The notes beneath the pieces are model-generated. The model was not told the DNA's origin. It searched no databases and saw only the letters and a list, made by a program, of their open reading frames with translations. Both the position numbers and the translations under genes were made by a program. Below are positions 1-64,000 of a DNA stretch of 64,000 nt, one piece after another. Each line of letters begins with the position of its first letter. Within the stretch, counting starts at the first letter, position 1. The stretch is from Octopus sinensis (lineage: Eukaryota), in contig NC_043003.1 in the NCBI RefSeq assembly GCF_006345805.1, positions 104,780,001 to 104,844,000 on the forward strand, given 5' to 3'.

Positions 1-181
1 GGAAAAAATATGAATTCTGTAGATGAGGTCATAACAGTACTGGAGGAGTATTTTACGTGATGGATAAGTGAATTTTGGGAGAGGGGACTTACAGGTCAAC
101 CAGATAGATGGAAGAGCGTTGTAGAAAATGTAGGAGAATATATTTTAGATTAAAAAACGCATTATTTATGGGATGACCCTA
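1..181 (+). mobile_element. Right end of a mariner-family DNA transposon remnant
   Basis: homologous to the 3' end of the 7605-8823 element; ends in TIR tttatgggatgaccc followed by TA. Confidence 0.7.
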
Positions 182-195
182 CACACACACCCACA

Positions 196-233
<38 letters not shown>

Positions 234-304
234 GTGCAGCAGAGAAGATAGCTTTCATGTGCAGCAGATGCACAGGGGCAATAAACACCACAAATACTCA
301 GAAA

Positions 305-625
305 ACAGATTCCATCACACTCCAGGGGAGAAACTAGAAGTAGTTGATAGCTTCTGTTACCTAGGTGACCAAGTTAGTAGTGGGGGTGGATACTCAGAGA
401 GTGTAACCACCAGAATACGAATAGCCTGGGCAAAGTTTAGAAAGCTTCTACACCTACTGGTGACAAAGGGTCTCTCACTCAGAGTGAAAGGTAGATTGTA
501 CGACGCATGTGTGCGAACTACCATGTTTCGCGGTAGTGAAACATTGGCTGTGACTGTGGAGGACATGTGTAGGCTTGAAAGAAATGGAGCTAGTATGATC
601 TACTGGATGTGTAATGTCAGGTGTA
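305..625 (+). mobile_element. RTE-clade LINE ORF2 fragment
   Basis: GEKLEVVDSFCYLGD...AWAKFR..L.LL.TKGLSL, same family as 36953-39868. Confidence 0.9.
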
Positions 626-644
626 AGCGCCCTGAGAGGACGCT

Positions 645-1790
645 TTGACCAGAAGAATGGCAAGCCAGTAGACTGCACCAGGCTCCAATCTGATCTGGCA
701 ATGTTTCTACAGCTGGATGCCCTTCCTAATGCCAACCACTCCGAGAGTGTAGTAGGTACTTTTTATGTGCCACTAGCACAGGAGCCAGGCAGGGGTGGAG
801 GGACTGGCATGGACCATGTTCGGATGGCACTGGCACGGGGAGCTAGTCATGTAGCACTGGCATTGGCTGCAACTACAATTTCCATTTTGATTTTGATCTT
901 GATTTGCTTTTGATTTTTGACTTTACTTGACACAATGGGTTTTCTCAAGTGAAGTGTATCATCTGGTAATTCAAGAGTATTTTAAAAATGGGCTGGTATA
1001 GGGTATCATCACTATACTTGCCAGGTCTTCTCAATTACAGAATATTTCCAGTGATCTCGGTCTCTTGTCATTGCCTCTGTGAGGCCCAACGTTAGAAGGT
1101 CGTGCTTCACCACCTCAACCCATGTACTCCTGGGTCTCCCTCTACCACAAGTTCCTTCCACTGTTAGAGAGTGACACTTCACACAGCTCTTCTCATCCAT
1201 ACACAGCATATAACCATACCAGTGCAGTCATCTCTCTTTTACATGACATCTGATGCTTCTTATGTCCAACATTTCTCTCAGGGTGCTTACATTCTGTTGT
1301 GTGTGCACACTGACATTACATATCCAGCGGATCATGCTAGCTTCATTTCTTTCAATCCTATGTCTGCAACAGTTATGACCCATATTTCACTGCCATGTAG
1401 CATGGCAGTTCGTGCACATGCATCATACAGTCTACCTTTTACTCTGAGTGAGAGGCCCTTTGTTACCAGCAGAAGTAGGAGCTTTCTGAACTTTACCGTG
1501 TTTATTGTCTCTGTGCATCTGCTGCACAGAGAAGCTATCATCCTGGTTAGCCTTCCTTTGATATTGCTGCACTTCTCATGTGTCCATCGCTTACACTGGG
1601 TACATTTTATGGAGTTTCTACCTACATCTCTTCTACAGATTGAGCAGGGACATCTACTTAAGGCGTTTGTGATTTGTCTGCCTTCATACTTACTAGGACT
1701 TTGGTTTTTGCTACATTGACTCTAAGGCCCTTCAATTCTAGACCTTACTTCCACACCTGAAATTTCTTCTCTAGTCCTGGGAGTGATTCG
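645..1790 (-). mobile_element. RTE-clade LINE 3' portion (degenerate ORF2 C-terminus plus 3'UTR)
   Basis: VEGTCGRGRPRSTW..VVKHDL; 3'UTR repeats; degenerate PHD region. Confidence 0.9.
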
Positions 1791-1810
1791 AGTACGAGGG
1801 CAATTCATCA

Positions 1811-1852
<42 letters not shown>

Positions 1853-1856
<4 letters not shown>

Positions 1857-2630
1857 TCATCATTATCGTTTTCCATGCTAGCATGGGTTGGACGGTTTGA
1901 CTGGGGTCTGGGATCCCATGAGGCTGCACCAGGCTCCAATCTGATCTGGCAGTGTTTCTACAGCTGGATACCCTTCCTAATGCCAACCACTCTGTGAGTG
2001 TAGTGGGTGCATTGTCCACTATCTGTTGGTGCTTTTTACATGCCACACAGTCATGGTGATGCTGACATAGGCCATGTTCGGATACTGCTTTTTACGTGCC
2101 ACCAGCATGGGTATCACAGCTACAATTTCCATTTGATTTTTATTTTGATGTTGGTGTACTTGACACAATAGGTCTCCTCAAGCCCAGCAGGTCGCCCTAC
2201 GATCCAAGGTAAGCACAGCAGGCCAACCTGCGAACCATGAACTCACTTCATTTGTCGGGTCTTCGCAGTCACAGCATATCTCCAGAAGTCTCAGTCTTCC
2301 GTCATTGCCTCTGTGACCACCTCATCCCATGTCTTACTGGGTTTCCCTCTTCCCCAGATTCCTTCAACTGTTTGGGAATGGCACTTCTTCACCCATCTCT
2401 CCTCATCCATCCGTAGTACATGACCATACCAGCGCAGACATCTCTCTTGCACGCCACATCTGATGCTTCTTATGTCCAACATTTCTCTCAGGGCACTTAC
2501 ACTCTGTTGTGTGTGCACACTGATATTACACATCCAGAAGATCATGCTAGCTTCATTTCTTTCGAGCCTACACGTGTCCTCCGCAGTCACTGCCCATGTT
2601 TCACTGCTGTGAAGCATGGCAGTTCGCAGC
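1853..2630 (-). mobile_element. RTE-clade LINE 3' fragment with (GAT)n tail next to (AT)n
   Basis: TAMLHSSETWAVTAED...GRGKP.KTWDEVV; catcatcat tail at about 1855. Confidence 0.9.
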
Positions 2631-2770
2631 TTGCTTACGTACCACATGGTTCCGGGTTCAGTCCCACTGTGTGGCACCTTGGGCAAGTGTCCTCTACTAT
2701 AGCCTCGGGCCGACCAAAGCCTTGTGAGTAGATTTTTTTAGATAGAAACTGAAAGAAGCCTGTCGTATAT

Positions 2771-2817
<47 letters not shown>

Positions 2818-2950
2818 GTATGTGTGTGTGTGTATATGTTTGTGTGTCTGTGTTCATGCTCCCCCCCCCCCAGCATCGGGTCGATTTGCTCAACTAGAGG
2901 CAGTGCTCCAGCATGATCACAATCAAATGGCTGAAAGAAGTAAAAGAGTG
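2630..2950 (+). mobile_element. tRNA-derived SINE remnant split by a microsatellite
   Basis: B-box-like ggttcagtccc and ccttgggcaagtgtcctctactatagc; related copies at about 13070-13190 (-) and 25370-25515 (-). Confidence 0.6.
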
Positions 2951-3067
2951 AAAAAAGAGTTGTTCGACGTCCTTTTGGTGTCCTGTACACATATATGCGT
3001 GTATATGTACATGTAGAGGTAGGTACGTACATATATGTTTATATATATGCATATGTTCTATTTTATT

Positions 3068-3103
<36 letters not shown>

Positions 3104-3349
3104 GGTCGTGCTGCCTGGACAGGCAAGGTAGGCAGTGTCTAACCTGAATAAGATAGATCAAAAGTATCATTTTCCTTTTATAGCAAAATATGCACCTAAT
3201 TCAATAAAATTAGGTTACTCAGATTACTGTGCATAAAATGCAAAATATGTTATTTTCTTTGTAGATTAGGTAGGTATAATTTGCCTCTGTTTTTCAATCT
3301 CAGTATTAAAATTATGCATAGTGCTGCTGTAGTACGTGCTGCATATAGG

Positions 3350-3727
3350 AGCACTCCGTCGGTTGCAACAATGAGGGTCCCAGCTGATATGATCAACGGA
3401 ACAGCTTGCTCGTGATATTAACGTGTAAGTGGCTGAGCACTCCACAGACACGTGTACACTTAACGCAGTTCTCGGGGATATTCAGCGTGACACAGAGAGT
3501 GACAAGGCTGGCCCTTTGAAATACAGGTACAACAGAAACAGGAAGAAAGAGCGAGAGAAAGTTGTGGCGAAAGAGTACAGCAGGGTTCACCACCACCCCC
3601 TGCCAGAGCCTCGTGGAGCCTTAGGTGTTTTCGCTCAATAAACACTCACAATGCCCGGTCTGGGAATCGAAACCGCGATCCTCCGACCGCGAGTCCGCTG
3701 TCCTAACCACTGGGCCATTGCGCCTCC
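3350..3727 (-). mobile_element. tRNA-derived SINE (octopus OR-like head)
   Basis: head GGAGGCGCAATGGCCCAGTGGTTAGG...GGTTTCGATTCCC with A and B boxes; head and body shared with 9941-10263. Confidence 0.8.
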
Positions 3728-4062
3728 ATGTGCTGCATATATTCCAATAAACAATGCTTTCAACTTAGTTCTGTGCCTGTGTTTTGATTATTTTTTTGTG
3801 TATTACTACATAAATGTCATCGACTGCCTACCTTGAATAATTACTAACAGCACATGCCTGATATATGTTATAATGGGGGCCAGTTTATGGGGTTGGCCTG
3901 GGTTTCTTGCTCCTAAGGGGTTTAGCCTTATGGTGTATCTTCAGGCCCCAAACACTGCTGGAGGTCAGCAGTCTATCCCATAAACTGGCCTCCATTATAA
4001 TATTCACTGCTCTACATCTTAGGGTGTGCTTTCCACTGGGTTTATGTATTTCTACAAATGAT

Positions 4063-4235
4063 ATACAGGGGTTGGACAAAATAATGGAAACACCTTAAAA
4101 TTTCAAACAAATTTATTTTAATATGGGGCAGGACCACCTTTGGCAGTAATTACAGCTTGAATTCTATGGACTCGTACAAAGTTTGAATTGTTTCCAAAGG
4201 AATGTTTGTCCATTCTTCAGCTAAAAGGATGTCAA
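4063..4235. mobile_element. Tc1-like transposon terminal fragment
   Basis: TA|CAGGGGTTGGACAAAATAATGGAAACAC terminus. Confidence 0.55.
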
Positions 4236-4659
4236 ATTTCTATAAATAGATGTATGTGATTGTATAAGTTAGTGAGATAGGTAGGAATCAGAGAGGAGGA
4301 AAGAAGGTTTAATGACATACATACGCATGCACACATGTACATATACATATGCGCACAAGCATGCACACACATATATACATATATATTCATATGCATATAC
4401 ATACACATACATATATACATACATGCATGCTCACGCACAATGGTAAATGTATTTATACACACATGTGTGTGTGCATACATATACACATATATGCACATGC
4501 GCATACGTAAGTGCAGGTGCACATATGCTTATATACAGTCACACGCATGCACCCATACAGGTACATATGTATACATATATACACATACACACATTCACCC
4601 ATATATATTTGTATATACATATGCACGTACATATACACACATACACACATAAATATAGT

Positions 4660-5315
4660 GCCCTGGAAGCTGAAATACAAGCATTTCAGAGTGTTTGGGT
4701 GTCAATCCGAGGACAATGCACCGAAAGTGATAAAAATCAAGCATCCAGTCAATATCATGTAATGGTGACATTACGCCTCCATTCATCTTCCTACACAGTC
4801 TCAGACTCAACATGGAGGCCTACATCAAGTGCTTGGAGGAGGTAATATGCCCTGGGTCAAGAGGGTGGCTACTGGAAGACCCTATGTTTGGCAACAGGCC
4901 TCTGCACCATGCCACTCAAGCAGGAGAACCCAGTCATGGCTGTCAGGCAATATCTGTGACCACATCACTCCTAACATCTGGCCACATAACTCCCCAGACT
5001 GTAACCCCCTTGATTATTATATGTGGGGTGCAGTTGAGTGAGAGACTGACAAAACTCCTTGTAATCAAAGATGATCTGAAGGTAAGGATTATGGCAGTAT
5101 TCACCAACCTAAACAACAAGGCTATCCAGGAGAATTGCAGGAGATTCCAAGATTGTCCAGAGGCCATGGTTGAAGAAAATGGCAATTTTATTGAATAAAT
5201 TTACTCTTTAGTATTTCAAAATATTTTTATGTAATTTTGGTAAATATATCTGTTAAAATGAGATGTCATTTTCATTTTTGCATAATTTAAACAACAGTTT
5301 ATTCTCTGCACCCTC
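4660..5315 (+). mobile_element. Tc1/mariner-superfamily transposase 3' half, frameshifted
   Basis: WQQASAPCH, WPHNSPDCNPLDYYMWGAVE, EAMVEENGNFIE* motifs. Confidence 0.85.
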
Positions 5316-5413
5316 TCTCTATATATATGTGTGTGTGTGTGAAACTTTTATGTGTATGTGTGAAAATTGTGTGTGTGTCTGAAAATATATGTGTGTGTGC
5401 ATATATATATATG

Positions 5414-5850
5414 ATGAACAAACTATTGTCATAGACACAGATAGAGTGACTAGCCCCGTCCCATTTTTGACCACCAGTACAATTGCCACACCTAGAGATG
5501 ACCAATGCAAGACCAGCGACATAGAGGAGGCATCCTGAGTTCCCAGTACCTCCACCATAGATGACGACCAAGCAATTATCTTCAACACTGATGGGGTAAC
5601 TGGCCCTGCACCATATCTTCTTCTTCTTACAGCATTCACCCAGGGTGGGTTGAGCTGGCTTCATTCATCCTCAATGCTGCATCTCTCACAAACGCTGACT
5701 AGGCCTGGCGATTTGATGCTAACGACCACGTGATCTCCAACCACTCCTTATTCCAGCGGCGAACGCCGTAGACATGGGGACCTAGGTTGGGTTTCAGATC
5801 AGCCTTGACTGTCGTCAGCCAGGTTTTTTGTTGTCCGCACCATATCTTAC
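5414..5850 (-). mobile_element. RTE-type LINE 3' end, copy 1 of an inverted pair
   Basis: GQQKTWLTTVKADL...RRWNKEW C-terminus plus 3'UTR; near-identical inverted copy at 6345-6693. Confidence 0.75.
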
Positions 5851-5984
5851 CACTGGCTGTACCCGCACTAGCACCAGCAGCTACATCATCAACCATATGA
5901 CCAGTAGTGATAACCACAGCAATGACCCTGCCAGATCCTTGTGCCATCTTAAGTACATCAGCAATGGGGTCGCTAACAGAATTC

Positions 5985-6344
5985 CCTGGCCCAGAGCCTA
6001 TCAGAGATATACCAAGCGTGTGAATATGGCCACATCCCAAGTTTGTAAATATATTAGATCTGCTGGTACATCTTTCAAACGTCACTTCCACAGCCACCAG
6101 TCATCCTTCAGAGTTTCAGAAAGATGGTTTGTCAAGTTCCTGTCATGCCATGGGTGGTACCTCAAAGAACAAGGGCCCTCATGTGATATCAGGTGAAAAA
6201 TGATAGATCATCCAGGCCCATATATTAATGGAAGTGGATGTTGCAAAATCTGCATTGTGGAGAGAACCAAAATTCTTAAGGACTATACTAAAGCTGGCGC
6301 GTTAAACAGTCGTAAAGAAGTGTTTTCTAAATGTGTCCACTTAT
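5985..6344 (+). mobile_element. Penelope-like element, GIY-YIG endonuclease C-terminal remnant (continues at about 6713-6990)
   Basis: YIRSAGTSFKRHFHSHQSSFR, WYLKEQG, PYINGS..CKIC..E..KIL, LNSRKEVFSKCVH match the PLE GIY-YIG C-terminal pattern. Confidence 0.75.
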
Positions 6345-6693
6345 CCGCTGGAATAAGGAGTGGTTGGAGATCACACGGTCGTTAGCCTCAAATCGCCAGG
6401 CCTGGTCAGCGTTTGTGAGAGATGCAGCATTGAGGAAGAATGAAGCCAGCTCAACCCACCCTGGGTGAATGCTGTAAGAAGAAGAAGAAGATATGGTGCA
6501 GGGCCAGTCACCCCATCAGTGTTGAAGATAATTGCTTGGTCGTCATCTATGGTGGAGGTACTGGGAACTCAGGATACCTCCTCTATGTCGCTGGTCTTGC
6601 ATTGGTCTTCTCTAGGTGTGGCAATTGCACTGGTGGTCAAAAATGGGACGGGGCTGGTCACTCCATCTGTGTCTATGACAATAGTTTGTTCAT
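6345..6693 (+). mobile_element. RTE-type LINE 3' end, copy 2 of the inverted pair
   Basis: reverse complement of 5414-5759 with scattered substitutions. Confidence 0.8.
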
Positions 6694-6864
6694 TATATAT
6701 ATGATGAATTGGTAAATTGGATCTCTCCGCTTGCTGGTTAGGCTTTTTTGTGGGGGGGGGGGGGTCTATAAGGGTTGTTTTTTCCTCTGGTTCAGGGGAG
6801 ACAACCCATCCTTATTAACATTTTTATATATTAAGACTTAAATCTCGATTTTTGAGCATTTCCA

Positions 6865-6927
6865 TAGAGTCTGACAAGCTATCCACAAGGCTTTGGATTT
6901 GAGGATACAAAACCTTTGGTAACTCTA
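6865..6927 (+). ncRNA. Decayed type-I hammerhead ribozyme downstream of the PLE ORF
   Basis: TAGAGT-CTGACAA-G(C)TATCC..GGATAC-AAAA-CCTTTGG-TA-ACTCTA; helices I, II and III intact; core G8 and G12 changed to A. Confidence 0.65.
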
Positions 6928-7012
6928 AGCCCCAAATTTTAATTTTTGTTGTAATAATTACCACTCTATTCTTTAGTATGCTTCTTTTCTGATATGTTTT
7001 ATTAATTAACTA

Positions 7013-7029
<17 letters not shown>

Positions 7030-7063
<34 letters not shown>

Positions 7064-7516
7064 CATTGTGTACAGTGCTCAGGTGCACTACAACTCATCT
7101 AAAGTGTATGTATAGTACATAGGGTAATGTACAAGCGTCAGGAAAAGAACAGTGCATGAGTCATGACATACACATATGTGTATGAATATGGAAGGGGGAC
7201 AATCAGGTGTAGTTTCGGCGGATTTCGGAAAGCATGAGGGCCTTAAAGGATGCAGTGTCATGGCAGTCAACAACTGACGCAGGCAGTTTATTCCATGCTT
7301 CAGCAACTCTGAGCGTGAAAAAATGTTTCCGAAAGTCATGGGAGCTGTGTTGTTTTCTGACTTTGTAGGCATGTCCACGTGTGTTAGACACATGGAGATC
7401 AAAAAGGTGTTCAGTGTTGTTGTTGGTGAGGTGGTTGATAACTTTGTGGGTGTTTACCAAGTCCATCGCCAGACGCCGGAGCTTCAGTGAATCCATGATC
7501 AGGGAAACAAGGCGCT

Positions 7517-7520
<4 letters not shown>
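7030..7520 (-). mobile_element. CR1-group LINE 3' fragment with (ATT)n tail
   Basis: NTRGHAYKVRK..S.HDFRKHFFTLRVAEAWNKLP. Confidence 0.9.
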
Positions 7521-7568
<48 letters not shown>

Positions 7569-7604
7569 CACACACACATACACGCATACACATATACATA
7601 TATA

Positions 7605-8823
7605 TTGGGTCATCCCATAAATAATGTGGGTTTTCAATTGCATGAACTAAAAGTTGGAGGGGAATGGGATAAACTACCTGCATCAATTTGCTATAAAAGC
7701 AGGTAGTAATTTTACCTTGTCCTTATTCTTAGTGCAAGTTTTGAAGAGTGCAGTTCGATATTAACAGTCCTTTTTCTAAAGCTATAATGGAAGTGACAAT
7801 GGTGTATATTTAGTACATTTTGCTTTATGAATTCAATAGAGGCAACAGAAAGCGTGAGGAATATTAATACCGTATATGGAGATTGGACAATAAGTGTAAG
7901 CCAGTGTCAACGGTAATTCCAGAAATTCTAAACTGGAAACTACTGCCTAGAAGATGAGCCTCACCTGAGAAGATCTGTAGACCTCGACGAGGACATCCTG
8001 CAAATCTTGGTGGAACAAAATCTCATTGTAACTGTTGAGGAACTAGCAGAGAAGCTTGGATTTGATCATTCAACCATTCGTTGACATCCGCATGCCATCG
8101 GAAAAGTTAGCAAATTGTGTCAATGGGTTTCTCACAAACTTTCCAAGTCTAATCGCATGCAGAGAGTGAATGTGTGCTCTTCTTTGCCGTCATGTCTCAT
8201 GAATGAACCTTTTTCGGACCGAATAGTGACTGGTGACAAGAAATAGGTTCTCTATAAAAATATCAAGTGGTGAAGACAGTGGGCAGGGAAATGAGAAACA
8301 CCAGAACCCCAGGCAAAAGAAGGTCTTCACCCACATAAGGTGTTGTTATCTGTTTGGTGGAATATGAAAGATTTAGTCCACTTTGAACTTTTAAAGCCAC
8401 ACCAAATGATAAATAAGATCTACTGTGAGCAGCTTGAGAGATTTAAGTCAGCGCCAGAAGAAAAACAACCTTCAGTATAATGCTCAGCCACATACAGCAA
8501 GGGTGACATTCCAAAGGCTGGAGCAGTTTGAATGGGAAACGATGCCCATCCACCACATTTCCTGGACATTGCCCCATCTGATTATAATTTATTCCGCAGT
8601 CTTCAAAATCCTTTGAATGGAAAAAATGAATTCTGCAAATGAGGTCAAAACAGTACTGGAGGACCATTTTTCATAACAGACAAATGAATTTTGGAAGAAG
8701 GGCTTTGCAAGTCTACCAGATAGATGGAAGAGCATTGTAGAAAATGAAGGAGAGTATATTTTAAATTAATTTTGAAAAATAAAAGAAGTATAAAAAAGTT
8801 GCATTATTAATGGGATGACCCAA
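7605..8823 (+). mobile_element. Full-length but degenerate mariner transposon (about 1.22 kb)
   Basis: TIRs ttgggtcatcccata(a/t)ataatg at both ends, TA flanks; WVSHKL and IVTGDKK motifs with stops and frameshifts. Confidence 0.92.
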
Positions 8824-9059
8824 TATATATATCATTGCTATTATGTTAAACTGCCGTATGTCCAACTTTGGCCAAATGCGTTTTTTTCAATATTTATTTT
8901 TGCTTGCAATAGCCAGTTCTTTTGGTCAAACTATCGTAACTACAGCTGCTTCAGATGCGAAGATATCAAAAATTGTCGAAGTGTAGTGCAACAGTTTTGC
9001 TATAGAATGGTGAAACTATTTTACATTTTCTGAAAAAGCAACATTTTGGACTTAAGACC

Positions 9060-9076
9060 CTTTGGCATAATAGCAA

Positions 9077-9113
<37 letters not shown>

Positions 9114-9895
9114 AGAGTTAAGGAATGGAGTAGATAAAATATCCGGGCTACATATGTTTCTTAGTGAGCAGAACCTTGGAAGTGGTAATTATGCAAGTGA
9201 GGTGTATATTGCAGGCTACCCTTTAGGCCAAGGGTATCTTGATTAAAGGAAGTTTACATTGTCGTAAGGAGGTATGTGTCAACTTATGGGCAATTCAATC
9301 AGAATGTGACACATTCTGATACACCTCGCTTGTTTAACTGTTTAAGTAAAAAAATATTAAACTATTTCTTTGTAATTTTCTTTTCCTCCCTCTATTGTGG
9401 TAAAATTTGGTATATACTCAAAATATTCAAAGAAGTTTTATCCTTTTCTTATAATTTGGTGGTTGGAATTGCAGCAGCTGATTGGCTGTAGCAGTCGTAG
9501 CAGCAGCAGTGGAAGATTGTTGGTCGTAGTAGTAATAGTAGTGACCATGGTGGTTGTAGTAGTAGTAGTAATAGTAGCAGCAGTAGTAGTGATCGTGGTG
9601 GTCATGGTAGAATTCCATTTTTCTTTTCGGAAGACCAATATGTTGTTTTAATGTTCCTGGCCCAGGGTGTTCAAACTTGGTCCAAATGTTCTAATAAAGT
9701 AAATTTCTTTATTTTGGCGTTGAGTGAAGGTTACATTGTCACTGAACTTGTAAAGTGGGAAAGTTGTGAATTTGGGATTTTTATTTGAAGCACATCTATC
9801 TATGTGTCCGCTGACTGGTATTTTCCTGTACTCTAGATTCCTAATTTGGAATTTATGAACTGCCATCCTTTTTCGTAGGTTGTTTTTTGTAAAAA
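9060..9895 (-). mobile_element. Penelope-like element 3' remnant (GIY-YIG C-terminus 9895-9648; downstream part broken by a (TAG)n tract)
   Basis: LRKRMAVHKFQIRNLEYRKIPVSGHIDRCA...RQNKEIYFI..F.P.LN; hammerhead 3' half GAAA-CATATG-TA at 9160-9149. Confidence 0.7.
9480..9612. repeat. Imperfect (TAG/TGG/CAG)n trinucleotide tract
   Basis: direct reading. Confidence 0.9.
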
Positions 9896-9940
9896 TATAA
9901 ATATATATATACACACACACACACACGCACATATATATGT

Positions 9941-10263
9941 GGAGGCGCAATGGCCCAGTGGTTAGGGCAGCAGACTCGCGGTTGTAGGATTGTGGTTTCG
10001 ATTCCCAGACCGGGTGTTGTGAGTGTTTATTGAGCGAAAACACCTAAAACTCCACGAGGCTCTGGCAGGGGATGCTGGTGATCCCTGCTGTACTCTTTCG
10101 CCACAACTTTCTCTCACTCTTTCTTCTGTTGGCCTGCTCGCTTAGCTAGCGGGGTGGCGTCAGCGGGGTGGTGTCATTTGAAGGCTAAAACAATGCGAAG
10201 CGCATTGGACAGCGATGTGTAGCAACATCAGATAGCTTGGTCAGTCACGGTGATCACGGTGAT
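9941..10263 (+). mobile_element. tRNA-derived SINE, same head as 3350-3727 but a different 3' tail
   Basis: shared for about the first 185 nt, then divergent. Confidence 0.8.
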
Positions 10264-10479
10264 ATACATATATATGTGGGCATGTACATATATATATATA
10301 TATATTATGTGTGTTTGTGTATATATATGCATGTGTATATATATATATATATATATATAGTTAATCCAAACAAGAAAACACAAAAAAAACAAAACAACAC
10401 AACAACACGAGGACGTGGAACAAATAAAGTATTATTGGACGCTCAGGGAAGAAGGGAAGAAATATATGTATATGTGTGC

Positions 10480-10521
<42 letters not shown>

Positions 10522-10944
10522 ATGTATGTGTCTACATATATATATACACACACACACACACGTGTGTGTGTTGGGGTGTGTGCACATGTTTGTGTGAGGG
10601 AGGAATGGAGAGATATTAAGGAGAGGAATGTTTTTTAGACAGGTAAGATAATCAATATCCAAATCTGATTCTACAGTAAACTCCCCCACCATTATCAGTG
10701 ATTTCTGTAGCTCTGCCCACCCCCATTATCACTTGAAAGCAAATAATTAAATTGGGTGTCTCCCACATTCACATACAATACTCTCATGCACACATAACTA
10801 CCCTCATACATACACACTTTAATACACACATACACACACAGATATATATTTATTGACACACATGTACACACAAGTATGTGTGTGTGTGTGTTTACTCACA
10901 CACATATATACACACAAATAGTTATGCACTCGCATACATGTAAA

Positions 10945-11295
10945 ATCATCATCATCATCATCGTTTAACGTCCGTTTTCCATGCTAGCACGGGTTGGACG
11001 GTTCGACCGGGGTCTGGGAAGCCAGGAGGCTGCACCAGGCTCCAATCTGATCTGGCAGTGTTCCTACAGCTGGATGCCCTTCCTAACGCCAACCACTCCG
11101 CGAGTGTAGTGGGTACTTTTTACGTGCCACCAGCACAGGTGCCAGGGGAGTTTGGCATCGGCCATGATCGGTTGGTGCTTTTAACGTGCCACCGGCACGG
11201 AAGCCAGTCGAAGCGGCGCTGGCAACGGCCACGTTCGGATGGTGCTTTTTATGTGCCACCGGCACAGGTATCACAACTACTATTTCCATTGATAT
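10945..11295 (-). mobile_element. RTE 3'UTR and (GAT)n tail fragment just downstream of the DECR2 stop
   Basis: matches the start of 36953-37250; three units of the 3'UTR tandem repeat. Confidence 0.85.
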
Positions 11296-11496
11296 TTGTT
11301 TCGATGTTTACACACAGATAAACTGATACATGAACACAGACAGATACACAAACACATATGCACACATACACACACAGGTAGACATTTACACATATATGCA
11401 CATACATATGGTTCTACAATCATGTGTACATACATTTATACACACAAATGCATATACATACATACACATATTTATTGACACACACACACAAACCAA

Positions 11497-11714
11497 TCAA
11501 AGTTTTGCAGGTTTCTTTGTTAGCATAATTTGATTTGTCCAACTTTTCAAACTTCCCATCCATTGACCACCATCTGCTACCACAGTAACACCAGTCAAAA
11601 GACCAGCAGCTTTGCTGACCAGAAACACAGCGATATTTGCAATATCACTTCGGGTTGCAATCTGCCCAATAGGTACATGCTCACGTAACACTGCTTCAGA
11701 AATTTCTGGAGAAA
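11497..11714 (-). CDS. DECR2: DECR2 terminal coding exon 8 (SPEISEAVLREHVPIGQIATRSDIANIAVFLVSKAAGLLTGVTVVADGGQWMGSLKSWTNQIMLTKKPAKL*)
   Basis: acceptor ttcttatttcag|TT; TG..VVADGG.W motif; stop TGA 11499-11497; C-terminal AKL is a PTS1 signal; AATAAA at 11476-11471. Confidence 0.95.
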
Positions 11715-13261
11715 CTGAAATAAGAAAAAGATAAGAAATAAATAAAATGTAAATAATATAGGATGAGTGCTGCATCTTATCATCCCATCTGTTACAAAGA
11801 TGAAATGTCATGCATCATCATCATCACCATTATCACATGCAATTATCCTCATCATCACCATTGTCATCACAATCCTCACCCACCACCATCACTACTATGA
11901 ACATGATCACAGGACAAGCAAATGAGGGAATCTCTACATGGTCACATGACTTACTAGAAATAACAGTTAAATCAACATCAAATCACACTCCTCCACCTTA
12001 AAAAGTGAAGGATGTACATTTTTCTGTGTTGTTTTAGATCCATCCCCAACAGATGTGATGATTATTGTCGGAACACCTCTGCTGATAGATCTGTTAGATC
12101 AGAGCTGATCTGGAGCTAAGCAACATGATTACATGAGTGAATGAAGGAGTCTCCATGTGGTTTGCCCAACCTGTTAGAAAGAGTAGCCAAAACCTCCTCA
12201 AATCCACATTCTCACCCAATGTCTTAAGAAAACACACAGCCATAAACAGATGATATCAGAAAAAAGATGGTATAGAACTCCTTGGACCAAAAAATAAATA
12301 CCTCAAAGCTGACCCACGGTTTAACAACAATAACCACATTACATTTGTCTTAGGACAAACATCCAAAGTCTTCTGATAGAAATGTTCCAATAGAAGAATT
12401 GGAGAATTCTGTTGATCAAAAGTAACAAGTAACATTTGTTCATTATTAACCATGTGTTTAGGGTTATGAATAGACAGGGTCCTAAGCAGACAATGTACAG
12501 AATGGTTAGACTTTGTGCCATATGGATGGTATGCAGAGTGGATAGGATACAATGGAGGATAGAATGTTAGCCAAATAGCTAAAAGAGAGTTCATATTCCA
12601 TCACTAGCACTACAGAGACAATTAACAATAGGTAACATAAGGAGGCACAGTCCATCATTATAATCAAATTGTTTATCTTCATTTTAAAGTCAGCTTGACA
12701 GGATTGAAATGAAATAGTTCTTTATGGACCTGGAGAAGACAAGCAGCCACACTCCAATGAAATGAAATAATTCTTAGGACCTGACCAACAGAGAATCATA
12801 CTCCAATACAATTCCCTGGAATATCTTTTAAATTTGATCTTTTACTTGTTTCAGTCATTTGACTGTGGCCATGCTTGGGTTATTGCCTTGAAGGGTTTTT
12901 AGTTGAACAAATTGACCTTAGGATATTTTTTGAAGCCTAGTATTTATTCTATCAGTCTCTTTTACCGAACTGCTAAGCTATGGAGATGTAAAAACATCAA
13001 CACCAGTTATCAAGTGGTGGTGGTGGAGGACAAGCACAGATACAAAGCAACATATACATAGATATATCAGGCTTCTTACAACTTTTGTTGGTCTGAGGCT
13101 ATAGTAGAAGACATTTGCCCAAGGCACCACGCAGTGGAACTGAACCCAGAACCATGTCGTTGGGAAGCAAACTTCTTAGCATACACCCATATTTATATAA
13201 CGATTTCAGTGAGACTCTCATCACCAAATTGCTCCTAGATATTATACAGAAAATGACATAC

Positions 13262-13366
13262 CTAGTCTCCGGTAACCTTCTGAGTTAGACACAGGTCCTG
13301 GTGCTAAACACAACACACGTATACCATTGGGTCCCCATTCCACAGCAAGGTGCTTTGTCAAAGCGT
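13262..13366 (-). CDS. DECR2: DECR2 coding exon 7 ([34 protein letters not shown])
   Basis: acceptor aactcag|AC, donor G|gtatgt, 105 nt; LAVEWGP..IRV...APGP motif. Confidence 0.95.
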
Positions 13367-13984
13367 CTGAGTTTGCATAGCAAGAAAAGAAAAAAAAAAA
13401 GATGAAGAGAAACAAGAAAGTAATGCAAGCCACTTAATGAGCAATAGGTGGAGAAACAAGAATTTATTTACAATTTCAGTTTTATCAAATTTTAATCTTG
13501 AGAAGTAAAACTTCTATAACATGAGACAAAAAGGTATTGCAAAGATGGGTGGTAGGCTGTGATATTTAAAACAGGTAAAGATGGATGGATTCTATTATTC
13601 AAATCTAGTGAGGGTGTGTGGTTGTTGGTTCCAGTTTTAAAACCTGGTGTGTTGTGTGTAGATTGTGATATCAAATCTACTGAAGGCTTGTGTGTGGACT
13701 CCAGTGTTCAAATCTGATATGTGATGAGTTAGCCCAGATATTGAGATCTGGTGGAGATGTGCAAGATCTCATAATGAAATCTAGCAAGGGTCTTCATTGT
13801 GTGAGCTCTAATATTAAAATTTGGTGAGGGTGGGTTGTTTGTGGGCAACAATGCTCAAAGCAGCAGTGATATGTAGGCTCCTATATTAAAACCTGGCACG
13901 GTAAGATGGGTTCTAAACCTCAAAGGACTATTACACCTCACAAATATGATTTACAAGAAGATGAAGGATTATTATAACAATAGT

Positions 13985-14385
13985 ACAATAAAAAATAATA
14001 ATAATAATAATATAATAATGAAATTATTGTATACAGTGCTCAGGTGCACCACAACTTGTCAGAAAGTGCGTATAAAGTACATGCAGTAATGTAAAAATGT
14101 CTGGAAAGCGAACAATGTATGAGTCAGATACATGCTTGTGTGTGTATGGAGGGGAGAAAATCAGGTGTAGTGTTGGTGAATCTCAGAAAGCATGGAAGTC
14201 TTGAAGGATGCAGTGCTCCGACAACTAACAACTGATGCCGGCAGTTTGTTCCATGCTTCAGCAACTCTCAGCATGAAAAAATGTTTCCTGAAGTCATGGG
14301 AGCTGTGCTGTTTTCTGACTTTGTAAATATGTCCACGGGTGTTAGATGGGTGGAGTTTGAAAAGGTGCTCAGAGTTATTGTTTGT
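13985..14385 (-). mobile_element. CR1-group LINE 3' fragment with (ATT)n tail
   Basis: SEHLFKLHPSNTRGHIYKVRKQHSSHDFRKHFF. Confidence 0.9.
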
Positions 14386-14439
14386 AATAAAAACATTAAC
14401 AATAATAACAATAACAGAAAAGACTGAAATACTTGTTAC

Positions 14440-14533
14440 CAATTGCAGACTTGGCAGCACCTACATGACACTGCATTGGTACTCCTCTGTAATGTTGAGT
14501 GGCTGTGATATTGAGGATGACACCTCCATGATC
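14440..14533 (-). CDS. DECR2: DECR2 coding exon 6 ([32 protein letters not shown])
   Basis: acceptor atgtttcag|G, donor G|gtaaca, 94 nt; DHGGVI.NITAT and H..AAK motifs. Confidence 0.95.
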
Positions 14534-14799
14534 CTGAAACATTAAAGAGAAAACATGTATGCGTTGTGATGTTGATGTATTAATATGTCAGATTATAGTC
14601 TATAGGGAAATACTAAAACATTATCAAGTTCACTAAGCAAACTTTAATATCATCTCACTGTGAAGATTTAAAGTAAAATATTAAAAATGAGTGCAAATAT
14701 ATATGTACTTTATTGATAAAGTATATCACTCTACCTCTAGTATTTGAATACTATTTTTTTCCACCTTGTTTCACATTTATGTGCTTGCTCTGGTTGGTA

Positions 14800-14838
14800 T
14801 GTATGTATGTATGTATGTATGTATGTATGTATGTATGT

Positions 14839-14898
<60 letters not shown>
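14800..14898. repeat. (TATG)n followed by (TG)n microsatellite
   Basis: direct reading; many similar AT, CA and CATA tracts occur throughout the window. Confidence 0.95.
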
Positions 14899-14919
<21 letters not shown>

Positions 14920-16232
14920 TATGCTAGCGTGTTAGCCATTATATAATGGGTGACTTTGGAAGTATACTTTTGTCACCCCTATGGAGTAGAAACATGGCCC
15001 CTCTCGAAGGCCCTGGTAAAGAGGATCAACAGCTTCAATAGCAGAGCCTTGAGAACCATTGACAACATTAGATGGTGCCACCATATTCTCAACAAGTAAC
15101 TGCATGTGTGCATGCATCAGTCTGCAACCTACCACCTCATAGCTGTGTGCCTCATGCACTGGTATAGACATGTCCTCCATCTCCCACTAGTTCAGCCCCA
15201 CACCAGATGGCTGGATGCGATTAAGGAAGATCTCCAGAGGCTTGATGTCACCTTGGAGGATGCAGAGAGGTTAGTATAGGACCTCAAGAGATGGAGAGTA
15301 CTGGTGGACCTGGTTGGCTCTAAGCATGACGTCTTTGAGACCACTAATCTGGGATGACCTCAGCCCCATCAAACAAGAGCATGAAGCAAAGTGAAGCACC
15401 ATGGGTAATATCAGGCAATATGGCATAAATATAATAATTATAATTTATCTCTCAGCAAATTTCTTGATATCATCAACCCAGTTGTTAACTACTTTATTAA
15501 CTCCAAAAGGATGAAAGCAAAGTTGATCACAGTGGGATTTTTTCAGGGTGATGGGGTTAGTTGATTTCATCAACTCCAGTACTTGACTTCTACTTTATTT
15601 TATCAACCTTGAATGGATAAAAGGCAAAGTTGCCTCCAACACAAGGTCATAAATCTAGGGGAAGGGATCAGTTGATTAAGTTGATATAATGAATATCAAT
15701 ATATAATATATATTTTATCGATCTCAGAAAGATGAAAAGCAGAACTGACCTTGGCAAGATTTGAACTCAGAACGTAAAGAGCTGGATGAAATGCCACTAA
15801 GTATTTTGACTAACATGTTAATGATTCTGCCATAACAACAACTGCATGGATAAGTACAGGGAGCAACAACCCTGTAAAATGCGAGCAGTTTGTAGAGCAG
15901 CAACTCGACAAACTATATTCATCTTGTCTGATTCTGTTGGGGCCACAGCAGGACCTAGAGACACACAGAATCATAGTGAATAGAGGACTGACACACCACA
16001 CCATACATTCAACTGAGCGTGTCAGAATGAGAAGTGTGATCATCAATTTAATGGAAAGTATAGTGTATTCAGAGCTGTATATATTTATCAAGAGCACACA
16101 CACACACACACACTCAGCCAGCTGTATAGTATGTTGCCACTGAGATCTAGAGTTACACAAAAATAACAAGTCCCAAAAATGACAATCATTACAGAAACGT
16201 AGCTGTATGCTTGAACAAGATACTCTACTCAC

Positions 16233-16357
16233 TTTCATGTATTTCTCATAGACCACTTTACTGACATTAAAGGTTCCCATGGTGTCAATTTCTTGGATAG
16301 TTTGGAAAGCATGGAATGACATATTGGAGGCCAAACACAGGAAGTTGCCGGCAGCAC
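16233..16357 (-). CDS. DECR2: DECR2 coding exon 5 ([41 protein letters not shown])
   Basis: acceptor cattgcag|GT, donor AAA|gtgagt, 125 nt; AAGNFL and IDT.GTFN motifs. Confidence 0.95.
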
Positions 16358-16405
16358 CTGCAATGAAGGTGATGAACAAAAAGACAGGTGTGTTTTAGAA
16401 ATACA

Positions 16406-16799
16406 TCTCTATATATATAAACGGCAAAATGTCTGTGTGTGTGTCCTTTATACAAATCCACAATTTTTCAGTTAGAGGCTCTCGCACTTTCTATGGTCAC
16501 TCAAAACCATCCAAGGGTGGTCGTGCACATCTTTACATTTCCCCAGTCACCCTGCAAAGCCATTAAAAAATCAATAGAAGTGACTGTTTTGTGAATTTTC
16601 TATCGAAAACCCAATCAAAATGCCCGAAACTTGATATGCCAGCTAGCTGTATGTGATTGGTTGGAGATTTGGACAGTACTCGCATGTATGTGTGCACGCA
16701 CATGCAGCTGTATATGCATGCACTAGCTGTATATGCATGCACTAGCTGTATATGCATGCACTAGCTGTATGACCCGGCATTGCAGGGTCATAGTGCTAG
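16406..16799 (+). mobile_element. Non-autonomous Helitron, family 1
   Basis: A|TC start, GACCCGGCATTGCAGGGTC hairpin, CTAG|T end; internal 19-bp tandem repeat. Confidence 0.85.
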
Positions 16800-17229
16800 T
16801 ATACCATATAATTGTGTGTATATGTGTTTATATATACACATAAAAAGTAGCTTGCTTTCTTGTGGTTCAAGTTTTATTTCAAACAAACTCTATACTTTAC
16901 AATAGGTACTGAGTTCCCTTTCCTGCATTCATTTGACAAAAAGATCAACATTTAAAACACCATACACACTCATTCATGAACACACATACACACACGAAGA
17001 CTCTACGTACAATAAATATTAATATATATTTTTAGGTATAATTATATTTAAAAACAGTTAAACATTAAACCAAGGGAATACTCAATACCCTTTGGTAGAG
17101 TAACATTTTGTTTTGGCAAAGTTGACAGTGACTTCACAGTTTTGGTTATACAGCCTTCATCCAAATGTCATGTAGTTAGATTGAAGTAAATGTCAATGTT
17201 TTCCTTGTGAAAATTATATATATTATATG

Positions 17230-17447
17230 TTTCTTTATTACCCACAAGGGGCTAAACACAGAGGGGACAAACAAGGACAGACAAACAAATTAAATTGATT
17301 ACATCGACCTCAGTGCGTAACTGGTACTTATTTAATCGACCCCAAAAGGATGAAAGGCAAAGTCGACCTCGGCGGAATTTGAACTCAGAATGTAATGGCA
17401 GACAAAATACGGCTACACATTTCGCCCAGCATGCTAACGGTTCTGCC
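17230..17447 (-). mobile_element. SINE, second family; related copies at about 15480-15830, 28100-28590 and 59021-59236
   Basis: GAGTTCAAATTCCGCCGAGGTCGAC B-box-like motif; same body as the TSD-flanked copy at 59021. Confidence 0.8.
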
Positions 17448-18284
17448 ATCTCACACACACACACACATATATATTATATATGTGTGTGTGTATATCTGGT
17501 TATCAGACAAATTCGTTTTTTCCCATTTATTTTAATCCTTATTTTTCATCAATAATTTTAACAAATCAGTGAATAACGTGTTCTTTTTCATTGTTCATGA
17601 CTACTGGCCAACATTCCACTTGTTTGTCAATGCCTTAAGGATAGAAACCACCAGGCCATGATTCCGAAAATTCAATGTTTTCACCTCTATGCATCTCTGT
17701 CCTCACTGCCCACTATCACCACTTGACAATCAGTATTGGTGTGTTTATGTCCCTGTAACTTAGGAGTTCAGCAAAATAGTCCAACCAAATAAGTATTAGG
17801 CTAAAAAAAATAGGTTCTGGGGTTGATTCATTAGACTAAAATTGCTCAAAGCAATGCCCCAGCATGGCCACAGTCTAGTAACTGAAACAAGTAAAGGATA
17901 AAAGATGGGGGCAAGCACTGTAGCATTAAAGAAGCACATTGTCACTGGTCAGGTTGTTTCAGCTGGATTAACTCATTGAGTCAGAGCATTTGCTAAACCT
18001 AAAGCCCTGCATAGACTGTGTGGTTGTTTCCAAGCATTTTGCAGTAGATTAGTATTTCCCACCAAATGCAGATCACCATCTCATGTGGATGTCACTTTGG
18101 CTCAGTCAGAAGTGTTGCTTGCCTTTCAGGATGTACTCATTCTTTCCTCTGCTTTATGTTGATCTAAAGACACTATTTTTCGTCACCAGAGACAATGCAA
18201 TAAAGAAGTCTCTGTGTTCTTAAGTAGCCTAGTGTCAAATGAGTAAACTGGTGGTAACAGGGGGGTGGTGCTGGAGTTAGTCTC

Positions 18285-18470
18285 TTTTGTTCGAAGCCTG
18301 TGACACTCATGCACTGTGTGAAGGTGATGGGTGATGATATTGTGAAAGCACAAACACTGCCAGATCTGACTGGACTGGTGCAGCTTTCGGGCTCCCCAGA
18401 CCCCAGTTGAACCGTCCAACCCATGCTAGCATGGAAAGCGGACGTTAAATGATGATGATGATGATGATGA
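18285..18470 (+). mobile_element. RTE 3' terminal fragment with (GAT)n tail, opposite to the adjacent 18945 copy
   Basis: ccatgctagcatggaaagcggacgttaaatgatgatgat. Confidence 0.85.
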
Positions 18471-18944
18471 TTCTCTTGTGGATTAGATAGTTTAATCAAT
18501 TTTTATTGAACTGAACAGGTCAGCCAGAACACGGAAATTATGTGAGGTCCAATTCCCACCCATCCACTCTTGAAGTGTGGAAACTATTTCTATGCAGTTC
18601 TTTCAGTATTAGCACCTTCTCTGTACACAGCACAAAAATCCTTGAGTGGTTCTGGCAGCATTGGGACCTTGACTGAAAGTGAAGAGAAGTAGGTATCGAA
18701 AATGTTCACTTTTTCCTACTTAGCAATCTTTGCTATCAGTAGAGAGAGAAAATGTATTCAAACTTCTAAAAGGATAAACGAAAGTTGTAGAGAAAAACAG
18801 CTACAAAAAAAGAAAAGAAAAATGTCCATAAAGCTATGATAAGCATATTTTTTGTGTAAATTAAAATAATATTGGAAAGAAATGAACGAATTTATCTAAC
18901 AAGTCCAATATAGAAATATATGCACATGCATTCATACATACATA

Positions 18945-21137
18945 TATCATCATCATCATCATTTAGCGTCCGCTTTCCATGCTAGCATGGGTTGGATGGT
19001 TCAACTGGGGTCTGGGAAGCCAGAAGGCTGCACCAGGCCCAGTCTGATCTGGCAATGTTTCTACGGCCGGATGCCTTTTCTAACGCCAATCACTCCATGA
19101 GTGTAGTGGGTGCTTTTTACGTGCCACCGGCACAGGTGCCAGACGAGTCTGGCAAACGGCCACGATCGGATGGTGCTTTTTATGTGCCACCGGCACAGGG
19201 GCCAGAGAAGGCTGGCAATGGCCACGAACGGATGGTGCTTTTTACGTGCCACCGGCACAAGGCCAGTCGAGGCGGTGCTGGCAACGGCCACATTCGGATG
19301 GTTCTCTTACGTGCCACCGGCATTGGTATCTCAGCTGCAATTTCCATTGATCGATTTCGATTCTGATTCTCACTTGCCTCAACAGGTTTTCACAAGTAGA
19401 GTTTTGCGTCCCAAGAAGGAAAGGTATGCATAAGTGGACTGGCTACATCCCGTGTAGAAGGCCACGGGTTATGGTCTCACTTGTCCTGCCGGGTCTTCTC
19501 AGGCACAGCATACTTCCAGAGGTCTTGGTCTCTAGTCATTTCCTCAGTGAGACCTAAAGTTCGAAGGTCGTGTTTCACCACCTCATCCCAGGTTTTCCTG
19601 GGTCTGCCTCTTCCACAGGTACCCTCAACCGCTAGGGTGTGGCATTTTTTCACACAACTATCTTTATCCATTCTCGCCACATGACCATACCAGCACAAAC
19701 GTCTCTCTTGCACACCACATCTGATGCTTCTTAGGTCCAGCTTTTCTCTCAAGGTACTTACACTCTATCGAGTATGAACACTGACATTACACATCCATCG
19801 GAGCATACTGGCTTCATTTCTTGCAAGCTTACGCATATCCTCAGCAGTCACGGCCCATGTTTCACTGCCATGTAGCATGGCTGTTCATACACACACATCA
19901 TACAGTCTGCCTATTACTCTGAGCGAGAGGCCCTTTGTCACCAGCAGAGGTAAGAGCTCTCTGAACTTTGCCCAAGCTATTCTTACTCTAGCAGTTACAC
20001 TTTCAGCACACCCACCCCCGCTACTGACTTGGTCACCTAGGTAACGGAAGCTATCAACTATTTCTAGTTTTTCTCCCTGGAAAGTGACAGAAGTTGGTCT
20101 CAGAGCATTTTCAGTGTTTATTGTTCCTGAGCATCTGCCACATACAAAAACTATCTTCCTAGTTAGCCTTCCTTTGACATTGCTGCACCTCTTATGTGTC
20201 CATAGCTTACACTTGGTGCACCTTATAGAGTTTCTACCAACACCTCTTCTACAGATCGAGCAGGGCCATCTACCAGAAGGCATTTGTGATTTGTCTACCT
20301 TCCTACTTATTAGGACTTTGGTTTTGGCTAGATTGACTCTAAGGCCCTTCGATTCTAATCCTTGCTTCCACACCTGAAACTTCTCCTCCAGTTCTGATAG
20401 TGACTCAGCAATTAGAGCAAGGTCATCAGCATAGAGGAGCTCCCAAGGGCATCCTGTCTTGAATTCCTCCGTTATTGCCTGGAGGACTATGATAAATAGG
20501 AGGGGGCTGAGGACTGAGCCTTGATGGACCCCTACCTCTACCCGGAATTCTTCACTGTACCCGTTGCCAACCCTCACCTTACTAGCAGCGTCCCTGTACA
20601 TGGCTCGCACAGCTCTCACTAACCATTCATCTATCCCTAGTTTCCTCATTGACCACCAGATAAGGGATCGGGGGACCCTGTCGAAGGCTTTCTCCATGTC
20701 AACAAAAGCCAGGTACAGGGGCTTATCTTTGGCTAGGTATTTCTCCTGCAGCTGCCTTACCAGGAATATAGCATCAGTGGTATTTTTCCCTGGCACAAAC
20801 CCAAACTGCATCTCATCTAAACTAACTCTCTCTCAAATTAGTTGGGCTATGACCCTCTCCGTAACCTTCATTACCTGATCCAACAGCTTGATACCCCTGT
20901 AGTTATTTGTATCTAGGGCGTCACCTTTACCTTTGTAGCAGTTGACTATTATGCTGCTACACCAGTCATTGGGTATGACTCCTTCGTGTATCACCTGATT
21001 AACTATACAGGTAACTAGGCTATAGGCGACACTACCAGATATTTTGAGCATCTCTGCAGTGATTCCTGATGGGCCTGGGGCTTTCCCTGTCTTCATGCTT
21101 CTAATTGCCTTAACTACCAAGGAACTGTCAACTCGGA
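18945..21137 (-). mobile_element. 5'-truncated RTE LINE: RT plus PHD finger, one frameshift and one nonsense codon
   Basis: QFGFVPGK.TTDAIF, GVHQGSVLSPLLF, LLYADD; C4HC3 motif at about 20130-20270; (GAT)n tail. Confidence 0.95.
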
Positions 21138-21540
21138 TATATATATTTAAATATATATATATTTATATATATATATATTTAAATATATATATTTAAATAT
21201 ATATATACAAACACACTTATACACGTGCATGCATACCTACATACATACACCATCATTATGATTGTTGTTTTAATGTCCACTTTTCCATGATTGCATAAGA
21301 CAGACAGAATTTGTTGAAACAAATTTTCTATGGCTGGATGCCCTTCCAGTCACCAACCCTTACCTGTTTCCAAGTAAGGTAATGTTTCCCATGGCTAGAC
21401 ATGTTTTTCACAGAAAACTGGAAATGAACAACATCACCTGTATGACAAAGCTGCTTGTTTACAACCAGCATGTTACGTCAGGAAAAGGGTACACACACAC
21501 ACAAGAGAAAAGAACATGGGCATAACTTGATTCTTTTATA

Positions 21541-21658
21541 TTTCAACTGTTACTTATGTTTCAGTATTTAGTGACATATAACATCACACTATAGCTGTTA
21601 CCAGTAGATGCAGCTTATAGGACCAACATGGAGCAAATACATCATCAGACAATCAAAA
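21541..21658 (-). ncRNA. Type-I hammerhead ribozyme candidate, sense to DECR2 intron 4
   Basis: TTTTGATTGT-CTGATGA-T-GTATTTG...TAAATAC-T-GAAA-C(ATAA)G-TA|ACAGTTGAAA; 10-bp helix I; extended helix II; GUA cleavage triplet between 21551 and 21550. Confidence 0.7.
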
Positions 21659-22193
21659 AAGAAATCATCATCATCATCATCGTTTAACGTCTGCTTTCCA
21701 TGCTAGCATGGGTTGGACGATTTAACTGAGGTCTGGCGAACCAGAGGTGAAATATAAGTTAGAACAACCAGATGATGATGTAGTCACATGCCCTAGGATG
21801 AAGCAGAATGGGGAGAGTAGGTAGATAAAATTTGATCTAATTGTTGCACATCATGTGTATCCCCCACCTATCCCCAACACATATCTACACAATAGGCCTC
21901 TTCCAGTTTCTATCTACCAGATCCACTTGCACTAGTTAAACTAGAAAGATGAAGTGAAACACATCAAAGTATGATGAAGTCTATACCTCACAGATTAGTG
22001 CATAAAAATACCAGAATATATCTGAAGTTGTTTACTATAACTACCGACATAATTAAAATAAGGTCTTTTCAAGAAGGGAATCAAATTACCTATTTTCAAA
22101 TTTCTCAATGCTTGAAAGGAAACTAAAACAAATTCAGTTAAAGAAATATTAATTAGCAAAGAAATTTTTCTTTTTGCTTTTACACATTAATTA

Positions 22194-22557
22194 GGATCTT
22201 TACCTTTTGACCTACAGATTTAAAATATAATTTTTTGTAACTAAACACTTTCAAACTTCGGACATTGGTAGAATTTGTCATATAATAACATCTTTTACTC
22301 TTAGCATTTTTGGGAAAAACTTATATTTACGAAGTTATTTCACGTTAAAGTTCTCGTATATCGGTAATTTCAACCAATCAATGACGTGTATTCAGCTGAA
22401 TAAAATTACTGCTCTTGTTTGTCAACTACAACTATCGGCGGTGTATATTTCGTTTGTCACTGTTATTTATGACATCATTTGTGCGTTTGTACTGGTTTTA
22501 AGGTTTTAGGGTGAAGGTTGTCAAAAATAACAGTGACAAACGAAATATACACCGCCA
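22194..22557. mobile_element. GGATC-terminus foldback MITE, copy A (right end truncated)
   Basis: GGATCTTTACCTTTTGACC terminus; homologous to 32157-32755. Confidence 0.85.
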
Positions 22558-22668
22558 GACTAGTGCATATAAATGTTGTATATCTTCTCAGTAATTCTTT
22601 TCATTGCTACTTCGTTAAAAACGTTGAAGTGTCCTAATTGCTGAGGGAGTCAGGATAATACATCCATG

Positions 22669-22876
22669 GGATCTTTTCACTTTGACCGGCAGATTTTTAA
22701 AATAATTTCTATGTAACTAAAAACTTTTAAACTTCGTATACTGGTAGAATGTGTTTATAAAACATCTTTTTCTCTTGGCTTTTTTGAGAAAATTCTGTAG
22801 TTTGTAACATATTTGTTGTTTAATTTCTTGCATTTCAGCAATTTCAACCAATCTGCCGGTCAAAATGAAAAGATCC
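22669..22876. mobile_element. GGATC-terminus MITE, copy B (one full arm plus a short right end), flanked by an inverted duplication
   Basis: GGATCTTTTCACTTTGACCGGCAGA...TCTGCCGGTCAAAATGAAAAGATCC. Confidence 0.85.
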
Positions 22877-22978
22877 CATGGATGTATTCAAGCCTTATTC
22901 TGACTCCCTTAGCAATTAGGAGACTTCAAAGTTTTTATCGAAGTAGCAATGAAAAGAATTACTGAGAAGATATACAAC

Positions 22979-24125
22979 GGATCTTTTCTATTCTGAAGCC
23001 AGTTTTTTCAAATTTTTCCTACTGAACCAAACAATTTGAAACTTCGTATACTGGTAGAATGTGTCAAAAGTAAACTTAATTGTAAACCAGAATGAAAACG
23101 GAATTGTAACTTCTAAGTTTAACGTTGTTTAATAATTAGAATTTTAACCAATGATATTCCGTCATTCGGCTTTATTTTATTTACTCCGTCTCGACCACCA
23201 ATTTCGTGACGTATTAAACATCTTAAATGTAAACAAGCGTGTGTGAAGAGACAGAGAGAGTAATGTGTGAAAGAGAGAGATAACTGAAATTTTTTACTCG
23301 GTGTATGTGTATATGTATGTCTGCATGTATGTGTGTGTGTATGTATGTGTAAGTATGTGTGTGTGTATGTATGTGTGTGTGTGTATGTATGTATGGCCAA
23401 TTCATCGTAATTACGATGAATCGGCCATACATACATAGATACATACACACACACACATACATGCAGACATACATATACACATACACCGAGTAAAAAATTT
23501 CAGTTATCTCTCTCTTTCACACATTACTCTCTCTGTCTCTTCACACACACTAACAGAAGCACTTCACTTACACAACATACTGTCTCCCACACCCCATCAA
23601 ACACACACACACACACACATGTACATCAATGCTTCCCCTAGACGGTAACTTCAAAGACAAACTTCCCTCGTCATAAAATCGCTTCCTCTTAGTCTCTTTC
23701 GTTCTCATTACTTATGTAAAAAAATAAAAGTTTTTTACGGAAATCGACGGAAAACTTGTGCTACGACAAGAGAAACTTCGCCGAAATTTAATATTAAAAA
23801 AGCAAAGAGCTGGCAGAAACGTTAGCACGCCGGGCGAAATGCGTAGCCGTATTTCGTCTGCCGTGTTTGTTTACAGTTTTCCGAACGTTAGTACGTCACA
23901 AAAGCGCTTTCTACGTCACACTAATAGAATGCAGTCAAGTTTTACACATGAAAACAAACAATCTGATTGGTTAAAATTCGCAGTTTTAATCTACGATTAA
24001 AGTCATAAAATAGATTTTTCTCAAATAAACTAGTTCCAACCTGTGTCTTGTTTTGCATACGAAGTTTCAGATTATTTAGTTAAGTAGAAAGATCTGTGGT
24101 CCTGGCTTCAGAATAGAAAAGATCC
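22979..24125. mobile_element. GGATC-terminus element, copy E (1147 bp), with an internal palindrome
   Basis: TIR GGATCTTTTCTATTCTGAAGCCAG; perfect 8-bp TSD TATACAAC (22971-22978 and 24126-24133). Confidence 0.9.
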
Positions 24126-24404
24126 TATACAACATTTATATGCATTAGTCGGTGTAGAAAATTAGTAAATTTTAGAGAGTAAATTACTCTGAGATGCCAC
24201 TCGCACGGAAAACAACGGGGAAGTTAGCGTAAATGTACTCAATGCAGTCAGTATTAAAAAGAGAATTAAAAATAAAGCGGGGAGATAACTCTACTAAAAC
24301 GAAAGTTATAGTGAGTTACTTCCCTTAGAGATAAAATACAAAAGCAATTGGAACGCTTTACAGAAATAAAATCGAAACGGAAAGAAAATATCGTTGGTAC
24401 CAAC

Positions 24405-24474
24405 CATTGATCACAATGTCTATTTTTCCGAATTTCTGCAGTGCTTTATCAACCGCGTTTTGAATTTCATGGGG
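24405..24474 (-). CDS. DECR2: DECR2 coding exon 4 (PHEIQNAVDKALQKFGKIDIVIN-G)
   Basis: acceptor ctcgtttcag|C, donor G|gttggt, 70 nt; FGKIDIVIN SDR motif. Confidence 0.93.
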
Positions 24475-24497
24475 CTGAAACGAGTAAAAATATACAA

Positions 24498-24872
24498 AAC
24501 TCTGAGCACCTTTTCAAACTCCACCTGTCTAACACCCGTGGACATATTTACAAAGTCAGAAAACAGCACAGCTCCCATGACTTTAGGAAACATTTTTTCA
24601 CGCTAAGAGTTGCTGAAGCATGGAACAAACTGCCGGTATCAGTTGTTAGTTGTCGGAGCACTGCATCCTTCAAAACTTCCATGCTTCCTGAGATGCGCCA
24701 ACACTACACCTGATCTTTCTCCCCTCCATACACACGTAAGCATGTATCTGACTCATACATTGTTCGCTTCCCAGACATTTTTACATTACTGCATATGCTT
24801 TATATGCACTTTCTGACAAGTTGTGGTGCACCTGAGCACTGTATACAATAATTTCATTATTATTATTATTAT
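24498..24872 (+). mobile_element. CR1-group LINE 3' fragment with (ATT)n tail
   Basis: same family as 13985-14385. Confidence 0.9.
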
Positions 24873-25869
24873 AAAAGAGTTGCAAAAATTCTATGGCATG
24901 CAGAATAAAAGAGCAAGGTTCATTCTATTGCAAGTATTCGAAACAGAATTTTGAACCTATTCTTCGTTTTCCATGCAGACAAGACATGTTCTGTTTGGGC
25001 ATCATTCGTATTCCAACCCTTGAGCGTGTACAGGCATCATAACCATCGCCTCACTTCTCTATAGTCACTTATAATATATAAAATAACATCATCATCATTG
25101 TTGTCTCCGTGGATTTAAGGGCCACTTTTCAATACTTGCATAGGCCAGACGGAATTCATTGAACAGATTTTTCTGCGGCTGGATGCTCTTCTTGTCATCA
25201 ACCCTTACCAGTTTCCAAGCAAGGGGATATTTCCTTAAGGCCGGACATGCTTTCCGTGGAAGACTGGGAACAAACAACCTCACTTATATGGCAGTGATAA
25301 TCACTTACAGTCATCCTGTAGTGCCCGAGATAAGGGTACACACAAATGCTTACTTACCAGCGACAGGTTTCTTTTGCTTTGTGTCAACCAAATCCATTCA
25401 CAAGGCTTTGTGTCAGCCAGGGGCTCCAGTAGAAGATACTTGTCCAAGGTGTCGTGCATCGGGACTGAACATGAAACAACATGGTTGGGAAGCAAATTCC
25501 TTAACCACACAGCCATGCTTGTGCCTTTGTAAGTATTTAATTATGACCCTTTATCTTCTAAGTTTAAATGTTACAATTTACTTTATCAATTTCTGTGATC
25601 AATAAAATGATGAACAATCCATTCTGGAACTGCACCACACTGTAGGCAATTGTCTAATTGCAAACTAATTTGTTTGTGTTGACTTAAACCAATTAAGCCA
25701 ATAGCTTTAGATTCCATCTGGCCCTGACAATATCCAGTTTGACAGTTTTGATACCTGTGTAATTACATCTTCCATTGTTATGCATACATGATCCTGTATA
25801 GGAGCCTCAGTGTAATGGAGTTTGGATCTCACAGAATGAATCTACTCAGTACCATAGTTGTGACAAAAC

Positions 25870-27215
25870 TCTCTTGCTCCCAGTCAGTATTCCAAAACTG
25901 GTAGGTTTCCTCTGTTTCAGGGGGTATGTTATCTTCTGTCACCACCTAAGTTCTTAAAAAACTGCCTGGTTATTTGTGAACGACCTGTTTTGATGGAACT
26001 GTGTGATATGCGATCAGTATAGGATTTTACTTGCAATGTTCTTGCTTGAATACGTTCTTTTAGGGTTTTGATAATAGTTTCTAGATGACATTTTGTTTAA
26101 AGATATGCCTTCACACCTTCTTTAGTATGTTTCCAAGGATCTTTTCACTTTGACCAGCAGATTTTTAAAATAATTTCTTTGTAACTAAACACTTTTTAAC
26201 TTCATATACTAGTAGAATGTGTTTATAAAACATCTTTTTCTCTTGGCTTTCTTGAGAAAATTCTGTAGTTTGTAAGCTATTTATTGTTTAATTTCTTACA
26301 TTTCGGCAATTTCAACCAATCAATGACGTCTATTGAGGTGAATACAATTTCTCCAGATCTTTATCAACAAACAAATATCTTACAAACTACAGAATTTTCT
26401 CAAGAAAGCCAAGAGAAAAAGATGTTTTATGTAACACATTCTATCAGTATACAAAGTTTAAAAGTGTTTAGTTACAAAGAAATTATTTTTAAAATCTGCC
26501 GGTCAAAGTGAAAAGATCCATTTCCAATGTCCTTTCGACCATTCTTTTATGCAACTCAGATCTTTACACACGGTTTTAATATCACCTTTGATTCTCTGCT
26601 TCCATCATGGCTTTTTGCGTCTGCTTGATTTTCTCTCTGTTTTTTCCAACCAGTTCACATACTAAAATCGAAGGGGATCTAATCAAGTCCCTTGTTTCTG
26701 ATAGATCTTTCATTGAAATATCCCATTAACCAAAAGGTTAATGGGATATCAGTATCCCATTATGGATTGCACATTTCACACTGACACATTCAAAGCATCT
26801 TAAATTCACCACCTCTGTTTCTGCCCTTATCATAATATATTTCCTCAATATATAATATATTTTGCTCATTAGATCCTTCTGTTCCTCAGTCATATCCTCT
26901 GGTAATACAGAGTCCTCTACATTATATTGATACCTTTCCATTCCTCCATACACATCCCTCTCTTCTACTACACTTTCACTTTGCCTATTTATCTGCTGAT
27001 CTTCAACTACGTTATCCTCCTCAAGGTTATCATTACCACAGACGCATTTCCTGATTGTCTGCAGAAAGCCTCTATTCTGAATCATTATGATTCATGAGCC
27101 CATTTTCAGTAACCTGGAACATACCCAGCCGGTTCCAAAGTTCTAATGATCTTTTTCCAATAGCTTTACATTAGCCATTCCTCTTGTATAGCAAGGCTTC
27201 TTCATGGCACTTAAT
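25870..27215 (-). mobile_element. Degenerate R4/Dong-like LINE ORF remnant, interrupted by MITE C
   Basis: EGISLNK..LETII..LKERIQA..LQVKSY..R-like frames; weak. Confidence 0.45.
26137..26519. mobile_element. GGATC-terminus foldback MITE, copy C (383 bp, long TIRs)
   Basis: near-palindrome; 8-bp TSD GTTTCCAA/ATTTCCAA (7/8 match). Confidence 0.92.
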
Positions 27216-27225
27216 TGCATTTTTG

Positions 27226-27635
27226 GGATCTTTTCGGTTTGAATGGCAGTTTTTAACGTAATTTCTAGGTAACTAAAAAATTTTAAACTTCGTATACTTG
27301 TAGAATGTGTTTAGAAAACATCTTTTTCTCTTGGCTTTATTGAGAAAATTCTATAGTTTGTAAGATATTTGTTGTTTTTTTTCTTCAATTTCTGCAATTT
27401 CAACCAATCACTGACGTCTATTGAGTTAAAAAGCATTCTGTGCCATATGAATATGTCCCTCGTTTAAGAAAAGATTGGGTTTATTTACATTTGTGAAGAA
27501 AAAAAGATACCCTTCCCCCCACCCCTAACTCTAAAAGAGATTGAAATGCAATAGATCGATTCTAGGGTCATAATTATGGGTGACAATTTCATATGACACC
27601 ACTAGAAAAAACTGCCGTTCAAACCGAAAAGATCC
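27226..27635. mobile_element. GGATC-terminus MITE, copy D (410 bp)
   Basis: TIR GGATCTTTTCGGTTTGAA(T/C)GGCAGTTTTT; perfect 8-bp TSD CATTTTTG. Confidence 0.93.
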
Positions 27636-28981
27636 CATTTTTGTTTATATCAACAAGCCACATGTGTTTGTGAGCACATTGCATATTTTAACCAGTAAAA
27701 AGACCACAAGTACGTGGAGCCTGGTCTTCCACTCCCATTGCCCTCTGAGGGGCTCTTGCTGGGAATGGGAGATCTGGTGTCTTGGACATCCAGGGGAGTC
27801 TCCCCATTCACACTGTTATTTGGATTGGTATTAATTATCATCATTGTAATGAATGAAAGTGATTTTCTACAGAGTTTGCTTCCTGAGTGTATTTAATTGA
27901 GATTTTCATGAAAAGGATTACCCCAAATATAACACCAACTCTTAGTTGCCAGCCAAAGATTAAGGATCCCAAGTTTTCCCTGTGTGACTTGCTGCAGGAT
28001 TCCCACAGAAGTAGATGTTACACTGACGTATGCGGGACACGGGTGGCACCAATTCCCTGAGCTGTTTTGTGCCGTTCACTGCCACCATCATGATCATCAT
28101 CAAGGCAGTGAACTGGCAGAATTGTTAGCATGCTGGACAAAATGCTTGGTGGCATTTTGTTCTTTACATACTGAGTTCAATAATACAGTTCTATATTTAA
28201 GAGATGAGGAATTACGTACATTATTTACAATTGACAGATATTTGTCCTCAACAAACAAGTTGAGGACAAATATCCATCAATTGTAAATAATGTATACTGA
28301 GTTAAAATTCCAACAAGATCAACTTTGCTTTTCATCATTTTGGGGTTAGGTGCTGGGGTCGATGTAATTGACTAGCCTGCTCCTACCAAATTTCAGGACT
28401 TATGTCAATAACAAAAAGGATTATTATTATTGTTATCATTATTACTTCTAAGGTGGCAAAATTGTTAGCATGCCAGGTTTAATGCTGCATTCAGGGTTGA
28501 TGAAATAAGTACCAGTTAAGCACTGGGGCTGATGTAACTGACTTATCTTCTCCTCCAAAATTGCTGGCCTTGTGCTAAAATTTGAAACCATTATTATTAT
28601 TATTTCCAACACTGGCTCAAAATCCTGTATTTTTGGAGTGCATGTAATCAAATAAATTTACTCACAGAAAATTACTGTAACATGTTAATACGACCATAGT
28701 AATTAAAGGATAGAGTTGAGTTGAAATGAAATCTTTTCACAGGATCATATACCCAAACCTATGTCCTTTTACAAAAACTGACTCCTCTATATACTTCCCT
28801 TAACCACAATTTCTTGTTCCTCTCATCAAACCTAACAAGTGTTAGCATCTCTCTCTTTCCCACTCTCACTCCACTGCTTCTAAACAGTTCCTATGACCAA
28901 CTCCTACTCCTTATTACTTCCCTGACTGAACAACGAAAAGAACAGTGAACAACAGAAATAATGTTTCTAGTGCAGTTTTAC

Positions 28982-29099
28982 CTTCCTTACGTCTGCCTGG
29001 ATAGGGAGACACTGTTTGCCTGTAGCTTTCTCTAGAATTTCTGCAGATTTAACCAATTTCTCCAGTTTGCGACTGGCAATCACAGTATCACAGTTGTGT
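28982..29099 (-). CDS. DECR2: DECR2 coding exon 3 (HNCDTVIASRKLEKLVKSAEILEKATGKQCLPIQADVRK)
   Basis: acceptor ccatttcag|A, donor AAG|gtaaaa, 118 nt, in phase; matches HGCHTVIASR...CLPLSMDVR of DECR2. Confidence 0.95.
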
Positions 29100-30019
29100 C
29101 TGAAATGGAGACAGAAGTTACTGTACAGATATCAGATATTGAAGCGGATATGAGAGCGAAGGGAAATATTTTGCAATGGTTTAGTGAAGGGAGAATGAAG
29201 GGCAGATCACTAAAACTTTTGAGGGTATTTTAAAGGGAAAAGGAGGATGAAGCTACAAGTAAGGGGTTGGTATTTACTACAGTCATGGTATATGGCCATG
29301 CTAGTAGTGGTCAGTGGCCATAGGTGAGTCTACCAGCAAGCAGGGCAACATTAAAAGATGTTATTATCAGCACCAAGCTCCAGCCATACCTTAGATCTAA
29401 GGTTTCTATAAGTCAGGTTTTACTATGCCTGTGCATCTGGAAGGGTCTTCAAAGTGGTCCATGCAGCAAATCTCTCCTCATTCCACTACCAATTCAGTGA
29501 CACAAGCATAACATTTTCTTTGGTGGAGGAGAGTGTATCAGCCACAATATTGGACTCAGAAGGATGAAAGGCAAAGATGACTGGTGAGATTTGAACTACG
29601 AAAATAAAGACATTTTATTGAAACCCAAACCATTCTGCCATAGATATCAGAAATAGGCTAACCTTTACAATGATACAAATCTCTTAAAGATTAATAGCTA
29701 CGTCAAAGCTAGGTCAACTTTCATAGTTATAGCAGTCACATAAAGAGGGCTATACAATGACAGTGTAAGTAGACCAGTGTTCATAATAACCTCAGAAAGA
29801 GGGTGATATGTATAACCAATAATTCCTGTTCCAAAGAAACTAATTTCCAGTCATAGTCTATAACAGTAAAGCATCTTATAGTGTTATCCACAATATTCTT
29901 GATTCAACGTATGTTATTCAAAGTGGCCGCTCTCTCTCTCTGATCATCAAATGCGCATGCCCTTTATATCAAGGGAAGTCACTCAAATCATAGCACAATT
30001 TGCACAACAGAGGGCATAG

Positions 30020-30850
30020 CAATCATCATCGTTTAACGTCCGTTTTCCGCGCTAGCACAGGTTGGACGGTTCAACTGGGGTCTGGGAAGCCAGGGGCTGC
30101 ACCAGGCTCCAGTCTGATCTGGCAGAGTTTCTACAGCTGGATGCCCTTCCTAACGCCAACCACTCCGCAAGTGTAGTGGGTGTTTTTTACGTGCTACCTG
30201 CACAGGTGCCAGGGGGGTCTGGCATCGGCCACAAATTGGTTGGAGCTTTTAACGTGCCACCAGCACGGAAGCAAGCCAAAGCGGCGCTGGCAACAGCCAC
30301 GTTCGGATGGTGCTTTTTATGTGCCAGTCGGGGCGGCGCTGGCATCGGCCACGTACGGATGGTGCTTTTTATGTGCCACCGGCACAGGTATCACAACTAC
30401 TATTTCCATTGATATTTATTTCGATGTTCATGTACTTGACTCAACAGGTTTCCTCAAGCACAGCGGGACATTCTGGGATCCAGGGTACTTTGAATGGGCA
30501 GGGGGCTATGCGGAACTGGTGCAGGAAGCAGCCCGGGTCTTTGCAGTCACAGCATATCTCCAGAGATCTCGGTCCTTCGCCATTGCCTCAGTGAGGCCTG
30601 ATGCTCTGAGGTCATGCTTGACTACCTCATCCCACGTCTTCCTGGGTCTACCTCTCCCCCTGATACCTTCAACTGTTTGGGAGTGGCACTTCTTCACACA
30701 TCTCTCCTCATCCATCCGCAGTACATGACCATACCATTGCAAGCGTCGTTCTTGCACACCACATCTGATGCTTCTTATGTCCAGCATTTCTCTCAGGGTG
30801 CTTACACTCTGTTGTGCGTGCACACTGACATTACACATCCAGTAGAAATA
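30020..30850 (-). mobile_element. RTE LINE 3' fragment
   Basis: WMCNVSV..QQSVSTLRE...GRGRPRKTWDEVVKHDL; 3'UTR repeats; (GAT)n tail. Confidence 0.92.
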
Positions 30851-30991
30851 GGTTAACATTCATAATAACTTCATAAAGAGGACTATACAATGATAGTAAA
30901 ACTAGGCTAACATTCATTATAACACTGACTTTATAAAGAAGGTTAATAATAATAATACAACCAATCAGTTACTCTCGTCTTTGATACATAC

Positions 30992-31060
30992 CTCATAAAG
31001 ATCTCAGCGATGGTAAAACATATTCCACTTCCACCTCCAGTGATGAATGCTACCTTGTTC
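30992..31060 (-). CDS. DECR2: DECR2 coding exon 2 (NKVAFITGGGSGICFTIAEIFM-R), Rossmann NADPH-binding motif
   Basis: acceptor tgtttcag|G, donor AG|gtatgt, 69 nt; SDR TGxxxGI motif. Confidence 0.95.
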
Positions 31061-31112
31061 CTGAAACAGATACCATATATTTTTAAATATTCACATATAC
31101 AAGTGTGTATTA

Positions 31113-31469
31113 TCTCTCTATATATATAAACGGCAAAATGTCTGTGTGTGGGTGTGGGTCCTTTATACAAATCCACAATTTTTCAGTTAGAGGGCCCACA
31201 CTTTCTATGGTCATTCAAAACCGTCCAAGGGTGGTCGTGCACATCTTTACATTTCCTCAGTCACCCTGCAAAGCCATTAAAAAATCAATAGAAGTGACTT
31301 TTTTGTAAATTTTCTATCCGAAACCCAATCAAAATGCCCGAAACTTGATACGCTAGCTGTATGTGATTGGTTGGAGATTTGGACAGAACACGCGTGTATG
31401 TGCGCATGCACGCAGCTGTATATGCATGCACTAGCACTATGACCCGGCGTTGCCGGGTCATAGTGATAG
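31113..31469 (+). mobile_element. Non-autonomous Helitron, family 1 (second copy)
   Basis: A|TC start, GACCCGGCGTTGCCGGGTC hairpin, ATAG|T end (CTAG variant); homologous to 16406-16799. Confidence 0.85.
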
Positions 31470-32130
31470 TTATTATTATTATAGACGTCACACAGTATCC
31501 AATATCGTGCGGTTGATGACTAAAGATATTGTGTCTAATGGGGGTCTGTACTGTTTGTCAAGTCACAACAAGGACCTCAGACAGACAGTAGTTTACGCAA
31601 TATGCATGCAGCTCCAAGTAATGCTGCCTTTTGCAATACATCTAGATTGTTGGGTATTTCTAAGGTTTCCTGATGTTTTTTCTGATTGGGTGGTATTGAA
31701 CCCACTGCTCTGATGACAATAGGGATAACCTTTATGTTCGACTCTCGTAGCTGCCACATCTTAGCTATCTCAATTCTCAGGTCTCCATATCTATCAGCCT
31801 TTTCTCTTTCTTTCATGATGATCTGTTGATCTCCTGGCACTGCCGCGTCGATTATTAGGCACTCTTGTTTGTCCCTCCTAAAGGTTATCAGATCCAGCCT
31901 TCGGTGCTCTAACACCTTGTCTGTCTGGAAATCAAGGTCCCAGAGGATTTTTGCCTTCCCCTTTTTGTCCATTACCTTTTCCAGTGTACCAAGCACCTGT
32001 AACCTCATATCCATACTTACAGTATAAGAGCCAGTGGAGGTTTTGGGCTACCTTGTTGTGTCTATGCTTGTACTTTTTCTGCACAAGACTTTCACAAACA
32101 CTAACCTCTGCAGAGGTCTGAAGCACTTCT
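31470..32130 (-). mobile_element. R4/Dong-type non-LTR retrotransposon 3' end with restriction-like endonuclease
   Basis: C...VQKKYKHRHNKVA..LHW knuckle remnant; ILWD..FQTD..LEHRR.D, LIID.AVP.D, KE.EK..RY.DL (PD-(D/E)xK); (TAA)n tail. Confidence 0.88.
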
Positions 32131-32156
32131 GCGGTATATATTATTATTATTATTAT

Positions 32157-32755
32157 GGATTTTTACCTTTTGACCGGCAGATTTAGAAAATAATTTTTTG
32201 TAACCAAAGACTTTCAAACTTCGTATACTGGTAGAATGTGTCATATAAAACATCTTTTACTCTTAGAGTTTTTGAGAAAAGTTTATATTTACGAAGTTAT
32301 TTCGTGTTAAAGTTGTCGTATTTTGGTAATTTCAACCAATCAATGACGTGTATTCAGCTGAATAAAATTACTGCTGTTGTTTGTCAACAACAACAACTTC
32401 CGGCGGTGTATATTTCGTTTGTCACTGTTATTTATGACTACCCTAACCTTAAAACTAGTACAAACGCACGAACGATGTCATAAATAACAGTGACAAACGA
32501 AAAATACACCGCATATAGTTGTTGTTGACAAACACCGGCAGTAATTTTATTCAGCTGAATACACGTCATTGATTGGTTGAAATTACCAAAATACGAGAAC
32601 TTTAACGTGAAATAACTTCGTAAATATAAGTTTTTCTCAACAACACTAAGAGTAAAAGATGTTTTATATGACACATTCTACCAGTGTCCGAAGTTTGAAA
32701 GTGTTTAGTTACAAAAAATTATTTTTTAAATCTGTAGGTCAAAAGGTAAAGATCC
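32157..32755. mobile_element. GGATC-terminus foldback MITE, copy F (599 bp near-palindrome) in DECR2 intron 1
   Basis: arms of about 280 bp; no TSD visible because the left flank is a (TAT)n tract. Confidence 0.92.
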
Positions 32756-33309
32756 CGTTTGGGTAATAGAAAAAAGTTTAACGAAAAAAAAATTCCATGC
32801 ATAATGTTAAGAAATAAATTCATAAATGAATTCTCCTCATTTTTAAGTGCGTTAATGCTCACAAAATCGGTTCGAAACGGGGAAGGGTGCAAAAAGAAAA
32901 AAAAAATCGTTTTCGAAATTATTTTGGTAGAAAAACAAACGGCATTAGGAATGAAATTGAAAGCAGATCGATGGTACACATGCTATGTAACAGGTCCTGT
33001 TAGCATCACCTTTAATAATGCGATAAAAAAACTGATGTTGTGACAGTAAACATTAACTAAAGTTTTTTTTTTAAATGTCAACAATTGATATGTAAACGAA
33101 AAAAGAACATATTTGTTTTGTTAACGGGTGAAGATCTTTATATTTTCCTGCTCACATCAATCATATTTGGAAAAAAAAACGCCCCCCCCCCAGTTTCCAC
33201 AAGTTATAAAGATATTTATAGATATAACAATAGTCGAACAATAAATAAGATGATGTAACAAAAGCTGTAGTTAAATGTTCTGTTAGTAAACACTAATATT
33301 TATACTGAC

Positions 33310-33377
33310 TTGAGTAAATCGGGATGGTATAAATATTCATAGTCCAAACAGACTGGTTCGTCTCCACTGGCAGCCAT
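33310..33377 (-). CDS. DECR2: Peroxisomal 2,4-dienoyl-CoA reductase, coding exon 1 (MAASGDEPVCLDYEYLYHPDLL-K)
   Basis: ATG at 33377-33375; donor AA|gtcagt; 68 nt; resembles the DECR2 N-terminus (C..Y..L..PDLL) and joins exon 2 in phase. Confidence 0.88.
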
Positions 33378-33509
33378 GCTTTGAATGTCTTTAGTTGTTA
33401 TCTCCTTTGTTAATGTTTAGTAATAGGTCAAACCTGATAAACCAAACTTATCATCAAAAGTGCTCAGTGCGTGACCAAATACACACACACTCTTTCTTTC
33501 TCTCTCTCT

Positions 33510-33680
33510 CAGGAATTGCAACAGGCGTGTTTATCTCCAGTCTCGAGCTAATCGACTTTTTCGTTTTCCACATGAAACGGAAAATAAGGCTGGAGAAGAA
33601 ATGCCTGTCGCAAAGTGTGTTTCGTAAAAGATGGAAGTATATAGCAAGTATGTTGCGAGCGAAAGAACCTGTTTAAACGA
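33510..33680 (+). mobile_element. Tx1/L1-clade LINE C-terminal fragment just upstream of the DECR2 ATG
   Basis: FISSLELIDFFVFHMKRKIRLEKKCLSQSVFRKRW is homologous to FISGPNLVNFFIFHLKRQIGLERKC of the Tx1 at 53640-57470. Confidence 0.7.
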
Positions 33681-34532
33681 GAATATAAAAAAGGAGAAAG
33701 CAAAGTCTTCAGTGTGAGTATGTGGTTTGTGGGGTCAACCGCGTCCTCCGCTTCATTTTTTGTTAATCACTCATTCTCATTTAATTGTATATATTTTAAT
33801 TGTTCGTTTATTCATACGTTTCGTCTCATTCGATACCCTGACCCCAATGTTTGTTTTGTCTGTCCCCGTATCGTCCCCTCTTTTTCTCAACCTTATGGTG
33901 AATAAAGAAATACTCTCTCTCTCTCTCCAAGATCACTCACCCATGGCAGTTTGTGAATGTACTTTTAAGGCCAACTTTTAGTCCCTTGCGAGCATTTCTA
34001 GGCTTCGTGATTAATTCAGTTCTCATGCAAACTGAATGTGGTTTTATTTAACAATGATGGGCCAGTCTTCGGCTACATTTTGAGATAATTCAAGTTTTGT
34101 TTATTAAAAAAAAGGTTACGTCAAAAATGGCAAAACTGACTTTGAATTAAAACATCTCAGTTATTTTAAAAGAAAATTATAAATTAATTGGGTTTAAAAG
34201 AATATACTCATTGAAAAGAATCTTTTGGTGAAAATATCTTCAATAGGTATAAGCTACGAAAAAAGTAATGCTTTAAGTGACGAAAAAATGGTAAGTAAGC
34301 CACAAAACATATGGCCTGGAGCAGGTTTTGTTCGGTTCGCAGCAGTGACGAAAGGGACCTAATGGGAGTTGTCGCGCTTCTTACCAAAGAACTCTGAGAT
34401 TAATCTTACGGTGGAACTCCACTAAAAAAATATTAGCTATAAAAAGATGGTGTGGCGATCACTTTAACAAATTAGAATATTTTTGGCATTTTAAGATATT
34501 TATCCTTATAAAAGATGATGTTTAAAGTCATG

Positions 34533-34756
34533 GGTACTAATTGAGAACAGTGTTCCCGGTGCGCGCACTCGCGTACCCGCGCTAGCTAGTCGTGACTAGT
34601 CGATCCTTTGTGTTTTGTGTGTTATTTACTTTGTTTAAAAAATTATTTTGTGTTTTATTTACTTTGCTAGATAGTTGTTGTAGGATCGACTAGTCACGAC
34701 TAGCTAGCGCGGATGCGCGAGTGCGCGCACCAGGACCACTGTTCTCAAGTAGTACC
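34533..34756. mobile_element. CpG-rich GGTAC-terminus MITE (Merlin-like), 224 bp
   Basis: TIRs of about 75 bp, GGTACTA(A/C)TTGAGAACAGTG...; perfect 8-bp TSD AAGTCATG. Confidence 0.9.
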
Positions 34757-35125
34757 AAGTCATGGAGTGCTTAGCTTCGTGGTAAAGAGCCGATGTTTGA
34801 GACACCATGTAGCGGTTTACTGGCCTCTTTTTTTTCTCCGTTTTCTAAGAAGTATTTAGCCTATCTTCTAACCTGTTTTCATAACTATTTTGTGTTCAGC
34901 ATTTACTTCAGATGAAAGAGCTACACGAGAAGAATCTAATGGTATAAACCTTGTCAAAAAATATTAGTTACAAAAAGAAAAAAAAAGATTTTAAATGATG
35001 AAAAACAGTGATAATTTTAAGAAATTATAATATTTTTGTCTTTTTTAGAGAAAAAATCTATTTGAATTCACAAATGAATGCGTTCGTCGAGACGAATATT
35101 TTGGAGAAAACCCTCTCTAAAGATA

Positions 35126-35502
35126 TCTTTATATATAAAAGAGAGGTTGTGTGCTGTCTGTCTCCTATGATTTAGATTCCTAACTACTCCCACATTTTGC
35201 GGTGCAGTTTAACCAAAACCGGGTATCTTATAGTCGTGATTCATATCGAGCCCTTCTGGGTATTAGCGCGCGTCTACGATGAGTCTACGATTTTAAAAAA
35301 AAGTTACCATCAATTTTTCCCATTTTTAATGCATTTTTGGCATATATAAGGGAAATAACTCTCTAAAAATGTCTACGATGAGTCAACGATTTAAAAAAAA
35401 ATTTACCATCATTTTTTTGCTATTTTTTGGCTATAACTCTCTAAAAATGCTTGTATAGTTATTTCCCTTATAAACCCGAGCAACGCCGGGCGATACTGCT
35501 AG
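35126..35502 (+). mobile_element. Non-autonomous Helitron, family 2
   Basis: A|TC start, CCCGAGCAACGCCGGG hairpin, CTAG|T end. Confidence 0.82.
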
Positions 35503-35963
35503 TTAAGCATAAAAAAGTGTAGTGGGAAAGGTGTAGCAGATGAAGTAGACACGTAGACAACATCAAAGTAAAGCAATTGGAAAGCATCAGATTGTTGTTT
35601 AAATAATTTATTTAATCGACACTTGCATTTACGTGTTGTATACAGCAGAAAATTCACCACATAACATTACCAACTTGCTTCGATTTGGCGAAGAAGAAAA
35701 ACAGGGAAAATATTGTGTCGATGTTATGAGGTAGAACCGGGCATGTTTTGTGTCTGTGTGTGCGTTGGTCATTCAGTGGTGTTTGTTTATGTTCTGCTAC
35801 TGTGTTGGGTCGTTCATGCTGAATATGTGGTTCTCTGTTTGCTTGACTGGCACAAGATACTTGCTGGCTGTCTCTTGACAGTTCGCCTGGTGATGGCTAT
35901 CTGCCTTTGTCGTATGTCTGACTGTATTTATAATGGTCATGACAGCTAGAAAGACAAACATAC

Positions 35964-36011
35964 CACAGGAGTAATTTCTACCTATGTAGGTTGCCTCCTG
36001 TCCACTTGAAC
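35964..36011 (-). other. Candidate upstream non-coding (5'UTR) exon of DECR2
   Basis: 48-nt non-repetitive segment bounded by gtcatttcag| and TG|gtatgt; a matching acceptor (tttggtttatcag|) lies 56 nt upstream of the DECR2 ATG, at 33435-33434; no transcript evidence. Confidence 0.3.
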
Positions 36012-36952
36012 CTGAAATGACACGGCTCAGGTCATAGGTCAAAGAGAAAAACTATCCATCACTTTTTGACAGAACAAAGAAATTTCTTTCGTGCCTGTTT
36101 GGCCAGTGGTGGATCAGATGAGCGAGAATCCTTAGATTCGGTTTCGAATCTCAGCTTGGAAAAAGGAAGTGTTAGTTTTTACAAAAGTTGTGATTTTTTT
36201 GTGATTTTTTTTTTTTGCAATATTAACTTTTATTATTCTATTTTTGCATTAAAATATAAATATTAAAAACAGTAAAATAAGAAAAATTCACTCATTAAAA
36301 AACATTATTAATTATTTAATTACAATATAACATTATTTTATAATGGGTAAACAAAATTTCTAAGTTTGAACAAAACCTGAATTTTAAAAATATTTACAAT
36401 AGAATCATTTTTTTTTTTCAATTATAAATTATAAAGATAAATATAATTAATTATAATAGTAGAAGCATTGCCTGGAAAAAGGTGGACTAGAATGAAAAAT
36501 GTAGGTGCAGAATCCTGGAAAAGTACAGAACAAGAAGAAAAAAAAGCTTAAAATATTGCTGCTGAATTTGGAATTTGTTAAATAAATTTCTGAAATTGTT
36601 CATCAAACAGTGTGTGCACTGTTTTGTTTTTTATATTTATTCTCACAACCGTTGGAGTGCGATATGCTCTTCATGACCGCAGGTTAGTGAGACGGTTGTG
36701 ACTTGTAAATAGTTTTGAGTAGAAAACCAGAAAGAGAAGTATGAACCCGCAATGCACATGTCATGTCTTGCTTTATCTCACTGTTTCAATTATGCAGATA
36801 ACACCTTGTAAATACATATATGCTCCTATTGTTGTCCTGACAAGATATTGGGCACCGAGTACTTACTAACTACAGTTCGTGTAATTTCTGTCTTATGTGA
36901 ACAACTTCAGTTTCCCATAATGCTCTGAAAATATATTTCATATATATATATA

Positions 36953-39868
36953 TCATCATCATCATTTAGCGTCCGCTTTCCATGCTAGCATGGGTTGGAC
37001 GGTTCAACTGGGGTCTGTGAAGCTGGAAGGCTTCATCAGACCCAGTCAGATCTGGCAGTGTTTCTACGGCTGGATGCCCTTCCTAACGCCAACCACTCCG
37101 TGAGTGTAGTGGGTGCTTTTTACATGCCACCCGCACAGGTGCCAGACAAGGCTGGCAAACGGCCACGAACGGATGGTGCTTTTACGTGTCACCGGCACGG
37201 GGGCCAGGCGAGGCTGGCAACGGACACGAACGGATGGTGCTTTTACATGCCACCGACACGGGGGCCAGACAGGGCTGGCAAACGGCCACGAACGGATGGT
37301 GCTTTTACGTGTCACCGGCACGGGGGCCAGGCGAGGCTGGCAACGGACACGAACGGATGGTGCTTTTACATGTCACCGACATGGGGGCCAGACAGGGCTG
37401 GCAAACGGCCACGAACGGATGGTGCTTTTACATGTCACCGACATGGGGGCCAGACAGGGCTGGCAAACGGCCACGAACGGATGGTGCTTTTACGTGTCAC
37501 CGGCACGGGGGCCAGACAGAGCTGGCAAACGGCCACAAACGGATGGTGCTTTTACGTGTCACCGGCACGGGGGCCAGGCCAGGCTGGCAACGAACACAAA
37601 TGGCTGGTGCTTTTACGTGCCACCGACACGGGGGCCAGACAGGGCTGGCAAACGGCTACGAATGGATGGTGTTTTTACGTGTCACCTGCACGGGGGCCCT
37701 GATGTTGATCGACCTCAATTTGGTTTGATTTTGATTTTGACTGTTCTCACTGGTCTTGCCGGGTTTTCTCATGCACAGCATACTTCCAAAGGTCTCGGTC
37801 ACTGGTCATTTCCTTGGTGAGACCTAAAGTTCGAAGGTCGTGCTTCACCGCCTCGACCCAGGTTTTCCTGGGTCTACCTCTTCCACAGGTCCCCTCAACT
37901 GCCAGGGTGTGGCACTTTCGCACACAACTATCTTCAGCCATTCTCATCACATGACCATACCAGCGCATACGTCTCTCTTGCACACAACAACTGATGCTTC
38001 TTAGGTTCAACTTTTCTCTCAAGGTACTTACACTCTGTCGATTATGAACACTGACGTTACACATCCATCGGAGCATACTAGCTTCATTTCTTGCGAGCTT
38101 ACGCAAATCCTCAGCAGTCACAGCCCAAGTTTCACTACCATGTAGCATGGCTGTACGTACACATGCATCATACAGTCTGCCTTTTACTTTGAGCGAGAGG
38201 CCTTTTGTCACCAGCAGGGGTAAGAGCTCTCTAAACTTTGCCCAGGCTATTCTTACTCTAGCAGTTATACTTTCAGCGCACCCACCCCCGCTACTGACTT
38301 GGTCACCTAGGTAACGGAAACTATCAACTACTTCTAGCTTTTCTCCCTGGAAAGTGACGGAAGTTGGTCTCAGAGCATTTTCAGTGTTAATTGTTCCTGA
38401 GCATCTGCCACATACAAAAACCATCTTCCTAGTTAGCCTTCCTTTGACATTGCTGCACCTCTTATGTGTCCATAGCTTACACTGGATGCATCTTATAGAG
38501 TTTCTACCTACACCTTTTCTACAGATCGAGCAGGGCCATCTACCTGAAGGCGTTTGTGATTGGTCTACCTTCCTACTTATTAGGACTTTGGTTTTGGCTA
38601 GGTTGATTCTAAGGCCCTTCGATTCTAAACTTTGTTTCCATACCTGAAACTTCTCCTCTAGTTCTGATAGAGACTCAGCAATTAGAGCAAGGTCATCAGC
38701 ATAGAGGAGCTCCAAGGGGCATCCTGTCTTGAATTCCTCCGTTATTGCCTGGAGGACTATGATAAATAGGAGGGGACTGAGGACTGAACCTTGGTGGACC
38801 CCAACCTCTACCCTGAATTCTTCACTGTACTCGGTGCCAACCCTCACCTTACTAGCAGCGTCTCTGTACATGGCTTGTACAGCTTTCACTAACCATTCAT
38901 CTATCCCTAGTTTCCTCATTGACCACCAGATGAGGGATCGGGGGACCCTGTCGAAGGCTTTCTCCATATCAACAAAAGCCAGGTATAGGGGCTTGTCTTT
39001 GGCTAGGTATTTCTCTTGCAGCTGTCTTACCATGAAAATAGCATCAGTAGTACTTTTCCCTGGCACGAACCCAAACTGCATCTGATCTAGGCTAACTCTC
39101 TCTCTAATTAGTTGGGCTATAACCCTCTCTGTAACCTTCATTACCTGATCCAGCAGCTTGATACCCCTGTAGTTATTTGTATCTAGGGCGTCACCTTTAC
39201 CTTTGTAGCAGCTGACTATTATGCTGCTACACCAGTCATTGGGAATGACTCCTTCGTGTATCACCTGGTTAACTATACGGGTGACTAGGCTATAGCCGAC
39301 ACTACCAGATATTTTGAGCATCTCTGCAGTAATTCCTGATGGGCCTGGGGCTTTCCCTGTTTTCATGCTTTTAATTGCCTTATCTACTAAGGAACTGTCA
39401 ACTCGGATTGCTGGTCCCTCTGTTGGGTCAACATTCAGCAGACTCTCTTTATCCCATTCATTTTCCTCATTCAGCAACCTTTCATAGTGGCTTCTCCAAA
39501 CCTCTCTCTTTGCATCCTCATTTAGCGCAAGTGAGCCATCATCCGTGCGAACACATTTTTCTCCTACCATGTCACGATTCTCTCTTACACACTGTCTTGC
39601 AACACGAAATACCTCAAGTCTTTCATCCTCACGGCGCAGGACATTGGCAAATTTTTTCCTATCTGCTTCCCCTCTGGCTAAATAAACCTGCCTCCTAGCT
39701 TCCCTTCTTGCAGTCTGATACACTTCCCTGCTACCACCGTTCTTCCAGTCCTTCCAAGCCTGTTTCTTTTGTCTAATAGCCCTGTCAACAGTATTGTTCC
39801 ACCACCACGTTATTTTGGGTCTTGTGGGGACTTTGCACCAGCCACAGATCTGGTCAGTGGCTTTCATA
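36953..39868 (-). mobile_element. Young 5'-truncated RTE LINE with an uninterrupted ORF of about 706 aa (RT, PHD finger, C-terminus); endonuclease missing
   Basis: open frame 39867->37747; YADD; C4HC3 at about 38400-38535; 3'UTR minisatellite; (GAT)n tail. Confidence 0.97.
37110..37700. repeat. Minisatellite of about 10 units (period about 61-62 bp) in the RTE 3'UTR
   Basis: repeated ggatggtgcttttac(a/g)tg(t/c)caccg(g/a)cac unit. Confidence 0.95.
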
Positions 39869-40770
39869 GCCAATGAAAAATGCAGACACGTAGTTACAAT
39901 GTTCTTAACAATTAAACGTGGAAAAGTAGAGGACAAGAAATAACTCATTAAAATTAGAGTTTAAAATATTGTTACTAAAATTAAAATTAAAAAATTTTTT
40001 ATTAATTCATTAAGTACAAAAAGTAAAATTAAAATAAAAAACAAAAAGTGAAATTAATTGAATTTTTAGAAAAATATGAAAAAGTACCCTGAATAGATTT
40101 TTGTAGAGGACTCAAGGTACAACAATTTTAACAACTACAGGCAATTAGAGGGTATTGGTATATTTTATATTTTCAGGTGTGGTGCTACAACTGACACATT
40201 AACTCAAGAAACATGTAATATTCTCAATTCTTTGCCTGTCCATACATAATTATTCATTAAAATTAAACCAGGTATTAATGATATTCTAACTTAAGTCATC
40301 TGGTGTTGTTCATTTGTTGTCCCTCATAAATTGAAAAATTTGAATTTTATTCTATGATTTAAAATGATTAGAAACTTAAATTCTACATTATTGGTTTCAT
40401 GGACAGTTTCCTGGCACCAATGTATTGCTAAATACTATAGAAAAGGAGCATAAGATATATGTTTAACAAGTTATATGCTGGACTGCATGCTACATCCAAC
40501 ACCACTATCATGCAATTTTCTTGCTTACTTTTTATTGCAAATTTTTAAAATTGAAGTCAATAATTTTGATTTAAAAATTTCTTTGTATTAAGCTAAAATA
40601 TTTGTCTTATTTTTTAATTTTATTTTCTTGACAAAACTCATTATTCAAAGATTTTAAATCACATGTACTGTGTTATCAAATTAAACTCATGTAGAATATA
40701 TGTAATTCAAAAGAGTAAAAAATAGTAAAAAATGAATTTTCTAAAGACACAAAAGAATAACTTTCTTTAA

Positions 40771-40992
40771 CCCTTTCATTACCAACCCGCCTGAAACCGC
40801 CTCTGGCTCTGTAGTACAAATGTCTTATTTTCAAAAATTCTGCATTAAAATCTTCCACCAAACCTTAGTCACAATTTATGTCCCTAACACTAGCTTAATG
40901 ATAACTAAGTTATTTTACTAAATTCTTTGTTATATTTAAAATTAATTGTAAGAAACACAGCGCATCTCAAAATAAATATGGTAACAAAAGGG
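40771..40992. mobile_element. piggyBac-like MITE (222 bp)
   Basis: TTAA|CCCTTTCATTACCA...TGGTAACAAAAGGG|TTAA. Confidence 0.88.
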
Positions 40993-41435
40993 TTAAAGTT
41001 TGCATTATGAGATAACACAATACTTTCTATTTGCAGTTGGAAAAATATATAGTGAACAAATTGAGTGCAAAATGTAGAAATGACTCTAGCTATTTTTAAA
41101 AATCTTCAGGGTTATAATTGTCAGTTTTGCTTAAATTGCTGTTATGTGATTTCTTAAAATATATAAGTTTGTAATATCAAATTTTTAATGTGTAAACTTA
41201 TAGGCCATAACAAACACTATGTCCAAAATTGACAAAGATAATCTTATTCAGACGTATTAACGCTTCCAACTCTGTATAGAAGCAGCCATTGATTTTAATG
41301 GTGAATTCATTGAATAGTTGAGATAAAAGGATACCCAAGATTATTTCTACTAATTTTTTTTCAATTACAACTTTCTTTCATCATCATCATCATCGTTTAG
41401 CATCCGTTTTACGATGATGATGATGATGATGATCA

Positions 41436-41805
41436 AACAATAACTCTGAGCACCTTTTCAAACTCCACCCATCTAACACCCGTGGACATATTTACAAAGT
41501 AAGAAAACACCACAGCTCCCATGACCTCAGGAAACATTTTTTCATGCTGAGAGTTGCTGAAGCATGGAACAAACTGCCAGCATCAGTTGTTAGTTGTCGG
41601 AGCACTGCATCCTTCAAGACTTCCATGCTTCCTGAGATTCGCCAACACTACACTTGATTTTCTCCCCTCCATACACACACAGGCATGTATCTGTTCGCTT
41701 TCCAGACATTTCTACATTACTGCATACACTTTATATGCACTTTCTGACAAGTTGTGGTGCACCTGAGCACTGTATACAATAATTTCATTATTTTATTATT
41801 ATTAT
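41436..41805 (+). mobile_element. CR1-group LINE 3' fragment with (ATT)n tail
   Basis: same family as 24498-24872. Confidence 0.9.
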
Positions 41806-42464
41806 GATGATAGCTGCATTATATTTAACAGAATAAACTGATTGTTTAAGGGTTAAACTAATAACACAGTAACTACATGATTAATACTGTTTTAATATAT
41901 TCATTAGCAGTTAAGCCCGGTTTCACCCGGTCTGTTTGGCTGATGTTGTTGTGATCGTTTTTGGTTAGGCATAATCTATAGCAGCATTTCTCAACTTTAT
42001 CATTTCGGGTCCCCTGTTTCGATTGGAGCCTCCAGCTGTATGAAAATTTTCCCCCCCACCCTGTCAGAATACACCTTCAGGGGTTGTGAAGAAAGAATTT
42101 GCATGTAGTCTGTTTCTGAGAGCTATTCTATTGGACCTCTGTCTAATCATTAAAACATTTATTTTATTATGAACATATAAAGAAATTATACATTAATCCC
42201 TATTTTTGTAAGCAGTCGTATCCGTAAAAATTTTATTTGCAGAGAGCAGAAATTGAAAGAAGGTATGTGAAAAGGACGTGTGTGTGTGCATGCATGCATG
42301 CTTGCACGTGTGTATGTGAGAGAGAAAGAGGGTGAGAAAGAGAGATAGAGTGAGAGAGTGAAGGTGTGTGTCATTGAGTTACGTTGGCTGGCACGGCGAC
42401 CACAAAGCTTTTGAGGCGGCAGATGACTGGGGTGATTTGAAAGATGTGAAGAAATGCTGTCTTT

Positions 42465-42761
42465 TCAGTGGAATGCTTCTTTGTAGGAAATGTTTCTCGT
42501 TTTCCCTTCTGATGCACAAATGTATAGACTTTGTGGCCTGCCAACATGGGAGCATCCAATGTAAAGTTGACCGTGGGAGAACACTTGCTCTGTGAGATTT
42601 AAACCAACCATTTGCAATGATTGACCCTGTGCCTTATTTATTGTCATTGCAAAGGAGAGTTTGATAGGAAATTGAAGCTGCTTAAACATGTAGATCTTAT
42701 CGGAGGGAGTGAGGGACATTTGAGTTATAAGAACATCTTGACCAGCGGCCGGTCCATTCAA
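42465..42761 (-). pseudogene. Helitron RepHel PIF1-type helicase, C-terminal fragment 1
   Basis: [37 protein letters not shown] motifs. Confidence 0.9.
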
Positions 42762-43329
42762 TTCTATTGGACCTCTGTCTAATCACGTCTTTTAAGGTAC
42801 ACACACATACATAGAAAATGTGAGGTCATGGTTGAAATTTTTTACGATAGTTGATTTATGGAAAGGATTAAAAAGAAAACGCGGACAAAAAGCACTCGTT
42901 TTTTCACAATGAAAACTTGTTTCCTAGTAGCCGGAATTTCACGACAAAATGTATGTTTATTATGCACAACAGCCTGCAGTGCATGCTGCTGGGCATTAAA
43001 AGCTAATCGCACAAACCTAGAGGGGCTCCGGGCCCCCTTGAATCGATAAAATATCACTCTTTTTGCCATAGCAACCACATCTTTATAGCTTGTAAATTTT
43101 AACCATTGCGGGTCTCATCCTCACCACGCATTTAGTATCTCTGCCAATTTTCAGCTCAATCCTAGCACATCTAGTGCCATTGAATCCTTACCAAAGCCAA
43201 AGTGTGCAAGTTTTTTTCCTCTTTTATATAGGTAGATAATGTGTGTGTGTGTATACATATAAACCAGTGACAGATATTTAATACAATCAAGGGTCTCCAG
43301 AATTTCTGAAAACACTCCACTCCTTCAAC

Positions 43330-43990
43330 TCAGTACCTCTCGGCAGACAATGTTCTTAGTAACAGTTCGCCCTCTTCTGCTTCCTTGTCTGTCTCCATCA
43401 CCTTAACCCTTACATCTGAGAGTTTGTAAGCTCTAGAGTATGCCACATACAACTGCCCATGACTGAACACTGGCTGAGGTAAGAACAATCCCACCTTCTC
43501 AAATGTCTGCCCCTGTAACTTGTTAATACTCATGACATATGACAAATGGGGACAGAAACTGGGTTCTCTCCAAGGTGAATGGCAAGTTAGGGTTGCTTGG
43601 AGCCAGCTTTATTCTGGGGATGAGGACACGTCTGCCAATTAGTGAGCCACTAATCAAGGAAGCTTCGATTGAATGTTGATGCATGGCCACCATTTCCAGT
43701 CTTGTACCATTGCAGAGTCCATTCTGGATAGAAATGGTACAAAGAAGCATTACTATAGAGCTGGATGTTAAACTCAAATTACGAGGAGGCATTCTTGATG
43801 GTGTCAAAGAGTTTAGAAATTCAAGTGAATAGCACTCAGCCTCAGCAGGATCATTTGTCATCTGTATTATAATAGGTGCAGCAGTCACCTGGAAGTTGTC
43901 TCAAAACTTCTTCATTGATCAGGAGGCAGCCTGAGTTCTTTGGCGAAAGAATTACTCTGCTCCTTTTCTCTTCTTCAGATGCAAAAAAAA
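43330..43990 (-). pseudogene. Helitron RepHel helicase, C-terminal fragment 2 (different subfamily, frameshifted)
   Basis: [45 protein letters not shown]. Confidence 0.9.
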
Positions 43991-44462
43991 AAAAACCTCC
44001 ACATTTTGAGTAACATTTTATTTCAATTACAAAATTTGTTTTATTTATTTATCTTATTAAATAGATATATTTGTCCAAAGCAGATTACGTTTGAATGACA
44101 TTTGATTTCAATTTCAAAATTTGTTTCCTTAGATATATAGATAAAAAGCCTATCCCCGATTTACAGTTTACACATATCTAAACATGTATGTAAAGATGCA
44201 CACACAGAATGTCACACATTCACACACACACACACACTTTCTATTACCACACTCTCTCTCTCCCTCTCACTCTGACTCTTTCTCTCTCACTTCCTCTTCG
44301 TCCCTCCTCTGTATCGAAAAGTAACATTGAAAATTTACTGTGGTTATTTCCCTTCGATTCAACAATTTATCTACTTGTGTTCCGTATAGATGTGTCTATT
44401 CTATCTATCTATACACACACACACAGAATGTTACATGTTCACATTTCAAATTTAGATATTCT

Positions 44463-44877
44463 AGATCTTTTCGGTTTGATCGGCAGTTTTCTCTAGCGGT
44501 GTCATATGAAATTGTCACCCATAATTATGACCCTAGTATCGATCTATTGCATTTCAATCTGTTTTAGGGATAGGGTTAGGGGTGGGGTGAGGGTATCTTT
44601 TTTTTCTTCAGAAATGTAAATAAACCCAATCTGTTTCTTAAATGAGGGACATATTCATACGGCACAGAATGTTTTCACCTCAATAGACGGTCATTGATTG
44701 GTTGAAATTGCCGAAATTGAAGAAAAAAAAACAAATATCTTACAAACTATAGGATTTTCTCAATAAAGCCAAGAGAAAAAGATGTTTTATAAACACATTC
44801 TACCAGTATACGAAGTTTAAAATTTTTTAGTTACCTAGAAATTATGTTAAAAACTGTCGTTCAGACAGAAAAGATCC
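44463..44877. mobile_element. GGATC-terminus MITE, copy G (reverse orientation of copy D)
   Basis: TSD GATATTCT/TATATTCT (7/8 match); internal tagggttagggg. Confidence 0.9.
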
Positions 44878-45451
44878 TATATTCTTATATTATTCAAACA
44901 TGATAGGAAAAAAATAACTTAGCATGCCAAAAAATAGACCATACACCTGCACTTTCGGTTTTTTAATTAAACAGTTTTTAAAATTTATATGTGCGAGCAA
45001 GTGTATTTGCATTAATATTTTATATTATTTCCATTATTTAGTAACACTAATAATGCAAAAAATAAATTTTTTGTATCTTTTTAATTTGATCATCTAAGAT
45101 AAAAACTATTTGCAATTTTTTCAAATTCATTTGATGTAGATGTTTCTATGAAATTTTTCTATACAATCTATAAAAAAATATGTTTTTATTGATTAAGTAA
45201 TCAATAAAAGGTTTAAGATAAAAATACCTCTTAGGGTACTTTATCATATTTTTCTAAAAATTCAATCAATTTCACTTTTATTTTTTTTTTTATTTTATTT
45301 CTTGTACTTAATGAATAATTAAAAAAAATTTTTATTTTAATTTTAGTAGCGATATTTTAAACTCTAATTTTAATGAGTTATTTCTTGTCCTCTACTTTTC
45401 TAGGTTTAATTGTTAAGGACATTGTATCTATGCGTCCGCATTTTTCATTGG

Positions 45452-45498
<47 letters not shown>

Positions 45499-45537
45499 TA
45501 TATGAAATATATATATATATATATAAATATATATATA

Positions 45538-45921
45538 CTAGCAGTATCGCCCGGCGTTGCTCAGGTTTGTAAGGGAAATAACTATAAAGCATTTTTAGAG
45601 AGTTATAGCCAAAAAATAGCAAAAAAATGGAAACAAATTATGGTAAATTTTTTTTGAGAGTAAAAAAAGGTGGAGTTGCGTCCCCTAGAGAGTTTGCGGT
45701 TTGTGTTTCTGATTCTCGACCCCATGTCGAATTTATCGATTTTTTTCAGAACTGGGGGAACTTTTCAAAATTTTCGCTGCGTTAGTTTTGAATTATGACA
45801 TTGGGCTATGTGTGTGTCAAGTTTCATCAGAATCGGTTGAAAGCCGTGGTCAGGGTGAGGGTACAAGCAAACAGACACACAGAAACACGCACAGACAAAC
45901 TGCCGTTTATATATAGAGAGA
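45538..45921 (-). mobile_element. Non-autonomous Helitron: family-1-like 5' end joined to a family-2-like 3' end
   Basis: 5' TCTCTCTATATATAAACGGCA as at 16406; 3' ...GCAACGCCGGGCGATACTGCTAG|T as at 35502. Confidence 0.8.
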
Positions 45922-46352
45922 TATTATGAATAAAAACTTACTTGGAAGAGGATGTGTGGCGTTTCATCATATAATAACAAAATAATAAATAAAACATATG
46001 CATATATACATACATATATGCACGTACCTACATCTATATGTATGTATACATGCATATATAGGTACAGGACACCAAAAAAACGTTGAACACAATGAGAAAC
46101 GAAAACATAGAAACAAGACCATGGAAATGGACATCTTGTTAAACAATGAAAAGACAGTGTACAAGACGTACAACACAAAGAAAATTCCCCTTCTTCAGCC
46201 GCCTCTGTTTCGTCTACTCCGCGTTTCGAAGGTAAAGGTGAGACACGACTTCGGTGAAACGGTCCTTCCCGCAAATAATTTGAGTTTTTTTTTTTTTATA
46301 TATATATGTATATGTTAGAAGTATTGGGGGTGATGTACAGATTTAATACATA

Positions 46353-46589
46353 TGAAAGAAAAAAGATGTTCAGAATGCTGGATGGTTGTAAAAATATATA
46401 TTTATTTACATATCACATATTATTTCTTCATATTAGTGCTTTCAACTACTCCTGTAGTTTCATCAGAAATGATTTCTGATGAAACTACAGGAGTAGTTGA
46501 AAGCACTAATATGAAGAAATAATATGTGATATGTAAATAAATATATATTTTTACAACCATCCAGCATTCTGAACATCTTTTTTCTTTCA
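46353..46589. repeat. Perfect palindrome: 118-bp arms, 1-nt spacer (46471)
   Basis: arms compared base by base, no mismatch found. Confidence 0.97.
46476..46508 (+). ncRNA. Minimal hammerhead-like core at the palindrome centre (mirrored on the minus strand)
   Basis: CTGATGA-AACTAC(AGGA)GTAGTT-GAAA-G(CA)C-TA; helix I not well formed. Confidence 0.5.
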
Positions 46590-47109
46590 CATATATATAT
46601 GTATAAAATAGCTCCCATGATTACTGAGATAATCTACTATAATAATACTCTTGTGTTTATGAATAAGAAAGGAAGGGGTGATGGTATACTTGGTGGTGTA
46701 TGCTGGAAAAAATAAATCAAACAGCAGTTCAACTCTGTGGGAATGTATGTGTGTCTGTATGTAAAAGGGGGGTATGTGAATGTGTGTGTGTGTGCGTGTG
46801 CATGCTCAGTGGAAGTGGGATGGTACATTTTTGTTCTCTCAGTATTTGGGTCTATTTTTTGATTTGGTTGAATCTTGGTTATTTCTTTTTTGTTCTTGGT
46901 CAGTTATTTTTAGCGTTTTGACAGAAAAAAGTCATTCTAAAATTGTTTTCTAACGTAAGCGTGTCCAAACAAGTTGAATGCTTACACAGAGCAGATTTTA
47001 CAGCCACATTATCCAAACCAACCGAGTGAAACCGGAATTAGTTGCTAGTATATATATATATATTGTTGTTGGCATCCTTTCTGTCTCGGGAGACAATGGA
47101 GTTGCGCAT

Positions 47110-47530
47110 GAAGTAGTCTAGTTCGGCTTTTATATTTCATGTCCTGATACATTTCCTGCTGTGGCTGTGTAGTCCTATCCTGGACAAACACTCCCTCTGG
47201 CAGGTACCGCAAATGTAGCGAAGACTGTTCCTGGCTGGTTGTAGTGCCATAATCTCTTGTTTACGTCTCTTCCTTTCTTTCCATTTCTCCTCTCTCTCTC
47301 TCTCTCTGTCACTCCTTTGTATTCCCTCTTTTACGGTACGTCGCCATTCTCCACGGTTGCCAGCAACTGCCTCCCAACCGCTAATATTGATGTTGCAGGC
47401 CTTCATATCCCTTTTGCAAACATCTTTGTAACGTAAGATCGGTCTACCCACAGACCTAGTACCCCTAGCAAGCTCTCCGTAGAGTATGTCCTTGGGGATT
47501 CTGCCATTTTGCCATCTTGCCTGCGCAAAA
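47110..47530 (-). mobile_element. RTE/BovB-like LINE 3' end with a C2H2 finger
   Basis: GRP.LRYKDVCKRDMK...W...R..WR; C..C.R.C.SRIGLHSH. Confidence 0.85.
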
Positions 47531-47597
47531 CTGGAGAGGACACTTCAGTGCTGCTGTAAAAAGCTGCAGAAACAACACGGGAGGTAACAGTCACGAG

Positions 47598-47640
<43 letters not shown>

Positions 47641-47699
47641 ATATATATATATTTTATTCTTTTTTAGTTTCAGCTCAGAGCTGCGACCATGCTGATGCA

Positions 47700-50600
47700 C
47701 CGCCATTTTGTGCTACACTGTTATTACGACGAACCTCGTCTAATATGTGGCACTTGATGAAGAATGGAGTTTGATATAGCTACCCTCATTTGCACCTCTT
47801 GCCGTGAGGTAGGTTCATCTGGGACTCTTGACAGGAAGGGGTCCAGCTTTGATTTAAAAACCGCTACATCTACTTTGTGCAAGTTCCTCAGACCCTTTGG
47901 GAGAATATTAAAAAGCTGTGGGCCCTTGAAACCCAGGCTGTTGCAGAAGCTGGTCTTGAAGCGTGATGGCATTGCTGGGATCTTTGGCACTATGCAGTGT
48001 CGTCCTGTTCTAGCATTGGTGTAGCTTACAATGCCAAAATTTGGCACAATTCCTTCCAGGATCTTCCAGACATATATTACTGCATACCTCTCCTGTCTTC
48101 TCTCCAGGGAGTAGAGACTTAGCTGTTTCAACCTTTCCCAGTAGCTGAGCTGTTGCAAAGAGACGATCTTCTTTGTGAATCTTCTCTGGATTGCTTCAAG
48201 GTCCGCTGTTAATCTCACACTGGTGGGTGACCATAGCTGTGAGCAGTAATCCAGGCAGCTGAGGACGAATGTCTGCCAGAGGACCATCATGGTTTCCTTA
48301 TCTTTGGTTCTGAATGTTCTTAGGATCCATCCAGCCAGTCATCTGCACTTTGCCGCCATCCTGGTAATGTGCACTTGGAAAGAGGTATCCTCACTCATGT
48401 CGATACCCAGGTCCCTCACTGACTTAGGCTCTGGGATTGAAATTCCCTGTGGACCTGTGGACCCTGTAGGTTTAATATTCAGTTTTGGATGCTGGTAGCG
48501 CAGGGCCTGGAATTTTTCAGCATTAAACCGCATATTATTATCCTCAGCCCATCTGTAAATTGAGTCCAACTCCTGCTGCAGGTGTGCAACACTGCTGGGG
48601 TTCTGTATTTTCTGTGAGACTTTCATATCATCTGCATAGCTTGCCAGAGTGGCTATCCAGGCATTTGAGGGCATATCTGAGAGGGCCACTATAAAAAGCA
48701 GTGGTCCCAAGACAGTGCCCTGTGGAACACCACTCACTATTTGTGTGTTCATAAAGGTGGCTCCATTAGCCACTACTGCCTGACTCCTATCTTTCAGGAA
48801 GTCATGTAACCACACTCCAAGTTTTCCAGCTATGCCGAGGTCATGCAATTTGTGGCATATCATACCATGATCCACCTTGGCAAAAGCTTTTGCTTAATCA
48901 AGGTATATTACGTCCACATTTGATTTGTTGAGTAACTGCCTCAACACCCAGTCATAATGCTGTAAGAGCTGGGTCAGGCAGCTCCTACCTGGCTGAAAAC
49001 CATGTTGGGTTTCACTTAGCAAGTTATTTTTTTCAAGGAATGCGATTAGTTTCCCTCTGACTATCTGTTCCATGACTTTGCTGATGTGTGAAGTCAGAGA
49101 GATAGGCCTATAGTTTTTGGCATCTGCTCTATTTCCCCCTTTATGTATTGGGCATATTATTCCCTCCTTCAGCTTGCTTGGCAGTTTGCTATTTGTAAGA
49201 AAGCTCTGGAAGAGGCATGTTTACACGATTTGAGGAGGATTGCTGGGAAACCGTTAGGACCAGCAGTTGAGTTTGTGTCCACTTCATCTATGGCTAGTAG
49301 TACATCTTCTTCGCTAATGTCAATGTATTCTATTGTAACTGCCTCGCTGGTTATAGGCGAGGCGGAAAAGAAGTCCACTGGTTCGTTCACTTGTCTGTGT
49401 TCCAAAAGACACTTTTGAACTGGTCATTCAGTATCTCACTGATCTTAGTTGGACTGTCTATGAGGGAGCCATCCTTTTGGAGGAGGGGTCCTATCTTGTA
49501 GTGTACTGAGGCTGTTTCTTTCGCATAATGAAAGAAGGCCTTTGGGTTTGACTAAATGTTTTTTATAACCAAGGCTTCTTTGTCTGCTTTCTCCCTCACA
49601 TAGGATTGTTGCAGCCTTTTTCCGATCTCAATCAGTGTTGTTTTTAGGCGGGACATTTCGCTACTTTTGGGATGTTGGTTGAGACGATTTGCAACCTTCG
49701 TCCGTCGTCTCATGAGGATCTTCCTATCTCTTGGAATCTTGCTCCTATTTGTTTTGGCCTTGTGCTCTGGGACATATTTCTGGCATACGGCTTGCACAGA
49801 AGACATGAAACATTCTAGTTTCATGTCAATGTCTGGTGTGGAGAGACATTCCGGCCAGTCCTCTCTGAGGATCTCTTTGGATCGATTTCCAATCTGCTAT
49901 GTGGAAGTTCAGATTGGAGAGACTTTGGGTGCTTCCTTTAGGCTGTATGTCTCTGGTTACTTTCGGCCCAAGTATAGACAGCTCTATTATGTTGTGATCC
50001 GAGACTAATGTTGGTGTCACTTTCACATCATGAATGATGTCCATATTGTTCGTGAAGCAGATATCCAGAATGTTATTCGCCCTAGTTGGCTTGAGTACAA
50101 CTTGCTCCATGAATAAGGCATTGGTGAGGTTGAGCAGGGACTCCACCTGTGCTTGATTGCAATGAGTCATTCCTGAGAGTATGAGACCTTCAGGCCATTT
50201 GACGTTGGGGAAGTTGAAATCACCCATAAGAAATATGGTCACGTGGTGTTCCAGATTCATGAGGATTTCTTTAATTCTTGTGAGGCAATCTTCAAACTTT
50301 CCTGTGTGGTTTGGAGCATCAGGTGGCCAATATGTATTGCATATGACTATATTATGTTGTCTTATGTATACAATTAGAGTGTCACATACCGAATTTGAGT
50401 ATGACAGTAAGACCTGGGGTGTGAGGTCATCACGGATGTATACAGCAACTCCACCATGGCTCCTTTCCCTTCTGTCTGTCTGCAGTATGGCATAGTTTGG
50501 TACGTGTACTTCTGCGTCGTCTATGTCAGGGCTGAGGTGAGTTTCCATGAGTGCTATGCATAGGGCTTGATTGCATGCAGTAAAATCTCTCAGGAAAGAA

Positions 50601-51000
50601 CAGGCAACAGGCTCCCAATATTTAGTAAAAGTATTGGGGTGATGACTGTGCAGGCGTTAGGGGAGGCCATCCCGTGTCTGTTGATTGTGGTGGTCTTGCA
50701 TAGTGGTGGGCAAGGTTCCTTGTTTCTGCTTGGTGCAGCCAGGTTAGCTTCTGGACAATCCTTTGCTCCATGCACAAAAAAGACTCTTGTTCAGCTGCTG
50801 CGTTGCGCAGAACATCTGAGGAGCAGACTTCTTTTCTGAATGTTTTCCTGGGAGACATTTCTTGCCTTTCCTCAGTAAAGTTCTTCTCTTTAAGGCCCCT
50901 GTAGTTCTGGCGGGGTTGTCGGGTGGGCAAACCGGCAGTTTTTGCCGTCCTCTCCATGCCAACATTTATAATGCCTGAAGTTTAAAGAAAGTATTTATTT
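47700..51000 (-). mobile_element. Near-complete degenerate CR1-group LINE (APE endonuclease, RT, C-terminus; Cys-rich ORF1 remnant)
   Basis: ETHL, GGVAVYI, GDFNFP.V.W, PTR..NILD, SDHN (APE); SGVPQGTVLGPLLF, YADD (RT); many frameshifts. Confidence 0.92.
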
Positions 51001-51736
51001 ACTGTTACGTTACAATACCTTGCCTCGACGGACAGGTTGATAAATCCAAAAGCATGCGAAAGTTAAGTTTGCTGCAGTAGAATGTTTCTTTACCTAGTTT
51101 TACGTATGCAACTAGATAGTAGTAATTCACAGATAGCGATAGAATGGTGTTGTAAGAGAACGGAATTAGAGCCAGAGAGAATTGTCAGGTATTTGTCTCA
51201 AGTTGCTGACAGTAAACTTCATTTCTCCCTCTGACCAAGGCTGGTCAGCCAGACTACGTTCCTGCTGACTCGTCACCGAGTGGTGACTAACTGATTTTTG
51301 CTTGGGATGTGCTTACTTATATTAAGATCCAGAAGGATAGATATATCGTTGAGAACAATAGATTCAGTTGGTGGTGTTGTTATCTCTATTCTAGCTTTGG
51401 TGAAGCAGAGGAGGTTAGAAAGGGTCAAGTAGTGGAGACATTATTTTGGCGGAGCTAAAGGCATCTGGAAGATGTAAAAACTGCTGTCAGAGAAAAACCA
51501 TTGTTCCATCGGGGGGGGGGGGGAGTTCCGTAGCAGTGTTAGTTTAAATTTGGCTATGGTGGATCGAATCCACTTCATGCATGCAGGATTCGCTACATAC
51601 ATATATATGCATATATATACATCGTATATGTACATACTTACATCTAGAACACACCAAAGAGAAAAAGTTAGACGAAAGTAGGGCAACGGGGAAACTAGAG
51701 AGGGAGGGAGAGAGAGAGAGAGAGAGTATGTGGGTG

Positions 51737-51865
51737 TATAAAGAGGAAAGGAACTGTCAACAGTGTGACATCATTCATTGTAAATATTTATATTCCCTCT
51801 GTGAGGATTGTGGTAAAGTTGTACGATGAGCAGCAGTTGTACCGCTATTCGTTAATGACGTCAGT
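51737..51865 (+). promoter_or_regulatory. Candidate core promoter: TATAAAG (51737), TCATTC/TCAGT initiator-like motifs, full palindromic CRE TGACGTCA (51856-51863)
   Basis: motifs read directly, upstream of the putative exon at 52152; function untested. Confidence 0.4.
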
Positions 51866-52151
51866 CTTCCGAACATCGTTCTTCGGCACCACTTATTCTT
51901 CTCTTCACTTGTTTCGCTCTCTTTCTTCTTCTTCAGACGTCCTCTCTCTCTCTCTCCACAAACATACGCTCACTCGCCTTTTCAGACACAAACCGCTCGT
52001 CATAAACTTTCCCACCAGTTTTTCTGCTTGTCTCTTTCTTTCTCTCTCTCTCTCTCTCTCCACTTCACATATACACCTCTATCTTATACAAACACACACT
52101 CGCCACACTCTCTCTCGCCCCCCCCCCAGTCTCACTTTAACACAAACAATT

Positions 52152-52215
52152 ATGGAAGACGACGAAGAGGAAACTTTCAGTATTGGACTTTCTGATATTG
52201 TCATAAATACACCGG
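52152..52215 (+). CDS. Probable first coding exon of an unidentified gene (MEDDEEETFSIGLSDIVINTP-G); next exon not identified in the window
   Basis: ATG after a CT-rich leader; strong donor CCGG|gtaaga at 52216; promoter-like motifs upstream; product not recognised. Confidence 0.55.
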
Positions 52216-52743
52216 GTAAGAAGAAAAAATATCCAATATCCTCCTCGATTTGCTATTTTATTATCCATAACAATCATACCACAGACATATCTTTCTATAC
52301 ATTTACATCGCTCTGTCATTCTGGTTCCATTCGTCCGATTATGTCTACCACTCATCACCCATTTCTATAAAACGATGCTCGATGTAAGTTTCCAATAATA
52401 TTTTGTACAAAGCCACACCATGGAAACATCGAAGTGTGTATATATGATACTAAATCGATTTCTGCCCATTGATACTTTATTGATCCCTCAGCATGCTCCG
52501 TTATATATACATATATATATATATACGCACGTGTTTGTGTATTACTATATATGTTGATACTGTAACATTATATCAAAGTCCCAGAAATGTCTCCACCACA
52601 CATACGTATGTGTGTGTGTGTGTAAGTGTTTTGTGTATGCAAACGTGTGCCTGTCTGACCAGTTTGTGTATGTATATACACGTTTGTGCACAGGTGCATG
52701 TGTATACACATCCATATTTGAATACACACACACGCACCTTGCA

Positions 52744-52982
52744 TGTACTAATTGAGAACAGTGGTCCCGGTGCGCGCACTCGCGCATCCGCGCCAGCTAG
52801 TCATGGCTAGTCGATCCTTACTTTGTGTTTCCGTATTATTTATTTTGTTTAAAAAATTATTTATTTTGTGTTTTATTTACTTTGCTATGTAGTCGTTGTA
52901 GGATCGACTAGTCACGACTAGCTAGCGCGGATACGCGACTGCGCGTGTGCGCGCACCGGGACCACTGTTCGCCAGTAGTACC
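52744..52982. mobile_element. GGTAC-terminus MITE, second copy; no 8-bp TSD, flanked by an approximately 130-bp direct duplication
   Basis: homologous to 34533-34756. Confidence 0.88.
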
Positions 52983-54379
52983 GTGTTTATGTATATATGT
53001 GTGTGTGTGTAAGTGTTTTGTGTGTGCAAACGTGTGCCTGTCTGACCAGTTTGTGTATGTATATACACGTTTGTGTATAGGCGCATGTGTATACACATCT
53101 ATATTTAAATACACACAGACACACACCGCTGTGAATAATAAACAAAATGGTTTCATGGCAGGCTGTGGGAATGGTTAAGGGATTCGAACGTTTCGATTGA
53201 GTTCGTCGTTGCAATTGGTGTGAAAAGATCTGTTTACAGCTGATGGAAATATACAAACAAGCAAGGGACATAACTACAGTAGGGAAATGTTTTGAAAACG
53301 AGACTGGATCTTGTAGATCTGGCGTAGATCTGGATCCTTCAACAGGTGGAAACTGTGGATATAATTCGGTCTTAGATCTCCATCCTCAGAGGAGTTTATT
53401 CTATCTATTTGCTCAAAGGTGTGTAGCGATTTTTAAATTCTCCATGGAGGATGTACATAGACTAAGACAACACAATGAAATCGAATGATTTGACATTTAA
53501 TATGCAGATGGGATCATTTAAAAAATCTTTCTGAATTTATTGTGATTGCGAATGTTGGAACACAAACAAAGGACATTACGGATGGAGTGGGGGCGGGTTT
53601 AATACTGGCCTGGGTTATAACCTATGTCGCATTCACGAGGGACCTTTCATATGCAACATTCGTGCGACATTCTTCCATCTGTTATCAAACACTTGTCCTT
53701 AGTCGGGCATTTTCTCTCCAGCCCTATTTGTCTCTTAAGGTGAAAGATGAAAAAGTTCACCAAATTAGGGCCAGAGATGAAGATTTAACGAACTTAGCGT
53801 GAATATCTCTTTCTTGTACTTTCGGGGTACAAGAAAGGCAATCACTAGCCGTTGCTTTAATAATCCAGAATTCTACCAGTCAGAAACAACAAGACGCAGA
53901 CGTAAAATATATATATACTACTTTATTCTCTTTCTTGGTAACAATAACAATAAGTGTGTTATCTGATGTCCTTGGTTCTGGGCGCGCAAGGCTGAAAGTT
54001 AATCGATTGTAATATTTACAATATTCAGCCGCCAAAAACAGAACGGGTCAAAATGGCGTCCAGAGGAAGAAGATGATGTCTGCAACAATCCAGGTTAAAG
54101 GCCTTTTGGTAAGGACTGCTAGAAGCAAGTTCGAACGGAGAGAAAATATGCGTGACCGTCTCCTTCAATCGCTGCTGTCCCAAGTCCCCGCTGCTGCTGC
54201 CAGCAGTCAAACGTTCTACGGCCCCTTGCCTCACTAACTGCTACGTAGGCAATAGGGTTCTTCTTCCGGTGCTTCGCGCATGCGCGAGAGGGCCCTTCCT
54301 CTCACTTGGTGAAGGCACCAACACGCGCGAAATAGAAAATGGACGGTGCGCGCGTGCGCGCCGTTATAGTATCACTACA

Positions 54380-54391
54380 AGGCTCCCCTCC
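54380..54391 (-). other. Polypurine tract preceding the 3' LTR
   Basis: GGAGGGGAGCCT|TGTAGTGA. Confidence 0.85.
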
Positions 54392-55902
54392 AGTGCGTAC
54401 GCACGAAAGGAAACTTATTGTAGTGACTGCAAAACTCAAGGTGGACACCAGATAACCAAATAGCACACAATAATATAAAATGGCAAAATTTATAACATAC
54501 ACAAGAAATTTACTAAAGGAAAAAGAGAAAAAATACTCAATGAGCAAAAATCAAGAGTGCATGCATGAAAGTGTATACGTCACAAAGTATAAAGCCTTCC
54601 GCTGTAGGAAGCGGAAGAAAAGGCAGAACTCACAGTTTTTGAACCTAGGCGAAATTAAAATCCAACTTCTCTAAAGGTAGTTGATCCTGCGAAATAGCAG
54701 TTAAATCAATTGCTGCAGGAGAGGAAATGGAATTGACAGAAGCTCGCTAGTAACACAAAAGGCAAAAGTGCAAACATGCTGGTGTGATGCGCGACACAGA
54801 TAATTTTCTGTTATTTACGTGACCAACAGTGGTCTAACAGGGAAAAATAATTACGCCTAAACATGGCGCAGCGCATGTGAACATCCGACGTCCTATGAGT
54901 CGGGAAAAGAATTAAGCTAACGCAAACGTGTTGCAAAAGAAAAGGCAATACACATGCGAAGCAAAAGGCGCATGAAATGCAATAGAGCTTGCCAGACGAA
55001 AAACAGCAATGAATATGCCAGTGGTTGAGCGATTATATGCCTCGTTCGTACAGGAACAAAAGTATGACATGCTGGCGCGTTATAATGGACAAACAACCCT
55101 CTCTATGTATACGTGACCGACCTAGGGTCTATAGAAATGAGGGGTGTCCACAAAAGGCAAATTTAGCATGGAACAAACAAGCGAGAAAAGCATGTGTGAC
55201 GTATGTATGTGAGAGAGAGCATTTATGTGTGTGTACGTGTGTGCGACAGAAATACATACAAGGTGAATGTGAGCAAAATATAAAAACAGCGCATAGAAAA
55301 AATGTCTCTTAAGGCTATTCCAGACAAGAGTTAATTTACCAGTCTGTAATAGCCTGAAGCACAATAGCAGTTCCTTCTGTAACAGAAATGTTGAAATCAC
55401 AAAATGCAGATGCCGGTTGAACACAATGTGTAGCGGTTGTGGCTTCAATGCTGTGACAGGTTAACTGGAACAGAAGAATCTCGTAGATAGACGGTGCTGT
55501 TTATCCTTGGTGTGCATATGCACAAAACAGCGTGCACGCTAAAGTTCCGTGAGTTGCTATGTACATCTTGGTGGAGGTCGACGGTGTTGAAAGGCGACGG
55601 TGGTGGTGGCGACTGTAGTGGACTTGAGACAACATCGTTCTTAGTGATGATGGCGACGAAGATAACGACGACGTGAAGTAGAAAGACGACGATGATGATG
55701 ACGAAGGCAGAGAAAAAGCATCGATGATATGATGGCGTTCGTCATCATGGCTGTAGAATAAGAAAGAGGCTCCTTCTACAACTTTGTGGTGGCCGGAAAA
55801 CAAATCGTCGAAAGATGAATGCGTAGAGTTAAATCGTGTTCCGACTTCGCAGAAAAACTGGATTTTTTTTTTGTTGATAAGTGATCTCTGGTTTTAGACC
55901 AG

Positions 55903-55921
55903 AATCACGTCGGGGTCACCA
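55903..55921 (-). other. Primer-binding site complementary to the tRNA-Trp 3' end
   Basis: TGGTGACCCCGACGTGATT, 2 nt after the 5' LTR; complement of ...AATCACGTCGGGGTCACCA. Confidence 0.92.
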
Positions 55922-57601
55922 GTTTAACGAACTTAGCGTGAATATCTCTTTCTTGTACTTTCGGGGTACAAGAAAGGCAATCACTAGCCATTGCTTTAAT
56001 AATCCAGAATTCTACCAGTCAGAAACAACAAGACGCAGACGTAAAATATATATATACTACTTTATTCTCTTTCTTGGTAACAATAACAATAAGTGTGTTA
56101 TCTGATGTCCTTGGTTCTGGGCGCGCAAGGCTGAAAGTTAATCGATTGTAATATTTACAATATTCAGCCGCCAAAAACAGAACGGGTCAAAATGGCATCC
56201 AGAGGAAGAAGATGATGTCTGCAACAATCCAGGTTAAAGGTCTTTTGGTAAGGACTGCTAGAAGCAAGTTCGAGCGGAGAGAAAATATGCGTGACCGTCT
56301 CCTTCAATCGCTGCTGTCCCAAGTCCCCGCTGCTGCTGCCAGCGGTCAAATGTTCTACGGCCCCTTGCCTCGCTAACTGCTACGTAGGCAATAGGGTTCT
56401 TCTTCCGGTGCTTCGCGCATGCGCGAGAGGGCCCTTCCTCTCACTTGGTGAAGGCACCAACACGCGCGAAATAGAAAATGGACGGTGCGCGCGCGCGCGC
56501 CGTTATAGTATCACTACAAAGATGTCTGACCTTAACCCTTGCATTCTTGTCTTCCATATCACCTGTCTCGCAATTACTGCTACAGAGAGAAAACAATTCT
56601 TACCTTCCGCATGCCTGACACCTCCGAACACTGAGCAATACCGTGCAGAATGGTTTCCCTATCCCGCCCACATCTTGGACAGGTCAGAGTGTCTAGGCAT
56701 CTGTGCCTTGAGAGTTTGTCCCGAACAGGTAAGGCGCTGCGGTAACACTGCTACACCAAAGACTCCTGAAAATTATCCAGGGTCTTCAGCCCGAATGTAC
56801 GTTGGGACAGACTGGCTTGTTGGTTATCATCAAAACCTAGGGTCTCCCCTAATGTATCATCGCATTCTGCCTCTACAAACCCTCTATAAAAGACAGCGGT
56901 GGAACCACTATCACAGGCCTTGCCTGAGTGATGGAAGAGCCAGAGTGCCTTGCGACACTAAGATAGAACCAGGTTTCCCATCCACCGAAACTAGTGAACT
57001 TGGGAAACGTCTGTTTCGCCAGCGAAGACCACACCCGTTCACCATCCAGGTAGAGCCACAGGTGCCTCAGCCTCAGCGCATGCCTGCACATCAACAACCA
57101 AGACATCCCTAGCCCACCCTTTAACGGTTGTTGGCAGCAAATAGAGCGTTTCACAAGCGGTTTCGAGCCCTGCCACATGAAGTGGAAGAGCTGTCTTTCC
57201 AGCTTGATGAACTATGAATCAGGGCAAGGAACGACAGTTAGGCGGTAGGTGATGACCAATGTGATAAATAGATTGGCCACCTCCACCTCCCTTTCAGGAT
57301 AGACCAGGTCGTGTAGATGCCTCAACCAAACTACAGACTGGTGGTTTCCCTCGCTCCCAACTAATAAAAAATCAATGGCCACAACTCCAGCTGTCCAACT
57401 TCCAGCCATCGTTCCTGTCTACCGCAATATTCGGATTGCCTCACATGTTGAGAAACAAAATTACCAGTTCACCTGCCATTTGCTGACGGTTTCTTAAACA
57501 ACAGAAAAAAGAAGAAAAAAACCAAACACACAAACATTTTTTTTCAGCGGACTGCAACACAAGTTTGGTGGCCAAAAAAAAGAAAAACAAAAATTTTTTT
57601 C

Positions 57602-58395
57602 GGATCTTTTCACTTTGACCGGCAGATTTTTAAAATAATTTCTGTGTAACTAAAAAATTTTAAACTTCGTATACTGGTAGAATGTGTTTATAAAACATCT
57701 TTTTCTCTTGGCTTTCTTGAGAAAATTCTGTAGTTTGTAACACATTTGTTGTTTAATTTCTTGCATTTAGGCAATTTCAACCAATCAATGACATCTATTG
57801 AGGTGAATTCAATTTCTGCCATAACATTTTCTGGCAGCGTCATATGAAAATGTCCCTGTTACATATTATATATTCGTTTAAGAAACAGATTGGGTTTATT
57901 TACATTTCTGAAGAAAACAAGATACCCTCCCCACCCACCCCTAACCCTAACCTTAGCCCTAACCCTAAACCTAACCCTAACTCTAACCCTAACGCTAAAA
58001 CAGATTGAAATGCAATAGATCGATACTAGGGTCATAATTATGGGTGGACACTAAAGAGTGAACGGTTTTGTTATCCAGCTCTGTTTACGAGTGACCCCTC
58101 AGTTTATGTCTACAGGGTATCTTTTTTCTCATAAAAAATAGGGACATTTTCATATGACGCTGTCATAAAATGTTACGACAGAAATTGACTTTACCTCAAC
58201 AGACTTCATTGATTGGTTGAAATTGCTGAAATGCAAGAAATTAAACAACAAATATGTTACAAACTACAGAATTTTCTCAAGAAAGCCAAGAGAAAAAGAT
58301 ATTTTATAAACACATTCTACCAGTATACGAAGTTTAAAATTTTTTAGTTACATAGAAATTATTTTAAAAATCTGCCGGTCAAAGTGAAAAGATCC
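57602..58395. mobile_element. GGATC-terminus foldback MITE, copy H (794 bp), containing a telomere-like tract
   Basis: B/C-type TIRs of about 190 bp; D/G-type interior; no TSD seen. Confidence 0.92.
57939..57998 (+). repeat. Ten (CCCTAA)-type hexamers: 6 perfect, 4 variant
   Basis: direct reading. Confidence 0.95.
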
Positions 58396-58535
58396 GTGCT
58401 GCACACAGTACACAAACAGTTCAAAAATTTTGCTACGGAATTTTTTTTTCGTGCACACACATTACTATTCCAGCAACACTTTTGTCAGTTTCTTTGGTCC
58501 TTTTCTTTTCCCTCCTCTGTAAAGAAAAACAAAAC

Positions 58536-61500
58536 ATGAGTCTTCCCAACTTACCCACGTACTCTGTGGACATCACGCTTTGGTCCGTTCAGTTAGATGT
58601 GTATTTTTCAGCTAATGCGGTGCCTCACCAACAGCAGCTAAATCTCTTGTATTGTGGGATGCCTGCACCCCTTGCACGCTCAGTGAAAGATCTCATCACT
58701 GACTCCAGATGTAACATATGTGTCTGTCAAATATGAGGTTCTCCGTCGGAACACACAATTCGCAGACGGTATGCAGGATGAACACCTGGGAGATAGGACG
58801 CCTTCTGAGTTTCTTTGTCGTTTGCGTGAACTCAGTAGCACTCTGCTTGAGGACAATCCTCTGCTTGAGGACAATCCTCTGCTTAGGAAATTATTTTTTC
58901 TCTCGGCTACCACCGAATATCCAATCCATACTGGCCACAACAGACAAGATCATAGAATTCACTGTGCAGCCTGCACTTCACCATACCTGTTCGGTCACCT
59001 AAGTAGCTTCCTCTACTACCTACAAGGGGCTAAACACAGAGGGGACAAACAAGGACAGACAAACGGATTAAGTCCATTACATCAACCCCAGTGCGTAACT
59101 GGTACTTGTTTAATCGACCCCGAAAGGATGAACGGCAAAGTTGACCTCGGCGGAATTTGAACTCAGAACGTAATGACAGATGAAATACCGCTAAGCATTT
59201 CGCCCAGTGTGCTAACATTTCTGCCAGTTTGCCGCCTTCCTCTACTACCACAAAGTCTTCTCCCTGGTCACATGGACCCCGAAAGGATGAACGGCAAAGT
59301 TGACCTCGGCGGAATTTGAACTCAGAACGTAATGACAGATGAAATACCGCTAAGCATTTCGCCCAGTGTGCTAACATTTCTGCCAGTTTGCCGCCTTCCT
59401 CTACTACCACAAAGTCTTCTCCCTGGTCACATGAGGACATTTTGGAGAGAGTCAATGCATTAGTACATCGCATGGACACATTGTGGCAAGAACACACCAG
59501 CTTTCATCGTCCTCGCAGCAGAAGCCGTTCTAGGTCACGGTCGTCTTGTTCTATGCCAACGGTTTCCAATCTCTGCTGGTACCATGCCACATTCATGGAC
59601 AAAGCCTGTCGTTACATCTAGCCCTGTTCATTTGAGTTGTCAGGAACCTAGTTACGGAAGATTTGGGCACAGACTCTTCCTGAAATTTTTCATCTCATCG
59701 TGCATTCTTTGTTAAGGATGTGTGTAACAAATCGTTCATGGTTGACACTGGATCCAGCTGTTCTATTTGGCCTTTGCGTCTTACTTCAGACAAGCCTAAG
59801 CAATCTGCCATTAACCTGCTTGCGGTGAATCTATCCCCAATAAAAACTTACGGTTAGGTCTCTTTACACCTAGATCTCAACCTTCAAAGGGATTTTAGGT
59901 GGGTTTTTGTTATAGCAGATCTACCATATCCCATTCTGGGCGTAGACTTCTTAAACCACTTTCACTTATTAGTAGATGTCAGGCGACAGAGACTCGCGGA
60001 TGATTCTATGTCTTTGTTTATGCCTACTCGGGTTACTACAAGGGCTATTTTCAGCTCATCATTTTTTGTCTCCACTGCTGATGACCAGTTCCACTCCCTT
60101 TTGGCTTCTTTCCCAGAGCTGGTGGATCTGACTTTCAAATCAGTCAGTCACACACTCGAATCGCCATTATATCATTACTTCTAAACCACTTGTTTTTCGT
60201 GTCCACGGAGACTCGCACCTGACCAGCTCAAGAAGGCTCGGTCTAAGTTTGAGCATATGCTTCAACTCGGCCTTATTTGCCCTTCCCCCAGCCCTTGGGC
60301 ATCTCCTCTATATTTGGCATGGAAAGGGGATTCAGATTTTCGCCTGGTGGGGGATTACAGACATTTGAATGCAGTCACTGTTCCTGATCGCTATCCTATA
60401 AGGAATCTCCAAGATTTTCTTCAAACTTGCATGGTCATACTATTTTTTCCAAGGTTGACCTCATCCAAGCTTATCTGATTCCAATGAACACTGACAACAT
60501 TCCCAAAACTACCTTTACCACCCCCTTTGGAAGTTTCAAGTTCCTGTTTATGAGTTTCAGTTTGCAGAATGCAACAAGCACATACCAGAAGTTTATTGAC
60601 GGAGTTGTCTGTAGACTTGTCTTTGTGTTTGCTTACATTGATGATTTGCTCATAGCTAGCGACATGAGTGCAAATCACCTCCAACACTCATCTCAACTTT
60701 TTCAGCATCTTTGCACCTACAATGTGCAAATAACCCCGATAAGTGTGTTGTCATTTTCAGCATCAACTTGAGGGCCAAGATTTTGTGATTTATACTGATC
60801 ACAAGCCTCTTATGTTTGCTTTGTTGTCTAAATCAGACAAACACTCACCTTATGCTTTTTGTCACCTGGACTACATTTCCCAGTTCATGAGTGACATTTG
60901 ACATATACCTGGAACAGAGAACGTGCCTTCTGGATTTCCTAGGTCATTTTATTGACTCTAATGATATCCGACCTCTCTTCAAAATCGATGCAATTCAACG
61001 CATCTTGCCTCCCACTTCTTTATGCCAACTGCATCATTTCTTGGGGATCGTCAACTTCTACAGGAGATTTATACCTAAATATGCAGACAAGTTACTTCCC
61101 TTGACACAACTATTGAAAGCAAATAAAAAAATAAATTCTCGTATCACTTTATCTGCCGAGGCATTATCTTCTTTTGAGTCAATCAAGAAGGAAATAGCTT
61201 CTGGTCCTTTGCTTGCACATCCGGTTCCTGATGCTCGTCTCTCTTTAACAGTTGATGCATCGGATTCTGCAGTTGGTGCTGTTTTACAACATACTGTTGA
61301 TAATCAGGCTCAGCCTTTAGCATTTTTTCTCATCAATTAAAGCCAGCTGAACATCATTACAGTACGTTTGATCAGGAACTCTTAGCAATTTACCTGTCGG
61401 TTTGTCATTTTCAGCATCAACTTGAGGGCCAAGATTTTGTGATTTATACTGATTGCAAGCCTCTTATGTTTGCTTTGTTGTCTAAATCAGACAAACACTC

Positions 61501-63530
61501 ACCTTATGCTTTTTGTCACCTGGACTACATTTCCCAGTTCATGAGTGACACTCGACATATACCTGGAACAGAGAACGTGCCTTCTGTTCTCTTTCATCTC
61601 CTGCTGCAATCGATTTATCTGCCATTGCGCACATTTGATCTAACTTCTACCAAGTTGTCCTGTTGTAAGTTTGCCTATCTTCCACTTCCGTCTGCTGAAG
61701 GCACAATCCTTTGTGATACAGCTACTGGTTCTCCCAGACTGTTTGTACCTGAGAATCACCAGCATTCTGTTTTTGATGCCTTGCATTCACTGTCACATCC
61801 TGGCATCGCTGCCTCAGTGAAGCTTATTATGGCTCGGTTTTTCTGGCCTAATATGCACCGTATGATCACTGTTTGGGCATGCTCTTGTGTGAAATGCCAG
61901 TATTCATGTCCACAGGCACATTCTCGCTCCTCTTGGACAGTTTTCTCCACTGGAGACTTGCTTTCGCCATGTCCACATTGATCTGGTTGGGCCATGGCTT
62001 GTCAGTCGCGGTTTCTCTTACATATTGACATGCGTCAATCGTTTCTCTCATTGGCCAGAGGCCATTCCAATAGTGGACATTTTCACTGAGTCAGTTGCTC
62101 GAGCTTTCATTTCTAACTGGATTGCTCACTTTGGTGTCCCAGCTAAAATAACCACTGATTGTGGACGCCAGTTTGAAGCTTCCTTATTTCGTGAATTGTC
62201 ATGAATCCTAGGCATTCATTACATTCGTACGACCAGCTACCATCCAGCTTCCAACGGGATAGTCAAATGTTTTCACAGGCAACTGAAGGCTGCTCTACAT
62301 GCCACTCCTGATCCACAGTCTTGGACAGAATTTCTGCCTATTGTTCTTCTTGGTTGCCACACAGCTGTTAAAACAGATTAGGTTTCTCCTCTGCTGAATT
62401 CCTTTACGGTACCATTTTGGCTCTCCCTGGTACAATGTTGGTGCCAGACAACTCATCACCTTCTGATCCAACATCGTATGTTACCAGACTTCACTCTTAT
62501 TTCTCAAGTCTTCCACACATGCATCCGCATGACCAGTTTATTCCCTCTCACATCCCATTGGACATTGACAAATGGACTCATGTTTTTGTTTGGGATGATT
62601 CTGTCAAGGGACCTCTCGTTTCTCCTTATAAAGGACCATTTCATGTGCTATCCCACACATCCAAAACTTTTAATCTCGACATCAATGATCAAGCAGAGAC
62701 TGTGTTAGTCAACAGACTTAAAAGGGCACATTTTGAGGTGTTCACACTCATTGATGATCCTTTACAACCACCTACACACCCACCTGTACATGCACCTTTG
62801 ACCATACCATCACCTATACCTCTACCTTCATCGCCACAACTTAACACAAACAAACCCTATGTCACCAGGACAGGCCGCATTGTGCACTGGTCCCAAAAAC
62901 TCACCAGAACTATTTACATTTAACCTTTTTTCCTTTTTCTTTCTGTGACAGACAATTGTTTTCTCATGTGCTGAACAATTCCAATGCCTTGCCATTGAAC
63001 TTTGTAAAAATAAAAATATTTGTGCATGCTCCTTTTATATTGCTTGTAATTATTTCTCTCAACTTATCACATTTTGCATTATATTTTGTACCACAGCTTG
63101 TTTGCGATCGGTGGCCATCTTTGCTTTCTTGTGCCTGCTCCAGTCATTCTAATTTTGCACTAGCGTTCTCAGCGGGGAGCCCCTGTAGTATGACACAAGA
63201 AGCCAGCACCATTTTATACGAGACCTCACTAGCAGCCATTACCTATGTCCGAGACAAGAGCTAGATCTCACCGACAACCATGTTGCCATGCACAAGACCA
63301 CAGCGAGACTCTCATCGGTAACATCTATTTAAGCAGGTGTATTAAGGTATTCAGTCTCTCTTCTCTTTCTCACTTATACTGAGAAACTCTGCAAACTGGC
63401 AGCTCACAGCGGATTCTTATCCTGCTCTAACTTTACACGTGAGTGGAGCAATAACGAACTACATGCTGCCATACAGATGGTCACTGGAATGAACTACATG
63501 AATAAGAACTAAAATAAACAACCATTGAAT
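58536..63530 (+). mobile_element. Degenerate Ty3/Gypsy LTR retrotransposon, CsRn1-type (gag, protease, RT, RNase H, integrase, PPT 63171-63183, 3' LTR from 63184)
   Basis: gag LW..QL..YF, RSRSRS-CWYH (decayed CHCC motif); VDTGS..S; SPWASPL, RLVGDYR.LN, YIDDLLIAS; HSLSHPG; AGCGGGGAGCCCC|TGTAGT; 5' LTR not identified; LTR 3' boundary uncertain. Confidence 0.92.
59021..59236 (-). mobile_element. SINE inserted in the Gypsy gag
   Basis: 13-bp TSD TTCCTCTACTACC (59008-59020 and 59237-59249). Confidence 0.9.
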
Positions 63531-63534
63531 TGCG

Positions 63535-64000
63535 TGTGTATGTGAGAGGGTGTATGTGTGTGTGGATAGGGGCTGGTGACCTTGATGTATGCATGTGTAG
63601 GTGTGTGAATGATGGTGTAGGTGCTGGGAAGTGGTCAGTGCTAGTATGTGCAGGGTGGTGTGATGTGGTGTGTGGTGGTGTATGGTGTGATGTGGTGGTG
63701 TGTGGTGGGGTTAGGGTATGAAGGGAGGTGAGGGTGGAGGAAGCAAGGGTGAGGTGTGGGCTAGGGTGAAGGTGGGGGGTAGGAGTATGTGGGAGTGGAA
63801 TGTGTCGGATGGGGTGGTGAAGGGAGAGGGTGGAAGGGAGAAGGTGGGTAGGCGTAAATAGAGGAAGTAGGTGTCAGAGCAAGAGAGGAGAGAGGTGGAT
63901 GGGAGTGAAGGGAGGAAGTAGGCGTGAGAGGAAGAGAGGAGAGAGAAGGGGGGTTAGATGAAGAGGGAAGGAGAGTTGAGCTCATGTGGTGCAAAGGAGC
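63535..64000 (+). repeat. G/T-rich then G/A-rich low-complexity tract
   Basis: direct reading. Confidence 0.85.

What the first reader, a model, noticed from the sequence alone, without database searches (positions are those of the whole stretch)
53785..56518. Young, complete, non-coding LTR retroelement (LARD/TRIM-like) with tRNA-Trp PBS and non-canonical TG...AA LTR ends
Seen: two 595-bp LTRs differing by only 8 transitions (1.3%); a 19-nt tRNA-Trp PBS; PPT GGAGGGGAGCCT; TSD AAGAT (or 4-bp AAGA if the LTR is 1 nt longer); LTR ends TGTAGTGA...TCGTTAA rather than TG...CA; a 1.5-kb interior with no gag or pol similarity I can see; an 11-bp stem-loop near the LTR 3' end; and a 9-bp inverted repeat (54372-54380 / 54418-54426) enclosing the PPT. 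It interrupts a Tx1 ORF whose frame is restored on removal. Established: tRNA-Trp priming and a CHCC gag motif mark the CsRn1 Gypsy clade; non-autonomous LTR elements are best known from plants. Inference: a parasite of a CsRn1-type family, perhaps undescribed in cephalopods. The decayed Gypsy 2 kb away shares the GGGGAGCC PPT and TGTAGT LTR start, but its LTR body is different.
Basis: partly seen in the sequence, partly recalled or inferred. Interest (0 to 1): 0.75.

Follow-up and report, generated by a model that had tools for sequence, protein, structure and literature searches.

The report
Helper-swapping non-coding Gypsy retrotransposon family
This is one copy of a family of over a hundred protein-less jumping elements that likely borrow the enzymes of intact Gypsy retrotransposons in the same genome and likely swap end sequences with them, and its odd 'AA' end is found only in this copy, so it is a new example of a known kind of genomic parasite.

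Summary
The element is real and belongs to a family. It lies on the minus strand: two 596-nt LTRs (8 transitions), 4-bp TSD, 20-nt tRNA-Trp PBS, PPT. An internal junction has 130 exact matches genome-wide; 39 complete copies have 1.50-1.55 kb interiors without a conserved ORF. Two first-reader claims fail. The family ends in TG...CA; only 1 of 61 LTR/PBS matches (this copy) has AA, and TGT...AAA ends are already reported for CsRn1-like elements (PMC2582038). The interior is not free of pol: it holds a broken 163-nt pol remnant, leader and 3' UTR of coding CsRn1-type Gypsy families in the same genome, plus a piece of another family's LTR. Those coding families share PBS, PPT, LTR termini, TSD length and age range, so they are the likely helpers. 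Sister subfamilies keep the same cargo but carry 3' ends 91-98% identical to different coding lineages, which points to repeated exchange. The parasites have a full 18-nt PBS (37 of 39); coding copies have 10-12 nt (13 of 13). No look-alike among the scan's earlier notes. New member of a known kind.

The parts
53780..53783 (.). target-site duplication, left copy (AAGA, 4 bp)
   Evidence: sequence; 4-bp TSD in 34 of 38 other complete copies and 7 of 7 solo LTRs
53784..54379 (-). 3' LTR, 596 nt, TGTAGTGA...GTTAAA (family: ...GTTACA)
   Evidence: junction spanned by contigs of runs X1 and X4 with 0 differences
53809..53837 (-). 11-bp U5 stem-loop; a hairpin at this place is predicted in coding copies too
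   Evidence: fold z -4.3; folds of 14 LTR ends
53960..54099 (-). about 140-nt LTR block 94% identical to coding lineage A, upstream of AATAAA (53922-53927); likely R or promoter-proximal (inferred). Twin at 56099-56238
54371..54427 (-). hairpin that pairs the 3' UTR with the PPT and the first bases of the 3' LTR; inherited from the coding elements
   Evidence: -31.1 kcal/mol, z -4.9; outer stem 95.8% paired over 29 sequences, one compensatory pair
54380..54391 (-). polypurine tract GGAGGGGAGCCT
   Evidence: the same or a near motif in 13 of 13 coding copies
54392..54558 (-). 3' UTR derived from the coding elements (78-82% identity)
54577..54739 (-). broken pol remnant (RNase H-integrase linker), 89-90% identical in DNA to coding lineage A, with stops and frameshifts
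   Evidence: 0 of 19 indels are multiples of three
54740..55162 (-). non-coding cargo of unknown origin, shared with sister subfamilies (about 75%)
55163..55767 (-). cargo derived from the LTR of another tRNA-Trp/CHCC Gypsy family ('LTR-X'), same sense, ending before that LTR's AATAAA; BLAST core 55319-55654, outer limits by eye
   Evidence: 70% over 352 nt, E 3e-30; sister copies 80-97%; LTR-X type precedes a PBS and gag-pol frame in L052
55783..55901 (-). 5' leader derived from the coding elements (72-77%), with a predicted hairpin just after the PBS
55902..55921 (-). primer-binding site, 20 nt complementary to tRNA-Trp(CCA)
55923..56518 (-). 5' LTR, 596 nt
56519..56522 (.). target-site duplication, right copy (AAGA)
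   Evidence: junction spanned by contigs of X1 and X3 with 0 differences
   Evidence: zf-RVT at 56583-56750, E 1.6e-4, below the curated cut-off; 71-76% to RT-bearing loci L111 and L120; stops and frame changes

Best explanation
This is one complete copy of a high-copy, protein-less LTR retrotransposon family whose RNA is likely packaged, reverse-transcribed and integrated by the Gag and Pol of intact CsRn1-type Gypsy elements in the same genome. Shown: family size, 4-bp TSDs, tRNA-Trp PBS, PPT, TG...CA ends, no conserved ORF, and a mosaic interior (helper leader, foreign LTR piece, unknown 0.4 kb, broken pol remnant, helper 3' UTR). Inferred: the ancestor arose from a coding element by deletion plus capture of foreign RNA. 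Transcription from the 5' LTR gives an RNA primed by tRNA-Trp at the PBS and at the PPT. Template switching in shared particles would explain why sister subfamilies with one cargo carry the 3' UTR and LTR of different coding lineages. The AA end is most simply a single C-to-A change in U5 before or during reverse transcription, copied into both LTRs and accepted by the integrase. The cargo is most likely a passenger.
For: 40 scored interiors at 92-100%; 130 exact cargo/pol junction matches, 0 in the control; 35 of 37 loci picked only by the LTR/PBS motif were complete copies, 1 truncated, 1 a chance match, none coding. No conserved ORF: longest ATG ORF 56-164 aa, 16 of 117 cargo indels are multiples of three, variable sites are even over codon positions. 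Helpers: 26 of 150 listed pol matches lie in open frames of 1000 aa or more; RT, RNase H and integrase domains; CHCC in 9 of 13 extracted coding copies; shared LTR start TGTAGT, end TACA, PPT and PBS; overlapping ages, 0-1.7% against 0.17-3.0% plus one recombinant at 8.4%. Exchange: L082, L091, L111 and L113 have 3' UTRs 95-97% and U3 85-98% identical to lineage C, L092 91% to lineage B, L056's 3' LTR 96% over 308 nt to lineage A, while lineages A and C are far apart.
Against: No coding copy shares the window element's U3 (20-60% identity over LTR 41-280), so the exact helper is not identified. Lineage C's one extracted representative (L071) is itself internally deleted, so the direction of exchange is open. 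L056 lies on a 22-kb contig and could be an assembly chimera or a later gene conversion. Transcription is not shown. The copy sample is biased to near relatives of the window copy. The bootstrap of the LTR tree had not settled.
Confidence: 0.88

Rival explanations
1. The cargo is a selected functional RNA module (packaging signal, enhancer or silencing decoy) that explains the family's success.
For: Interior 94.4% conserved against 85.6% for LTRs across 39 copies; length held at 1496-1553 nt; same cargo order in sister subfamilies at about 75%.
Against: Coding lineage A shows the same contrast (interior 97.9%, third codon positions 97.6%, LTR 88.9%), so fast LTRs explain it without selection. 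No fold signal recurs in the cargo across 3 copies; no Rfam match at gathering level; copies lacking much of the interior exist (L014, L057).
Confidence: 0.12
2. One-off deletion derivative of a coding Gypsy element, of no family significance.
For: Leader, pol remnant and 3' UTR align to coding elements.
Against: At least 130 copies share the internal junction, each complete copy has its own TSD, and about 1 kb of the interior is not from the helper.
Confidence: 0.01
3. A family with non-canonical TG...AA termini served by an integrase of altered specificity.
For: Both LTRs of this copy end in AA with a clean TSD.
Against: 60 of 61 junction matches read CA; the exact AA junction occurs once; TGT...AAA ends are reported for other CsRn1-like elements (PMC2582038, passage).
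Confidence: 0.02
4. Parasite subfamilies co-diverged with their helper lineages without recent sequence exchange.
For: Each subfamily is nearest to one coding lineage, and LTR and interior distances correlate within the family (rho 0.62).
Against: Identity of 95-98% in 3' UTR and U3 to lineage C is far above the 75% cargo identity between subfamilies; L093 combines a 97% lineage-A pol remnant with 68-77% LTR identity.
Confidence: 0.1

Closest known systems
CsRn1 clade of Ty3/Gypsy (CsRn1, PwRn1, AgCR1-14; PMC2582038, passages read)
   Same: tRNA-Trp PBS, 4-bp TSD, TGT...ACA or TGT...AAA ends; the coding partners have CX2HX9CX3C gag and overlapping gag and pol frames. The clade is reported in 9 of 12 cephalopods (PMC6238403, passage).
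   Different: The element encodes nothing, has a full 18-20 nt PBS and carries about 1 kb of foreign cargo. Clade placement rests on features, not on a tree with named references.
Non-autonomous LTR retrotransposons co-evolving with autonomous partners, wheat RLC_Angela and Wilma/Sabrina/WHAM (PMC9744471, passages); sugar beet families (PMC13570524, passages)
   Same: Shared PBS and LTR termini, overlapping ages, LTR trees that mix parasite and helper, host switches ascribed to template switching, modular and chimeric interiors with coding remnants.
   Different: Plant systems; this one is an animal CsRn1-type case, with a foreign LTR piece inside.
TRIMs, including animal ones (biv-TRIM PMC6934838, passages; Helenus and Ajax PMC10886601, part 1 of 6 and passages)
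   Same: Non-coding, LTR-PBS-PPT-LTR; animal Helenus has 4-bp TSDs and is ascribed to Gypsy helpers.
   Different: TRIMs are under 1000 bp with 100-250 bp repeats; this is 2735 bp with 596-nt LTRs and no tRNA- or 5S-derived LTR promoter was found.
Non-coding LTR elements of Culex (38 cqUNK families) and LARDs (PMC3286476, passages)
   Same: Kilobase-size non-coding LTR elements in an invertebrate genome.
   Different: The Culex families carry tandem repeats and have no known master copy; here helpers are traceable and pol remnants remain.

Membership tests
Non-autonomous LTR retrotransposon | two LTRs with TG...CA termini and TSD | tested here: met
   35 of 38 other copies TG...CA at both LTRs, 34 of 38 exact 4-bp TSD (one miss is a 2-nt cutting error); the window copy ends AA
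Non-autonomous LTR retrotransposon | PBS and PPT next to the LTRs | tested here: met
Non-autonomous LTR retrotransposon | no coding capacity for its own mobility | tested here: met
Non-autonomous LTR retrotransposon | amplified as a unit at dispersed sites | tested here: met
Non-autonomous LTR retrotransposon | mobilised in trans by a coding partner | not testable with these tools
   inferred from shared PBS, termini, age range and an LTR block, the criteria listed in PMC9744471
CsRn1 clade (coding partners) | tRNA-Trp PBS | tested here: met
   13 of 13 coding copies match tRNA-Trp over 10-12 contiguous nt
CsRn1 clade (coding partners) | 4-bp TSD | tested here: met
   11 of 13
CsRn1 clade (coding partners) | CX2HX9CX3C (CHCC) in gag | tested here: met
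   9 of 13; 7 of 7 in lineages A and B, absent from the deleted L071 and from L064-L066
CsRn1 clade (coding partners) | RT phylogeny with CsRn1 and Kabuki | not tested
   no named reference sequences were fetched
TRIM | under 1000 bp with 100-250 bp terminal repeats (PMC6934838) | tested here: not met
   2735 bp, 596-nt LTRs
Helenus/Ajax/Cassandra (TRIMp3) | tRNA- or 5S-derived sequence in the LTR | tested here: not met
   no tRNA or 5S match up to E = 1
LARD | several kb long (over about 4-5 kb, recalled) with a conserved non-coding interior and no coding remnants | tested here: not met
   2.7 kb, pol remnant present; PMC13570524 argues that these size classes blur
LARD | conserved RNA structure in the interior (recalled) | tested here: inconclusive
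   hairpins at PBS and PPT only; nothing recurrent in the cargo in 3 copies

The most novel reading that the evidence does not exclude
A long-lived parasitic RNA lineage keeps one chimeric cargo, stolen from a distant Gypsy LTR, and survives by repeatedly taking the 3' UTR and LTR of whichever CsRn1-type helper is active. It outcompetes the helper for primer with a full 18-20 nt tRNA-Trp site where the helpers keep only 10-12 nt, and the cargo is a selected cis-acting module.
Probability: 0.15. Interest if true: 0.6.

Novelty: new member of a known kind. Interest (0 to 1): 0.36.

Why it matters
Non-autonomous LTR families with traceable helpers are well documented in plants and less so in invertebrates; biv-TRIM and the Culex families have no identified partner. 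Here parasite, several coding lineages, intermediate deletion stages and apparent recombinants sit in one genome with overlapping ages, which makes a usable case for studying helper switching in an animal. The systematic PBS difference is a testable route to parasite advantage. For annotation, the AA end is a single-copy variant and should not define the family.

Tried and rejected
L001, with LTRs 8.3 kb apart, looked like a coding partner but is a tandem duplication around solo LTRs. The neighbouring decayed Gypsy (58.5-63.4 kb) is not the helper. L040 is a chance motif match. Rfam gave only a sub-threshold trypanosomatid snoRNA match, E 0.32. A short ATG frame at interior position 853 is open for 50 codons or more in 36 of 39 copies but changes frame after about 20 residues. 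Higher conservation of the interior than the LTR as evidence of selection was rejected by the coding-lineage control. Covariation in the PPT hairpin is weak: score 0.140, 63 of 500 shuffles as high. The origin of 54740-55162 was not found in about 1.05 Mb of fetched loci beyond one 58-129 nt match in L028. Expression: no RNA holder listed on record; two runs guessed to be RNA hold family leader and PBS pieces, but they may be DNA and show neither strand nor locus. An empty-site join in run X2 differs locally from the window and may come from a paralogous LINE copy, so it is not taken as polymorphism. A first tRNA pattern found nothing. Earlier notes of the scan gave nothing on this family. Repbase and Dfam could not be searched.
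Full report
Observation. The element lies on the minus strand. The two LTRs differ at 8 sites, all transitions, 6 of 8 at CpG. Relatives decide the register: of 38 other complete copies, 34 have an exact 4-bp TSD and 35 read TG...CA at both LTRs (L009 was cut 2 nt off by my script and shows a 4-bp TSD), and 7 of 7 solo LTRs have 4-bp TSDs. The PBS matches the 3' end of a genomic tRNA over 20 nt counting the CCA tail; 36 genomic sites carry that tRNA end, and ARAGORN of the 3 fetched tRNA-Trp(CCA). The U5 stem-loop and the PPT-enclosing hairpin fold well above shuffles (z -4.3 and -4.9, 0 of 200 each).

The AA end. A pattern allowing either base found 61 LTR/PBS junction matches (1 in the control); 60 read CA and only the window copy AA, and the exact AA junction occurs once. 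Contigs of runs X1 and X4 span the 3' LTR junction with no difference; the 5' LTR's AA rests on the assembly, as one search listed no contig across it. Reverse transcription copies one U5 into both LTRs (established knowledge), so a single change in the template explains both. PMC2582038 (passages) reports TGT...AAA and TGT...ATA ends in CsRn1-like elements; its additional file with the ends was not opened.

A family. The LTR gave 40 scored matches out of 871 first-look candidates and the interior 40 out of 677, at 92-100%. The cargo/pol junction has 130 exact matches and 0 in the control, sister subfamilies included. Of 37 loci chosen only by the LTR/PBS motif, 35 were complete copies, 1 truncated and 1 a chance match; none was coding. 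My script extracted 39 complete copies (the window's among them), 13 coding-type and 3 sister elements; about a dozen further complete copies seen were missed by its motifs and are not in these counts. Interiors are 1496-1553 nt. LTR divergence runs 0.17-3.0%, plus one recombinant at 8.4%, median 0.83%; the window copy is 30th of 39. With the calibration quoted in PMC13282606 (distance 0.09 for 25 million years; passage), 1.34% is about 1.9 million years, likely an overestimate given the CpG changes.

Not coding. The longest ATG frame per copy is 56-164 aa and none is shared at length; 16 of 117 cargo indels and 0 of 19 in the pol remnant are multiples of three; variable sites are even over codon positions.

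Helpers. A pol piece of the neighbouring Gypsy found 150 scored matches, 26 of them in open frames of 1000 aa or more, 2 of these with a stop inside the match. Of 20 fetched, 13 were extracted with paired LTRs. They have RT, RNase H and integrase domains, CHCC gag in 9 of 13, tRNA-Trp PBS, 4-bp TSDs in 11 of 13 and LTR divergence 0-1.7%. These are the CsRn1 features in PMC2582038, and the clade is reported in 9 of 12 cephalopods (PMC6238403, passage). I built no tree with named references. Lineage A (L061, L062, L067, L068, L076, L080) is nearest to the window copy: pol remnant 89-90%, R-U5 81-83%, and a 140-nt LTR block at 94%. Its U3 differs (20-60% over LTR 41-280), so the exact helper is not pinned down.

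Anatomy of the interior. After the PBS come about 120 nt of helper leader; about 600 nt resembling the LTR of another family, LTR-X (70% over 352 nt, E 3e-30; up to 97% in sister copies); about 420 nt of unknown origin; 163 nt of broken pol; and about 170 nt of helper 3' UTR with the PPT. LTR-X occurs as solo LTRs of about 1 kb, and a relative in L052 is followed by a tRNA-Trp-type PBS and a gag-pol frame. The captured piece stops before LTR-X's AATAAA. Sister subfamilies have the same cargo at about 75% and the same left pol junction, but keep about 500 nt of pol, so the window's subfamily is a later deletion stage.

Exchange with helpers. L082, L091, L111 and L113 have 3' UTRs 95-97% and U3 85-98% identical to lineage C; L092 has a 3' UTR 91% identical to lineage B; L093 has a 97% lineage-A pol remnant; L056's 3' LTR is 96% over 308 nt to L068 while its 5' LTR is family-type. 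In the LTR tree the sister elements group with lineages B and C and the main family with A; the bootstrap had not settled. Against: L071, the only lineage-C representative extracted, is itself deleted, and L056 is on a small contig. Such host switches are described in wheat (PMC9744471, passages) and chimeric families in sugar beet (PMC13570524, passages).

PBS length. Of 39 parasite copies, 20 match tRNA-Trp over 20 contiguous nt, and 37 match 18 of 18 once slippage in the C run is allowed; 13 of 13 coding copies match only 10-12 contiguous nt. Two sister copies (L091, L113) have the short helper-type site. A priming advantage is inferred, not shown; one search for a precedent gave no listing that names it.

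Is the cargo selected? The interior is more conserved than the LTR (94.4% against 85.6%), but coding lineage A shows the same (97.9%, third positions 97.6%, LTR 88.9%). No fold recurs in the cargo in 3 copies scanned. The PPT hairpin's outer stem is 95.8% paired over 29 sequences with one compensatory pair, but overall covariation is not above shuffles (63 of 500), and it is shared with the helpers.

Target. The flanks are a decayed non-LTR element (zf-RVT E 1.6e-4, below cut-off; matches to RT-bearing loci). The phase is the same on both sides, but the copy has many other lesions, so the insertion likely hit dead DNA.

Novelty. Seven literature searches listed no description of such a family in a cephalopod; Repbase, Dfam and paper supplements were not seen, so it may already be catalogued. 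Non-autonomous LTR elements are known in animals (PMC6934838, PMC10886601, PMC3286476; passages). The scan's notes held no look-alike. Verdict: a new member of a known kind, interest 0.36.

Noticed in passing
L101-L120 (e.g. L103:2906-5852): A roughly 3-kb repeat in TA runs, Helitron-like by its ends (label recalled, not tested), carries a captured leader, cargo and U5 tip of a sister subfamily; 15 of 20 loci hold the cargo-U5 junction, several with tandem 42-bp leader repeats.
   Followed up: partly
L052:771-3897: LTR-X-type LTR, PBS and a single gag-pol frame of another CHCC Gypsy family, interrupted further on by a copy of the family described here.
   Followed up: partly
L056:5395-5978: 3' LTR with a helper-type R-U5 and a family-type U3, differing 8.4% from its 5' LTR although the TSD is intact.
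   Followed up: partly
L082; G000:C1:85425165-85427359; G000:C6:93959325-93961401: Tandem units about 2.05-2.6 kb apart, as known for TRIMs; L082 was read, the other two are seen only as paired junction matches.
   Followed up: partly
window 58400-63450: Decayed Gypsy with gag-pol remnants, a 159-nt tandem duplication (59113-59430) and a 185-nt duplication (60748-60932 / 61402-61586); 68-71% to the coding lineages.
   Followed up: partly
window 57601-58396: Element with 260-nt inverted arms (94%) around telomere-like CCTAAC repeats; MITE-like.
   Followed up: no
window 52607-53124: 131-nt direct repeats flanking nested 46-48 nt inverted repeats.
   Followed up: no
window 47724-50981 (minus strand): Fragmented non-LTR retrotransposon frames with endonuclease- and RT-like stretches, by eye.
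   Followed up: no
G000:C6:69581463-70142416; L121: A cluster of 18 matches to the tRNA-Trp 3' end; L121 has that end followed by an encoded CCA but is not called a tRNA.
   Followed up: no
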